Notes under the pieces: model-generated
What the model saw: only the letters and a program-made list of their open reading frames with translations
What the model was told of the DNA's origin: nothing
Databases searched by the model: none
Translations under genes and position numbers: made by a program
Part shown: in pieces, positions 1 through 36,947 of the stretch
Position numbering within the stretch: position 1 is the first letter of the stretch
How the letters are laid out: each line of letters begins with the position of its first letter
IMG/VR virus record: IMGVR_UViG_3300028781_000010
DNA: 36,947 nucleotides
Reading direction: 5' to 3' (one strand)
DNA from: a virus

Positions 1-127
1 CCTGATCCCAGTTGGACCAATTATAGCCACCATCGTCTGAGTATTGGATACGAACATAATGATCCACATCATCCGACAACTGGCCAAGCGCCATAATCAG
101 TTCAACCCGTGAAACAATCACGCGATT
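1..127. repeat. Left copy of a 127-bp exact terminal duplication (identical to 36821-36947); circular-assembly overlap
   Basis: Direct base-by-base comparison: 1-127 equals 36821-36947. An ORF reads continuously across the implied junction. Confidence 0.95.
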
Positions 128-1261
128 ATGGTTATTAGACAATACACCGTTGGTGCGCTCAGAGATGAAATTGATATCACCCTCAGTGAATGTATCCCAA
201 TCAACAACCCATAATGTGCCATTCTGAAAATCACCGGCAATCCACTGGTTATTCCAATACACCATTCCGCTAATACGCCAGCGGTTCATTTCGTAAGAGC
301 CGCGACGATGCCATTCGTCAGCAGAGACGTCATAACCCCATGTCTGACCATCAGGGAATGTCCAGTAACAGACTTTATGTCCCTTGTCCTCCCACACAAA
401 CGCGAAAGCTTGTGACCAGTTAAGACCACTAATGGCCTGCTCAATCGGACGTGTCGATTTACGTATCGGGGAATAACCTGAGAGACAGTAGAAAATACCA
501 TCATCGCCAAGCCAATAGACGGTGTTGTCCATATTGGCGACGGTATACGTTCCAGCGCAACCACGCGTCAGAGAAATTCCCTTAGTTCGGATTGGCTGTT
601 CTGCATTGGAGGTGACTTGAAAGAATTCTGTACTACGCGCTGAAAAGATGATCAGTTCGTTATTGCTGACGGCCATCGACACCATGAGGTCAGGCGCAAC
701 TTCCGATGTGAAACGGTCCAGCTCGTTGTAGGTCAATGCGTCATCAGGTGCAGAATTGAACGCAAAGCGCCGTGTCGGATCGATCTGCACCAGATAGCTG
801 CCGATATAAACGCAGATGATTGCGCCTGGATAGCCGTCATCCGTGATCTTGGTGAAGGTGCTTAAGCTGGTATTCCACACATAACCCGACTGGCCATTGA
901 CGATCAGTAGTTCATTGCCACCATCCGCTAAAAGGTTATCGGCAAAGTACACGCGACCCACGCTAGGAATCGTTCCAAGCTCCGTACAGACGCCTTTGAT
1001 GCTGATGCTATAGAGCGATTTGGCGACGACGGCGAACAACGTTCCTTCGCAGTTGTAGACGCCACGCACTGGAGAATCAGGAATCGTCGCACCACTCGTT
1101 ACCAAGGCGCGCAAACCGGGCGGTGTAACCAATGTCGAAGGCGTGCGTGTTCCCGCTTTCTCTGCGGATGTGGGAAGCCAGTTAAGCGTGTCCTGCGACG
1201 ACCATGAAAGGTTGTCGTCTTTGTAGTAGCCACCCACAATGGGGAAGGTGGACTGCTTCAT
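1..1261 (-). CDS. P22 gp10-like packaged-DNA stabilization / tail-hub protein, N-terminal part (wraps to 36820..36669; 470 aa in total)
   Basis: Manual translation from ATG 1261-1259 (ATGA overlap with the upstream stop at 1258) is stop-free to base 1 and stays in frame with ORF 36669..36941. It is missing from the ORF track because it runs off the window edge. Size and motifs (VYNCEGTLFAV, ELIIFSARSTEFFQVT, GCAGTYTV) resemble P22 gp10 (472 aa). It follows the gp4-like gene. Confidence 0.7.
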   Translation of the reverse strand, partial: MKQSTFPIVGGYYKDDNLSWSSQDTLNWLPTSAEKAGTRTPSTLVTPPGLRALVTSGATIPDSPVRGVYNCEGTLFAVVAKSLYSISIKGVCTELGTIPSVGRVYFADNLLADGGNELLIVNGQSGYVWNTSLSTFTKITDDGYPGAIICVYIGSYLVQIDPTRRFAFNSAPDDALTYNELDRFTSEVAPDLMVSMAVSNNELIIFSARSTEFFQVTSNAEQPIRTKGISLTRGCAGTYTVANMDNTVYWLGDDGIFYCLSGYSPIRKSTRPIEQAISGLNWSQAFAFVWEDKGHKVCYWTFPDGQTWGYDVSADEWHRRGSYEMNRWRISGMVYWNNQWIAGDFQNGTLWVVDWDTFTEGDINFISERTNGVLSNNHNRVIVSRVELIMALGQLSDDVDHYVRIQYSDDGGYNWSNWDQ

Positions 1262-1680
1262 CCTATATACCAATTAGAACCATTGATCGAGTTCAGCGCT
1301 TGACGCCTACCACCAGGAATCGGCGCATCCAGAATCGGCTGGATTGGCGTTGCTACCATCTGGTCACGCCATAGGTCATTGAGGCTGGCAACGGCTACTT
1401 GGGCGACTCCTGGTAATGGTGTGACGCCATATTCAGGCGCAAGCGTCATCGCCAAGTTATAAGCGACGGCTTGTTCGGCTTCCACCGGAATAGGCATTTC
1501 ATCATCTGGCGCAGAGACGGGCGACCAACCCAAAGACAGCAGGTCAGCCTCCCATCGTTGCATCATGGCGTTCAGCGCGTCAATCGCCGTACCCATATCA
1601 CGAGGCCGCACATCTTGTGAGGGATCGATGACCTGAATAAGGCGAAGTGAACGTCCGACGATCTTGACGACGGTTGTCAT
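1258..1680 (-). CDS. Head-to-tail adaptor, P22 gp4-like
   Basis: 140-aa ORF. It sits between the head genes and the gp10-like gene. The N-terminal pattern (LRLIQVIDPSQ...AIDALNAMMQRWE) resembles the gp4 family. Confidence 0.55.
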   Translation of the reverse strand: MTTVVKIVGRSLRLIQVIDPSQDVRPRDMGTAIDALNAMMQRWEADLLSLGWSPVSAPDDEMPIPVEAEQAVAYNLAMTLAPEYGVTPLPGVAQVAVASLNDLWRDQMVATPIQPILDAPIPGGRRQALNSINGSNWYIG

Positions 1681-1683
1681 GGT

Positions 1684-1992
1684 TTAGGCCATGATGCCGG
1701 CGGCTTTAAGTTTCGTCAGGATCGCGTTTAGCTCGGTAGCAAGCGTGGCGAAGTTGGCGTTTAGAATGGGCTGACTGAAACTAGTTCCTACATCGACAAT
1801 GGCAGTGGCCGGCGTTCCCGGACCTACACTCGTCAACGCTGCTTGGTCAGCCGATTGCAGAACGACACCAGCAACGGTCGTGGTCGCAGCGGGCGCATTT
1901 TCGCCAACGAGAGACACGATATCGTTGATGGAGACGGTAGCCTTACCGCCATTGTTCTGCGATGCGTAAAGAAGGGTGTTAAGGGTTGTCAT
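1684..1992 (-). CDS. Hypothetical head-associated protein (Ala/Thr-rich)
   Basis: 102-aa ORF tightly packed in the head module. No recognisable motif. Confidence 0.55.
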   Translation of the reverse strand: MTTLNTLLYASQNNGGKATVSINDIVSLVGENAPAATTTVAGVVLQSADQAALTSVGPGTPATAIVDVGTSFSQPILNANFATLATELNAILTKLKAAGIMA

Positions 1993-2001
1993 GATTTGCT
2001 C

Positions 2002-2289
2002 CTAAGCCGACTGATTGAATCGGAGGAAAGTGAAAGTAAGATCACTTCCAGATAGATCAGAACCGCCATTTTGCTGCATCGTGTTATCGGTAACCACAAT
2101 CGTTCGAAACGATGGTGTTAAGTTTCCTCCGATAGGAACGCCATCATTAACATTGGTTTGATCCACGCTAAGCAAAACATCTCCGGCCTTCACGCCCGAT
2201 AGCGTGAAGGTTGTTTCATCAGAAGAAACACCATTTCCGGTAAGTTGAATTATCTGAATCGGCGAATAAAGAGTCATATGAATTTCCAT
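2002..2289 (-). CDS. Hypothetical small virion protein (beta-rich, possible decoration protein)
   Basis: 95-aa ORF in the head module. The start may instead be ATG 2277, because 2289 lies in the U-tract of the upstream hairpin. Confidence 0.5.
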   Translation of the reverse strand: MEIHMTLYSPIQIIQLTGNGVSSDETTFTLSGVKAGDVLLSVDQTNVNDGVPIGGNLTPSFRTIVVTDNTMQQNGGSDLSGSDLTFTFLRFNQSA

Positions 2290-2314
2290 GGAAAGAGAGC
2301 CCCGAAGGGCTCTC
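2288..2314 (-). terminator. GC-rich hairpin with UUCG tetraloop plus short U-tract, downstream of the coat gene cluster (attenuator or terminator)
   Basis: On the minus strand: GAGAGCCC-TTCG-GGGCTCTC (8-bp perfect stem, 2295-2314) followed by TTTCC. It begins 10 nt after the stop of ORF 2325..2513. Confidence 0.5.
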
Positions 2315-2324
2315 AGGATTGGTT

Positions 2325-2513
2325 TTAGCCTTCACTTTGCGTGACGACATTGCCAGTGGGATTAACCCACAACTGACCAACAACATGCGGATCAGCTCCG
2401 GGAAGGTCGCCCATAAAAACCGGGCTAGTTTCCACAGTGCCTACGCCAATAGGCGCACTCCACCAATAGCTTTCAGAGCGCTGGGCAACACTAGGGTTAG
2501 TTGGATTAGTCAT
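2325..2513 (-). CDS. Hypothetical small protein downstream of the coat gene
   Basis: 62-aa ORF starting 11 nt after the coat stop. No motif. Confidence 0.45.
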   Translation of the reverse strand: MTNPTNPSVAQRSESYWWSAPIGVGTVETSPVFMGDLPGADPHVVGQLWVNPTGNVVTQSEG

Positions 2514-2523
2514 GATTTACTCC

Positions 2524-3729
2524 TTATGCCGGGGTGAAGTCGGACGGATCGTTAGTGATACGCGCAGCCCATTCAGGACGAAGCGCACCGAAGGCGTACA
2601 TGATGTCGAAACGGGTCAGGTTCATGTCATTGACGATGCTGGAACCTTCTGTCACACGCATCGAGACACCGTTGTACTGACGTCGCGAGGTTTTCCAGCC
2701 AGCCAATTCCGGCAGATCAACCGTCGCAAATGCGAAGGCTTCCGGGCGATACGCCAAGGACACGCCGTAGGACGAGCTTGCCGTCTGATCGATGGTAATG
2801 ACCGCATTGTCTGCTGGTAGCGCCGTGACGTTCTGCTCAGAACCCGTGAGGGTCAGTGCCGGATAGATGCCGATGGAACCCGCGCCTCCAGCATAGTTGG
2901 CCGTGACGACGAACTGACGCAGATAGCCAAGATTCGCCTTGGTCTGCGGATGGACGGCGAACACACCGGCAAAGGTGATGATCGTACCGACCGGAACCGC
3001 ACCCGTGCCGGTATCTACCACAATGGACGATCCAGCCTGATTTGCACCGTTGACCAGATAACCCGCGCCAGCACCGTTTGTAAAGACTGGCATCACGGTC
3101 GAGCTGTTCCAGTCATAACCGGCGGCACGACCCATCACACCATCTTCGTACTGCGTATCAAGCTGCTTCTGCGAGTTGAACAAGCCAGCCAGAGCCGGAA
3201 CCAGAGTGGTTTCGGACGTGGTGTTCATCAGCATCTTCATGGTAGACGGACCCGCGCCGTTGTCCATGATGAGCTTTCGACCAATGTTCGCCCATGCAAG
3301 CTGCGTCCACTGTGCCGCGCCACCGGGACCGGTCTGGTTTGGAATCGATTGCAACGCAAGATTCTGCACAGCGGCTTCAACCGTGACAGCCAAGTCCGCG
3401 ACCTGCTGGCTCAGATAGCGAGCATCGAACTCTTCGATATCCAGCGCCAATTCGGAACTGGTGTATTGGACGGAGAAGTTCAACTGATCGATCACCTTCA
3501 CATTACGGATGATCGTTTCCAGTGGGGCAGGAGCCGCAACGCGGCCTGAGGTAATGACGGCATGCTGCGGAACAGCAACACGCAAGGTATCGCCAATCGC
3601 TGGCGCACCTTCTTTGAACTCCGACGCATACGTGCGCGGGATAGTCTTGATGAAGGAGAGATTTTCGCTGAACCGCATCAATGCGCGGTCAGCGATCATG
3701 TCAGTGGTGAGTAGCTGGTTACTAGCCAT
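2524..3729 (-). CDS. Major capsid (coat) protein, P22 gp5-like family
   Basis: 401 aa, following the scaffold gene. The segment VGTIITFAGVFAVHPQTKANL parallels P22 coat [21 protein letters not shown]. Gene order is portal-scaffold-coat. Confidence 0.8.
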   Translation of the reverse strand: MASNQLLTTDMIADRALMRFSENLSFIKTIPRTYASEFKEGAPAIGDTLRVAVPQHAVITSGRVAAPAPLETIIRNVKVIDQLNFSVQYTSSELALDIEEFDARYLSQQVADLAVTVEAAVQNLALQSIPNQTGPGGAAQWTQLAWANIGRKLIMDNGAGPSTMKMLMNTTSETTLVPALAGLFNSQKQLDTQYEDGVMGRAAGYDWNSSTVMPVFTNGAGAGYLVNGANQAGSSIVVDTGTGAVPVGTIITFAGVFAVHPQTKANLGYLRQFVVTANYAGGAGSIGIYPALTLTGSEQNVTALPADNAVITIDQTASSSYGVSLAYRPEAFAFATVDLPELAGWKTSRRQYNGVSMRVTEGSSIVNDMNLTRFDIMYAFGALRPEWAARITNDPSDFTPA

Positions 3730-3751
3730 TTTGAAGCCTCATAGGAAGGAT

Positions 3752-4645
3752 TTAGCGCCCTCCCTGCTTCTTCCAAGCTTTGATGCGGTCAGCCGTGGAC
3801 ATCCCTGGATCGTTGATGTCTACACTGGGCTTACCCGCACCTGAGATTGTCTTCACAGGCGGCGGCGCAGAAGTGGTTTTCTTGGCAGTCACAGGCTTCG
3901 GCGTTTCCGCCGTTTCTTCACCCTCGAACCGTTCGGCCAACTTGGCGATTTCTCGAACCTGCTGTAAGCGCGGTAACGCATTGATGCGCTCGGCTTCTTT
4001 CATGTTCGTGGCTAGATGATGGGCAATCTCAAGATCGTGTTCGTCACCCATGAACAACTCGGTCAGCGGTTTGTAGGCCGGATCGGTATTCAGTTTTGAC
4101 GACACAATGTCATCCCAAGCACCATCGCCAGCCTTTTCCTCAAAGGCATCGACATGCGACTTGAACGATTCTTGGGCTTCAGCCTGTTTCCTCTGCTCCG
4201 CTTCCTGTTTCGCTGCATGGTCTTTTCGCTCAAGAGCCTGTTCAACGCGATATGCGATGTACTTGTCCTGATCGAAGTCGAAGTCCTGTAACGTTTTCTC
4301 GTGCGACGCGGCCTGCGGTTGTGGTGCAGACTCGTGCCTTACGGGTTCGCGCTTTTGGATTTCTTCCAGTACAGCAGCACGGGTGCGGGCTTCGGTGACT
4401 TGCCGTTCCCTTTCTAGCCTTTCCTTCATCCAGCGAGGCAGGCGTTTTTCGCCTTTCTGTGGAGAGTCCGCGTCTAGAGCGTCGCTTTCCCCTTCCGGGG
4501 GCTTTGCAGCTTCCGGTTTCGGCTCTGGCTTAGGCGTCTGTCGTGCCGTGATATTCGGCGTTTCAGCAGCCTTAGAGCTGGTATCGATTGATTTCAGCTC
4601 AGGTTGAGCTACCGGTGCCGTTACACCGTTGGTTTCGTCGGTCAT
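3752..4645 (-). CDS. Scaffolding protein
   Basis: Highly charged, Pro/Lys/Glu-rich, predicted coiled-coil protein between portal and coat. ATG 4645 is preceded by AAGG. The track ORF extends to a TTG at 4675. Confidence 0.65.
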   Translation of the reverse strand: MTDETNGVTAPVAQPELKSIDTSSKAAETPNITARQTPKPEPKPEAAKPPEGESDALDADSPQKGEKRLPRWMKERLERERQVTEARTRAAVLEEIQKREPVRHESAPQPQAASHEKTLQDFDFDQDKYIAYRVEQALERKDHAAKQEAEQRKQAEAQESFKSHVDAFEEKAGDGAWDDIVSSKLNTDPAYKPLTELFMGDEHDLEIAHHLATNMKEAERINALPRLQQVREIAKLAERFEGEETAETPKPVTAKKTTSAPPPVKTISGAGKPSVDINDPGMSTADRIKAWKKQGGR

Positions 4646-4695
4646 GATGTTTACCTTTTGTGCTGGCAATGTCAAGGCGTGCCAGCATCACCCCA

Positions 4696-5004
4696 TTAAG
4701 CGATACAAGCCCAAAGAACTTTGCAAGCAATGTGAATTGCCTGATCAGTGTTAATTCCAATCTTCTTTTCACACTTTGCATGGTCAGTTAGTGCATGAAC
4801 GACAATCTCAGCCGCGCCGAGCCACCAAACGCCCGTAATCAATGCCACAAAGCCGCCGTGGATGAAGGAATGCGCCAATAGGCAATGCCACCACGGAACA
4901 TAACCGGGGCCTGTTCTGCATTTCCCCATTGCCAAGAAATCACCTTGCAGCGGGTAATCGGCAATAAAATGGGCAGCTATTAGTAGGAATAGCATGTAAG
5001 CCAT
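4696..5004 (-). CDS. DUF3307-like polytopic membrane protein (moron inside the head module)
   Basis: 102 aa, three or four hydrophobic segments. The N-terminal motif AAHFIADYPLQ and later His residues match my recollection of DUF3307 (H-x3-D-x2-Q). Confidence 0.5.
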   Translation of the reverse strand: MAYMLFLLIAAHFIADYPLQGDFLAMGKCRTGPGYVPWWHCLLAHSFIHGGFVALITGVWWLGAAEIVVHALTDHAKCEKKIGINTDQAIHIACKVLWACIA

Positions 5005-7166
5005 CAGAATCCACCTGTATACGTGTCAGGTGAAGATGGACCAATCGGACCTTCATGCGGCACAGCGAAGCCCACTGGCTGCTGTGGCATGAGGGCTGCC
5101 CCGTTCTGGATCATCGTGGCGTGACCATCGGCCTCGGTGCCGGGAATCTTGGCGACGAGACTGGCGGTCTTGGCTTCTTCCAGCTGCACCTGCGTCTGTG
5201 TCTTGGCAGCGATGTCCTGCGCGCGCGCCGTCGCGAGCGTGGCTTGTGCCTGATGATGGGCAGCCTGCGCAATGACCTGCGGCGGCGGCGGTGCGGGCGG
5301 CGCGGGCGGCGGATCGTTCGGTCCTGGCGGGATAATGCCCTGCTTGACCAGCGCCGTACGAATCCACTCCACAGCATCGTCAATGCCTGGAACGTCCATC
5401 GACTTCATCATCAGGTATTGGCCGATAGCGCCAACAGGTCCCGGCGTCTGCGCCACGGTCTGCGCGAACTCCGCCAGTTCCATGCGAGCCGTCTCGTAAG
5501 ACTTTCCGACCGTTACCGTCACATCGTACTTACCGCGTGAGAGGTCGTTTTCGACGTATTCCTTACCTGTGACCGGATCAGTGACCATCTTGTTGATCGT
5601 GACGTATTTCTCAGCCAGATCAGGCCCCAGAATGCGTATGGAGCGTTCGGCATCATAGTAATGCGGGATAGCGTCCACCAGAATCTCACCCAGCCGTTTG
5701 AGTGCTTTAACCTGATTGTCCACATAGACGAAGTTGACCACTTCCGCTTGAGCATTGCGCGCCATGATCGCGCGACCGCTGGTTTCATTTGACTGGCTTC
5801 CTACCGACGCGTCATACACACCGGTCGTAGCCTTCATCTCATCGACGGTGATATTGGACAGGTTCGCGAGGGCTGAAGGTAGCTGCGCCATCGGTTCGCG
5901 TGAAGGACCGCCTGGTGCGTTAGGGTCAGCGTTGAACAGCAATACCGGCGGATCGTCATAGCCTAGTCGTTCGTAATAGCTTTCCAGACCTTTGATCATT
6001 GCCGGAGTAGCTTTAAGCGGGCTGTTCGGAAGCTTGGCGACCACCTCCACCATCGAAGACATTTCAAAGTTGTGAATGGTCTGCGAGTCACGGGCAAAGC
6101 GCGTCATTCCTGAGTAAATCTGCTTGCCATCGATACTGATTAGATCACCCCATTGCGGAACAATCGGGATCATCGAACCACCCCATTTCGTCGGTTCTTC
6201 GAGCTTTCCATTGCCTGATACAGGGCACGAATAGATCACGTCCACATCGACTTCGCGAGTGGATTTGATCGTTACTGGTGGCGTGGCAGCCGGTGGAGGA
6301 ATAGCTGTAGCGCCAGCTGGTGCCGTGGCTGGATCAACAGGAGGCATAGATTTAGCTGCATCAGCTTGCGCTTTCTGATAACCCTCATAGTCTTCTTCAT
6401 CGACAATCGAGCCATCGGAAAGCAATAGGATCGTCTTGGGTTGCTTCTCTGCGTACCAGTACTCGGCAATGCGCACCATATCTTCGGTGCACCACAATAG
6501 GTCGCTATCACTGTCAGTCCGGGCTACATCGAAGTCCACCACTTCCGCATTAGGCCAACGTGCTGTGAATGTTGCCTTTGGAATCAGTTCGGAAATGAAC
6601 CAATATCGCGCGTCGGATCTGTCGAACTTTCGTGCAGATGGATCGCAAAACACGGTCATTGGATCAAGCACCGCTTCGATCTTCAGACATTGGTCGAACG
6701 TATCAGGTGACTCATAGTCCGACTTGACGCGCAGAACGCCATAGCCGCCGCCACACGACCACTGGAAGGCAGTGTCATAGGCGTTGTCAGCCGACGAATC
6801 GACCTCGATATTTTTGATCATGCCGTTGAGGACTTCTGCCGTGTCAACGTCCTCGTCATTGGACGCGCGGCATTTAATCTCTGGCTTGTTCTTTAGCTGC
6901 TGCCCGGTCACTCGGCGAATCAACTGGCGAACCCGATTGAACTCGTAGTTCGGCTTGTTGCGGCGCTTGGCCGTGAGATGAGCGTCCCATTGATGCCCAG
7001 CCACAAAGGCGAACTTCATGTCTTCGACGCACTGCCGACGTTGTTCGGTGTCGAACGTCATAGCATCAGAGGCGCGCTCAAGCATCTCTTTTGTCCACGA
7101 ATCTTTCTCGACCACTTTCTGCTTGGTTTCACCACCCGTTGAACGGTAGGTCTTGGACTTAGCCAT
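5004..7166 (-). CDS. Portal protein (P22 gp1-like size, helical Pro/Ala/Gln-rich C-terminal extension)
   Basis: About 720 aa, immediately downstream of terL. ATG 7166 has GGAGC 7 nt upstream and overlaps the terL stop; the track ORF extends to 7199. The C-terminal tail is long and helical, as in P22-type portals. Confidence 0.8.
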   Translation of the reverse strand: MAKSKTYRSTGGETKQKVVEKDSWTKEMLERASDAMTFDTEQRRQCVEDMKFAFVAGHQWDAHLTAKRRNKPNYEFNRVRQLIRRVTGQQLKNKPEIKCRASNDEDVDTAEVLNGMIKNIEVDSSADNAYDTAFQWSCGGGYGVLRVKSDYESPDTFDQCLKIEAVLDPMTVFCDPSARKFDRSDARYWFISELIPKATFTARWPNAEVVDFDVARTDSDSDLLWCTEDMVRIAEYWYAEKQPKTILLLSDGSIVDEEDYEGYQKAQADAAKSMPPVDPATAPAGATAIPPPAATPPVTIKSTREVDVDVIYSCPVSGNGKLEEPTKWGGSMIPIVPQWGDLISIDGKQIYSGMTRFARDSQTIHNFEMSSMVEVVAKLPNSPLKATPAMIKGLESYYERLGYDDPPVLLFNADPNAPGGPSREPMAQLPSALANLSNITVDEMKATTGVYDASVGSQSNETSGRAIMARNAQAEVVNFVYVDNQVKALKRLGEILVDAIPHYYDAERSIRILGPDLAEKYVTINKMVTDPVTGKEYVENDLSRGKYDVTVTVGKSYETARMELAEFAQTVAQTPGPVGAIGQYLMMKSMDVPGIDDAVEWIRTALVKQGIIPPGPNDPPPAPPAPPPPQVIAQAAHHQAQATLATARAQDIAAKTQTQVQLEEAKTASLVAKIPGTEADGHATMIQNGAALMPQQPVGFAVPHEGPIGPSSPDTYTGGF

Positions 7167-9444
7167 GGAATAGCTCCGAGCGCTGGCCGAAGCCTTCACG
7201 GGTGAATTGGGTGGTAAAGGAGATGTTTGGCATAGCGCCGAGGTTTAGCGTGGCGTAGTCAACGGCAATTAGCCCAGCTGCATCAGCGGAGTGGCTTGAC
7301 CAATCATGGTGGGGACCTAAGCCGATATTGCGGTTCTCATCGCGCTTTTCGTGATACCAGCCCAGCGCTGATCGTCCTGCTTCGGTTTTCTTCTCATCGA
7401 ACCACATAGAAGGAAAAGCTCTACGCATAGCTTCGATGCGCCTGGAAGCGGCACCTGCACCCATATTGGGAATGACACGCACATCGAACTGAGCTTCCAT
7501 CAACGCACTTTGATAGCTCACCTGAAATACCTTGTCGTGCTGTGCTCCATCGTGAGGAAGAACAAGCTCAGCCTTACCGTAACCGTGATCGCGTAGCCAC
7601 TGGACATGCACGCTCAAAGGTTGACCAACAGTCTCATAGTGATCCAGCACGCGTATCTCTTTGCCAATGAACTGGACGATCCAGATAGCGCATGCGTCAG
7701 CTTTGGCACCCGTTCCACCAATGTCCCAATAGGCACGTAGTGTCATTAGAGGGTCGGCAGATAGATTGCCAATGCGGCCTTGTTCCTTGGCTTCGGCTAA
7801 GGCTTTGGCGTAATACGCACCCTCCACGGAGCGTTTATAGCCACCTTCCCATATGTGATCGTACTGATCTGGCCGCTCCTCAAGGTCGCGCAAGCGCTCA
7901 CGTTCCAGTTTTGCGGGGAACTTGGGGTTATCGCGCCAATTAAGCTCGACCATCCGCACGAGAGAGTCAGTCGATAGCCGAAATCGCTTCTCGACGGCGT
8001 CAACTTCACGCTCGGGGTTCCATGTCACCCAAAGCTCAGCGTTCCAGTCCGTTCCTTCCTCACGCAACGTTGGTATCAGCGTAGACCACGCATCGTTCGT
8101 GACCGGGCTTGCCTCATCGACCCAGCAAATCAGAATGCGACCCTTTGATTTGATGCTGGCGATGTTCCGATCTAGACCGGAGAATGCGAACGAGATGCGC
8201 CCATCCTTTGACTTGATGTACTTATCGCCTACATCGTAATAGTCAGCTAGCCATTGTTCGTCTTGAATCGCCCGCTTCACTTCCTCAAGGCTGGAATCCT
8301 CAAGGCTATTCATGAACAGGCGAGCGCAGACGATGATGCCGCTAACGCCAGACGATCCAAACATCATCCCGCGTACTGCTGCCATCTTGGCGAATGATCG
8401 TGTCTTGCCTGAGTTGTGGTTGACGATACCGTTTGACAGGTAGTTCTCAAGCACCGGCACATGTAAATCCCAATACACAAGGCGGTCGTGCTTGCAAATG
8501 CTTTGTATGCCAATCAAACTATGGCGGTCGTGAACACAACTGGGAGAAAACCATGAACTATCGTGAACGCCGAGCCGAGGCATGCCGGGAATTGTTCGCT
8601 TCTTTCCATCCTGACTTTTCAGGTTGTCGTGATAAAGACCGAGCGAATGAAATTCTTGAGATGGCTCGCGAAGGAATGTTTTCTGCTGATATAGCGCAAC
8701 GTCTCGGCATAACTCCAAAGGCTGTGCAGAAGCTTTACCGTCGCTATAACTTCCCTCAGCTACAGAACTTTTCGCCGCCGCTGCGAGAAGAACGCGTTGG
8801 CTGGACAGGTGGCGTGAAGGAAGTTCGCGGGTATCTGTATTCTCGTTCGCCAGGTCATCCGCGTGCGTCCAAGTATGGGAACTATGTTGCGGTTCACCGA
8901 CTTGTGATGGAGAAGAAACTAGGACGATATCTGAAAGGATCGGAGGTTGTTGATCATATCGACGGGAATACGAGAAATAACCACCCGGATAACCTTCGTG
9001 TTTTTCCGAATAATGCGGAGCATCTTCGCGTGACGCTGAAAGGCCGTGTTCCGAATTGGTCGCCGGAAGGCAAAGCTCGGATGGGGACGCCACGTAAACC
9101 GAATCAGCCATCGTCAAATCTTGAAGCTCAACCCAGCCTCGATTCGTCAGAAAGCGATGCTCGTCCGTTACAGACATTGACCGACCATCCAGAAGAGTCA
9201 CCAAGTAAAGCTGTTGCTCGTCATATGGAATGGATGGAGTAGCTGGAGCTATAACGACTCGACCATCCAGCACCGAGTAAACGCTGCCTCCTTTGAACTC
9301 GCTTATCTTCACTTGACCTGAAGGCGTGTCGATAAGCGTATCGGGGTGGCAGCAGCCGCGCCCACCAAAAGCCCCACGGACGTCTGCTGCTCCCAAAAAG
9401 ATAGGCCGTAGCTTTGGAGGAAGCTGGACAGTGACTTCGGTCAA
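7159..9444 (-). CDS. terL: Terminase large subunit, interrupted in frame by a 314-aa intein (mature TerL predicted at 447 aa)
   Basis: Walker A is split as GAFGGRG|...|SGKTRS. Walker B is ILICWVDEA. The downstream nuclease-domain region is Asp-rich. TTG start at 9444 overlaps the terS stop (TTGA). Confidence 0.85.
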   Translation of the reverse strand: MTEVTVQLPPKLRPIFLGAADVRGAFGGRGCCHPDTLIDTPSGQVKISEFKGGSVYSVLDGRVVIAPATPSIPYDEQQLYLVTLLDGRSMSVTDEHRFLTNRGWVELQDLTMADSVYVASPSELCLPATNSEHGLSASREDAPHYSEKHEGYPGGYFSYSRRYDQQPPILSDIVLVSSPSQVGEPQHSSHTWTHADDLANENTDTRELPSRHLSSQRVLLAAAAKSSVAEGSYSDGKASAQPLELCRDVALYQQKTFLREPSQEFHSLGLYHDNLKSQDGKKRTIPGMPRLGVHDSSWFSPSCVHDRHSLIGIQSICKHDRLVYWDLHVPVLENYLSNGIVNHNSGKTRSFAKMAAVRGMMFGSSGVSGIIVCARLFMNSLEDSSLEEVKRAIQDEQWLADYYDVGDKYIKSKDGRISFAFSGLDRNIASIKSKGRILICWVDEASPVTNDAWSTLIPTLREEGTDWNAELWVTWNPEREVDAVEKRFRLSTDSLVRMVELNWRDNPKFPAKLERERLRDLEERPDQYDHIWEGGYKRSVEGAYYAKALAEAKEQGRIGNLSADPLMTLRAYWDIGGTGAKADACAIWIVQFIGKEIRVLDHYETVGQPLSVHVQWLRDHGYGKAELVLPHDGAQHDKVFQVSYQSALMEAQFDVRVIPNMGAGAASRRIEAMRRAFPSMWFDEKKTEAGRSALGWYHEKRDENRNIGLGPHHDWSSHSADAAGLIAVDYATLNLGAMPNISFTTQFTREGFGQRSELFHG
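8413..9354 (-). mobile_element. Hint-domain intein inserted in the TerL P-loop (residues C31-N344)
   Basis: Block A CCHPDTLIDT (Cys1 codon TGC at 9354-9352). Block B SVTDEHRF (TxxH). Blocks F/G VYWDLHVPVLENYLSNGIVNHN followed by Ser+1 (8412-8410). The central part, about residues 121-319, is Ser/Pro/His-rich with no LAGLIDADG or HNH motif in this frame. Confidence 0.8.
8553..9242 (+). CDS. HNH (HNH_3-type) homing endonuclease with an N-terminal HTH, encoded antisense inside the TerL intein
   Basis: Motif HRLVMEKKLGRYLKGSEVVDHIDGNTRNNHPDNLRVFPNNAEHL. HTH-like segment FSADIAQRLGITPKAVQKLYRRY. GGGAG lies 6 nt before ATG 8553. The open frame spans 8433-9242. It is the only plus-strand gene in the late region. 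Confidence 0.75.
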   Translation: MNYRERRAEACRELFASFHPDFSGCRDKDRANEILEMAREGMFSADIAQRLGITPKAVQKLYRRYNFPQLQNFSPPLREERVGWTGGVKEVRGYLYSRSPGHPRASKYGNYVAVHRLVMEKKLGRYLKGSEVVDHIDGNTRNNHPDNLRVFPNNAEHLRVTLKGRVPNWSPEGKARMGTPRKPNQPSSNLEAQPSLDSSESDARPLQTLTDHPEESPSKAVARHMEWME

Positions 9445-9692
9445 GGCTTGTCCATGTCAACGAGCTTGATGGAGTGAACTATCTGGAAGGGATTATCTGG
9501 GTCTGTAGACATTTCAACGCTCGATAGGTCGGGAACTGATTTCCTTAACAAAATTTCAGCTGACTTAAGCTGTGTTGCGGTAAGATCACGCTTACCCTCG
9601 AAATGGTCATGCAGCCCACGGATTAACATACTCGCCTGTATCTTGGCGCGTATCTCATCACTGTGTTTTGGGCGTAGTGTCCGTGCAGCCAT
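9441..9692 (-). CDS. terS: Probable terminase small subunit
   Basis: 83 aa, immediately upstream of and overlapping terL. The segment QLKSAEILLRKSVPDLSSVE resembles the C-terminal motif of small terminases. The call is positional plus a weak motif. Confidence 0.5.
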   Translation of the reverse strand: MAARTLRPKHSDEIRAKIQASMLIRGLHDHFEGKRDLTATQLKSAEILLRKSVPDLSSVEMSTDPDNPFQIVHSIKLVDMDKP

Positions 9693-9766
9693 TCGTATAA
9701 GTCTCGCGTCTCTTAGTCGTTAATATAGTTGCTAACCAGTTCATTAATTAGGCAAATAAAAAGGTC

Positions 9767-9931
9767 TTACAAGCCCTTGGTATCGATGTCGATTGGTTCA
9801 ATATCAGGTTTTACATCTTCCATTTCCATGAGGATTTTCAATACATCGTTGTCAATGATTTCCGCCAGTGAATTCACTACCTTATCCAGGGCTTTGGTTA
9901 ATTCGATTTCGTATTCTTCCAAAATTTTCAT
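9767..9931 (-). CDS. Small acidic hypothetical protein (54 aa)
   Basis: Manual ORF below the track size cut-off: MKILEEYEIELTKALDKV...DIDTKGL. AAGGTGAG lies 9 nt upstream of ATG 9931. Confidence 0.5.
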   Translation of the reverse strand: MKILEEYEIELTKALDKVVNSLAEIIDNDVLKILMEMEDVKPDIEPIDIDTKGL

Positions 9932-9939
9932 ATCAGCAC

Positions 9940-10140
9940 TCACCTTACTCCCGCATAGTACATCGCCCGGCCCATAACGACAGAATGACGCCGTAGCGCC
10001 ATGGTAATGCAGTAGGTGAGGTAGGTTTGGCTGGAAACGGTGCTTTTCTTCGATGGCCTACGAACTAGCTTGCCATCAACAATGTCCATGTCTTCGTATC
10101 CCGTGAGGTAGCCAATTTTCTTGGTCGTCATGTCAGTCAT
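9940..10140 (-). CDS. Hypothetical protein
   Basis: ATG 10140 overlaps the upstream stop (ATGA). The track ORF extends to 10167. Confidence 0.5.
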   Translation of the reverse strand: MTDMTTKKIGYLTGYEDMDIVDGKLVRRPSKKSTVSSQTYLTYCITMALRRHSVVMGRAMYYAGVR

Positions 10141-10352
10141 CGACCACCGTATGGTGTGATCCAGCATGCAAGCGAATGACGCCAGTTGTCTATGCGTGAA
10201 TTGATTCGATCCTTGGCTTTCTTCCAGCGTGAGCGCGTGTCCGGCTTAGGCTGCGCCCACAATGGCCGTGGTATTCCTTTGAGGAAATCCATTTCTACCT
10301 TCAAGTACGCGGTAGCACGTTCTGCAATCATCTGTGGCGTCAGAATTTCCAT
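10137..10352 (-). CDS. Hypothetical protein
   Basis: 71-aa ORF with a consensus SD (AAGGGAGG) upstream of ATG 10352. Confidence 0.6.
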   Translation of the reverse strand: MEILTPQMIAERATAYLKVEMDFLKGIPRPLWAQPKPDTRSRWKKAKDRINSRIDNWRHSLACWITPYGGR

Positions 10353-10353
10353 A

Positions 10354-10482
10354 TTAGCCTCCCTTGAACCACTTCATCGGCTTATCGGCAACCTTGCTGG
10401 TCGTTTTGGGGCTATTGGACTTCGCGGCGGCTTTCTTAGTCGCTACCGTCTTGGGCAACGTCGATTTGCTTTTCATCTTCAT
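10354..10482 (-). CDS. Small basic Lys/Ala/Thr-rich protein (42 aa)
   Basis: Manual ORF MKMKSKSTLPKTVATKKAAAK... GAGGA lies 6 nt upstream of ATG 10482. Its stop is 1 nt before the next start. Confidence 0.45.
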   Translation of the reverse strand: MKMKSKSTLPKTVATKKAAAKSNSPKTTSKVADKPMKWFKGG

Positions 10483-10646
10483 GCGCATTCCTCTAGGAAA
10501 TTCATGGCTTGTTCGTGCTGACGGTGCTTTACATCCATTGTCATGTAGGTCGTGACCAATGCGTTGATCAATTCCCTCTTGGATAGCGAACGCAAATCAC
10601 GCGATCCCCACATACCCATAAACGGCAACTCTTCTTCGTCGTTCAC
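10479..10646 (-). CDS. Small hypothetical protein (55 aa; GTG start, or 46 aa from the internal ATG)
   Basis: Manual ORF with a GTGA overlap to the upstream stop and an ATGA overlap to the downstream start. Confidence 0.4.
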   Translation of the reverse strand: MNDEEELPFMGMWGSRDLRSLSKRELINALVTTYMTMDVKHRQHEQAMNFLEECA

Positions 10647-10867
10647 TTGAACCCTCGTGAGCTACGGTGACTATCGAGCTTGGCGCGTGCCTTGGCTTGG
10701 ATCGTATCGGCTGTCTTGGCGGATATATTACCTGCATTCTTGGCACGTGTTGCGCCTGAGATAGCGGCACGGGCGTGGTTCGCGTCATTGATTGGGAATG
10801 ATCGTCCCTTACCTGCGAAATCCGATTTGGGCAACGCTTTACGGGCTTTGGTAGTGAGCTTAGCCAT
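10643..10867 (-). CDS. Conserved small basic phage protein (KSDFA...FPI..ANHARAA motif)
   Basis: 74-aa ORF. The motif is common in small proteins near phage head genes. Function unknown. Confidence 0.55.
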   Translation of the reverse strand: MAKLTTKARKALPKSDFAGKGRSFPINDANHARAAISGATRAKNAGNISAKTADTIQAKARAKLDSHRSSRGFK

Positions 10868-10875
10868 ATCAACCT

Positions 10876-11661
10876 CTAGGGATATTGGATAGTGTAAGGC
10901 CCATTGCTTGAGCCGTAGATAGCATTTGGAAAGATCGGTCTGTCTAATACCTCAAACTGGAACTGTTGGCTAGTGATTTCGCCATTGCTCCATGTAGCCG
11001 TCGCTTGCAATGCTCCCCATCCCGCATAATTGAACGCAGCATCACACGCTACTGTGCGGTTTGTGGACTCTATACGGGCATTCGATATATTGATCGACCA
11101 CGGGCTTGTGCAGTCCCACCGGACAGCCACAATTGTTACACCTAAAGGCATAGCCCCATTGAAGTCTGCCACGCAACAGCGCTTGGAAAACCTACGGATA
11201 CGCCTAGACTCATTCCGTGCCGCTGTATAGCCACTCACGAACGACCGCGTAACACGGCCTAGCTCGCCACAATCGGGCGTTGATGGCGCAGGTGGCGCAG
11301 GCGGATTAGCCGTAGGCGTCAGCGTAGCCGTATCGGAAGCACAGCCCGAACCGGGGTTGACCGTGACTTCATAGCTGGAACCGCCTGTGGGCAAAGTGGC
11401 GCTGTACGCTGTAGGCGTTTCGCTCAGGGTGACATTCAGCAGGCTAACCGTGGTCGAACCGTTGAAATAACTGACGTTGGCTGTCGTGATCCCTGCCACG
11501 CTAGAACCCGTAAAGGCGATGGTGTCACCGGTTGCCACGCTCCCCGTGTAAGCCAGTGTCGTCTCGTCGTTCACGACCACGTAACTTGTGCCATCCCAGC
11601 AGGCGGGTGGCGTATTCGTGCCATCCGTGAAGTTGGCGGCTGTGGTGAAAAGGTTAGCCAT
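10876..11661 (-). CDS. Hypothetical Thr/Ser-rich, Cys-containing protein with a PPAPPAPS linker (possible virion or surface protein)
   Basis: 261-aa ORF. A beta-rich N-terminal half and a Cys-containing C-terminal half are separated by a Pro-rich linker. Confidence 0.55.
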   Translation of the reverse strand: MANLFTTAANFTDGTNTPPACWDGTSYVVVNDETTLAYTGSVATGDTIAFTGSSVAGITTANVSYFNGSTTVSLLNVTLSETPTAYSATLPTGGSSYEVTVNPGSGCASDTATLTPTANPPAPPAPSTPDCGELGRVTRSFVSGYTAARNESRRIRRFSKRCCVADFNGAMPLGVTIVAVRWDCTSPWSINISNARIESTNRTVACDAAFNYAGWGALQATATWSNGEITSQQFQFEVLDRPIFPNAIYGSSNGPYTIQYP

Positions 11662-12193
11662 GCAGTTTTCTCACCAAGTCCGCGTGCTGTGGGTACAGTT
11701 TACGCGATCCTGACGGATTTATGCGGTAGTTGTAAACCCTGTCGGGCAAGTCAATGCCTGGGCCGAAGCCATCTGCATGACGGCTCAAGGCTTCATCGCT
11801 CAATATCGGCCATGCTCCAAAGTCAAAGCCATTCAGCACATCGCGGCGGTAGATTCGCAAGTTCTGCCGATTGTCAAAGAGGCGTGGCTTGCCGTTCTGC
11901 CAGACCGTCTCCCGCGTGTAAACAGCAGGAGCGCCGGATTGCAAGCTATCCCTCAACACAGAAAACGCATTTGGCTCTAGCCAGTCATCGTCGTCTACCG
12001 TGGTTACGTAGGGGTGCGAACCCATCGCGTAGCCATGCTGGCGGGCGTGACCAATATGACCATCTATGTAGGGAGCCAGATGGACTTCGACCGCGTAGGG
12101 AAGCGATACACAGGCGTCAATGAGGCTATACAAGCACCGATCCACCCACGTCACGGGCGTTTTCGGGCTGATAATGACATGCACGTCAAGCAT
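11654..12193 (-). CDS. Glycosyltransferase family 2-like protein
   Basis: Rossmann-like N-terminus (VHVIISPKT) and a DxD-type motif (TTVDDDDW). ATG 12193 lies 2 nt downstream of the tRNA-Gln 3' end. The track ORF start (12238) runs into the tRNA. Confidence 0.55.
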   Translation of the reverse strand: MLDVHVIISPKTPVTWVDRCLYSLIDACVSLPYAVEVHLAPYIDGHIGHARQHGYAMGSHPYVTTVDDDDWLEPNAFSVLRDSLQSGAPAVYTRETVWQNGKPRLFDNRQNLRIYRRDVLNGFDFGAWPILSDEALSRHADGFGPGIDLPDRVYNYRINPSGSRKLYPQHADLVRKLHG

Positions 12194-12195
12194 AA

Positions 12196-12272
12196 TGGCA
12201 GCGCGGGCAGGATTTGAACCTGCAATACTCGACTTCAAAGGACGATGCCTTACCTGATTTGGCTACCGCGCT
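12196..12272 (-). tRNA. tRNA-Gln: tRNA-Gln (anticodon UUG)
   Basis: Hand-folded cloverleaf. Acceptor AGCGCGG/CCGCGCT, discriminator G, encoded CCA. Anticodon loop CUUUGAA. T-arm GCAGG-TTCAAAT-CCTGC. Confidence 0.85.
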
Positions 12273-12354
12273 GTAGGTAACCTGAAACATCTCACGACGT
12301 GACAGGCTCAGTGCAGGGCGTCTAGGGGGATAGACAGAAATCCCTACAGAATTT

Positions 12355-12442
12355 TGGCGGAAATGGAAGGATTCGAACCTTCGCGCCCTTTCGAACGTAC
12401 CGGTTAGCAACCGATTGCCTTCATCCACTCGGCCACACTTCC
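12355..12442 (-). tRNA. tRNA-Ser: tRNA-Ser (anticodon GCU), type II with a long variable arm
   Basis: Acceptor GGAAGTG/CATTTCC. D-arm GCCGAGTGG. Anticodon stem ATCGG/CCGGT with loop TTGCTAA. T-arm GAAGG-TTCGAAT-CCTTC. Encoded CCA. Confidence 0.85.
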
Positions 12443-12448
12443 TAAAAA

Positions 12449-12535
12449 TGGCGGAAGGTTGAGGAGTCGAACCCCTACCGTTTCCAGTCCCTCCGGGTTC
12501 AAACCGGATTGCCAGCCAACCTAGCGGAACCTTCC
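12449..12535 (-). tRNA. tRNA-Ser: tRNA-Ser (anticodon UGA), type II
   Basis: Acceptor GGAAGGT/ACCTTCC. Anticodon stem TCCGG/CCGGA with loop TTTGAAC. Long variable arm, T-loop TTCGACT, encoded CCA. The D and T stems are imperfect. Confidence 0.7.
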
Positions 12536-12544
12536 TTAATAACA

Positions 12545-12733
12545 TCAAGCGATATGTCTGACGCTGATCGAATCATTGCGCAAGTGCTTGGTCTGTGCAA
12601 GTGCATCTTGAGCATTCAGATGCATCAAATACTTTGTGCGCTCTTCCATCGCAAACCGAGCTATAGCCTTGTCCGCTTCGCTCAATACGAATTCGAAGTC
12701 CATCGTTTTCTCGTTATCGCTGATCTTGATCAT
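12545..12733 (-). CDS. Hypothetical protein (AT-rich island)
   Basis: ATG 12733 is preceded by AAGGAA. The track ORF extension to 12919 overlaps the upstream gene. Confidence 0.5.
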   Translation of the reverse strand: MIKISDNEKTMDFEFVLSEADKAIARFAMEERTKYLMHLNAQDALAQTKHLRNDSISVRHIA

Positions 12734-12743
12734 GATATTTTCC

Positions 12744-12959
12744 TTAGCCTGCATTGAACGATGCAAGAATGATGCCAGATTCTCCGTCATAGACATCCCA
12801 AAGAAGCTTAGCTCTGACATTCTCAGATTTACTTGACCAAGAATCATAGAAATCTGGATGAAACTCTTTGGCTGATTTTTCGTCAATTGCCGCAACAACA
12901 CATCCATCAAATGTGTCATAGCCTTCGTTTTCTTCTTGTGTAAGTAACCAAAGTTTCAC
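12744..12959 (-). CDS. Hypothetical protein
   Basis: 71-aa ORF. Start overlaps the upstream stop. Confidence 0.55.
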   Translation of the reverse strand: MKLWLLTQEENEGYDTFDGCVVAAIDEKSAKEFHPDFYDSWSSKSENVRAKLLWDVYDGESGIILASFNAG

Positions 12960-13198
12960 TTTCTACCCTCCGACCTGTGCATATCTTCGCGCAAATCCTG
13001 CACCCTTAGCTCGTTGCACCGCTGGTCGCTATGCTCGATTTCAGTTCGAAGTGTATCGATTAGCGACGACTTGTCCGATTCTTGGTTATGCACGATCACC
13101 GGTCCTCCGATGCCCATCGCCGCCATCAGGGCGTAGACCATCCACTGCGGGACTGGCTTCGGACTGTTTAGGCGATGCGTTGGTAATTCGTCGGTCAT
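12956..13198 (-). CDS. Small membrane protein (one TM segment: WMVYALMAAMGIGGPVIV)
   Basis: ATG 13198 (a GTG lies at 13201), with AGGA upstream. Confidence 0.5.
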   Translation of the reverse strand: MTDELPTHRLNSPKPVPQWMVYALMAAMGIGGPVIVHNQESDKSSLIDTLRTEIEHSDQRCNELRVQDLREDMHRSEGRK

Positions 13199-13421
13199 CA
13201 CCTGATCCTGTGAGCTTCTTGGCTTCCATCTTACGGCGCTTTATTTCCTTGCGATAGTAGTCTGCATTGCTCTGCATTTTCTTTGCCGTATCCCGCGTGG
13301 ATTTTTCCAAAGCGACAAGTTGGGTCAAGTCAAAAAATTCAACTGGGTAGCCAAGCAATTGTGATTGTTCAGATTTACGGTTTATCCGGTCTGAGATGGC
13401 TTTGGATTCGCGGACTGTCAT
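13086..13421 (-). CDS. Hypothetical basic protein; the last ~38 codons overlap the next gene out of frame
   Basis: 111-aa ORF coupled by ATGA to the upstream gene. The C-terminal 113-nt overlap with 12956..13198 is unusual. Confidence 0.45.
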   Translation of the reverse strand: MTVRESKAISDRINRKSEQSQLLGYPVEFFDLTQLVALEKSTRDTAKKMQSNADYYRKEIKRRKMEAKKLTGSGDDRRITNASPKQSEASPAVDGLRPDGGDGHRRTGDRA

Positions 13422-13591
13422 GGATTGCCTGCCCTGCTTTTCGCTAAGTTGGATTTCTTCACTTCCTGAGAAAGAATCACGCGTTCTTTAGGTGTCATGG
13501 AGGCAATAGCGAAATCGGCGTCTTTGTATGTGATGCCATGTTTTTTCGCGAGATGATTCGTTAGGCGACGTTTAGCTGCTGAATGGGTCAT
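13418..13591 (-). CDS. Small hypothetical protein (57 aa)
   Basis: Manual ORF MTHSAAKRRLTNHLAKKHGITYKDADFAIASM..., with ATGA overlaps at both ends. Confidence 0.5.
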   Translation of the reverse strand: MTHSAAKRRLTNHLAKKHGITYKDADFAIASMTPKERVILSQEVKKSNLAKSRAGNP

Positions 13592-13809
13592 CAGAAAAGG
13601 CCTTCAATAGCGCGGTCAAACTCATCAATGTTTTGATCGATCAGCTCACGCAAACCGGGATATTCTGGCTGTTCCTTTGACTGCTGCCAGCCGATGTAAC
13701 CAAACGAAACCTCTTTCGGTTCAGTGTGTCCATCGCCATAGTTGCGCATCTGAGATTCCAGCCAGTCCAATCGTTCGCGGTCGGTATGTTCCATCTCAAA
13801 ACGCCTCAA
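13591..13809 (-). CDS. Hypothetical acidic protein
   Basis: 72-aa ORF. Confidence 0.55.
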   Translation of the reverse strand: MRRFEMEHTDRERLDWLESQMRNYGDGHTEPKEVSFGYIGWQQSKEQPEYPGLRELIDQNIDEFDRAIEGLF

Positions 13810-14281
13810 TCGCTTTATTGACTATATCCACCAGCGTTTGGCCTTCGCGGCGGTACTTTTCTAGCTTGGCTACGTTGGTAGGCGTAAACCAGACACCGAT
13901 AAATTTATCTCCCTTGGCGAGTCTAGATTGACGCGCTTTGGCTTGATATTGGTTTTCTTTGATGCGGATCATGGTTTCTCTAGCAGGAACATCTTTGCGA
14001 AATGGCGCAGCTGTCCCCGGTGGATAAACGTTAAAACCACTCGGGTACATTGAGTTCATCGCTAAAACCCACTTTTTCTCTAGTTCGTTTAGCTGGTAAG
14101 GGGAACATGTTTCCAATATCGCTTTTTCAAAACTTTTCCACCCAAATTCTTCTATCGCATCCGCTATTTTCCCACTACTTCCTCTTTTGTGGCCTAAAAA
14201 CCTTTGCTCTATATCAATGCTTTGACCTACGTATGTTTTACCTGTCGCAACATGCTTTATGGAATAAATTCCGCAAGTCAT
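13796..14281 (-). CDS. GIY-YIG family (homing) endonuclease
   Basis: N-terminal motifs GIYSIKHVATGKTYVGQS, then R..GH and a conserved Glu (LNELEKKW). The local region is AT-rich relative to its flanks. Confidence 0.8.
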   Translation of the reverse strand: MTCGIYSIKHVATGKTYVGQSIDIEQRFLGHKRGSSGKIADAIEEFGWKSFEKAILETCSPYQLNELEKKWVLAMNSMYPSGFNVYPPGTAAPFRKDVPARETMIRIKENQYQAKARQSRLAKGDKFIGVWFTPTNVAKLEKYRREGQTLVDIVNKAIEAF

Positions 14282-14436
14282 GGTTTAACCTTTTCCAAAG
14301 AATCTTCAATTGCTCGGCGCACAAATTCAGCCACTGGAACGCCGGTTGTCTTTTTTTGATTTTTAAGTCGGCCAACCATTTCTTGAGAGAGAAAAATATT
14401 CACTCTAACCATCGGTACAACTATGTCGTTTTTCAT
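14278..14436 (-). CDS. Ribbon-helix-helix (CopG/Arc-like) DNA-binding protein
   Basis: The pattern VRVNIFLSQEMVGRLKNQKKTTGVPVAEFVRRAIEDSL fits strand-helix-helix. The stop overlaps the GIY-YIG start (ATGA). The start is uncertain (14436, 14469 or 14475). Confidence 0.6.
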   Translation of the reverse strand: MKNDIVVPMVRVNIFLSQEMVGRLKNQKKTTGVPVAEFVRRAIEDSLEKVKP

Positions 14437-14523
14437 TTTTATGCCAGTGATGATGTATACATATATCATGCACACTTATATGCTTACGTCAACACCTAAA
14501 TATCGAACGACAGGGTTTAGCTA

Positions 14524-14769
14524 TTAGAAAAGCGAATATCCTGGCTCAGTTTTAGCGTTACTGCCAGCTTTTTCAATTGATTCACAAAGCTCGCGATGCA
14601 TTTTTTCTTCCCTATCTTCAAGACGCTGTTTTTCTCTACGAACGTCTAGTACGCGTCTGGCTTCGCCTTGAAACTCTATGGGCATTTTGCAGATAGCTTC
14701 ATCTTCGTTAGCTCGTATCTGATTGGCAATGACACCTTGCATGATGGCTATATATGCTGATTCAAACAT
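14524..14769 (-). CDS. Hypothetical protein
   Basis: 81-aa ORF. Confidence 0.55.
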   Translation of the reverse strand: MFESAYIAIMQGVIANQIRANEDEAICKMPIEFQGEARRVLDVRREKQRLEDREEKMHRELCESIEKAGSNAKTEPGYSLF

Positions 14770-15109
14770 GATTAACTCCTGTGACTAATCGGATTGCCTC
14801 ACCAACTGTATAAATCACGTGTACCTCGCAGCCAACACGGGCTATCTCAGCATGCATCTTGACCTGGGCGGCCGTTAACTGGCGATCTAGGCGGGGTTTC
14901 AGCGGGTTCTTGACCTCGATCATCCACATGGAATGTCGATAGCAGGCGAGAAGATCGCAAACACCACCACCCGCGCCAGATAGATCCATCACGAATACGC
15001 CTATTTGACGCAATGCAGCGACAATTTCCCTTTGATTTTCGTCGGTTCGACGCTTGTGGTGGATCATCTCGGCTGAAACCATGAAAATGGGTTTATTGTT
15101 CTCTTCCAA
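14762..15109 (-). CDS. PD-(D/E)XK nuclease, Hjc/VRR-NUC-like (possible Holliday junction resolvase)
   Basis: The pattern E..IVAALRQIGVFV...SGAGGGVCDLLACYRHSMWMIEVK gives the D...E-x-K catalytic arrangement. Confidence 0.55.
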   Translation of the reverse strand: MEENNKPIFMVSAEMIHHKRRTDENQREIVAALRQIGVFVMDLSGAGGGVCDLLACYRHSMWMIEVKNPLKPRLDRQLTAAQVKMHAEIARVGCEVHVIYTVGEAIRLVTGVNHV

Positions 15110-15321
15110 TTAAGTCCACTCATCTGTTGGGATGCCATTGAAGGATTACTAGGCATGCTAGGCCAAGCGTTTTGCATTGATGCAATAAAACGATTAAGAC
15201 TTACTCGGCATTCGTCATAAGCCTCTTTCGGCGTTCGACCATTTCCTGAGCATGGGCTACCGGGAAGGAAGCAATACCAACCACCATGGCTAGGCTTAAT
15301 GTGATATTTGTTCGGTCTCAT
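15064..15321 (-). CDS. Hypothetical protein
   Basis: 85-aa ORF. The 46-nt overlap with the next ORF suggests one of the two boundaries is shorter than shown. Confidence 0.45.
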   Translation of the reverse strand: MRPNKYHIKPSHGGWYCFLPGSPCSGNGRTPKEAYDECRVSLNRFIASMQNAWPSMPSNPSMASQQMSGLNWKRTINPFSWFQPR

Positions 15322-15602
15322 TTCCTATCCTCCATAGCCTGCCACGTACGGAAAACACCTTCAGCCAGTGCAAGTCGAAGCTGATCACGCGTATAACCCG
15401 ATTTAACCGCACCATCGCATTTCTGATGGCATGGATAGCAGCACCAAGCGCCGATAGCGTCAGACGACTTGTAACCGCGTCCTGAGAGTCCTGCAAGAGA
15501 GTAGTGCGCAAGAATTGTCGTTTCACCTCCGCCGTCACAGCCTTCTAAGCGAACCATGCAAGGCTGACCTCTTGCCGCTTTACGCGCTGGCGTGGTTTTC
15601 AT
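15318..15602 (-). CDS. YbcO/DUF1364-like putative Zn-dependent nuclease
   Basis: KAARGQPCMVRLEGCDGGGETTILAHYSLAGLSGRGYKSSDAIGAWCCYPCH aligns closely with my recollection of E. coli DLP12 YbcO (KAARGRECQVRIPGVCNGNPETSVLAH...ACSACH). Confidence 0.7.
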   Translation of the reverse strand: MKTTPARKAARGQPCMVRLEGCDGGGETTILAHYSLAGLSGRGYKSSDAIGAWCCYPCHQKCDGAVKSGYTRDQLRLALAEGVFRTWQAMEDRK

Positions 15603-15799
15603 GGTGAACTTCCGCCTTTCATAAACTGATCGGCATAGATTTTCATCTTTACAGGATCACTCCATGGCGATAGCGCGGAAGAAGGTTCATCCCATTTAGT
15701 GAAAGCCATCGTGATGATGGTATCCCAATCATTTTTAGTAGGCATAGGCATTTTCCCAGCGAAACCGCGAAACCAGTAAGCGAATTCATTCGACGTCAT
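15599..15799 (-). CDS. Hypothetical protein
   Basis: ATG 15799 is preceded by GGGAGAG. The track ORF extension to 15931 overlaps the RMF-like gene. Confidence 0.5.
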   Translation of the reverse strand: MTSNEFAYWFRGFAGKMPMPTKNDWDTIITMAFTKWDEPSSALSPWSDPVKMKIYADQFMKGGSSP

Positions 15800-15968
15800 T
15801 TTTTCTCTCCCTTTCCGCGTCCAGCCAGCCTTTTTCCCAGAATGCTGTGGCCCAATGCGAGTCACGGGCCATCGAAAGTCGGTAAGGACACATGTATTTT
15901 TCCAAACCAGCCTTATAGTCAGCATATCCACGATTGATGCAGGTGATGCGGTCGTATAGGTCGGTCAT
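15786..15968 (-). CDS. Ribosome modulation factor (RMF)-like protein
   Basis: RGYADYKAGLEKYMCPY...W....W.KGW matches the E. coli RMF core RGYQAGIAGRSKEMCPY...QWLGGW. Size is 60 aa against 55 aa for RMF. Confidence 0.6.
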   Translation of the reverse strand: MTDLYDRITCINRGYADYKAGLEKYMCPYRLSMARDSHWATAFWEKGWLDAERERKNDVE

Positions 15969-16192
15969 GGCGATTTCTCGCGATGCGTGATTAACGCGAT
16001 CATCAGACCGTTTCTACGCAAATCCATCTCTTTCTGAATCTCAGGGTGCATTTCCAAGATTGCCTTTTTCACGGCATCGTCTATGGATGGCTCAATTGCA
16101 GCCAACGCTTTACCTTTGAGTTCGTCAAACATCTTCTTGCAAAACATATCCAGCAATAAATGATCGATCTTCACGCTTTCGTTGTTTTCCAT
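15965..16192 (-). CDS. Hypothetical protein
   Basis: 75-aa ORF with an ATGA overlap downstream. Confidence 0.55.
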   Translation of the reverse strand: MENNESVKIDHLLLDMFCKKMFDELKGKALAAIEPSIDDAVKKAILEMHPEIQKEMDLRRNGLMIALITHREKSP

Positions 16193-16194
16193 GG

Positions 16195-16407
16195 CTATGC
16201 ATTCTCCCGTAATTTGAATTGATCCGGCCTATCCAGCTTTCTCACCCTAGCAATCGTACCGTCAGCGTGAAGCGCTCTCGTTGCGCTACTCACACCCATC
16301 CAGGAACAGTCCGTAAGCTGGCATAACTCCCCGATATCCCTAGGACCATCGGCTAGCGCGGTGATGATCTTTAGGGATTTGGGCGAGCGGCGGGATTTGG
16401 CGTTCAT
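16195..16407 (-). CDS. Small winged-helix DNA-binding protein
   Basis: LKIITALADGPRDIGELCQLTDCSWMGVSSATRALHADGTIARV is a wHTH-like pattern. ATG 16407 lies 2 nt after the upstream stop. Confidence 0.5.
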   Translation of the reverse strand: MNAKSRRSPKSLKIITALADGPRDIGELCQLTDCSWMGVSSATRALHADGTIARVRKLDRPDQFKLRENA

Positions 16408-16409
16408 CG

Positions 16410-16871
16410 TCAAAAGTTTCCCTCTGCAACTTGAAAGCATGGAACGGCGTTGGATCGCCACATCGAAACAACTTGGTTTCTATCGTCAAAAACAGCAACC
16501 AAGCGCCTACGATCTTCGTCAAGCATGCCATCCCACCATTCCTGCTTGACCACATTGTCAGCCCTATAGTCTCCCTCTTGCCGCATAACCAAAGCGGTAT
16601 CTAGGTCATGCGTCATGAAGTTGGTATTTTCTATAAGCCATTTAACGGTTTTGTCTCTCACTTCCTCACTACGCCCGCTGAAAATCCAAATATCGGCAGA
16701 GTGCCTAAGGCGCTCCATCGTCGCAATCACCGCAGGAATGGGTAAATCTCGGTTACACGCTGCGTAAAATCTACGCCAACGGTTAGGGTCATGTTTCTCA
16801 TCGAGAATATGCTTGCGATGCTCGATGTTTGCCAAAGTCCCATCTAAGTCAAAAATGTATAACGGCTTCAT
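16410..16871 (-). CDS. HAD-superfamily phosphatase (Pnk-phosphatase / nucleotidase-like)
   Basis: Motif I is FDLDGTLA directly after Met at 16871 (GAGGG upstream). Later motifs are IWIFSGR and VFDDR. Confidence 0.7.
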   Translation of the reverse strand: MKPLYIFDLDGTLANIEHRKHILDEKHDPNRWRRFYAACNRDLPIPAVIATMERLRHSADIWIFSGRSEEVRDKTVKWLIENTNFMTHDLDTALVMRQEGDYRADNVVKQEWWDGMLDEDRRRLVAVFDDRNQVVSMWRSNAVPCFQVAEGNF

Positions 16872-16908
16872 ACCCAATCCCTCGCCATAGCCTCGCCGAT
16901 GATGTAAT

Positions 16909-17061
16909 TCATAGCCTGCATCTACCATCTAACTTCGCTTTATCGTGATAGTTACGCTTCAAAGCCTCTTGCCGCAACCATAGGCGACATTCGGTTTGTG
17001 CAGGTTCTTTCAGTTTGTCGATCAATGGACCCCATCGTCGGAAGTTAGGTTCTATTTGCAT
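16909..17061 (-). CDS. Hypothetical protein
   Basis: Start chosen at ATG 17061. The track ORF starts at TTG 17109. Confidence 0.4.
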   Translation of the reverse strand: MQIEPNFRRWGPLIDKLKEPAQTECRLWLRQEALKRNYHDKAKLDGRCRL

Positions 17062-17093
17062 GATATTCAGGGCCTCGGTTAGATGATGGTAGA

Positions 17094-17300
17094 TCACGCC
17101 AGTCCCCAAATAATCGACCTCTTGCGCGATCTCGGCCCCCAGCCCATCGGAGCTACCAGTAAATGACGCATGAGCCTTAAAAGTGACTTTCTGGCCGTCT
17201 CAAAGGCTATCGATAGGCAGCGCGACAGTTCATTGATTGACATGGGTCGAAGTCTTAAAGCTTTCAGGATGCGGATGCGGAGACGTTCAGGTCTTAGCAT
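17094..17300 (-). CDS. Small winged-helix (MarR/ArsR-like) DNA-binding protein
   Basis: RILKALRLRPMSINELSRCLSIAFETARKSLLRLMRHLLV. ATG 17300 overlaps the end of the T5orf172 gene by 7 nt. Confidence 0.5.
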   Translation of the reverse strand: MLRPERLRIRILKALRLRPMSINELSRCLSIAFETARKSLLRLMRHLLVAPMGWGPRSRKRSIIWGLA

Positions 17301-17677
17301 GGTGTTACTTCCTTCGATCTTGGAAAACGTGAATAGAAAGCACTGCGCTTCTTGTTCTCCTTTTTCTTGCAACCTTTCCTAACCTTTTCCATGGAAATTT
17401 CCATAGTTGTTCCAGAAGCAAGCGAAGCAATCAAATCACGTAGAAGTTGATTGTTGGAAAAATACTCTCCCTTCTTTCGACAGAAAGAGAACATTTCATG
17501 CAACTTGTGTTCGATCGCGTAAGCCTGACTTTCCGAGCCGATATGATGAGCATATAGAATCTTTAAGCGTGACGAACTTCCGGTCTGAAGCCCTTTCAAG
17601 CGAGCTTCTACATCATTGGCTTTACCGATCTTCACATTCCCGAACTGGTCACATTGCTGAATGAAATATATATGCAT
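17294..17677 (-). CDS. T5orf172 (MUG113) domain protein, GIY-YIG superfamily
   Basis: N-terminal pattern IYFIQQCDQFGNVKIGKANDVEARLKGLQTG....LKILY. GGGAGA SD upstream. AT-rich relative to its flanks. Confidence 0.65.
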   Translation of the reverse strand: MHIYFIQQCDQFGNVKIGKANDVEARLKGLQTGSSSRLKILYAHHIGSESQAYAIEHKLHEMFSFCRKKGEYFSNNQLLRDLIASLASGTTMEISMEKVRKGCKKKENKKRSAFYSRFPRSKEVTPC

Positions 17678-17689
17678 TCTTGTCTCCCA

Positions 17690-18044
17690 TACTCAAGTCA
17701 TAGATGCCTTTGGGGCACCTAGCCGGAAACAACCACCTCTGGTACTCCTACCACCTTTGTCCACATCGGTTCGTCATCCTGACCTTTCCGACAAGCCCTT
17801 CGGTGCCCACTTGAATGGTTTTACTTAGCGCCGACATCAAAGCGCTTGGTAGAGAGTCAGTCTATTCTGGGTTCGCCCGACCTTTGGCAATAAGCTAACG
17901 CGCCCTGACGGCAAGTTATTACGAATCACCCAGGGGTTGCATTGCACCTTATTGGTGCGCTAGGATGGTTTTGCACCGCAATGGTGCATTACATCCAGCT
18001 ACTTGTCCTAGCTGACACGCCGGAACCTTTGCGGGGTTGCCGGC
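17690..18044 (-). ncRNA. Candidate structured leader or ncRNA upstream of the T5orf172 gene (class unknown)
   Basis: Largest ORF-free stretch in the genome. Nested helices: 17713-17719 pairs with 17802-17808, and 17724-17729 with 17785-17790. GGG-TTCG-CCC hairpin at 17869-17878. Twin hairpins TGCACC-N5-GGTGCR at 17943-17959 and 17972-17988. No ORF with an SD. Confidence 0.3.
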
Positions 18045-18055
18045 GTTTTCTTTTT
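18019..18055 (+). terminator. Intrinsic-terminator-like hairpin plus T-tract on the plus strand
   Basis: GCCGGAACC-loop-GGTTGCCGGC (9 bp, one bulge) followed by GTTTTCTTTTT. The orientation is opposite to the flanking genes. Confidence 0.4.
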
Positions 18056-18079
18056 ACGCTTCCGTGAGATTCATGTCAA
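18051..18079 (-). promoter_or_regulatory. Sigma-70-like promoter reading leftward into the ORF-free region
   Basis: On the minus strand: TTGACA (18079-18074), a 17-nt spacer, then TAAAAA (18056-18051). Confidence 0.4.
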
Positions 18080-18168
18080 TACCGCGCAAGACGTATATCG
18101 CCGCTGAGCGAGTTCTAGGATGTATTCGCACCAGCGGAGTTGGCGGATGTAGTGGGTGGGAGTGTGGG

Positions 18169-18354
18169 TCATTTTGGATGGTCCGGGCATGGTTGCCACA
18201 TGTAAGGTGGGTCAATTTTTGACCAATCGGTTAACGTCTCAATAAGCCACACTCCGTGCCGACTATCAAACATCGCAACAGCAGGACTTATCAATTTTCT
18301 TGTACTGACCAAAACTGGTTCGTCTTGTGGGCAAGTAATCATGTTTTGCCACAT
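18169..18354 (-). CDS. DUF551-like small phage protein
   Basis: The W..I..CP..EPVLV.......W.....W.P.P pattern is typical of DUF551. Confidence 0.55.
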   Translation of the reverse strand: MWQNMITCPQDEPVLVSTRKLISPAVAMFDSRHGVWLIETLTDWSKIDPPYMWQPCPDHPK

Positions 18355-18355
18355 A

Positions 18356-18544
18356 TCATTTCACCTCTGGCTCGGTTATGAGTAAAGGTACGTACTGATC
18401 AATCCACGCGTTGATATCTCGCTTCAACTCATCACAAACCTTACTATCGTCAAGTGCCGCACTCATCCATGCGCCTAAATCAACGTCTTGCTGTGACCAT
18501 GCGCGCGTGCTGTGTGGCAATCGTGGGAAATTGTCCATCATCAT
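18356..18544 (-). CDS. Hypothetical protein
   Basis: ATG 18544 overlaps the upstream stop (ATGA). The track ORF extends to 18574. Confidence 0.5.
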   Translation of the reverse strand: MMMDNFPRLPHSTRAWSQQDVDLGAWMSAALDDSKVCDELKRDINAWIDQYVPLLITEPEVK

Positions 18545-18693
18545 CCCCAGTAAACGAACTTTCGTCCACGCCACATGCGAACCTTCCTACGGTCATATAG
18601 GCGTGGAATCATACGGCAATAAATTTCGCCAAGATTTCTGATGGATTCCGCAATTCCGTCTATAGTCACGGAATCGGTAGCTATGTAGTTCAT
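18541..18693 (-). CDS. Hypothetical protein (50 aa)
   Basis: ATG 18693 overlaps the upstream stop (ATGA). The track ORF extends to 18741. Confidence 0.45.
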   Translation of the reverse strand: MNYIATDSVTIDGIAESIRNLGEIYCRMIPRLYDRRKVRMWRGRKFVYWG

Positions 18694-18875
18694 CGCTTCA
18701 CGTTTTCCTTGGTTATGGGCAACGGTGGCAAATGCATCCAATACATCATCTCGTCGTTAAAAACGTCATAGTTGTACCAGCCATCAACCCAGTGAACGAC
18801 ATCACAAATGTGGCCGTCTGTAGCAAGAATTTCTGTGCCATCTCGCGGCGCAGTTTCTATCGTTTGCCAGTCCAT
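18690..18875 (-). CDS. DUF551-like small phage protein
   Basis: MDWQTIETAPRDGTEILATDG....HWVDGW......WMHLPPLP is a canonical DUF551-like pattern. Confidence 0.6.
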   Translation of the reverse strand: MDWQTIETAPRDGTEILATDGHICDVVHWVDGWYNYDVFNDEMMYWMHLPPLPITKENVKR

Positions 18876-19027
18876 CAGTGCGAACTCCTCACGACAGCCA
18901 CTCTACCGCAGCATTCTTCAGCCAGTTCGCGAGCCTCAGAACGCTTGGCGCAGACGATGATGAGTTCGGCGGTGGTCGGATCGTAGACAATCCAAGCGAT
19001 GATTTGACCATCTTCATGTTTGTTCAT
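18875..19027 (-). CDS. Small hypothetical protein (50 aa)
   Basis: Manual ORF MNKHEDGQIIAWIVYDPTTAELIIVCAKRSEARELAEECCGRVAVVRSSH, with overlapping start/stop codons at both ends. Confidence 0.5.
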   Translation of the reverse strand: MNKHEDGQIIAWIVYDPTTAELIIVCAKRSEARELAEECCGRVAVVRSSH

Positions 19028-19215
19028 TTCTTACCTCCTGAGACGCGCTTGTGCAACTTTAGAAGCTCGACTCCAGCACCATAGAGAGGTTGCCTAGTCT
19101 TGCCTGTACTTAGGTCATGCACGCTGTTTTTCTTGAGGCCAGCATGATCGCCTATGTATTGAAGCGTATGCCTCTCGCGAAGCTTGTTGACAATGTCTTG
19201 CCAGTTGTCCCGCAT
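19024..19215 (-). CDS. Small HTH DNA-binding protein (Cro-like position; first gene of the leftward operon)
   Basis: LQYIGDHAGLKKNSVHDLSTGK is HTH-like. It faces the divergent control region. Confidence 0.5.
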   Translation of the reverse strand: MRDNWQDIVNKLRERHTLQYIGDHAGLKKNSVHDLSTGKTRQPLYGAGVELLKLHKRVSGGKK

Positions 19216-19341
19216 GTTGCAACCCTCTGTTTGTTATGCGTGTACGATACGCCGAATTTATTTTTGCGCAAGGGTATTGCAAACCAGTTCGGCAGGGCGT
19301 ACAGTTCACCCATCGGCCACCACCTGGCCATGGAGCGAACG
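19216..19341. promoter_or_regulatory. Divergent early control region with palindromic TTGCAA / TTGCGCAA motifs and candidate back-to-back promoters
   Basis: TTGCAA at 19217-19222 and 19277-19282; TTGCGCAA at 19264-19271. Rightward candidate: TTGCAA-17 nt-TACAGT (19300-19305). Leftward candidate: TTGCAA-16 nt-TAAATT. Confidence 0.35.
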
Positions 19342-20118
19342 ATGAACCAGATCGTAGAGATTCTTCCCGACCGCCTTGCTGCCGTGATGCAGCGCGAACT
19401 CAAGTCTGGCAGCCACGACAACTTCGAAGCCGGCCTATGCTTCATGGAAGGCGTCAGCTATGTCGCTGGCGAACCGTGGAGCGATACCCCGCAGTGCGCC
19501 TGCCCAGTCATCGCGACCTTCCTGCGTGGATGGAACGATGCACTGCCAGATGCTCGCCGCACTGAACTGCTCCGCGACCTGATTCCGCGTCTCGTCGGAT
19601 CGAATTCCACACCAGAAGTGGAGCTGAAACGCTCACTGTTAGCCGCTGATTGGTTGGTGCGCACCCATACACCTGCATGGCTTCGTCTTGCTGGACTGAC
19701 CGCACAAGCTGATGCGTTGGCTGGACTGCCGGAAATTACCGCGATGGCGCAGATACCGGGCATCAAGCCTGCGATAGAGGCGGTGCGCCGAGATGCATCC
19801 GCTGCTCGGGCCGCTGCTGGGGACGCTGCTTGGGACGCTGCTGGGGACGCTGCTTGGGCCGCTGCTCGGGCCGCTGCTTGGGACGCTGCTTGGGCCGCTG
19901 CTCGGGCCGCTGCTTGGGCCGCTGCTTGGGCCGCTGCTTGGGACGCTGCTTGGGCCGCTGCTGGGGCCGCTGCTCGGGCCGCTGCTTGGGCCGCTGCTGG
20001 GGACGCTGCTGGGGACGCTGCTGGGGACGCTGCCAAGAAAAAACTCGCGCCCACCGTCGATGAACTCCAAACGTCCGCCCTCGCGTTGGTCGCGAAAATG
20101 CTGGACGTGCAGGCATGA
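19342..20118 (+). CDS. Early protein with a globular N-domain and 19 tandem AA[W/R/G][A/D] tetrapeptide repeats
   Basis: GGAG lies 6 nt before ATG 19342 (an alternative ATG is at 19330; the track ORF from 19117 crosses the promoter region). The N-domain carries GEPWSDTPQCACPVIATFLRGWND. The C-terminal repeats are read directly from the sequence. Confidence 0.65.
   Translation: MNQIVEILPDRLAAVMQRELKSGSHDNFEAGLCFMEGVSYVAGEPWSDTPQCACPVIATFLRGWNDALPDARRTELLRDLIPRLVGSNSTPEVELKRSLLAADWLVRTHTPAWLRLAGLTAQADALAGLPEITAMAQIPGIKPAIEAVRRDASAARAAAGDAAWDAAGDAAWAAARAAAWDAAWAAARAAAWAAAWAAAWDAAWAAAGAAARAAAWAAAGDAAGDAAGDAAKKKLAPTVDELQTSALALVAKMLDVQA
19801..20028 (+). repeat. 19 head-to-tail copies of the 12-nt unit GCTGCT[C/G/T]GGG[A/C]C
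   Basis: Counted unit by unit. Only unit positions 7 and 11 vary. A degenerate 20th unit, GCTGCCAAGAAA, follows. Confidence 0.95.
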
Positions 20119-20261
20119 CCACCAACCGCACCTTCCGCTGCCGCATCGCCCGAATGAACGACGGCGCGATCCAGACGATGAGCTACATCGGACCGATGGA
20201 TGGCGTGCCGGTTGGCTGGTCGATCGTGATGCGCCGCGTGGCGATGAAGGTGGCGGCATGA
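20115..20261 (+). CDS. Small hypothetical protein (48 aa)
   Basis: Manual ORF MTTNRTFRCRIARMNDGAIQTMSYIGPMDGVPVGWSIVMRRVAMKVAA, with ATGA overlaps at both ends. Confidence 0.45.
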   Translation: MTTNRTFRCRIARMNDGAIQTMSYIGPMDGVPVGWSIVMRRVAMKVAA

Positions 20262-20605
20262 GCGCGCATACTTCTGAACCTTGGACAATCATAACTGATC
20301 CAGCTATGAAGCATGGCGATTGGTTTGACAACGGCGGCTACCGAATCGATGCAAAAGATGTTGAGCAACTTTGCTATGTGTGGAATGCAAGTAATAGATT
20401 GCTGCATGATCATGCTCAAGAAGATGGACCGCGATTTGGAAGTGATGAAGGCGAAGCAAACGCATGCCTAATCGCAGCCGCGCCAGATTTGCTTGAAGCT
20501 TGCAATCTTTTGCTTAATTGCATGTATTTAGCTGGATGGGATGATGATTTCGCAGCAAAGAAAGCACGCGAAGCCATCGCCCGCGCTACCGGAAAAAAAT
20601 CATGA
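20258..20605 (+). CDS. Conserved phage protein with the ANACLIAAAPDLLEAC motif
   Basis: GAAGGTGG lies before ATG 20258. The (E)AN..LIAAAPDLLEA motif recurs in many small phage proteins of unknown function. Confidence 0.6.
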   Translation: MSAHTSEPWTIITDPAMKHGDWFDNGGYRIDAKDVEQLCYVWNASNRLLHDHAQEDGPRFGSDEGEANACLIAAAPDLLEACNLLLNCMYLAGWDDDFAAKKAREAIARATGKKS

Positions 20606-20958
20606 ACGTAGCCCAAGCTCAGGCTATCTATGACAACAGTATTGATCTAATGGCTGAAATTAACGACAGCTTGGAAAGAAAGGAAGCTTCTATACGGTAT
20701 GGCATCGAATCCGATGCTGAATTGCTCGGTGAAGCGGTAGCCGATTACTACGCCGGCAACGAGCATTGCGACCTGCTGACCGAATTCACGCTGGCGCTAT
20801 GCGGCGCTGAGAAGTTGGTTGATGCCATTGCTCACGGAGATGGCCTGCCAGATTCTGAGTTGCAGGCATTCCGCGCGCTGTGCCGGCAGATTGAGGAAGC
20901 CAAGCGTCGGACAACGATAGCAATTTCGGAAATGGTTGAGAAGGAGATGTCGAAGTGA
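20602..20958 (+). CDS. Hypothetical acidic helical protein
   Basis: 118-aa ORF with an ATGA overlap upstream. Confidence 0.55.
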   Translation: MNVAQAQAIYDNSIDLMAEINDSLERKEASIRYGIESDAELLGEAVADYYAGNEHCDLLTEFTLALCGAEKLVDAIAHGDGLPDSELQAFRALCRQIEEAKRRTTIAISEMVEKEMSK

Positions 20959-21146
20959 ATGTTTTCAAGTTTTTCTTGATCGTTATTTTTCTAGTCATTG
21001 TTCTTGGCTTCGTTATTCCGTTTCTTGTAAGTGCAAATGATGATATGAGCGTTGGTATTGGTATCGTCATATTGCTCGCACTTCTCTACATACCCGCTCG
21101 AATGATCGAGCGGAAATTCAAACCCAAGGGAAATATCACACCATGA
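20955..21146 (+). CDS. Small two-TM membrane protein (possible partner of the SPFH protein)
   Basis: Two hydrophobic segments, FFLIVIFLVIVLGFVIPFLV and GIGIVILLALLYIP. Overlaps the SPFH gene start. Confidence 0.55.
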   Translation: MNVFKFFLIVIFLVIVLGFVIPFLVSANDDMSVGIGIVILLALLYIPARMIERKFKPKGNITP

Positions 21147-22012
21147 AATCCATTCGTTCGATTGCTGTTCTGTCTGTCCTGACGCTGGCCCTGACTGGAT
21201 GCTATAGCCGCGTGCCTGCCGGCAACGTTGGTGTTCAGTACAACAAATACGGCAGTAACAAAGGCATTGATCTTCAAGTACGTGAGCCTGGATCATATTG
21301 GCTTTCGTACAACGAAGAAATTGAGTTGTTCCCGACGTTCTTGCAAACCTACAATTGGACGGCAAGCTCTGGCGAAGGCAACGCAACGGATGAGAGCTTC
21401 ACATTCCAGACTGGCGATGGTATGCCTGTAAATGCGGACATTGGCATCACCTACCAAATCGAAGCTCAAGCTGCCCCAAAGGTATTTCAAGAGTTTCGCC
21501 GAACTGTCACTGAAATCACAGATACATTCATTCGCAATGATGTTCGTGATCAGCTTTTGCGTAATGGTTCACAACTCAAGATTGACGACATGATAGGCAA
21601 CGGCAAAGCCGCTTTGATGGATCAAGTGCAAGCAGGCGTTAAATCCGATATGTCGAAATATGGCATCCAAGTCGATAAGGTTTTCTGGCTCGGGGCTCCG
21701 CGTCTGCCAACTGCTGTTACGAACGCTATCAACGCAAAGATTCAGTCAACACAGATGGCAGAACAGCGTAAGAATGAAGTCGCACAGGCAACTGCTGAAG
21801 GACAGAAAGAAGTGGCTCTCGCACAAGCACGCGCTACGGCAACTGTTGCCACTGCGCAGGCTGAAGCTCAGGCCATCACACTCAAAAACAATGCGCTAAA
21901 GGACAACCCTGCATTGATCGAGTTGACAAAGGCGCAGCGTTGGAATGGTCAGCTTCCGACGACCGTCATGGGACAAAACGTTACTCCATTTCTGACGCAA
22001 TCTGTCAAATAA
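21143..22012 (+). CDS. SPFH/Band-7 (prohibitin/HflC-like) lipoprotein
   Basis: Signal peptide with lipobox LALTGC. SPFH-like core (VPAGNVGVQYNKYG..., GITYQI). C-terminal Ala/Gln-rich coiled coil. Confidence 0.7.
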   Translation: MKSIRSIAVLSVLTLALTGCYSRVPAGNVGVQYNKYGSNKGIDLQVREPGSYWLSYNEEIELFPTFLQTYNWTASSGEGNATDESFTFQTGDGMPVNADIGITYQIEAQAAPKVFQEFRRTVTEITDTFIRNDVRDQLLRNGSQLKIDDMIGNGKAALMDQVQAGVKSDMSKYGIQVDKVFWLGAPRLPTAVTNAINAKIQSTQMAEQRKNEVAQATAEGQKEVALAQARATATVATAQAEAQAITLKNNALKDNPALIELTKAQRWNGQLPTTVMGQNVTPFLTQSVK

Positions 22013-22053
22013 CCCACCCAACACAAGCCGGTTAGCGGCGAGAGGATTTAGAC

Positions 22054-22221
22054 GTGAGCAACATGTCTTATTGCAGGTTTCAGAACACGGCAAGCGATCT
22101 ACGCGACTGTTTGGATAATTTTGATGACGATGATCTTTCGGATGAAGAACGTAAAGCGCGCCGCAGAATTATCCGCATGTGTGTCGATATAGCTTCCGAT
22201 TACGGCGACGAAGAATCCTAA
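22054..22221 (+). CDS. Small acidic protein (MSYCRFQNT...DDDDLSDEE)
   Basis: Manual ORF starting at GTG 22054 or ATG 22063, with GAGAGGA upstream. The MSYCRF.NT N-terminus recurs in small phage proteins. Confidence 0.5.
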   Translation: MSNMSYCRFQNTASDLRDCLDNFDDDDLSDEERKARRRIIRMCVDIASDYGDEES

Positions 22222-22257
22222 CCCACCCCACCGCCCAGCGGAAATTTGGTGATTGAT

Positions 22258-22956
22258 ATGAGTAATTTAGCGACAGTTGAGAATGATGATCACGGCACCG
22301 TTTCTCCCATGTTCGCCATGATTGAGCGCGCTGCGCGTGATCCTGCCGTCGATATCGACAAGCTCGAACGGTTGATGCTGATGAAGGTCAATGCGGACGC
22401 GTTACAGGCTCGCGGAGCTTATGACGATGCTATGGCCGAACTTCAGCCTGAGTTGCCTGTCATCGCCGAGAGAGGCCAAGCTGACCGTTATTCCTTTGCC
22501 AAGTGGGAAGATATCAACGTGGCTATCAAGCCGGTACTTATGCGACATGGTTTCGCTCTGACATTCCGCACCGACTTTGCCGATGGAATAGCTATTACTG
22601 GCGTTCTTTCGCATCGTGCTGGACACCGTGAAGAAACAACGATAAAACTCCCAGCCGATGCTAGCGGAAATAAAAACCCTGTACAGGCTGTCGCATCAAG
22701 TGTCAGCTACGGGAAGCGATATGCGGCCAGCGCGTTGCTCAACCTGACCAGCCATGGTGAGGATGATGATGCTTACACCGCAACGGTGGAAAGGGTCACA
22801 GAGGATCAGGAAATCCAGATCAACGATATGCTGGAAGCAACCAATTCCGACAAAGCCAAGTTCCTTGAATGGCTGAAGATTGACGGCGTATCGAAGATCC
22901 CAGCGAAACGCTTCGATGAGGTGATGAAACTACTTAAGGCGAAGGTTAAAAAGTGA
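22258..22956 (+). CDS. erf: ERF-family single-strand annealing protein
   Basis: YSFAKWEDINVAIKPVLMRHGF...LSHRAGH...VQAVASSVSYGKRYAASALLNL...EDDD matches the Erf core. The track ORF starts at TTG 22246. Confidence 0.75.
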   Translation: MSNLATVENDDHGTVSPMFAMIERAARDPAVDIDKLERLMLMKVNADALQARGAYDDAMAELQPELPVIAERGQADRYSFAKWEDINVAIKPVLMRHGFALTFRTDFADGIAITGVLSHRAGHREETTIKLPADASGNKNPVQAVASSVSYGKRYAASALLNLTSHGEDDDAYTATVERVTEDQEIQINDMLEATNSDKAKFLEWLKIDGVSKIPAKRFDEVMKLLKAKVKK

Positions 22957-23570
22957 GGATCATCGAATGCCAACAAGGCACACCCGAATGGTATGCCGCT
23001 CGCCTTGGTATACCAACCGCGTCCGAGTTCGACAGTATTATAACGCCGAAAAAGGGTGATCTTGCCGCTGCTCACGAGGGCTACATCGATCAGTTGATTG
23101 ATGAGTCCGTGCGTGTAGATGCTGAGCGCGCCTTTAAGGGCAATCAACATACGGAGCGAGGCAAGGAGTTAGAGCCAGAAGCGCGAGACCTCTACGCGTT
23201 TCTGCGCGATGTCTCACCACAGGTTGTCGGCTTCATTCTCAACGATTCCGAGGATGCGGGCTTTAGTCCAGACTCCCTCATTGATGACGATGGTGGTCTT
23301 GAAATCAAGTGTCCCGATGGTCCTACGCATGTTGGCTATCTTCGTGCTGGAAACATTCCAGACAAGTACAAGCCACAGGTTCACGGAAGCATCCTTCTGA
23401 GCAAACGCAAGTGGTGGGACTTCATGTCTTATTGCCCCGGACACAAGCCACTGATTGTTCGTGTAGTGCCGGACGCATTCACCGAAAAGCTAGCCATGCA
23501 TTTGAATTTCTTCGTAAAAAAGCTGGCTATAGAAAAACAGAAATTACTTGGAGAGACCAATGGGCATTAA
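22953..23570 (+). CDS. YqaJ/lambda-Exo-like recombination exonuclease (PD-(D/E)XK)
   Basis: N-terminal QGTPEWYAARLGIPTASEF and a catalytic D...LEIKCP motif. Adjacent to erf. Confidence 0.75.
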   Translation: MRIIECQQGTPEWYAARLGIPTASEFDSIITPKKGDLAAAHEGYIDQLIDESVRVDAERAFKGNQHTERGKELEPEARDLYAFLRDVSPQVVGFILNDSEDAGFSPDSLIDDDGGLEIKCPDGPTHVGYLRAGNIPDKYKPQVHGSILLSKRKWWDFMSYCPGHKPLIVRVVPDAFTEKLAMHLNFFVKKLAIEKQKLLGETNGH

Positions 23571-23829
23571 GACCAAATTCGATGCGGTAGCCGCCAAGAA
23601 ATATACCAATGGCGGAGACGAAGAAAAGACGCAATGGATCAACGTTGGTCGGGGCGTCGAGTGGGATGAAGGCGGCATTGAAATCGAGTTGAACGCCGTT
23701 CCTGTAGGCGCGTGGTGGAACGGTAAAATCAAGCTATTCGTACAGAAGCCAAAGAATCAAAACAGTGCATCAAATCGTTCGCCAGCAGCATCGGTCGATG
23801 ACTTTCAAGATTCTTCGATTCCCTTTTGA
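23560..23829 (+). CDS. Short SSB-like protein with a canonical acidic ...D..IPF C-terminal tip
   Basis: GGAGAG lies before ATG 23560. 89 aa ending in DDFQDSSIPF, which resembles the SSB C-terminal tip DDDIPF. Sits in the recombination module. Confidence 0.45.
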   Translation: MGIKTKFDAVAAKKYTNGGDEEKTQWINVGRGVEWDEGGIEIELNAVPVGAWWNGKIKLFVQKPKNQNSASNRSPAASVDDFQDSSIPF

Positions 23830-24251
23830 TCATGGCTCAGACCTTCCTACTTCCCGAAAAAGACCGTGATCGCATCGCTGCAAACATGCATGCGTTCGTC
23901 CTTTCAACGACGCCAGGAAAGAAGGTTCGTGTGACTGTAGAGGTTTACCGAAAGTCACGGTCTAACCAACAATCGCGTTACCTCAACGGTGTGGCATATA
24001 AGCTCTTAGGCGAAGCCACAGGATACGAAAGAAACGATATTAGCGAATATCTTTGCTTAATTTATTTCGGCGGGAAAGATAAGAAAGTTCCAGGTGGTAA
24101 AATTGTCCAAGTTCCACTACGCACAACAACGACAAACGAACAGGGCGAGCGCGACGTTATGAATACGGTGGACTTCGCGGCCTATGTGGATTTTGTGCAG
24201 CGATTCGGCGCTAAGCATGGTGTTTATATCCCCAATCCGGATGAGGAATAA
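23826..24251 (+). CDS. NinB/Orf-like recombination mediator (tentative)
   Basis: The RKSRSNQQSRYLNGV motif resembles NinB RNRSLDQNRKLW. Size is 141 aa. Follows the SSB-like gene. Confidence 0.4.
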   Translation: MIMAQTFLLPEKDRDRIAANMHAFVLSTTPGKKVRVTVEVYRKSRSNQQSRYLNGVAYKLLGEATGYERNDISEYLCLIYFGGKDKKVPGGKIVQVPLRTTTTNEQGERDVMNTVDFAAYVDFVQRFGAKHGVYIPNPDEE

Positions 24252-24254
24252 TTT

Positions 24255-24518
24255 ATGACCCGCGAACAGAGGTTGAGGGATTTGGTTGCGGAGTGGAATT
24301 CTATTGGCGATGAGTACGGTCCGAACTTTGACCGTAATGGCGTAAATATCTTTTGCTCTGATGAACTCGAAGCCATCCTTAAGGAAGGAAGTGAGGAATG
24401 GTTGCCAAAAAGACTTATGGAATATGAAGGAAATGAATATGCTCGGGGATGGAACTGCTGCTTGGAAACGATTAGAGATTCCATCTCAAAACAGATGCCT
24501 AATGGGGTTGCGAAATGA
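24255..24518 (+). CDS. Hypothetical protein
   Basis: 87-aa ORF. It shares the ILKEGSEEWLP segment with ILSEESEGWLP in the next gene. Confidence 0.55.
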   Translation: MTREQRLRDLVAEWNSIGDEYGPNFDRNGVNIFCSDELEAILKEGSEEWLPKRLMEYEGNEYARGWNCCLETIRDSISKQMPNGVAK

Positions 24519-24904
24519 CCCACGCACAGAGACTGATGAAGTTGGTTGAGAAGGCTTGCGTTGCTCATTACGAAAACTGGTCAAAGTTCCATCAATGGGA
24601 GCGTGAGGCTTTTCGTAAACATATGCAGGTAACTGTCGAATCCATCCTCAGCGAAGAGAGTGAGGGATGGTTGCCTTGGGATGAGAATAATCCTCCTGAT
24701 CCAGGTGAATATTTCGTTTACCACTCGCGATTTATTCAGCCCGGTGAAAAACTTTGGAGTTACAGAGCAATCGGATATGGGCCGAAGAAACATGACGTCA
24801 TTTGGTTTAACGACGGAAATCGTCCTGCTGACGGACCACCTGAGTTTTATTGCCCTACCCCTAAATTCCCCGGATTGAACACATCATTGGAGGAAAGCAA
24901 GTGA
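24515..24904 (+). CDS. Hypothetical protein (partial paralogue of the preceding gene)
   Basis: 129-aa ORF with an ATGA overlap. Confidence 0.55.
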   Translation: MTHAQRLMKLVEKACVAHYENWSKFHQWEREAFRKHMQVTVESILSEESEGWLPWDENNPPDPGEYFVYHSRFIQPGEKLWSYRAIGYGPKKHDVIWFNDGNRPADGPPEFYCPTPKFPGLNTSLEESK

Positions 24905-25086
24905 TTCGATTAATTACTAAAAGCCGACTTAATGACGTGATCACACGCGCAGAAATAAAAGGCTGGCATGTCGGGTACTGGGAAGGGCGACGCGACTTGC
25001 AAAAAGAATTCAATGATCAATGGGCATGGGAGAACGAACAGCGCGGTTTCGATGCCGCCCTAGACAAAGGAAACGAGCATGACTAA
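24901..25086 (+). CDS. Hypothetical protein
   Basis: 61-aa ORF with a GTG start overlapping the upstream stop. Confidence 0.5.
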   Translation: MIRLITKSRLNDVITRAEIKGWHVGYWEGRRDLQKEFNDQWAWENEQRGFDAALDKGNEHD

Positions 25087-25846
25087 CCCGACCTCCAGTG
25101 AAGTGCGTGAACGCGTTAAGTGGGAATATGACAGCTGGGGTTCTACTACTACTACGCAGATGCTCGAAAGCTATGCAGACCTCCTATCCACGATGGAGAA
25201 GACGGAGCCGGCAGGGTATCTGTATACGTTACACATGGAGGATGGCCAAACGTCAAGCCTCTACACAAAGGTCGATGAAAATCCATTCGGCAAGTGTGGC
25301 GAAGATTATTCGCATGAGTATCACGTTACATCGAAGCCGATGTTCTTTCACCCAACCATATCCACCGAACAAGCCACTCGCCCCGCAGCGGATGGTGATC
25401 TGGTTAAGTACCATCCGGCGCCGAACGCAGCATCGCCTATGGTCCCAAGTAGCCCAACGCACAACCTGCAAGTTATCGGGTCAAAAATGCGAGATGAGAT
25501 TGCTGCAATCATCCGACTTGCGGATGGTGAGTCGGTAGCGCAGGGGTATGTGACTAAAGTTGGTAGTGGCTATACCAAGCCAAATCTTCCCGTGGGCAGC
25601 TGGGAAAATCGTGCATTACTAGCTGAAGAACTTTGCCGTGCATACAAGATACAGATTGATCTACTAGCCGCCCAGCCTCGCGCAGTGCCTTTTATAGAAA
25701 CTGCGCCTTTTTACTGGACCCATGGAGGTGACGTTAAGCAAGACACCGACACTGCCTATTGTGTTGGATGGAACGATTGTCGAAATGCCATGATTCGCAC
25801 CACTCCATCCGATCCCCTCGCAGTGTCACAAGACGCTGAGGGTTAA
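25079..25846 (+). CDS. Hypothetical protein (last gene of the rightward operon)
   Basis: 255-aa ORF. No motif recognised. Confidence 0.6.
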   Translation: MTNPTSSEVRERVKWEYDSWGSTTTTQMLESYADLLSTMEKTEPAGYLYTLHMEDGQTSSLYTKVDENPFGKCGEDYSHEYHVTSKPMFFHPTISTEQATRPAADGDLVKYHPAPNAASPMVPSSPTHNLQVIGSKMRDEIAAIIRLADGESVAQGYVTKVGSGYTKPNLPVGSWENRALLAEELCRAYKIQIDLLAAQPRAVPFIETAPFYWTHGGDVKQDTDTAYCVGWNDCRNAMIRTTPSDPLAVSQDAEG

Positions 25847-26058
25847 AACCCCACTTCCCAATATATCCACACAGCTGTCGTTACCGGAGGTGATCCCGCT
25901 AGCGTGATGTAACGCGCTTGAATACCAAATGTAGTTGCCGAGAAAATACCCGAAGGTGTCGCATAGACGCCTGCCGCATTACCGATATTGACAAGAGGGC
26001 TAATGGAGGCGGCGAAGTTAGAGGCTGAGATTAAACATAAAGTTCATTAGTCTAGACA
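25843..26058 (-). pseudogene. Possible relic of a tail-fibre C-terminus: same-frame continuation after three closely spaced stops
   Basis: After the TGA at 26061-26059, the same frame reads TGT CTA GAC TAA TGA. It then stays open for 66 codons (TLCLISASNFAASISPLVNIGNAAGVYATPSG...VWIYWEVGF) with no start codon. Confidence 0.2.
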
Positions 26059-26763
26059 TCAACTATTAGGGAAAGGGGCAGTAGGGACCGAGTAGTTACT
26101 CGTTGTATAGCGTGCGATACCGTTAGTGACACGCGACTCATCTGTGTAACCTATCCATCCTAATTGTGCGGATTCGCCCATGACATTTCCACCCGTTATG
26201 CTGCTTCCAATGTTTGCTGTTATCGTGGTCGAACTTTGAAAAATTCCGTTGACGTGGGCATAAACCAAACCGGATGATCGACACAGGCTATAGAAAAACC
26301 AATTAGCGACACCCGGCAAAACAAATCCCGTTAAAGCATTGGCGCTATTTATAAGACAGCGTCCTGACGTTGGGCTGTCCATATAAAGCGCCAGAAATTC
26401 ATTGATGCCACTTTGGATGCTGAAAGCAGGTGAACCACCGGTTGAAGATGACGTATAAATCCAGCACTCAATGGTGAAATCCCCCGTAAAAAGAAAATCA
26501 CTCGTAGGCGCATTGAAAATAAAATCCGAACCAATTGCGTTGTATCCGCTGGTCGATCCAAATTTAGATTGTGTGTTGCTTGTTATTGGATGCGCGGTAG
26601 TTCCCCACGACCGAGCCGGTATTTGGTCAATAAACGACGTTCCACCGTTAGCTCCCTCAAAATGCAAAAGAGAAACGACATAGGCAAAATAAGGATCAAC
26701 GGGTCCTACAGCTTGATGATTTTTGCGGCAACGGGCGGAAAGAATGCTCATAGAATCTGCCAC
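26059..26763 (-). CDS. LamG/concanavalin-A-like fold tail-fibre or receptor-binding protein
   Basis: LLHFEGANGGTSFIDQ...FTGDFTIECWIY is a typical LamG_3-type pattern. Sits at the distal end of the tail-fibre cluster. Confidence 0.6.
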   Translation of the reverse strand: MADSMSILSARCRKNHQAVGPVDPYFAYVVSLLHFEGANGGTSFIDQIPARSWGTTAHPITSNTQSKFGSTSGYNAIGSDFIFNAPTSDFLFTGDFTIECWIYTSSSTGGSPAFSIQSGINEFLALYMDSPTSGRCLINSANALTGFVLPGVANWFFYSLCRSSGLVYAHVNGIFQSSTTITANIGSSITGGNVMGESAQLGWIGYTDESRVTNGIARYTTSNYSVPTAPFPNS

Positions 26764-27338
26764 GTATCGGTAGCCACTTGACGTGCATAACGTGAGTCAT
26801 ATTGCGCCGTTGTTGCGGCTCCCCACGCATCGACAAGCGTCACGCCTGCGCCACCCGCAATAGTTACGGCACCCGCGCCCCATTGAGACACCATGATCTG
26901 CGAACCTACCGGGGCAGCGACAGAACTATGCGGCGGTATCGTGATCGTGGAGGCACTGGCGTCGGTAACTTGAATGTCTTGAATCGCGCCTGTCGTTGGG
27001 AAATCAGTCAGCAGTAGCGTGTAAGAACCTGTTTGCGCGTTGACGGTAATGAGCGACTGCCCACCTCCGCCGCCACCCGTCGATGGTGCCCATATCGGAC
27101 TTCCCGAGGCCAGGGTAAACACATAACCATCTGTCGTTGCGCCAAGCCGCATGGGCGCACCTGCCGTACCGCCAATGATGACATCGCCTACCGTCGTCAT
27201 GGGGTTAGTGAGCGTCGTCCCTCGCATGGCTGAAACGGTCGTCTGCGCAGTCACGCCGCCTTGTTCAATCGGGACGATTTCAGTTCCCGTGAGCGTACCG
27301 GCAGCGGGTAGTGCGTCAAATTTGATATATGTCGTCAT
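26748..27338 (-). CDS. Tail fibre protein
   Basis: The N-terminus FDALPAAGTLTGTEIVPIEQGG is typical of phage tail fibre proteins. Contains a Gly run. Confidence 0.6.
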   Translation of the reverse strand: MTTYIKFDALPAAGTLTGTEIVPIEQGGVTAQTTVSAMRGTTLTNPMTTVGDVIIGGTAGAPMRLGATTDGYVFTLASGSPIWAPSTGGGGGGQSLITVNAQTGSYTLLLTDFPTTGAIQDIQVTDASASTITIPPHSSVAAPVGSQIMVSQWGAGAVTIAGGAGVTLVDAWGAATTAQYDSRYARQVATDTWQIL

Positions 27339-28867
27339 GGGATCATTATCGCGCCAGTATCGGTGACAAACCCTTCTACGCCATCGGGCGAGAGGACGTA
27401 AGCGACCGTGGCCGCCCCTGCGTTAGTGTAGCGAGCATCGGCTAGCCAGTGGAAAATAGCCGGCTGACCAGCGGCAGAACTCGCGGGAGATGTCCCGGCG
27501 ACACCAAATGCACCATCCCCCGTGTAGGTTATGCTGGATAACGTCCAGTCCGTCGCTGTACTGGCGTTTCTGACCATCGCATTGGTTGCCGACGGGTTAT
27601 ACAAGGTGACGGCTGGCGCAACGCGCTTGGTCGTTTTGAAGCTTACTGAAGCGACAGCCTGGAAAGCCGATGCGCCCACCACTTGGGGCACATACACACA
27701 GCCAGCGGTTCCGGCATTTTGAGCTGGGATTGTGGCTTGCGGGAAAGACTTTTCCAGAAACCGCTGGCACTTTTCCAGTTCGTTCGCATTGTCTGGACGC
27801 GTAAACGAGGCTGGAATTGTCGTCAGTGAAAGCGTGCCAAGAACAAAGGTTCCCGACTGATGGCCCAGGCTATCGGTGCGTGAGTCGTAATAGGCTCCGG
27901 CATCAAACCAGATGACCACGGCCAGCCAGTCGGTATCAGGCGTCCCTAGCGGCACTGTTATTTCAGGGATAGCTACGGGAATACTGACAAGGTTAACCCC
28001 AGCGGCAAGTGTGATTTTGGTTGTTCCAATACCGTCAACCGATCCACCACCGGTGCCCATGTACTGCACGAGATCAACGGCAATCGTCAGTGCAGACGCC
28101 ACATAGACCTGAAACTGCACAAAGGCCGATTGTCCCGCCAGCGTGCGAACGCTTTCGATAAGCTGAAGATATTGGCAGAAATCGGTATCGGCTGAGCCTG
28201 CACCGACAACGATCTGCGTCAGGTATTGTGGATCGCCTTGAAATAGACCTAGAGCGGCGTTGACGCGGCTTGTAACGGCTGTCGCACCCTGCTGAAACGT
28301 CAGCCAGCCATCGGCGGTGTAGCCCGTGCCTGTGAGCGTCGTAGCCACCTGCCAGTTTTGCAGCCATCCGTTAATCAGGTAGTTCTGTCCACCACCACCG
28401 GATACCGGGAAAAGGGTGATGTCATCCACACGACCCTTCGCATCCACAGTCACCACGGGATAATGACTGGCATCGCCATATGTCCCCGCCGTCACACCGG
28501 TATCGGACAAGTCAAGCTGCGCCATGTCATCAACAAAGGCCGCGCTGAAGACCTGCCAGCCACGGTTACCCGCTGTCAAACAGCCATAGAACGACAAGGC
28601 AGGCGGGGAACTCGTATCACCGATCAGGGAAATCTGCACCAAGCCGCCGACCATGCTATTGCCGGTCATGCCGATAGAGTCTTGGGCCTTGAGGTTAAAG
28701 CCGCCCGGTATCGCATTGACCTGCTTTTGGAGCGCCGTGATTTCAGCCTGGATCGACGTGGTGTCAATCGCGTTTAGGCTGGCGAACCAATCGCGCCATG
28801 AACGCGTCGCTATCCCCCCCGCTTCGGTAACGGGCGATTGCGCAGAAGGGAAAAGATCGTTACTCAC
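27335..28867 (-). CDS. Tail fibre / tailspike protein
   Basis: About 510 aa. GTG 28867 overlaps the stop of the upstream small ORF (GTGA). The track ORF start (28930) would overlap that ORF by 67 nt. Beta-rich Thr/Gly/Ala composition. Confidence 0.6.
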   Translation of the reverse strand: MSNDLFPSAQSPVTEAGGIATRSWRDWFASLNAIDTTSIQAEITALQKQVNAIPGGFNLKAQDSIGMTGNSMVGGLVQISLIGDTSSPPALSFYGCLTAGNRGWQVFSAAFVDDMAQLDLSDTGVTAGTYGDASHYPVVTVDAKGRVDDITLFPVSGGGGQNYLINGWLQNWQVATTLTGTGYTADGWLTFQQGATAVTSRVNAALGLFQGDPQYLTQIVVGAGSADTDFCQYLQLIESVRTLAGQSAFVQFQVYVASALTIAVDLVQYMGTGGGSVDGIGTTKITLAAGVNLVSIPVAIPEITVPLGTPDTDWLAVVIWFDAGAYYDSRTDSLGHQSGTFVLGTLSLTTIPASFTRPDNANELEKCQRFLEKSFPQATIPAQNAGTAGCVYVPQVVGASAFQAVASVSFKTTKRVAPAVTLYNPSATNAMVRNASTATDWTLSSITYTGDGAFGVAGTSPASSAAGQPAIFHWLADARYTNAGAATVAYVLSPDGVEGFVTDTGAIMIP

Positions 28868-29010
28868 GCCACATGAACGCCCGTGAGAAGGATCGCCAGC
28901 ATGTAGACCGCAAAGGCCATCGGAAGCCAACCAACGCGTGAGGGAACGTTAAACGCGCCAAGTAACGCTAGAATCAGGGCAACCAATACAAGAATCGTGA
29001 AAAGAGTCAT
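28864..29010 (-). CDS. Small two-TM membrane protein (48 aa) downstream of the spanins
   Basis: Manual ORF MTLFTILVLVALILALLGAFNVPSRVGWLPMAFAVYMLAILLTGVHVA, with an ATGA overlap to the o-spanin stop. Confidence 0.5.
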   Translation of the reverse strand: MTLFTILVLVALILALLGAFNVPSRVGWLPMAFAVYMLAILLTGVHVA

Positions 29011-29318
29011 GGTTTTTTCTCTGGTTGAAGTTGGGCAATCTTATGCAAATGGTCGATATCGATCTTGAGCGCTGTCTGCAATGCTAGGACATAGGTAGCC
29101 ATGGTGCCATTGTTAAGCGTTTCGGGGAAATCGGGCATCTGGCACGGATCAGGCGTAACTTTCGGACAAAGCAAGCCGTTTGGTATGGCCTTGTACGATG
29201 GAATATATTTTGTGACTGTTTGCGTCTTAACGGCTACCGGCGTTGGCGCGCAACTGGGAAGCCACGGAAATATCAACAGACACAACAGACCACGCTTTAG
29301 ATTCGGGATGATTGGCAT
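29007..29318 (-). CDS. o-spanin (Rz1-like outer-membrane lipoprotein), overlapped architecture
   Basis: From Met at 29318: signal peptide LLCLLIFPWLPSC with a lipobox Cys. Pro-rich mature part. Overlaps the i-spanin 3' end in another frame. Confidence 0.6.
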   Translation of the reverse strand: MPIIPNLKRGLLCLLIFPWLPSCAPTPVAVKTQTVTKYIPSYKAIPNGLLCPKVTPDPCQMPDFPETLNNGTMATYVLALQTALKIDIDHLHKIAQLQPEKKP

Positions 29319-29667
29319 AAATGCTTTCCAATGTGGATTGCGCTTTCTTGGCTTTCGCCTGCTGAAGTTGTGCGTAGTCATTTGCTGCGTCAAGGTATGT
29401 CTTGGAATTAGCGACTTCCGTATTCATTGCGTCAGCCCATCCCTTGTTCGCTAACTGTAATTGCGCAATCGTTGCCAGATTCGTTTTCTGTGTGTCTTCA
29501 AAGGCCGTTACAGATGCTTGCAGGGTTGAGGCATTCTTTTCCTCATGATCGAGACGGATCGTCTGTATGGCGCAGCCAGCAACCAGTAGAACGATGGCAT
29601 AGACATACCAGGGAACAATCGCCCACCACTGACCTGTGACTTCTTCTGCTGTCGTTATGATGCTCAT
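29227..29667 (-). CDS. i-spanin (Rz-like)
   Basis: N-terminal TM segment (WWAIVPWYVYAIVLLVAGCAI) followed by a coiled-coil periplasmic domain. ATG 29667 overlaps the endolysin stop (ATGA). Confidence 0.6.
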   Translation of the reverse strand: MSIITTAEEVTGQWWAIVPWYVYAIVLLVAGCAIQTIRLDHEEKNASTLQASVTAFEDTQKTNLATIAQLQLANKGWADAMNTEVANSKTYLDAANDYAQLQQAKAKKAQSTLESIYANHPESKAWSVVSVDISVASQLRANAGSR

Positions 29668-30140
29668 GGGACATTTAATCCTTGCAGACAAAGCGCCTGC
29701 TCTGCTTGTCGTCGGTTAAGCAAACCTTGAGATTTTTTGCCACCTGCATAGATATATAGAAGCATGTCGTTGCAACCTTGCAGTGTGTAGCCCTCGTTGA
29801 TTTTTCGAAGTACCGAAGATCGGTTAAACGCGGTGTCACCAATATTGTAGCCAAGATCAGCCATGGCAGCACGTCGTGTTTCCGGTACTAAAACTTTGAG
29901 ATGATCATCTACATTTTGCAGCGCATGCGACATGGAACCTTGGAACATCGCGGCGCACTCTGCGGGTGTAGCAGTCATTCCTAGATAAACACCTTTAGTC
30001 TCACCTGTGCAGATCGTCGGAACGCCTCCAATGTCTTTGTAGGCCTTATAGCGAGTACCTTCAAAGTAAATGCCTAAGGCTGACGCAATAGCAATCGCCG
30101 ATCCACCGGTAATTTTCAACCATGGCTTATTGGTCGCCAT
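29664..30140 (-). CDS. SAR endolysin, phage-21 R-like lysozyme (T4-lysozyme fold)
   Basis: The N-terminal Gly/Ala-rich signal-anchor-release segment GGSAIAIASALGI parallels GGGAIAIASVLI of P21 R. Catalytic E-x8-D-x5-T: EGTRYKAYKDIGGVPT. Confidence 0.8.
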   Translation of the reverse strand: MATNKPWLKITGGSAIAIASALGIYFEGTRYKAYKDIGGVPTICTGETKGVYLGMTATPAECAAMFQGSMSHALQNVDDHLKVLVPETRRAAMADLGYNIGDTAFNRSSVLRKINEGYTLQGCNDMLLYIYAGGKKSQGLLNRRQAEQALCLQGLNVP

Positions 30141-30372
30141 CGGTAGGCCGGATGTTGTTCTGTTTGATGATGCGAGCTAAGCCACCAATAAAAAAACCTA
30201 GTCCGCACAGACACAACGTAAGACGGAAACCGAAAATTCCGATGAACTGTGTCATCGTTGCGCTTAAGGTTAAGCCGGCGACAACGAAAGAGAAAATAAC
30301 ACCACTTCCGGCAAACCAAACGGACCAAAGTTTTCCGATAGTTTTCCAATCGTGAACAAGCTCAATCTTCAT
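30127..30372 (-). CDS. Holin (two TM segments; pinholin-like context)
   Basis: 81 aa with two hydrophobic segments and a charged C-terminus. Lies immediately upstream of, and overlapping, the SAR endolysin gene. Confidence 0.6.
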   Translation of the reverse strand: MKIELVHDWKTIGKLWSVWFAGSGVIFSFVVAGLTLSATMTQFIGIFGFRLTLCLCGLGFFIGGLARIIKQNNIRPTDGDQ

Positions 30373-30713
30373 GCTTGTGCTCTGTATTCATGGATCATCT
30401 GGTGAAGATCAAGTAATCCCCAGCGAAACTTATCCACATCAACTACGGTAGGTATCTTGAATATCTCATCGCCAATATGTTTTTCTACAATCTCTGTAGC
30501 GTCATGCAATATATAACAAATAAGTGCCATCTTTTGCTTTAGTGGGTCTTTCTCCAACAGCATCTCAATGCCTGATTTGAGATTAACTCTAGCATTCTCT
30601 ACAAGCATCAGCATGGCTTGTGGTGCATCAGTATACTTATGAGCGTAAAATAACAGATCAGCCGCTTTGATTAGGGGTCCGTAAGACGGATGATCAAACA
30701 GACTTTTAGCCAT
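30369..30713 (-). CDS. Hypothetical helical protein between the tail fibre and the holin (AT-rich)
   Basis: ATG 30713 shares one base with the upstream TGA. No motif. Could be a fibre chaperone or a lysis regulator. Confidence 0.5.
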   Translation of the reverse strand: MAKSLFDHPSYGPLIKAADLLFYAHKYTDAPQAMLMLVENARVNLKSGIEMLLEKDPLKQKMALICYILHDATEIVEKHIGDEIFKIPTVVDVDKFRWGLLDLHQMIHEYRAQA

Positions 30714-31486
30714 CAGACAGGCCCAATCGCTAGCCACTGAAAGGCTATAGCACTGATAATGGTATGAGAATTTGGTATCGCTGCAAAACCTGTGTCGCCA
30801 TAAGCGAGAAATCCACTGGCTGTAAGGTTGCAGCAGTTAGTCGAAAGAATTCCTTCGATCGAGGTTGGCGACTGATTATTTGGCGTGGCTGCGACAAAGT
30901 AAGGTGTTCCACTGAATGCGATGGGAAAAGTGACATTCAAAGAGGTGTTACTCGTTCCACTGGCTGGAAATGTTCCATTGCCCCATTGAATACGAGTTGT
31001 ACCAACTACGATGGAGCCTGAATCTCCTGAAACAGGCGTGGCTGTCGTAGGTGTTTGCCAGAAAACGGATGTTCCATCGGTTGCAATCGACTTACCGCTC
31101 TCGCCCGTAGGATCGGGCACCTGTAGGATCGTATCCCACGCCAAAACAGAGCCGTCATTCGTCAGCCACTCGCCAGCCACAAGGGATGGAATGGTCTGGC
31201 CCGAACCTACATCTGGCTGAATATTGTTGAACGTGCGCGGATTTGCCCCTAGTGAGTCCGTAATGACAACCCCGTAAGCTGCACTTCCCCAAATATCAGT
31301 AGTCGGAACGCCCGAAGCATCCAGAACAACCGGGTTAGCATTAGGAATCGTCAGCGCTTGATCTGACCATGTGTTCTGCCGTGTGGTCAGATCGGTTTCG
31401 TAGAAGTTTATTAGACCGCCAGCATTTACCGAGCCATCGGATAGGAAGTATTGTGGAAAGGGACCAAGCGGGCGATAAGATGACAT
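30713..31486 (-). CDS. Tail fibre / tail-associated protein
   Basis: N-terminus PFPQYFLSDGSVNAGGLINFYETDLTTRQNTWSD...NPVVLDASG is typical of phage fibre N-termini. Confidence 0.55.
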   Translation of the reverse strand: MSSYRPLGPFPQYFLSDGSVNAGGLINFYETDLTTRQNTWSDQALTIPNANPVVLDASGVPTTDIWGSAAYGVVITDSLGANPRTFNNIQPDVGSGQTIPSLVAGEWLTNDGSVLAWDTILQVPDPTGESGKSIATDGTSVFWQTPTTATPVSGDSGSIVVGTTRIQWGNGTFPASGTSNTSLNVTFPIAFSGTPYFVAATPNNQSPTSIEGILSTNCCNLTASGFLAYGDTGFAAIPNSHTIISAIAFQWLAIGPV

Positions 31487-33240
31487 TATTTTGGTCCAAT
31501 ATTGTTGGCGGGAATCGTTGCCGTAATCGGGTTTTGGTACTGCGCGATATTTCCGAGATTAGCCGACAAGATGTTAGGCACAGCTTGGGCTTGTTGCGGC
31601 ATTAGAGCGTTGTATAGTGCCTGACTTCTAAGTCCCGACTGAATGCCTCTTGCAGCCAACAAGGTCCCAGCAACGCCTGGAAGCGCTCCTGTATATACGC
31701 CCGCACCAATACCGCCTAGCGCACCCAAGCCTTTAAGCGATTCAACTCCTAACGTACGCGCTGCGGTTCCTGAATCAGGAATGGACTGTTTAAGAAAATG
31801 CTGACCGATCATGGCAAGAGTGCCCAAATCGCCACGATTACCTGTCGCCATCGCATTTTTACCTGCACCTGACGCAGTTATAACGCCCATAAGCTGACCA
31901 GGTGGGATATTTCCGTCCTGCGCCTTGGCAACTAGTGGTGTGAGCGTCTTGATGTTCTGCCAGATGCCGCGTGCGTCGGCCAATTCAGAAGCGTCGGCTG
32001 GACTCATTTGGGACTGTATGGCATCACGCAATTTGTCCTGCAAAAGGCCAGCATGATATGCCAATGGACCGTCAGATGCTGCCATGCGTCCCAAAGAACT
32101 ATCGAGTCCCTGAAATTCTTGGCCAGTTATCGGCTTTGTTCCGCCATTCGATAGATTGACTACCTGATCGACAGCCGAACGGAGCGGTTGAGCATTAGTT
32201 ATGCCAGTTTCCCTCACACCAGTTTCAGCAATCTGATTTAAATCATGCACAAGTCCCGGATCAACGCTAAGCGTATTATTCCCTAAAACATTATCAAAGC
32301 GCTGACTTACTGCCTGTTTAGAAGCCTGAAATACATCTGGCGTGACCTGAGGCGATGAAGGAAGACCAATAGTTTTACCAACCGCATTGTTAAACTGGGT
32401 TTGCTGTTTCGCCGCATTGGCAGCCGCACCACTAAACGGGATGATGCTCGTCGTGGAATCGGCTAGTTTCATCGGTAGCGACTTAGAAAGTTGCGGCGCG
32501 GTAATGTCTATGCCCATATCTGCCGCTTGCTGTGCGAGTGCCTGACGCGTTGCAGGAATGGCGCCAGCCAAAAACCTAGCCGTAGCCGTTCCAGCCGCAC
32601 CCGCACCACTTGGCAGCATGCCGGCGCCGATGCCAATAGCCATTTGAGCACCGGGACTTAACCCTGCTTCTTTTGCTAGGTATGATCCGGTTGATCCAGA
32701 CGTTGCCGCTGCGAGTTGAGTGCCAGGATTTGCAGCGAGTGTCGTTCCAATATTTGCCACAGTCGGACTCACTGCACCAGACAACGCACTCCCCAGCCCA
32801 ACACCCGATACTGCCCCTCCTAGACCTTGGGACAAAGCACTTGCATATCGTTCTGATCCATTCTGAGGCGTGACTTGCGGTACACCCGCCGCATTCAAGG
32901 CCATATCTGTAGCTTGTGACGTATTTCCAAGGCGATATTTTGGATCAATTCCAAGACCACTTTCAGCCGCATTGACGCCATACACGATAGGGTCATTGAC
33001 AGCGCCGATAAGGCTAGTTGCGCCATGCGCCAAAGCGCGGCCAGTCAACGCCGTAGCGCGGCCAAGTTGATCGAGTGCCGATGGGTCTTGCGCTGGTGTA
33101 GAAACAGAAGGCGATACGGGTGAAGTAGACGAGGCAGCATCACCCTGCATCGAATAACCAGGTGGTGGTGGTGGAACAGCCGACGCAGTTGCAGTCTGCA
33201 ACTGATAACCATCTGGCGGTGGTGGAATCGATCCGTCCAT
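31486..33240 (-). CDS. Internal virion / ejection protein (Gly/Ala-rich, Pro-rich N-terminus)
   Basis: 584 aa of low-complexity Gly/Ala/Ser composition. Its position after the transglycosylase protein parallels podovirus ejection proteins. Confidence 0.5.
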   Translation of the reverse strand: MDGSIPPPPDGYQLQTATASAVPPPPPGYSMQGDAASSTSPVSPSVSTPAQDPSALDQLGRATALTGRALAHGATSLIGAVNDPIVYGVNAAESGLGIDPKYRLGNTSQATDMALNAAGVPQVTPQNGSERYASALSQGLGGAVSGVGLGSALSGAVSPTVANIGTTLAANPGTQLAAATSGSTGSYLAKEAGLSPGAQMAIGIGAGMLPSGAGAAGTATARFLAGAIPATRQALAQQAADMGIDITAPQLSKSLPMKLADSTTSIIPFSGAAANAAKQQTQFNNAVGKTIGLPSSPQVTPDVFQASKQAVSQRFDNVLGNNTLSVDPGLVHDLNQIAETGVRETGITNAQPLRSAVDQVVNLSNGGTKPITGQEFQGLDSSLGRMAASDGPLAYHAGLLQDKLRDAIQSQMSPADASELADARGIWQNIKTLTPLVAKAQDGNIPPGQLMGVITASGAGKNAMATGNRGDLGTLAMIGQHFLKQSIPDSGTAARTLGVESLKGLGALGGIGAGVYTGALPGVAGTLLAARGIQSGLRSQALYNALMPQQAQAVPNILSANLGNIAQYQNPITATIPANNIGPK

Positions 33241-35336
33241 TATTCAGGCACCCATGCAGTTCCATTCCACACAACGGCATGCCCCATCGAATTGACGGCA
33301 CGCGGTTGAGCGGATTGATTAGGCAAACCCGCCGTGCTGGTCGCAGCACCCATGCCACCGGGCTTGGAAAACTGCGGTAGCTTGTTGTTCGGGTCAAGTC
33401 CGATAACTTTCAAGGCATTCGCCTGAGCCGCACGGCTGAGCAATGACGTACCCGGTGACGCCGGACCCAAAACGCTGTCGCGCTTGTCCTGCATCTCGTT
33501 GACCTTGTCATTCATGAAGGCGGCAACTTTGGCGAGCGCCACATTCCGGTTAGGATCATTCGGGTTGAGATTGGACAACATGTCATCGACCTCACCCTGA
33601 GATGCAACGCCACCCTTGATCATCTTGGAAGCCTCACCCGCAAGCAGGGTTTTCGCCTGATTCCATGCCTTCAGAGCGGGCGCAGACATAGTATTAGTGG
33701 CTGAACCCAACGCATTCTCCACGGCATTAACTGCACCGATATTATTAGGAAGGCGACTTGATATGTCCGCCATATCACTAAGGTGATCAAGCGCAGTTTG
33801 AGCCGCTGTTAGCGTACCGCCCGACTTGCCAACAGCACTCGATGCCAGATCGTTCAACACCGTCTTATTCTGATCGTACTGCTGAGCGCTGAAATTCGGA
33901 TTGATCTGCATGGCCCGCTGGATAATCGGCTGCAATGTGGGCTTCGATAGAGAATAAGCACTCAGAGGCAACTTATAAGCTGCCAAAGCTTGCGCTTCCG
34001 CCTCATCACCAGCGGATAACGGTGCATCGGCATCGCCAGCCAGTTTACCGGTTGTAAGATACGATTGATGCTGGTCAGCATTCACAGGAACGCCCTGCTT
34101 AATAAGCTGCTGAACTTCAGCTTCGCGCTTCTGAATAAGGTTTTCTTGACCTAACTTAGCCGCAGCGGAATATTCACCCTGGCCAAGCGGCGAAGCTGCA
34201 CTACCTGCATTACTCGATGCGGCACCATTCGCCTGAATAGCCTTATCTACATTACCTGGACCAGCGTTGTAGGCAGCAAGTGCGGCAGCGGGATCGCCAT
34301 TGTATTTGGCAAGCAACTGGTTGATGTATTGCGTACCGCCAGCAACGTTCTGTTGAGGATCAAGCGGGTTTTGCACGCCAAGACCTGCCGCTGTGGCAGG
34401 CATAAGTTGCATTAAACCTTGTGCGCCGGCTGAGCTAACCGCGTTCGCATTTCCGCCCGATTCCTGCTTGATGATGGCTTGAATAAGCGCTTGACTGGCC
34501 GTACCGTCTGCATTGGTCGCCGGTTGACCGCCAAGGTTCGCCAGCACTGAAGGAACATATTTCTGCGTTTCAGGCGGTAGCGCGGACAAGATGCCACCAC
34601 CTGGAGCTGGTTGATTCGGCTGTGCCGTACCTGCGCCAGTTGCGGGTGCTTGCGATACGCCGCCTTGTGAAGTGGCCGCACCGATGGGAGTAAACCCTTT
34701 AGTGGTCACATAACCTTGCGCAAGGATAGGCTGACCGTCTGGCCCCGTTTTGCCGGTATTGTAATTATCGACGTATTTAGGCTGCTCAGACGCACCCGGG
34801 CCCTGATATACGACCTTCCCGGTAGTTGGATCAACTAATGCTTCACCTTGCCCCACCTTGACCGGAGATGCACCAGCTGATTGTCCAAGCTGAGCAATCT
34901 GCGCCTTGATTGACGTCAATCCTGGCACAGCATCCGCATAGGTATCGGGAATTTGATGACCATTAGCCTCAGCAAGTGGCGCAAGATAGGGTTTCACAGC
35001 CGCCTGATACACCTGCTCTTTAGCAGCGTCTGTAGGCTGTTGATCCATATAATTCATCGCATTGCTAAGTCGCGTTAGCTGCGTATTTCCCGCGTTCTGA
35101 TAAGCCGCTGCTTGTGTCGGATCAATGGCTGCTACTTGTGCGGTTGCCGATGGATCGCCAGCAATCACTTGGGGCGCAAGAGAACGTATCTGTTGCTGAT
35201 CACCCAAGGCTTGCTGATACGCCTGCTGTTTCTCGGCATAGATATTATTGGCTTGCGCCGTCTGCTGTCCCTGATTGAAATTTCCTACAATGTTTGCAGG
35301 ATTAACAGCAGTCGATTCATCAAAAATATTAGCCAT
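33240..35336 (-). CDS. Internal virion protein with a soluble lytic transglycosylase (SLT) domain
   Basis: SLT motif [29 protein letters not shown]...[10 protein letters not shown], embedded in a 698-aa Gln/Ala-rich protein. Confidence 0.75.
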
Positions 35337-35344
35337 ATCGATCC

Positions 35345-35944
35345 TTAGGAAACGTTGTAACCGTTACCGGATGAGCTTCCGTAAGTGGTCGGCGTGTAAC
35401 TGCTCTGATTCTGCGTATATTGTCCGTAAATGTTTCCAAGCTGTCCAAGCGTGCTATTAACCGCATTAGCTTGGCCGGCATAACTGGATGCATTGGCTTG
35501 ACCAATGTTGTTTTCCTGCGCACCGATCTGGTTCGCAGTCTGCTGACCTACGCCAGCAAATGCACTGGATGCCGAATTACCTTGCTGCGCCACACCAGAA
35601 ATCTTGTTCCAGTAGTTATTAGCGTACTGCGTGGCAAGTCCCTGACCAAGCGAGATTGCATCAGCTGTCTGACCACCACCCCACACGTTGCCAGAAGCCG
35701 CACCATTCGCTGTAGAAGCTTTCTCACCCTGACTCAGGGCGAACTGGTAATCCGGTGAATTGGCAAATCCTGAGGTATTTCCAGAGAGATACTGATTCTC
35801 AAGGTTGACAGCATTCGAACCTGCATTGAGATACGGCTGCGCATTAGCCGTATTCTCTCCATAAATTTTGTTCTGTTCGGCAATAGCAGCATTAGACGCG
35901 TTGGTCTGCGCCTGTGCACCAGCACTCGCGGCGTTGGAGGACAT
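35345..35944 (-). CDS. Asn/Gln/Ser/Gly/Ala-rich low-complexity virion (ejection?) protein
   Basis: 199-aa ORF. The true N-terminus is uncertain; see the finding on the in-frame TAA upstream. Confidence 0.55.
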
Positions 35945-36063
35945 GACGCCTGAGGCGAGAGCAGCGCCTCCTACAATGGCTGCGCCCCAAATTTCCGCCA
36001 GTTAGCTTGCATTCATAATTTTCATTATGAAGCCTCCGAGTTGTATTTTCATAGTGAGCTTGT

Positions 36064-36672
36064 TCATGCGAATTCACCTGCCGCGTTTAACTTGTGAAAG
36101 TGGCTAACCCAGACCAATCGTCCTGACTCGCTATCCTTGCCAATACCTTCTAGCGGATACCGCGAATGAAACAAAGGCGCTTGAAATATCAGCGCACGGT
36201 TCTTTTTACCACGCACCATGTCCGTCTGTATCCATTTGTCCGGATCGCGTGAAACCATATCGCTTTTCAGTTCGTCCAGAATGCCCATCGCTTGCATTTC
36301 GGCAAATCCTGGCATCGCGTTTAATCCCGTGCGCTTATGCGTGAAGAACGCAGTCCCTGATTCTTCTTCATGATTGGTCAGATATGCCACGCACGTATGG
36401 TTCCCCGACTCCCGATCACTGTGTATATACGCTCGTTCCATGCCTTCATTGGTGACGCGGAAATACATCGTATTGGGTACAACCACGCCATTAACTGCCC
36501 GCATGATTGAGGCGACCATAAGTGCGTGATCACCCCAAAATCCCATGCCTTCATAGACTGAACTACCTACTTCACCTTTATTTGGTCGCCACGTATCAAA
36601 TCCAGCAGCAAACACCGATGACTTGACGCGATCAAGTGCCTTACAGAAGTCATCGACAACGAGATAGCTCAT
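36064..36672 (-). CDS. Hypothetical protein, possible 2OG-Fe(II) oxygenase-like fold
   Basis: 202 aa. Candidate HxD (YIHSD) and a distal His (LFHSRYP). Sits where P22-like phages encode needle or plug proteins. Confidence 0.3.
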   Translation of the reverse strand: MSYLVVDDFCKALDRVKSSVFAAGFDTWRPNKGEVGSSVYEGMGFWGDHALMVASIMRAVNGVVVPNTMYFRVTNEGMERAYIHSDRESGNHTCVAYLTNHEEESGTAFFTHKRTGLNAMPGFAEMQAMGILDELKSDMVSRDPDKWIQTDMVRGKKNRALIFQAPLFHSRYPLEGIGKDSESGRLVWVSHFHKLNAAGEFA

Positions 36673-36947
36673 CCTACGGTTCCTTGAAGTACTGCTGCAC
36701 CACCCATCAAATCTCGCCTACGTGGGCTGGAACAACTCACACGATATGTCCGGTTATATGTCGATCCTTGGCGTGTAAAAACAATGCGCTTTCCATATTC
36801 ACCGGTTGCGCCAATATCTTCCTGATCCCAGTTGGACCAATTATAGCCACCATCGTCTGAGTATTGGATACGAACATAATGATCCACATCATCCGACAAC
36901 TGGCCAAGCGCCATAATCAGTTCAACCCGTGAAACAATCACGCGATT
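36669..36947 (-). CDS. C-terminal part of the gp10-like gene (same gene as 1..1261)
   Basis: In frame with 1..1261 through the 127-bp duplicated segment. Stop at 36669-36671, overlapping the next start. Confidence 0.7.
   Translation of the reverse strand, partial: NRVIVSRVELIMALGQLSDDVDHYVRIQYSDDGGYNWSNWDQEDIGATGEYGKRIVFTRQGSTYNRTYRVSCSSPRRRDLMGGAAVLQGTVG
36821..36947. repeat. Right copy of the 127-bp terminal duplication
   Basis: Identical to 1-127. Confidence 0.95.

Follow-up and report, generated by a model that had tools for sequence, protein, structure and literature searches.

How can a phage TerL gene remain readable across DNA whose opposite strand encodes an HNH endonuclease, and what kind of genetic element does such a layout represent? 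The question is raised by the IMG/VR virus record IMGVR_UViG_3300028781_000010, whose 36,947 nucleotides are here referred to as the window. On its minus strand the window carries a TerL precursor gene of the PBSX/Terminase_3 type (positions 7159-9444; 761 amino acids) with an intein in frame, as judged from the open reading frame (ORF) and from matches to the Pfam families Terminase_3 (E 2.4e-16) and Intein_splicing (E 2.3e-9; 37.7 bits at a cut-off of 35.8). The margin of the latter match is narrow because a long linker splits it. The exact 761-aa precursor (P0001) was found in JGI data.

The precursor gene begins with an N-extein of 30 codons (9355-9444, minus strand), the last residues of which, GGRG, are the first half of the Walker A P-loop. 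There follows a class-1 intein of 314 amino acids (8413-9354, minus strand), which reads CCHPDTL...IVNHN and is directly succeeded by the +1 Ser of SGKT, with which the C-extein begins (7159-8412, minus strand, through the stop codon). The insertion point is the P-loop of TerL (GGRG/C...HN/SGKT), and the two exteins together make up a predicted spliced TerL of 447 amino acids. That Hint splicing blocks lie at both ends of the intein, as a first-pass annotation made from the sequence had claimed, is borne out by the Pfam match and by alignment: the N-terminal splicing lobe with blocks A and B (9085-9354, minus strand) was delimited by comparison with the mini-inteins P0242 and P0244, and the C-terminal lobe with blocks F and G (about 8413-8520, minus strand; ...SICKHDRLVYWDLHV...NGIVNHN) by mini-intein alignment and by constraint. 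In the intein alignment of relatives the splicing residues C1, T63/H66 (block B TxxH, represented in the window by ...TDEH...) and H313-N314 are invariant, and in nearly all relatives the intein C-terminus and the first C-extein residues read HN/[ST]GK[ST].

Between the two lobes the intein frame reads through a linker of ~188 codons (8521-9084, minus strand), which is the antisense translation of an HNH cassette and is missing from the mini-intein alleles. When the middle is translated in the intein frame, no Pfam family matches it, HNH included, in agreement with the earlier claim that it contains no endonuclease. In the intein model, which was built from only 6 sequences, the linker has a pLDDT of 21-39 with no fold predicted, the N-terminal lobe is beta-rich (pLDDT 54-73) and residues 278-296 of the C-terminal lobe reach about 78. 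The linker is thus apparently a segment that is predicted to be unstructured and is unconserved in amino-acid sequence, yet is free of stop codons. A group I intron carrying an HNH gene is ruled out, the host frame being continuous with the intein blocks; an Rfam scan of the whole window found no intron family. Ruled out, too, are a canonical HNH-containing intein, the middle in the intein frame being without HNH match, unconserved and predicted unstructured, and a fractured gene or naturally split intein, the window gene being one continuous ORF of 761 codons.

On the plus strand an ORF extends from 8433 to 9242 (269 amino acids counted from a TTG), so that both strands are open over this interval. 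All of these 810 nucleotides had at first been taken for the HNH gene. The ORF is indeed open, but the extent of the gene was overstated: its likely start is the ATG at 8553, which a Shine-Dalgarno-like GGGAG (8542-8546, plus strand) precedes by 6 nt, and the conserved coding sequence ends near 9075. The conserved core (8553-9074, plus strand; 174 codons) consists of a putative N-terminal helix-turn-helix (HTH) module followed by an HNH_3 nuclease of the beta-beta-alpha-metal type, whereas the C-terminal tail (9075-9242, plus strand), which lies antisense over the N-terminal splicing lobe and ends at TAG, is not conserved. The product matches Pfam HNH_3 (E 1.6e-12; 47.3 bits at a cut-off of 24.8) and PHROG 10730 'HNH endonuclease' (7e-25), and its sequence profile matches I-HmuI (1u3e, E 0.006). 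Profile searches, proposed at the outset for both strands, have therefore put HNH_3 as well as Intein_splicing above cut-off. Of the gene as first described, GGGAG-N6-ATG and the HNH_3 core have stood up; the HTH-like segment is seen by Pfam only as a sub-threshold match to HTH_23 (22.5 bits, below the cut-off of 24.6). The N-terminal domain is confidently modelled as four helices, the best fold matches of which are HTHs of the LuxR/GerE type (probability 0.8-0.9 but E above 0.2); a fold search with the whole protein gave no significant match (best E 0.23). The HNH model has a pLDDT of 94-98 for residues 1-170, its confidence drops beyond about residue 175 to about 50 in the tail, and the position of the stop codon differs between relatives. 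In 64 HNH sequences the catalytic residues H135, N147 and N154 do not vary at all, and H157 hardly does.

Upstream of the HNH ATG there is a putative promoter (8492-8520, plus strand), composed of a -35 box TTGCAA (8492-8497), a 17-nt spacer and a weak -10 box CAAACT (8515-8520). The -35 box lies antisense to codons for Ile-Cys-Lys within the C-terminal splicing lobe of the intein. The motif aligns positionally with the TTGCxx-17-TATAAT of relatives; a -10-like hexamer is found at this fixed slot in 26 of 64 unique loci, and an SD-like 4-mer in 37 of 63 relatives (background 16%). It should be noted, however, that the copy in the window, TTGCAA-17-CAAACT (7/12), falls short of the cut-off used in the consensus scan and went unreported there, the -10 box being degenerate in the window and in the related loci L003 and L004 (CAAACT or CAATCT) where many relatives have TATAAT. 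The motif being weak, the HNH copy of the window may be poorly expressed. The putative promoter, the ribosome-binding site and the ATG would together constitute autonomous expression signals of the cassette.

Which of the two overlapping proteins is under selection depends on the position. In 46 aligned relatives the constraint falls on the intein frame at 8293-8487 and 9103-9432, where diversity has its maximum at the third codon position of TerL, and on the HNH frame at 8563-9072, where diversity is 0.58-0.69 at the third codon position of HNH versus 0.13-0.47 at the other two. Variation in the linker falls mostly on the second codon position of TerL, and over the HNH tail up to 9242 the constraint is on the intein frame. 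Purifying selection thus switches strand, acting on the HNH protein inside the cassette and, beyond the cassette limits, on the intein sequence, which upholds the initial view that the domains of the two strands occupy separate parts of the DNA.

Over the 174 codons of the HNH core in the window, there are 0 stops in the TerL frame, as against 8 and 3 in the remaining antisense frames. The chance of an open TerL frame over this core is 1e-4 to 4e-4 under null models of synonymous permutation, genome codon usage, uniform synonymous choice and codon shuffling, the last of which had been suggested as a check of whether an open frame is to be expected; it is not. The first-pass annotation had argued for selection against stops from a naive estimate of 2e-6 over 270 codons. 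Selection is confirmed, but that estimate was too optimistic because part of the 270-codon span is true intein coding sequence. Across the HNH core the TerL frame has 0 stops in 51 of 51 distinct relatives, with the same relative frame each time and ~5.4 stops expected per core; the median probability of an open frame across these 51 cores is <5e-4, and the other two antisense frames have up to 16 stops. The minus-strand frame is open across the full HNH match in 81 of 83 loci. In one of the 83, L033, an in-frame stop interrupts the linker and leaves an N-terminal ORF of 266 aa and a C-terminal ORF of 452 aa; the open frame is therefore not absolute. In the HNH proteins the residue after Phe is I, M, T, N or K in 0 of 328 cases, with 74 expected; each such pair would force an antisense stop. 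Selection keeps the TerL frame open, and the no-stop constraint is strong enough to forbid certain HNH dipeptides.

Relatives number 283 in IMG/VR and 405 protein clusters, and the HNH family comprises several hundred sequences with about 35-90% HNH identity. Sequence comparison shows that a TerL intein with an antisense HNH gene is a genuine layout, retained in hundreds of phages. The same architecture is present in cultured, plaque-forming phages, namely in the Pectobacterium phage Ymer genus and in Pseudoalteromonas phage PHS3, in which the precursor must therefore yield a working TerL; from this viability and from the purifying selection on the splicing lobes we infer that the protein is spliced. 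Among the host proteins of the element are TerLs of the Terminase_3 and Terminase_6N families and one helicase, and the insertion is always at the P-loop. Alleles without intein and mini-intein alleles without HNH, both of which had been predicted, were found: intein-free TerL homologues are exactly 447 aa long and 81-87% identical, with GGRGS[GA]KT uninterrupted, and mini-inteins of 131 and 140 aa are located at the same site without the HNH cassette. The occurrence of intein-free, mini-intein and full alleles in close relatives indicates that the distribution is sporadic, with horizontal transfer between alleles. For example, the mini-intein locus L086 and the HNH-bearing locus L087 are 95.1% identical over 1381 nt from the C-terminal lobe onward. 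The HNH cassette is a discrete module. HNH identity correlates more closely with the identity of the splicing domain (r = 0.83) than with that of the exteins (r = 0.59), which speaks for mobility, and in 156 pairs an HNH identity of at least 60% goes along with a C-extein identity of at most 35% or with no more than a short (<150 aa) local alignment of the C-exteins. In some pairs the HNHs are similar and the splicing domains dissimilar (68% vs 40%); the two may therefore not always travel together.

We consider it probable that the locus is a two-gene, two-strand selfish element in the Walker A codons of terL, made up of an intein and an antisense HNH gene, for which splicing, expression and homing are predicted. 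The 761-aa precursor would be translated, intein residues 1-90 and about 279-314 would fold together, and excision of the intein would join GGRG to SGKT to give functional 447-aa TerL. In the loop between the lobes, where canonical inteins hold an in-frame endonuclease domain, a free-standing-type HNH cassette would lie reversed, its product being an I-HmuI-like HTH plus HNH_3 endonuclease of about 175 aa. The intein frame would read this cassette antisense as a linker of ~188 residues, the sole needs being that there is no stop and that splicing is not blocked. In a co-infection, the HNH would nick or cut terL alleles that lack the intein, at the conserved DNA of the P-loop, a target suggested by the constant insertion site, and repair would copy the intein together with the HNH gene into the cut allele; the intein would render the insertion harmless. 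Such an element probably originated when a mini-intein was invaded by a free-standing HNH gene in an orientation that left one antisense frame repairable to open.

Alternatively, the HNH gene could be an inactive relic, carried along by an intein that is passed on vertically and has a long junk linker, and drifting to loss at least in the lineage of the window. The degenerate -10 box in the window, L003 and L004, as opposed to TATAAT in many relatives, and the existence of mini-intein derivatives without HNH would fit this proposal, and the homing-cycle model predicts endonuclease decay once the element is fixed. We nevertheless think it improbable in view of the strong purifying selection on the HNH frame in the 46 relatives and the invariance of the catalytic residues in the 64 sequences. 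Moreover, the HNH ORF is intact in all distinct copies examined, the window HNH shares 86-90% identity with its counterparts in L003 and L004 and is not disrupted, and homing targets exist in the form of intein-free alleles, up to 87% identical, that are still in circulation.

That the HNH serves the phage, as a packaging nuclease associated with the terminase or as a weapon against co-infecting genomes, its position in terL then reflecting a functional coupling, appears quite improbable, since close relatives with 447-aa alleles package their DNA without intein or HNH and the mini-intein alleles likewise lack HNH, which is therefore dispensable. The genes adjoining TerL encode a P22-like portal and coat, and phages of this type package by the headful mechanism, for which a cos-site HNH is unneeded. 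The presence of the cassette at P-loops of unrelated TerL families and of a helicase fits target-site homing rather than packaging. It is true that terminase-adjacent HNH nucleases are well known to aid cos cleavage in other phages (PMC3592412) and that nuclease genes mark genetic-exchange boundaries between phages (PMC10448857). A further proposal, which we regard as highly improbable, is that the precursor is not spliced in cis, TerL being formed by trans-splicing of two separately translated halves or the gene being defective. L033 with its 266-aa and 452-aa ORFs could be seen in this light, and there are known cases of fractured genes, one terminase among them, in which a free-standing endonuclease separates the halves of a split intein (PMC2677866). 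A single continuous frame, however, is found in 81 of 83 loci, and separate synthesis of the halves would not require it; even the amino-acid sequence of HNH is shaped by the no-stop constraint; and the form present in cultured phages is contiguous.

Within the preferred reading of a two-strand selfish element, it is conceivable, if rather doubtful, that the backwards orientation is a selected design and not a frozen accident, the cassette having its own putative promoter drawn partly from intein codons, with which the nuclease could be made independently of the late operon. If this were true, HNH could be made early, while a co-infecting intein-free genome is still cuttable, convergent transcription or antisense RNA could tune terL expression, and the HNH family would be a natural long-term experiment in two-strand coding in which the sequence space of one protein is visibly restricted because the opposite strand has to stay translatable.

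The first-pass annotation had known of no described intein with an antisense endonuclease. Such inteins have, however, been described: with LAGLIDADG endonucleases in Synechocystis DnaX and a Chloroflexus SpoVR-like protein (attributed to Gorbalenya 1998 and Gogarten 2002), and with LAGLIDADG or VSR-like endonucleases in actinobacteriophage proteins including TerL (Gosselin, Arsenault & Gogarten, bioRxiv 10.1101/2025.01.02.630785). They share with the window a contiguous intein with intact splicing blocks, an opposite-strand endonuclease ORF between the blocks, an open intein frame without recognisable fold, a proposed origin by invasion of the intein by a free-standing endonuclease gene, and signs of ongoing horizontal transfer, with P-loop sites as a route between host proteins. 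The nuclease here differs in being an HNH_3 with a putative N-terminal HTH, the hosts differ from the actinophage cases in being phages of Gram-negative bacteria and environmental phages, and by comparison the family is large. In the survey (bioRxiv 10.1101/2025.01.02.630785) HNH is listed only as an in-frame type, and our literature search found no report of an antisense HNH_3 intein. The design is therefore known, and we file the HNH_3 form as what appears to be a variant outside the described LAGLIDADG and VSR-like subtypes. Neither the strand-switching constraint nor the banned Phe dipeptides, a positionally conserved promoter-like motif or a 95%-identical pair with versus without cassette were found in the text of that survey.

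Fractured genes, in which a free-standing endonuclease gene lies between the halves of a split intein (Dassa et al. 2009, PMC2677866), also carry a free-standing-type endonuclease gene, equipped with control elements of its own, at the point where an intein takes up its endonuclease, reside in phage genes of DNA metabolism and packaging, and are explained by the same model of an endonuclease invading an intein. There, however, the host gene is split into two ORFs, splicing takes place in trans and the endonucleases belong to the GIY-YIG or Vsr-like types, whereas the window terL is unbroken, the inserted gene having an open antisense frame; a state like the fractured one is seen only in L033 (1/83). 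HNH inteins (1997, as cited) likewise have an HNH-type nuclease in the loop between the splicing lobes, but there it is part of the intein polypeptide and not, as here, a separate opposite-strand protein with its own start codon and ribosome-binding site. In the hidden HNH insertion of the ShiLan type, an out-of-frame HNH gene within a phage methylase ORF (Arsenault et al. 2025, PMC11855218), an HNH homing endonuclease is also nested in a host ORF that is kept open, the DNA being read in two overlapping frames. It lies on the same strand in another frame, without a splicing domain, and the insert is thought to remain as a loop in the host protein, whereas here the HNH is antisense and the read-through peptide would be removed by the predicted intein splicing. 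With I-HmuI and other phage HNH_3 homing endonucleases the window protein shares the catalytic motif and a modular design of nuclease plus DNA-binding part, the latter being putative in the window protein; it differs in domain order, the putative HTH coming first, and I-HmuI is located inside a group I intron, whereas no intron was detected in the window.

These findings extend the rare antisense-endonuclease architecture of inteins to the HNH family and indicate that it can be common, old and actively maintained instead of being a transient accident. The 95%-identical before/after pair of mini-intein and cassette-bearing alleles supports the acquisition of endonucleases by capture of free-standing genes, and in this family, as an extensive natural data set, one can measure how the need to avoid stops on one strand limits the dipeptides of the protein on the other. 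For engineering it is of interest that the intein tolerates a linker of about 188 residues that is predicted to be unstructured, and that natural mini-intein versions of 131-140 aa exist at the P-loop site.

Gene callers mis-handle such loci, and TerL-based phylogenies and packaging-type predictions for the phages concerned can therefore be wrong. For Pseudoalteromonas phage PHS3 the deposited TerL is truncated, the TerL of Ymer-genus phages is labelled 'hypothetical protein', and the database entries P0245 and P0246 start inside the linker.

The terminase large subunit (TerL) of the window is encoded on the minus strand as a precursor ORF of 761 aa (7159-9444), located directly upstream of the portal gene in the minus-strand reading direction, and the ORF search placed a plus-strand HNH ORF (8433-9242) wholly within it. 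The minus-strand protein has Pfam matches to Terminase_3 (residues 344-530) and to Intein_splicing (E 2.3e-9, narrowly over the curated cut-off), and the plus-strand protein matches Pfam HNH_3 (E 1.6e-12) and PHROG 10730 'HNH endonuclease' (E 7e-25), a helix-turn-helix model being matched in it below the Pfam threshold. An intein of 314 residues (8413-9354, minus strand), with CCHPDTL right after GGRG and IVNHN right before SGKT, splits the Walker A P-loop of TerL. On the plus strand GGGAG is found 6 nt ahead of the ATG at 8553, which is also where the alignment of relatives to the window HNH protein begins. The HNH protein would measure 174-229 aa. The first-pass annotation, which had read an antisense HNH gene inside a TerL intein from the sequence, was thus borne out in full with respect to the ORFs, the Pfam and PHROG matches, the intein ends and the GGGAG-ATG. 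A group I intron is ruled out by the lack of any Rfam match to one in the TerL/HNH region and by the in-frame intein blocks. Also rejected was an invertible HNH cassette that flips into the intein frame: there are no inverted repeats at the cassette boundaries (the search near the cassette gave only two unrelated, imperfect pairs), and the HNH is in sense orientation in 0 of 83 loci, the annotation's question about its orientation in relatives being answered as antisense throughout. A megablast search with the TerL region gave no match among 50,697 phage records; the phage of the window is absent from that collection, and relatives had to be reached by way of the protein.

The two strands are constrained in different parts of the intein. 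The DNA of 46 non-identical intein loci was aligned and the per-site diversity mapped to window coordinates, the frames being offset such that HNH codon position 3 is TerL position 2 and TerL codon position 3 is HNH position 2. Diversity is maximal at TerL position 3 in 8293-8487 and again in 9103-9432, where the constrained frame is that of intein/TerL (minus strand), and at HNH position 3 in 8563-9072 (0.58-0.69 versus 0.13-0.47 at the other two positions), where it is that of the HNH (plus strand). The switch zones between them are short (~8490-8560 and ~9060-9100) and of limited resolution because the alignment spans sequences down to ~50% HNH amino-acid identity. From this pattern it follows that protein is encoded by the minus strand in the splicing lobes and by the plus strand in the middle, each under purifying selection. 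The residues that the intein frame specifies in the middle can vary freely, and the last ~55 codons of the HNH ORF (9075-9242), which overlap the N-terminal splicing lobe, show no conservation as HNH sequence. The structure predictions agree with this picture. The HNH model, built on a 64-sequence alignment, has a pLDDT of 94-98 for residues 1-170 and of ~50 past residue 180, and the intein model, built on a shallow alignment of 6 sequences, has predicted beta-rich lobes at residues 1-89 and 278-296, with a pLDDT of only 21-39 for residues 90-278. That the intein middle encodes a conserved in-frame domain is ruled out by the codon-position diversity together with the structure model.

Selection also keeps the TerL frame free of stops. 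The window HNH core (174 codons) has 0 stops in the TerL frame and 8 and 3 in the remaining antisense frames. An open TerL frame has a probability of 4e-4 when synonymous codons are permuted, 1e-4 when codons are redrawn from the phage's own usage, and 3.5e-4 both with uniform synonymous choice and with shuffled codons. All 51 distinct HNH cores are stop-free in the same relative frame, where 5.4 stops are expected on average and an open frame has a median probability below 5e-4. A chance open frame arising from the HNH codon composition is ruled out by the four types of shuffle and the 51-core result. The geometry of the frames provides a further argument: a Phe codon followed by an A-starting codon for Ile, Met, Thr, Asn or Lys makes an antisense stop unavoidable, and among 63 distinct HNH proteins such pairs occur 0 times after 328 Phe residues, where ~74 are expected. 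The earlier proposal that selection keeps TerL translatable is therefore upheld by the shuffles, the 51 open frames and the missing Phe pairs, although the numerical estimate offered with it was naive.

Intein and cassette are each polymorphic for presence and absence. The predicted spliced TerL (447 aa), used as query, retrieved the intein-less alleles that the first-pass annotation had suggested looking for, many of them exactly 447 aa long, 81-87% identical and with an uninterrupted GGRGS[GA]KT. In the DNA of two of these, L085 and L083, the site is precisely empty and reads GGTCGAGG(T/G)TC(G/A)GC(G/C)AAGAC (L085/L083). The nearest named relatives (~70%) are PBSX-family terminases of prophages of Brucella/Ochrobactrum, Vogesella and Stenotrophomonas, and the gene neighbourhood is P22-like. 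Mini-inteins, likewise anticipated, were found as well: two TerLs (P0242 and P0244) carry at the same site inteins of 131 and 140 aa with closely similar lobes and no HNH. They surfaced in a search with the intein as query, which returned only 6 proteins, not including the window's exact TerL precursor in JGI data (P0001); the small yield is likely due to the dependence of the search on shared words and to gene callers usually breaking these precursors. Relative to the mini-inteins the window has an extra segment (~8521-9084) that consists almost entirely of the HNH core and its upstream signals. A mini-intein locus (L086) and an HNH-bearing locus (L087) are 95.1% identical over 1381 nt, and the homology begins exactly at the C-terminal lobe. 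The HNH cassette is thus a discrete module that is gained or lost. One of the intein-free relatives (L083, 12755-13318) has a free-standing HNH_3 gene between tail-accessory genes (P22_Tail-4, Phage_stabilise); it was considered as kin of the window HNH and found to be unrelated (E 1.7).

The architecture is widespread. A search of phage genomes with the HNH protein gave matches in cultured phages, namely the Pectobacterium phage Ymer genus, Dickeya phage Setonix and Pseudoalteromonas phage PHS3. The matching segments of Ymer and PHS3 are antisense to an enclosing ORF of 754 aa and 708 aa, respectively, laid out like that of the window (GFG|C...HHN|TGKS and GGAG|C...HHN|SGKS). The TerL precursor of Ymer (L001, OP748252.2, 1667-3931) is a 'hypothetical protein' in GenBank and its HNH is without annotation, the paper on the Ymer genus mentioning neither intein nor HNH; the TerL of PHS3 (L002, KX912252.1, 1706-3832) was deposited as its C-terminal 391 aa only and the HNH as a free-standing gene. 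Comparable shortened gene calls, starting within the linker, are the proteins P0245 and P0246. Among window, Ymer and PHS3 the TerLs are just 19-23% identical, and the HNH proteins 33-36%. Scanning IMG/VR with the alignment of HNH proteins revealed 283 relatives; 80 of these loci were retrieved, giving a set of 83 with the window, Ymer and PHS3. In 81 of the 83 a single minus-strand frame is stop-free over the entire HNH match, as part of a ~700-800 aa ORF with an HN|[ST]GK[ST] junction. The two exceptions are L058, at a contig end, and L033 (IMGVR_UViG_3300037189_007819), where one in-frame stop in the intein-frame linker (4085-4103) leaves a 266-aa ORF (N-extein and N-lobe) and a 452-aa ORF (C-lobe and C-extein), the antisense HNH gene being intact; possible readings of this stop are a sequencing error, a dead gene and a natural step towards a split intein ('fractured gene'). 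Another locus (L060, 1605-4895, minus strand) encodes a TerL of 1097 aa with apparently two inteins, one in the P-loop that contains the antisense HNH (Intein_splicing, residues 116-408), the other recognised by a Hint_2 match (residues 506-548). The scan of bacterial species-representative genomes gave only ~7 full-length relatives, each of them on a short metagenome-assembled contig, and no cultured lysogen with the element.

The element and its host genes have discordant histories. Pairwise HNH identity (2607 pairs) is more strongly correlated with the identity of the splicing lobes (r = 0.83) than with that of the C-exteins (r = 0.59), and in 156 pairs the HNHs are at least 60% identical, yet the C-exteins are at most 35% identical or their local alignment is short (<150 aa). 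The hosts are Terminase_3-type TerLs, T4-type (Terminase_6N) TerLs and one helicase-like protein (L081, 2619-4886, minus strand; Pfam Helicase_C; junction HN|TGLGKS), and the insertion site is always the P-loop. The element has therefore moved between different P-loop ATPases, a route between host proteins that has been proposed earlier for actinophage inteins in a preprint (bioRxiv 10.1101/2025.01.02.630785). In a few pairs (L007 versus L012, L029 versus L056) the HNHs are 68-70% identical and the lobes only 40-46%, which hints that cassettes may also pass between intein lineages.

The restriction to P-loop sites and the discordance fit a homing element that recognises conserved P-loop DNA: the HNH would cut the empty P-loop site, and homing would follow. 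The catalytic residues are conserved, H135, N147 and N154 being invariant in 64 HNH sequences and H157 nearly so; a decaying relic is an unlikely reading of the HNH gene. Across the HNH motif there is a match of the family profile to I-HmuI (1u3e, E 0.006), and a search of the PDB with the whole HNH model gave no significant fold match, only domain-level resemblances. It is also unlikely that the HNH is a nuclease serving the phage; closely related phages do without the cassette, and similar HNHs reside in dissimilar host genes. The conserved splicing residues and the viability of cultured carriers argue for splicing of the TerL precursor in cis, and that the TerL halves are made separately and joined by trans-splicing is unlikely, the frame being continuous in nearly all loci.

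The HNH gene opposes a long block of minus-strand genes and therefore needs its own transcription; it would be transcribed and translated independently. An SD-like 4-mer 4-18 nt ahead of the ATG is present in 37 of 63 distinct copies (background 16%), and many copies have TTGCxx-17-TATAAT. In 26 of 64 distinct loci a hexamer resembling a -10 box, with at least 5 of the 6 TATAAT positions matched, starts in one slot 31-45 nt before the ATG; the count in most of the other 10-nt bins is 0-3. The -35 box is antisense to C-terminal-lobe codons of the intein (Ile-Cys-Lys), and the -10 box lies at the cassette edge, its end roughly 26-45 nt ahead of the ATG. It should be noted that the motif is visible only through comparison of relatives: a consensus promoter scan found no plus-strand site in the window, where the candidate, matched by position, is weak (TTGCAA 8492-8497, CAAACT 8515-8520). 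The motifs are evidence for autonomous expression, not proof. At the cassette's left edge the promoter-like motif is flanked by an exact 10-nt direct repeat, GGCGGTCGTG, at 8481-8490 and 8523-8532 (42 nt apart); the first copy of the repeat is antisense to the intein codons His-Asp-Arg, and the repeat could be chance or a remnant of cassette insertion.

Inteins with an antisense endonuclease are not new, contrary to what the first-pass annotation had supposed. Gosselin, Arsenault and Gogarten surveyed 784 actinophage inteins, 63 of them with non-canonical endonucleases, and their survey describes antisense LAGLIDADG and VSR-like enzymes and an EndoVII-like enzyme in another frame, with TerL among the hosts and HNH as an in-frame domain only; the first antisense LAGLIDADG cases are credited there to Gorbalenya 1998 and Gogarten 2002 (bioRxiv 10.1101/2025.01.02.630785). 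A related state, the 'fractured gene', in which a free-standing endonuclease gene separates the halves of a split intein, was described by Dassa et al. 2009 (PMC2677866), and HNH genes that lie hidden, out of frame, in a methylase ORF that has no splicing domain by Arsenault et al. 2025 (PMC11855218). The design of the known antisense-endonuclease inteins is shared here, whereas the nuclease family and the phage groups differ, and no account of an antisense HNH within an intein turned up in full-text literature searches. The antisense HNH_3 inteins form a large, well-maintained family.

Two further observations concern the surroundings in the window. The 3' end of terL (7159-7199) overlaps the listed start of the portal ORF (GTG at 7199) by 41 nt on the same strand, and the true start of the portal gene may be further downstream. 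At 12196-12535 on the minus strand are three tRNA genes, Gln-TTG, Ser-GCT and Ser-TGA, all three found by ARAGORN and two by Rfam.

Follow-up and report, generated by a model that had tools for sequence, protein, structure and literature searches.

Concerted evolution and two variable codon positions in the repeat array of a widespread, unnamed phage and prophage protein family

Introduction

TAL effectors carry near-identical repeats of 33-35 residues that vary at the diresidue 12/13 and read one DNA base each, and shuffling of the units creates new specificities. With respect to protein architecture, Ala-rich antiparallel helical hairpins are known from Alacoil packing and from the flounder antifreeze protein 'Maxi'. 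The fungal NLR HIC repeats, such as the WD40 repeats of Podospora het-d and het-e, are kept near-identical in DNA by concerted evolution; a few of their codons are variable under diversifying selection, and both the number and the order of the units are polymorphic (PMC12222747). Short-read assemblies fail on these repeats (PMC12222747).

Here, we describe a repeat array in a phage gene that was found in 36,947 nt of the IMG/VR virus record IMGVR_UViG_3300028781_000010 (the whole stretch analysed, hereafter the window). Fungal immune receptors and TAL effectors evolve in the same mode; for phage proteins, the literature searched described neither the peptide motif nor the phenomenon nor the family.

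The phage arrays resemble the fungal HIC repeats, which are defined by a DNA identity of at least 80-100% between the units of a gene, in the near-identity of their units (in the window, 10 of 12 positions are invariant in 19 units), in the restriction of variability to few codon positions, and in unit-number polymorphism between close relatives (19 vs. 9 units, in metagenome assemblies). However, their units comprise four residues (12 nt) instead of ~42, the predicted structure is a helical hairpin rather than a beta-propeller, and the carrier is an early-arm gene of phages and prophages. The NLR architecture of a NACHT or NB-ARC NTPase with WD40, ANK or TPR repeats is missing: the window protein has no Pfam domain, and none but a weak DUF5578 recurs in 73 homologues. 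As in TAL effectors, the tandem units are near-identical in DNA and hold two adjacent variable residues each. In contrast to TAL effectors, the units are only four residues long, and no code, DNA binding or sequence similarity was found (Pfam: no match). With the variable regions of diversity-generating retroelements (DGRs), the arrays share phage-borne hypervariability at particular nucleotides of codons that cannot become stops, but no reverse transcriptase, template repeat or adenine-specific randomisation was found. Finally, the long, Ala-rich helices predicted for the arrays, which double back on each other, recall Alacoils and 'Maxi', although the period is 4 residues and not 7 or 11, and neither the fold search (E > 5) nor the sequence gave a match.

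Results

The repeat gene and its surroundings

The repeat gene of the window and its immediate neighbours comprise the following features.

19024..19215, - strand: divergent gene for a 63-aa helix-turn-helix transcriptional regulator, Cro-like or repressor-like (phrog_6831, E = 6e-9; phrog_6223, E = 4e-7)
19216..19341, no strand: intergenic region of 126 bp separating the repeat gene from the divergent regulator gene (gene layout)
19332..19335, + strand: GGAG ribosome-binding site, 6 nt 5' of ATG 19342 (read from the sequence)
19342..20118, + strand: repeat gene, 258 aa plus stop, encoding base, repeat array and C-terminal helix (ORF list and homologue alignment)
19342..19743, + strand: conserved N-terminal helical domain, residues 1-134 (alignments; AlphaFold2 pLDDT 90-98)
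19744..19800, + strand: conserved pre-array helix, residues 135-153, ...IKPAIEAVRRDAS (AlphaFold2 helix H135-193; family ...EAVRxDAxAA)
19801..20028, + strand: array of 19 x 12 nt, GCTGCT[C/G/T]GGG[A/C]C, encoding (AA[W/R/G][A/D])19, residues 154-229 (unit parse, Tandem Repeats Finder)
20029-20040, + strand: degenerate 20th unit GCTGCCAAGAAA (AAKK; sequence)
20029..20115, + strand: AAKK unit and conserved C-terminal helix KLAPTVDELQTSALALVAKMLDVQA (family consensus L.PT..ELQ.SA..LVERMI; AlphaFold2 pLDDT 91-97)
20115..20261, + strand: 48-aa ORF, its ATG overlapping the repeat gene's stop codon (ORF list, sequence)

Judged from the sequence, the repeat gene most likely starts at ATG 19342, behind the GGAG motif, because its homologues, which begin with MTIAVEVLPDRL... 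in the alignment, start at the equivalent residue. The upstream ATG at 19117, with which the mechanically called ORF begins, is an unlikely start. The stop codon (20116-20118) and the start of the 48-aa ORF share the sequence ATGA, an overlap that suggests translational coupling. Beyond this ORF, the operon continues with a P22_Y8K6-like gene, a Band_7 lipoprotein, Erf, an exonuclease and NinB.

A sequence-only reading of the window had placed the repeat gene first in the rightward direction, directly after a divergent early promoter region. Indeed, it is the first + strand gene past the 126-bp intergenic region and faces the divergent 63-aa helix-turn-helix regulator. The divergent layout of the supposed promoter region was thereby borne out, but the promoter scan upstream of the repeat gene returned nothing at or above threshold. 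Divergent promoters presumably lie in 19216..19341, where a weak TTGCAA-17 nt-TACAGT with 8 of 12 consensus bases was noticed by eye (19277-19305).

The array sits in frame 0 of the repeat gene ORF. Nucleotide (nt) 7 of the unit is T in nine, G in six and C in four of the 19 units, nt 11 is C in 11 and A in eight, and the remaining ten positions do not vary in any of the 19. The translation reads AARA AAGD AAWD AAGD AAWA AARA AAWD AAWA AARA AAWA AAWA AAWD AAWA AAGA AARA AAWA AAGD AAGD AAGD, with 9 W, 6 G and 4 R at the third and 11 A and 8 D at the fourth residue. Five of the six possible unit types are present, Arg-Asp being the missing one. The unit parse (19801-20028) reproduced what the sequence-only reading had reported, namely 19 exact units with two variable, non-synonymous positions, down to the counts of W/R/G and A/D. 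Tandem Repeats Finder, run on the whole window, returned a single array (19799-20033; period 12, 19.6 copies, score 344), and a regular expression for the unit matched nowhere in the window outside the array. In short-read assemblies of such arrays, the number and order of units can be wrong; the composition pattern recurs in isolate genome assemblies. In a search for further alleles of the window phage, neither metagenome_contigs nor viral_contigs contained an exact 30-mer that spans the start of the array, and phages and E. coli genomes gave no near match.

Size, spread and annotation of the family

The window protein belongs to a very large, unnamed phage and prophage family across many phyla. 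More than 2800 homologues were found, a profile of the N-terminal domain retrieved 7545 clusters at 50% identity, and members were located in 241 stretches of IMG/VR and in 89 genome stretches from many phyla. Array length ranges from 4 to 54 units. The N-terminal domain had no match in Pfam, NCBIfam, PADLOC or PDB. For the window protein, no Pfam family was obtained at E <= 1, and the PADLOC models of known anti-phage defence proteins likewise gave no family at E <= 1. Among 73 homologues, no Pfam family was recurrent except a weak DUF5578 in nine (best E = 0.0085). The alanine-rich immunity protein Imm5, or an Imm5-like protein, was considered and rejected: neither the window protein nor the 73 members had a corresponding Pfam match, and PMC3482391 contained nothing of relevance.

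Variation within and between arrays

Units within an array are held near-identical in DNA by concerted evolution through unit gain, loss and recombination. Only two bases of the unit vary: in codon 3 (NGG; Trp, Arg or Gly) the first, and in codon 4 (G[A/C]Y; Asp or Ala) the second. In 81 arrays with 1411 units, 49% of the units (690) deviated from the majority of their own array at nt 7 and 35% (500) at nt 11, whereas the synonymous nt 3, 6 and 12 deviated in 35, 7 and 8 units, respectively (0.5-2.5%). Within-array entropy reached 1.35 bits (nt 7) and 0.95 bits (nt 11), compared to 0-0.33 bits at the other positions. Concerted evolution with diversification limited to two coding positions, as proposed for the window, is therefore found there and as a rule across the family, and the ordinary synonymous divergence between units that would have spoken against it was not seen in the homologues. 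The accompanying suggestion of a recent expansion has to be qualified: this is no peculiarity of the window phage but the steady state of the family as a whole.

For 127 arrays with 1972 units, codon usage was compared with that of the N-terminal domains encoded by these genes. In the arrays, 99% of the Arg codons are AGG or CGG and 0% are CGC, compared to 49% CGC in the N-terminal domains; Gly is GGG in 99% vs. 19%; and Ala at unit position 4 is GCY in 98%, compared to 38% GCG in the N-terminal domains. AGG, CGG (Arg) and GGG (Gly) are each one step from TGG (Trp). An array uses either AGG or CGG for Arg, with mixed arrays observed in 2 of 76 cases vs. 61.5 expected under independent draws, and no array has more than three alleles at nt 7. 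The codons at nt 11 were GCC (580), GAC (557), GTC (31) and GGC (10), that is, almost solely an A/C toggle. Third positions of the Ala codons are invariant in 81-85% of the arrays, with 11 distinct Ala-codon pairs fixed across arrays, and the sharing of these fixed states is near background already at 75-90% identity of the N-terminal domain. The order of units is statistically random, and W, R and G each account for about a third of the units over the whole length of the arrays. In a sub-family (L009, L089 and L095), nt 7 and 8 vary instead, giving W/E/G/R next to a constant Ser; the variable sites thus track the choice of residue and not a fixed mutator geometry. Isolate assemblies of Sphingobium baderi (22 units) and Rhodovarius (27 units) varied solely at nt 7 and 11.

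Near-identical phages differ in unit number. The contig L001 is 99.5-99.7% identical to the window in both flanks and has 9 instead of 19 units, and the near-identical pairs L042/L044 and L096/L039 differ by blocks of units; these are metagenome assemblies, whose unit number and order are possibly unreliable, given that 43 of 162 ORFs run past the contig end in or near the array. The anticipated in-frame variation of unit number between genomes was thus observed. In the other 119 of the 162 ORFs, the reading frame stays open across the array as far as a stop codon, and intact ORFs finish in the conserved C-terminal helix.

Predicted structure

The invariant residues of the N-terminal domain include H25, C33, E36, D48, P50, C52, F60, N65, R73, R97, D103, W104, R107, W113 and P130 (alignments A1 and A2), and C54 is kept in at least 90% of the sequences. 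AlphaFold2 modelled the window protein with a pLDDT of 89 and a pTM of 0.77, placing helices at H135-193 and H197-254. In this model, the array (pLDDT 59-84) is all helical apart from a turn at residues 194-196. The array is thus predicted to form an antiparallel helical hairpin of variable length on a conserved helical base, with the pre-array helix as the putative first strand of the hairpin base and the C-terminal helix predicted to return to the base. A helix-prone array fused to a globular N-terminal domain had been expected, possibly as a single long helix or a solenoid. The helical base and the all-helical array agree with this expectation, but the model shows an antiparallel hairpin and neither of the two folds. 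It is from AlphaFold2 alone that the hairpin is proposed, since mirror-image covariation between its two arms was absent (35 arrays, all |z| < 2) and Gly enrichment at the array midpoint, where the turn is predicted, gave no signal.

The N-terminal domain by itself reached an AlphaFold2 pLDDT of 63, and this model was for that reason not used for a fold search. With the predicted structure, a PDB fold search yielded no relative (E > 5), a BFVD structure search matched uncharacterised phage proteins only, and the family profile found nothing below E = 0.7 among the PDB sequences.

Discussion

We consider it probable that the repeats form the variable region of this widespread protein of phages and prophages, which evolves by concerted evolution and, presumably, selection for two diverse residues and which may serve as a binder in conflict. 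Selection at the protein level would keep W/R/G and A/D mixed in spite of homogenisation. GG at nt 8-9 and a pyrimidine at nt 12 would then persist because any array-wide change would destroy the Trp units (TGG only) and the Asp units (GAY only), respectively. Selection appears to act on the protein and not for heterogeneous DNA, because the synonymous sites able to interrupt the repeat go unused; for this reason, we rejected stabilisation of the repeat by DNA heterogeneity as the selected trait. Two-residue diversity may reflect selection against homogenisation, or else repeated resetting of the array followed by re-mutation. In the predicted fold, the pre-array and C-terminal helices would anchor both ends of the array to the conserved helical base, which may bind zinc via H25/C33/C52/C54. 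Anchored in this way, the Ala-rich array would protrude as an antiparallel helical hairpin, with its length set by the number of units and its surface by the W/R/G and A/D residues. Such a protein could act as an early-expressed binding protein in phage-host or phage-phage conflict, e.g., as a host-factor inhibitor or decoy, and its binding surface may be diversified through unit reshuffling in analogy to the fungal NLR HIC repeats and TAL-effector repeats. Participation in phage-host conflict is the least certain part of this explanation.

Programmed site-directed hypermutation, in which a DGR or another mutator would randomise every unit at nt 7 and nt 11, could likewise produce variation at two nucleotides, which in the window are the sole unit positions able to carry A. 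It would also agree with NGG and GNC codons never becoming stops and with a polymorphism ~14-100 times that of adjacent synonymous sites. Nevertheless, we regard it as very unlikely. Of 165 sequences (164 loci plus the window), only two had a second array within ~6 kb; the array examined, that of L061, was a different (AASH)n repeat and no template copy. A scan of 28 window ORFs with PHROGs or Pfam, including 20 of the 24 that are at least 150 aa long, yielded no reverse transcriptase, and six annotated prophage contexts had no RVT family (precomputed Pfam). As neither a reverse transcriptase nor a template copy was found in these sequences and the allele pattern is wrong, a DGR was rejected. 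The scarcity of mixed AGG/CGG arrays argues against any re-drawing of alleles: nt 7 is inherited, because each array has one or the other Arg codon. Moreover, nt 11 is nearly always A or C, and one sub-family varies nt 7 and 8. It is hardly credible that the pattern is an assembly artefact or a pure DNA- or RNA-level element, such as a recombination hotspot or a G-rich structure, with an incidental reading frame. Short-read assemblers do break or collapse the arrays, as seen from the ORFs that run off their contigs, and every unit contains a GGG run. Illumina assemblies also fail on comparable repeats (PMC12222747). However, isolate genome assemblies, including L104 and L164, show the same pattern, and most ORFs reach a stop through the array, with the intact ones ending in the conserved C-terminal helix. 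Since the Ala codons differ between arrays while the amino-acid pattern stays, there is no conserved DNA motif, and a Chi-like sequence, restriction site or G-quadruplex was rejected as the primary explanation.

The random order of units could equally mean that composition alone counts, without a specific binding surface. The array would then be a spacer or scaffold, i.e., a helical stalk of variable length whose bulk W/R/G/D content matters (through solubility, self-association, or membrane or nucleic-acid stickiness) and which has no sequence-specific target. Equal thirds of W, R and G along the arrays and the wide range of array lengths are consistent with this. It would leave unexplained why two-residue heterogeneity is retained in every array despite strong homogenisation and why arrays differ between near-identical phages, and we therefore hold it to be unlikely. 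Somewhat less likely still is a natural combinatorial binder, in which each unit would place one two-letter 'word' ([W/R/G][A/D]) on a helical hairpin and specificity would be reprogrammed by unit reshuffling in phage-host conflict. This would amount to a miniature TAL-like or NLR-like recognition module, in which a further mechanism might restore diversity at nt 7 and 11 whenever a sweep has homogenised the array. The genomic context bears on a different role. In six prophages, the gene lies within the arm that extends from the repressor to recombination and/or integrase genes, downstream of a CI-like repressor (HTH_3 or Peptidase_S24) and on the same strand, in L163 only 96 bp after it; in L167, defence-like genes (AAA_23/AAA_15, HIRAN) lie between the two. 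Such a position, the rexAB/sieB slot, might suit a prophage-encoded defence or exclusion sensor, in which the array, by analogy with NLR repeats, would be the sensing part of an immunity protein expressed in the lysogen and not of a counter-defence or takeover factor. Immune sensors typically have highly conserved repeats with hypervariable sites (PMC12222747). Such a sensor seems rather unlikely to us, as the protein has no PADLOC match and no recognisable effector or NTPase domain. Furthermore, the window has no + strand repressor upstream of the gene, which instead heads an operon divergent from a Cro-like gene, and the gene shares its same-strand gene run with recombination functions.

A possible host-takeover or anti-defence role, which the sequence-only reading had linked to the position of the gene, fits the synteny. 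In L168, a gene of the Acb2/Tad1-hairpin family follows ~1.2 kb downstream on the same strand. Thousands of clusters in many phyla, the location in the repressor-recombination/integrase arm of six prophages and the Acb2/Tad1-hairpin neighbour at one locus make the family a good candidate for a participant in the conflict of phages and hosts that has so far gone undescribed. As only two residues of each four-residue unit vary, the family would offer an unusually simple natural model of how reshuffled repeats give rise to new specificities, and it could serve as a compact engineering scaffold. In practical terms, these arrays break or collapse metagenome assemblies. The gene is also found in a different setting: in Ralstonia phage RS-CA1, the homologue is located between the endolysin and holin genes, outside any early operon.

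Repeat gene and phage context

An exact parse of the window at 19801-20028 gave 19 units of GCTGCT[C/G/T]GGG[A/C]C, in which position 7 is T in nine units, G in six and C in four, position 11 is C in eleven and A in eight, and the remaining ten positions are identical in all units. The array is in frame with an ORF ending at 20118 and encodes (AA[R/G/W][A/D])19, with 9 Trp, 6 Gly and 4 Arg at the third residue and 11 Ala and 8 Asp at the fourth. The sequence-only reading had described the units, the two variable positions and the residue counts correctly in every detail. Tandem Repeats Finder identified this as the sole tandem array of the 36.9-kb window (19799-20033, period 12, 19.6 copies, score 344). 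The ATG at 19342, six bases past a GGAG, is most likely the real start of the repeat gene, as the equivalent residue opens the homologues.

The window phage is a P22-like podovirus with a P22-type portal, large terminase and major head protein, as well as ejection proteins and a tail fibre. Among cultured phages, its portal is nearest to that of Xylella phage Xfas53, at only 38% identity. The repeat gene is the first plus-strand gene beyond a 126-bp gap, with a regulator diverging on the opposite side:

19024-19215, divergent from the repeat gene: helix-turn-helix regulator, 63 aa
19342-20118, +: repeat gene, 258 aa
downstream of the repeat gene, +: 48-aa ORF overlapping the repeat-gene stop (ATGA)
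downstream of the repeat gene, +: Phage_P22_Y8K6-like gene
21143-22012, +: Band_7 (SPFH) lipoprotein, same operon, between the repeat gene and erf
downstream of the repeat gene, +: Erf, exonuclease and NinB genes

The Band_7 gene was also found in the near-identical contig L001. A sigma-70 promoter scan upstream of the repeat gene gave no hit above threshold, and a weak TTGCAA-17 nt-TACAGT is all that is visible there by eye. The leftward arm carries a GIY-YIG endonuclease (13796-14281, -), an HNH or homing-endonuclease-like ORF (17294-17677, -) and a polynucleotide kinase (16410-16928, -). In the 761-aa large terminase ORF (7159-9444, -), the terminase match begins only at about residue 313-345, and the N-terminal third (~310 residues) has a weak helicase-like PHROG match only; the mechanically assigned TTG start may lie too far upstream.

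A widespread family of hypothetical proteins

More than 2800 homologues of the window protein were found at E <= 1e-3, and every one that has a name is called 'hypothetical'. Clusters (50% identity) matched by a profile of the N-terminal domain numbered 7545 at E <= 1e-3, falling to 4469 at E <= 1e-10. Relatives were located both in IMG/VR (241 stretches) and in genomes of Proteobacteria, Actinobacteria, Acidobacteria, Planctomycetes, Gemmatimonadota, Chloroflexi and others. Neither the window protein nor 73 members matched Pfam, the family had no match in NCBIfam, PADLOC or PDB sequences, and the PHROG matches are families without assigned function. A literature search found no paper on the family or the peptide motif.

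Shared by all members are a conserved domain of ~134 residues, the helix preceding the array, the (AAxZ)n array itself and a C-terminal helix that is conserved as well (consensus L.PT..ELQ.SA..LVERMI). Residues H25, C33, E36, D48, C52, N65, R97, D103, W104 and R107 are among those invariant in the conserved domain, and this conservation would be compatible with a putative zinc site at H25/C33/C52/C54. Array length is very variable, with 4-54 units in complete ORFs (median 17).

Distant homologues carry a degenerate, non-repetitive Ala-rich region, e.g., REAAWACAGAAAWAAARVAVGD, in place of the homogeneous array (L128, L131, L137, L140 and L144 from Methylobacterium; L157-L159 and L161 from Solirubrobacteraceae and another Actinomycetota MAG), which suggests either that homogenisation can be undone or that it had yet to be acquired. 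In four further loci (L132, L138, L142, L147), the array downstream of position 6001 is out of frame (LRGT..., GRRL..., PGTL... readings), so these loci either are pseudogenes or contain homopolymer errors at GGG/GGGG runs; at least two of them are long contigs of chromosome scale.

Variation is confined to two coding positions across the family

Throughout the family, codon 3 of the unit has the form NGG and codon 4 the form G[A/C]Y, with Arg, Trp and Gly at the third residue in 626, 608 and 503 units, respectively. Array codons differ from those of the N-terminal domains.

Codon usage in arrays (127 loci, 1972 units) and in N-terminal domains of the same genes
Arg, unit position 3: arrays AGG 67%, CGG 32%, CGC 0%; N-terminal domains CGC 49%, AGG 4%
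Gly, unit position 3: arrays GGG 99%; N-terminal domains GGG 19%
Ala, unit position 4: arrays GCY 98%, GCG 2%; N-terminal domains GCG 38%

In the 102 arrays with at least 8 units, nt 7 and nt 11 had within-array entropies of 1.35 and 0.95 bits, respectively, compared to 0.12 and 0.09 bits at the third positions of the Ala codons, which were without variation in 81-85% of arrays. From array to array, the Ala codons vary freely, and eleven different codon pairs have become fixed, each in some arrays.

Units deviating from the majority of their own array (1411 units in 81 arrays)
nt 7: 690 (49%)
nt 11: 500 (35%)
nt 3 (synonymous): 35 (2.5%)
nt 6 (synonymous): 7 (0.5%)
nt 12 (synonymous): 8 (0.6%)

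Ordinary synonymous divergence between units, which would have spoken against the initial proposal of concerted evolution with diversification at two coding positions, was not found in the homologues; that proposal is supported and extends to the whole family. Variation is likewise confined to nt 7 and 11 in the isolate genome assemblies of Sphingobium baderi (22 units) and Rhodovarius lipocyclicus (27 units), which rules out an assembly artefact as the source of the pattern.

In 43 of 162 family ORFs (e.g., L007, L012, L017, L019, L022), the contig stops inside or just past the array; repeat arrays are therefore systematic breakpoints of metagenome assemblies.

Probable concerted evolution and selection rather than a mutator

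A diversity-generating retroelement was excluded by the wrong allele pattern, by the lack of a template copy in the one second array inspected and by the absence of a reverse transcriptase from the 28 ORFs scanned in the window and from the six annotated contexts. Of 165 sequences (the window plus 164 loci), only 2 showed a second array within ~6 kb. The one inspected, an (AASH)n tetrapeptide array in another ORF ~2.5 kb upstream on the IMG/VR contig L061 (3365-3832, -), is unrelated to the family array.

Position nt 11 switches almost solely between A and C, and Arg is encoded in a given array by AGG or CGG and almost never by both (mixed arrays 2 of 76, compared to 61.5 expected with independent draws). 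Thus, nt 7 is not re-randomised; its alleles are passed on and propagate as units duplicate. Most differences between near-identical loci involve blocks of units. L001 has 9 units, corresponding to window units 1-3 and 13-18, with flanks 99.5-99.7% identical; array length differs about 2.5-fold between L042 and L044, and L096 and L039 differ by a four-unit block. Fixed states (Ala codons, Arg codon) are shared near background level already at 75-90% identity of the N-terminal domain, showing that turnover of the array far outpaces that elsewhere in the gene.

In the simplest model, units are gained, lost and crossed over, which would lead to concerted evolution of the array, while selection on the protein would keep the mix of W/R/G and A/D. 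The odd codon usage would then be explained without any mutator, because array-wide replacement of GG (nt 8-9) or of the pyrimidine (nt 12) would ruin the Trp (TGG) and Asp (GAY) units. A need for heterogeneity merely to stabilise the DNA was rejected: synonymous sites could serve equally well and yet stay unused, which argues for selection on the protein. In a sub-family with AA[W/E/G/R]S units and a constant Ser encoded by AGC or TCG (L009, L089, L095, L076, L058), the variable nucleotides are nt 7 and 8 instead of 7 and 11, which again favours residue choice over a mutator with fixed geometry. Repeated resetting of the array followed by re-diversification is an alternative to continuous balancing selection. 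Taken together, diversification probably results from selection and concerted evolution rather than from a programmed mutator.

The nearest concept to the phage array is the 'high internal conservation' repeats of fungal NLR proteins, and TAL-effector repeats are a second parallel. In the fungal repeats, concerted evolution keeps units identical while diversifying selection acts on a few codons, the number of units is polymorphic and correct assembly is obtained from long reads only (PMC12222747). The phage family belongs to neither group, as its units are four residues long and predicted to be helical and it lacks an NTPase domain and Pfam matches.

Predicted structure

An AlphaFold2 model built from 73 sequences (pLDDT 89, pTM 0.77) predicted a helical base (residues 1-134, pLDDT 90-98) and two long helices (135-193 and 197-254) that make up a hairpin with its turn close to the array centre. 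In the model, the conserved C-terminal helix folds back on the base (pLDDT 91-97), and the array itself reached a pLDDT of only 59-84. Given that both conserved flanks are anchored to the base in the model, the array must, as predicted, loop out of it, with unit number setting the length of the loop. A PDB fold search gave no structural relatives (E > 5), and BFVD matches were uncharacterised phage proteins. Neither of two checks gave the hairpin independent support: mirror covariation between the predicted hairpin arms was absent in 35 arrays with 691 units (all |z| below 2), and Gly was not enriched at the array midpoint. W, R and G each make up about one third along the whole array.

Genomic neighbourhood and possible function

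All six prophages with precomputed annotation hold the homologue in the same arm, in the order CI-like repressor (HTH_3 or Peptidase_S24), in some cases a stretch of morons and small genes, homologue, small genes. Downstream of the homologue follow RecT/YqaJ-type recombination genes in two prophages, a DUF3799 gene in a third and an integrase in five; the sixth locus, L166, ends before one. One exception to this arrangement is Ralstonia phage RS-CA1, where the homologue sits between the endolysin and holin genes.

Residues W, R, G and D are typical of binding surfaces. This alphabet, the diversity retained at two residues per unit and the placement of the gene in the repressor-to-integrase arm, close to an Acb2/Tad1-family gene in one locus, underlie the best guess, though a tentative one, that the protein is an early-expressed binder in phage-host or phage-phage conflict whose surface is altered by unit reshuffling. 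Rival readings are an exclusion sensor expressed in the lysogen, consistent with the gene slot adjoining the repressor, and a stalk for which only composition matters.

In the Hyphomicrobium prophage L168, the Acb2/Tad1-hairpin family gene, from the anti-CBASS/anti-Thoeris sponge family, sits on the strand of the repeat gene, ~1.2 kb downstream of it (7926-8195). The Sphingobium baderi prophage L167 carries AAA_23/AAA_15 ATPase fragments and a HIRAN-domain gene, which are defence-like morons, between the repressor and the repeat gene (3823-5498).
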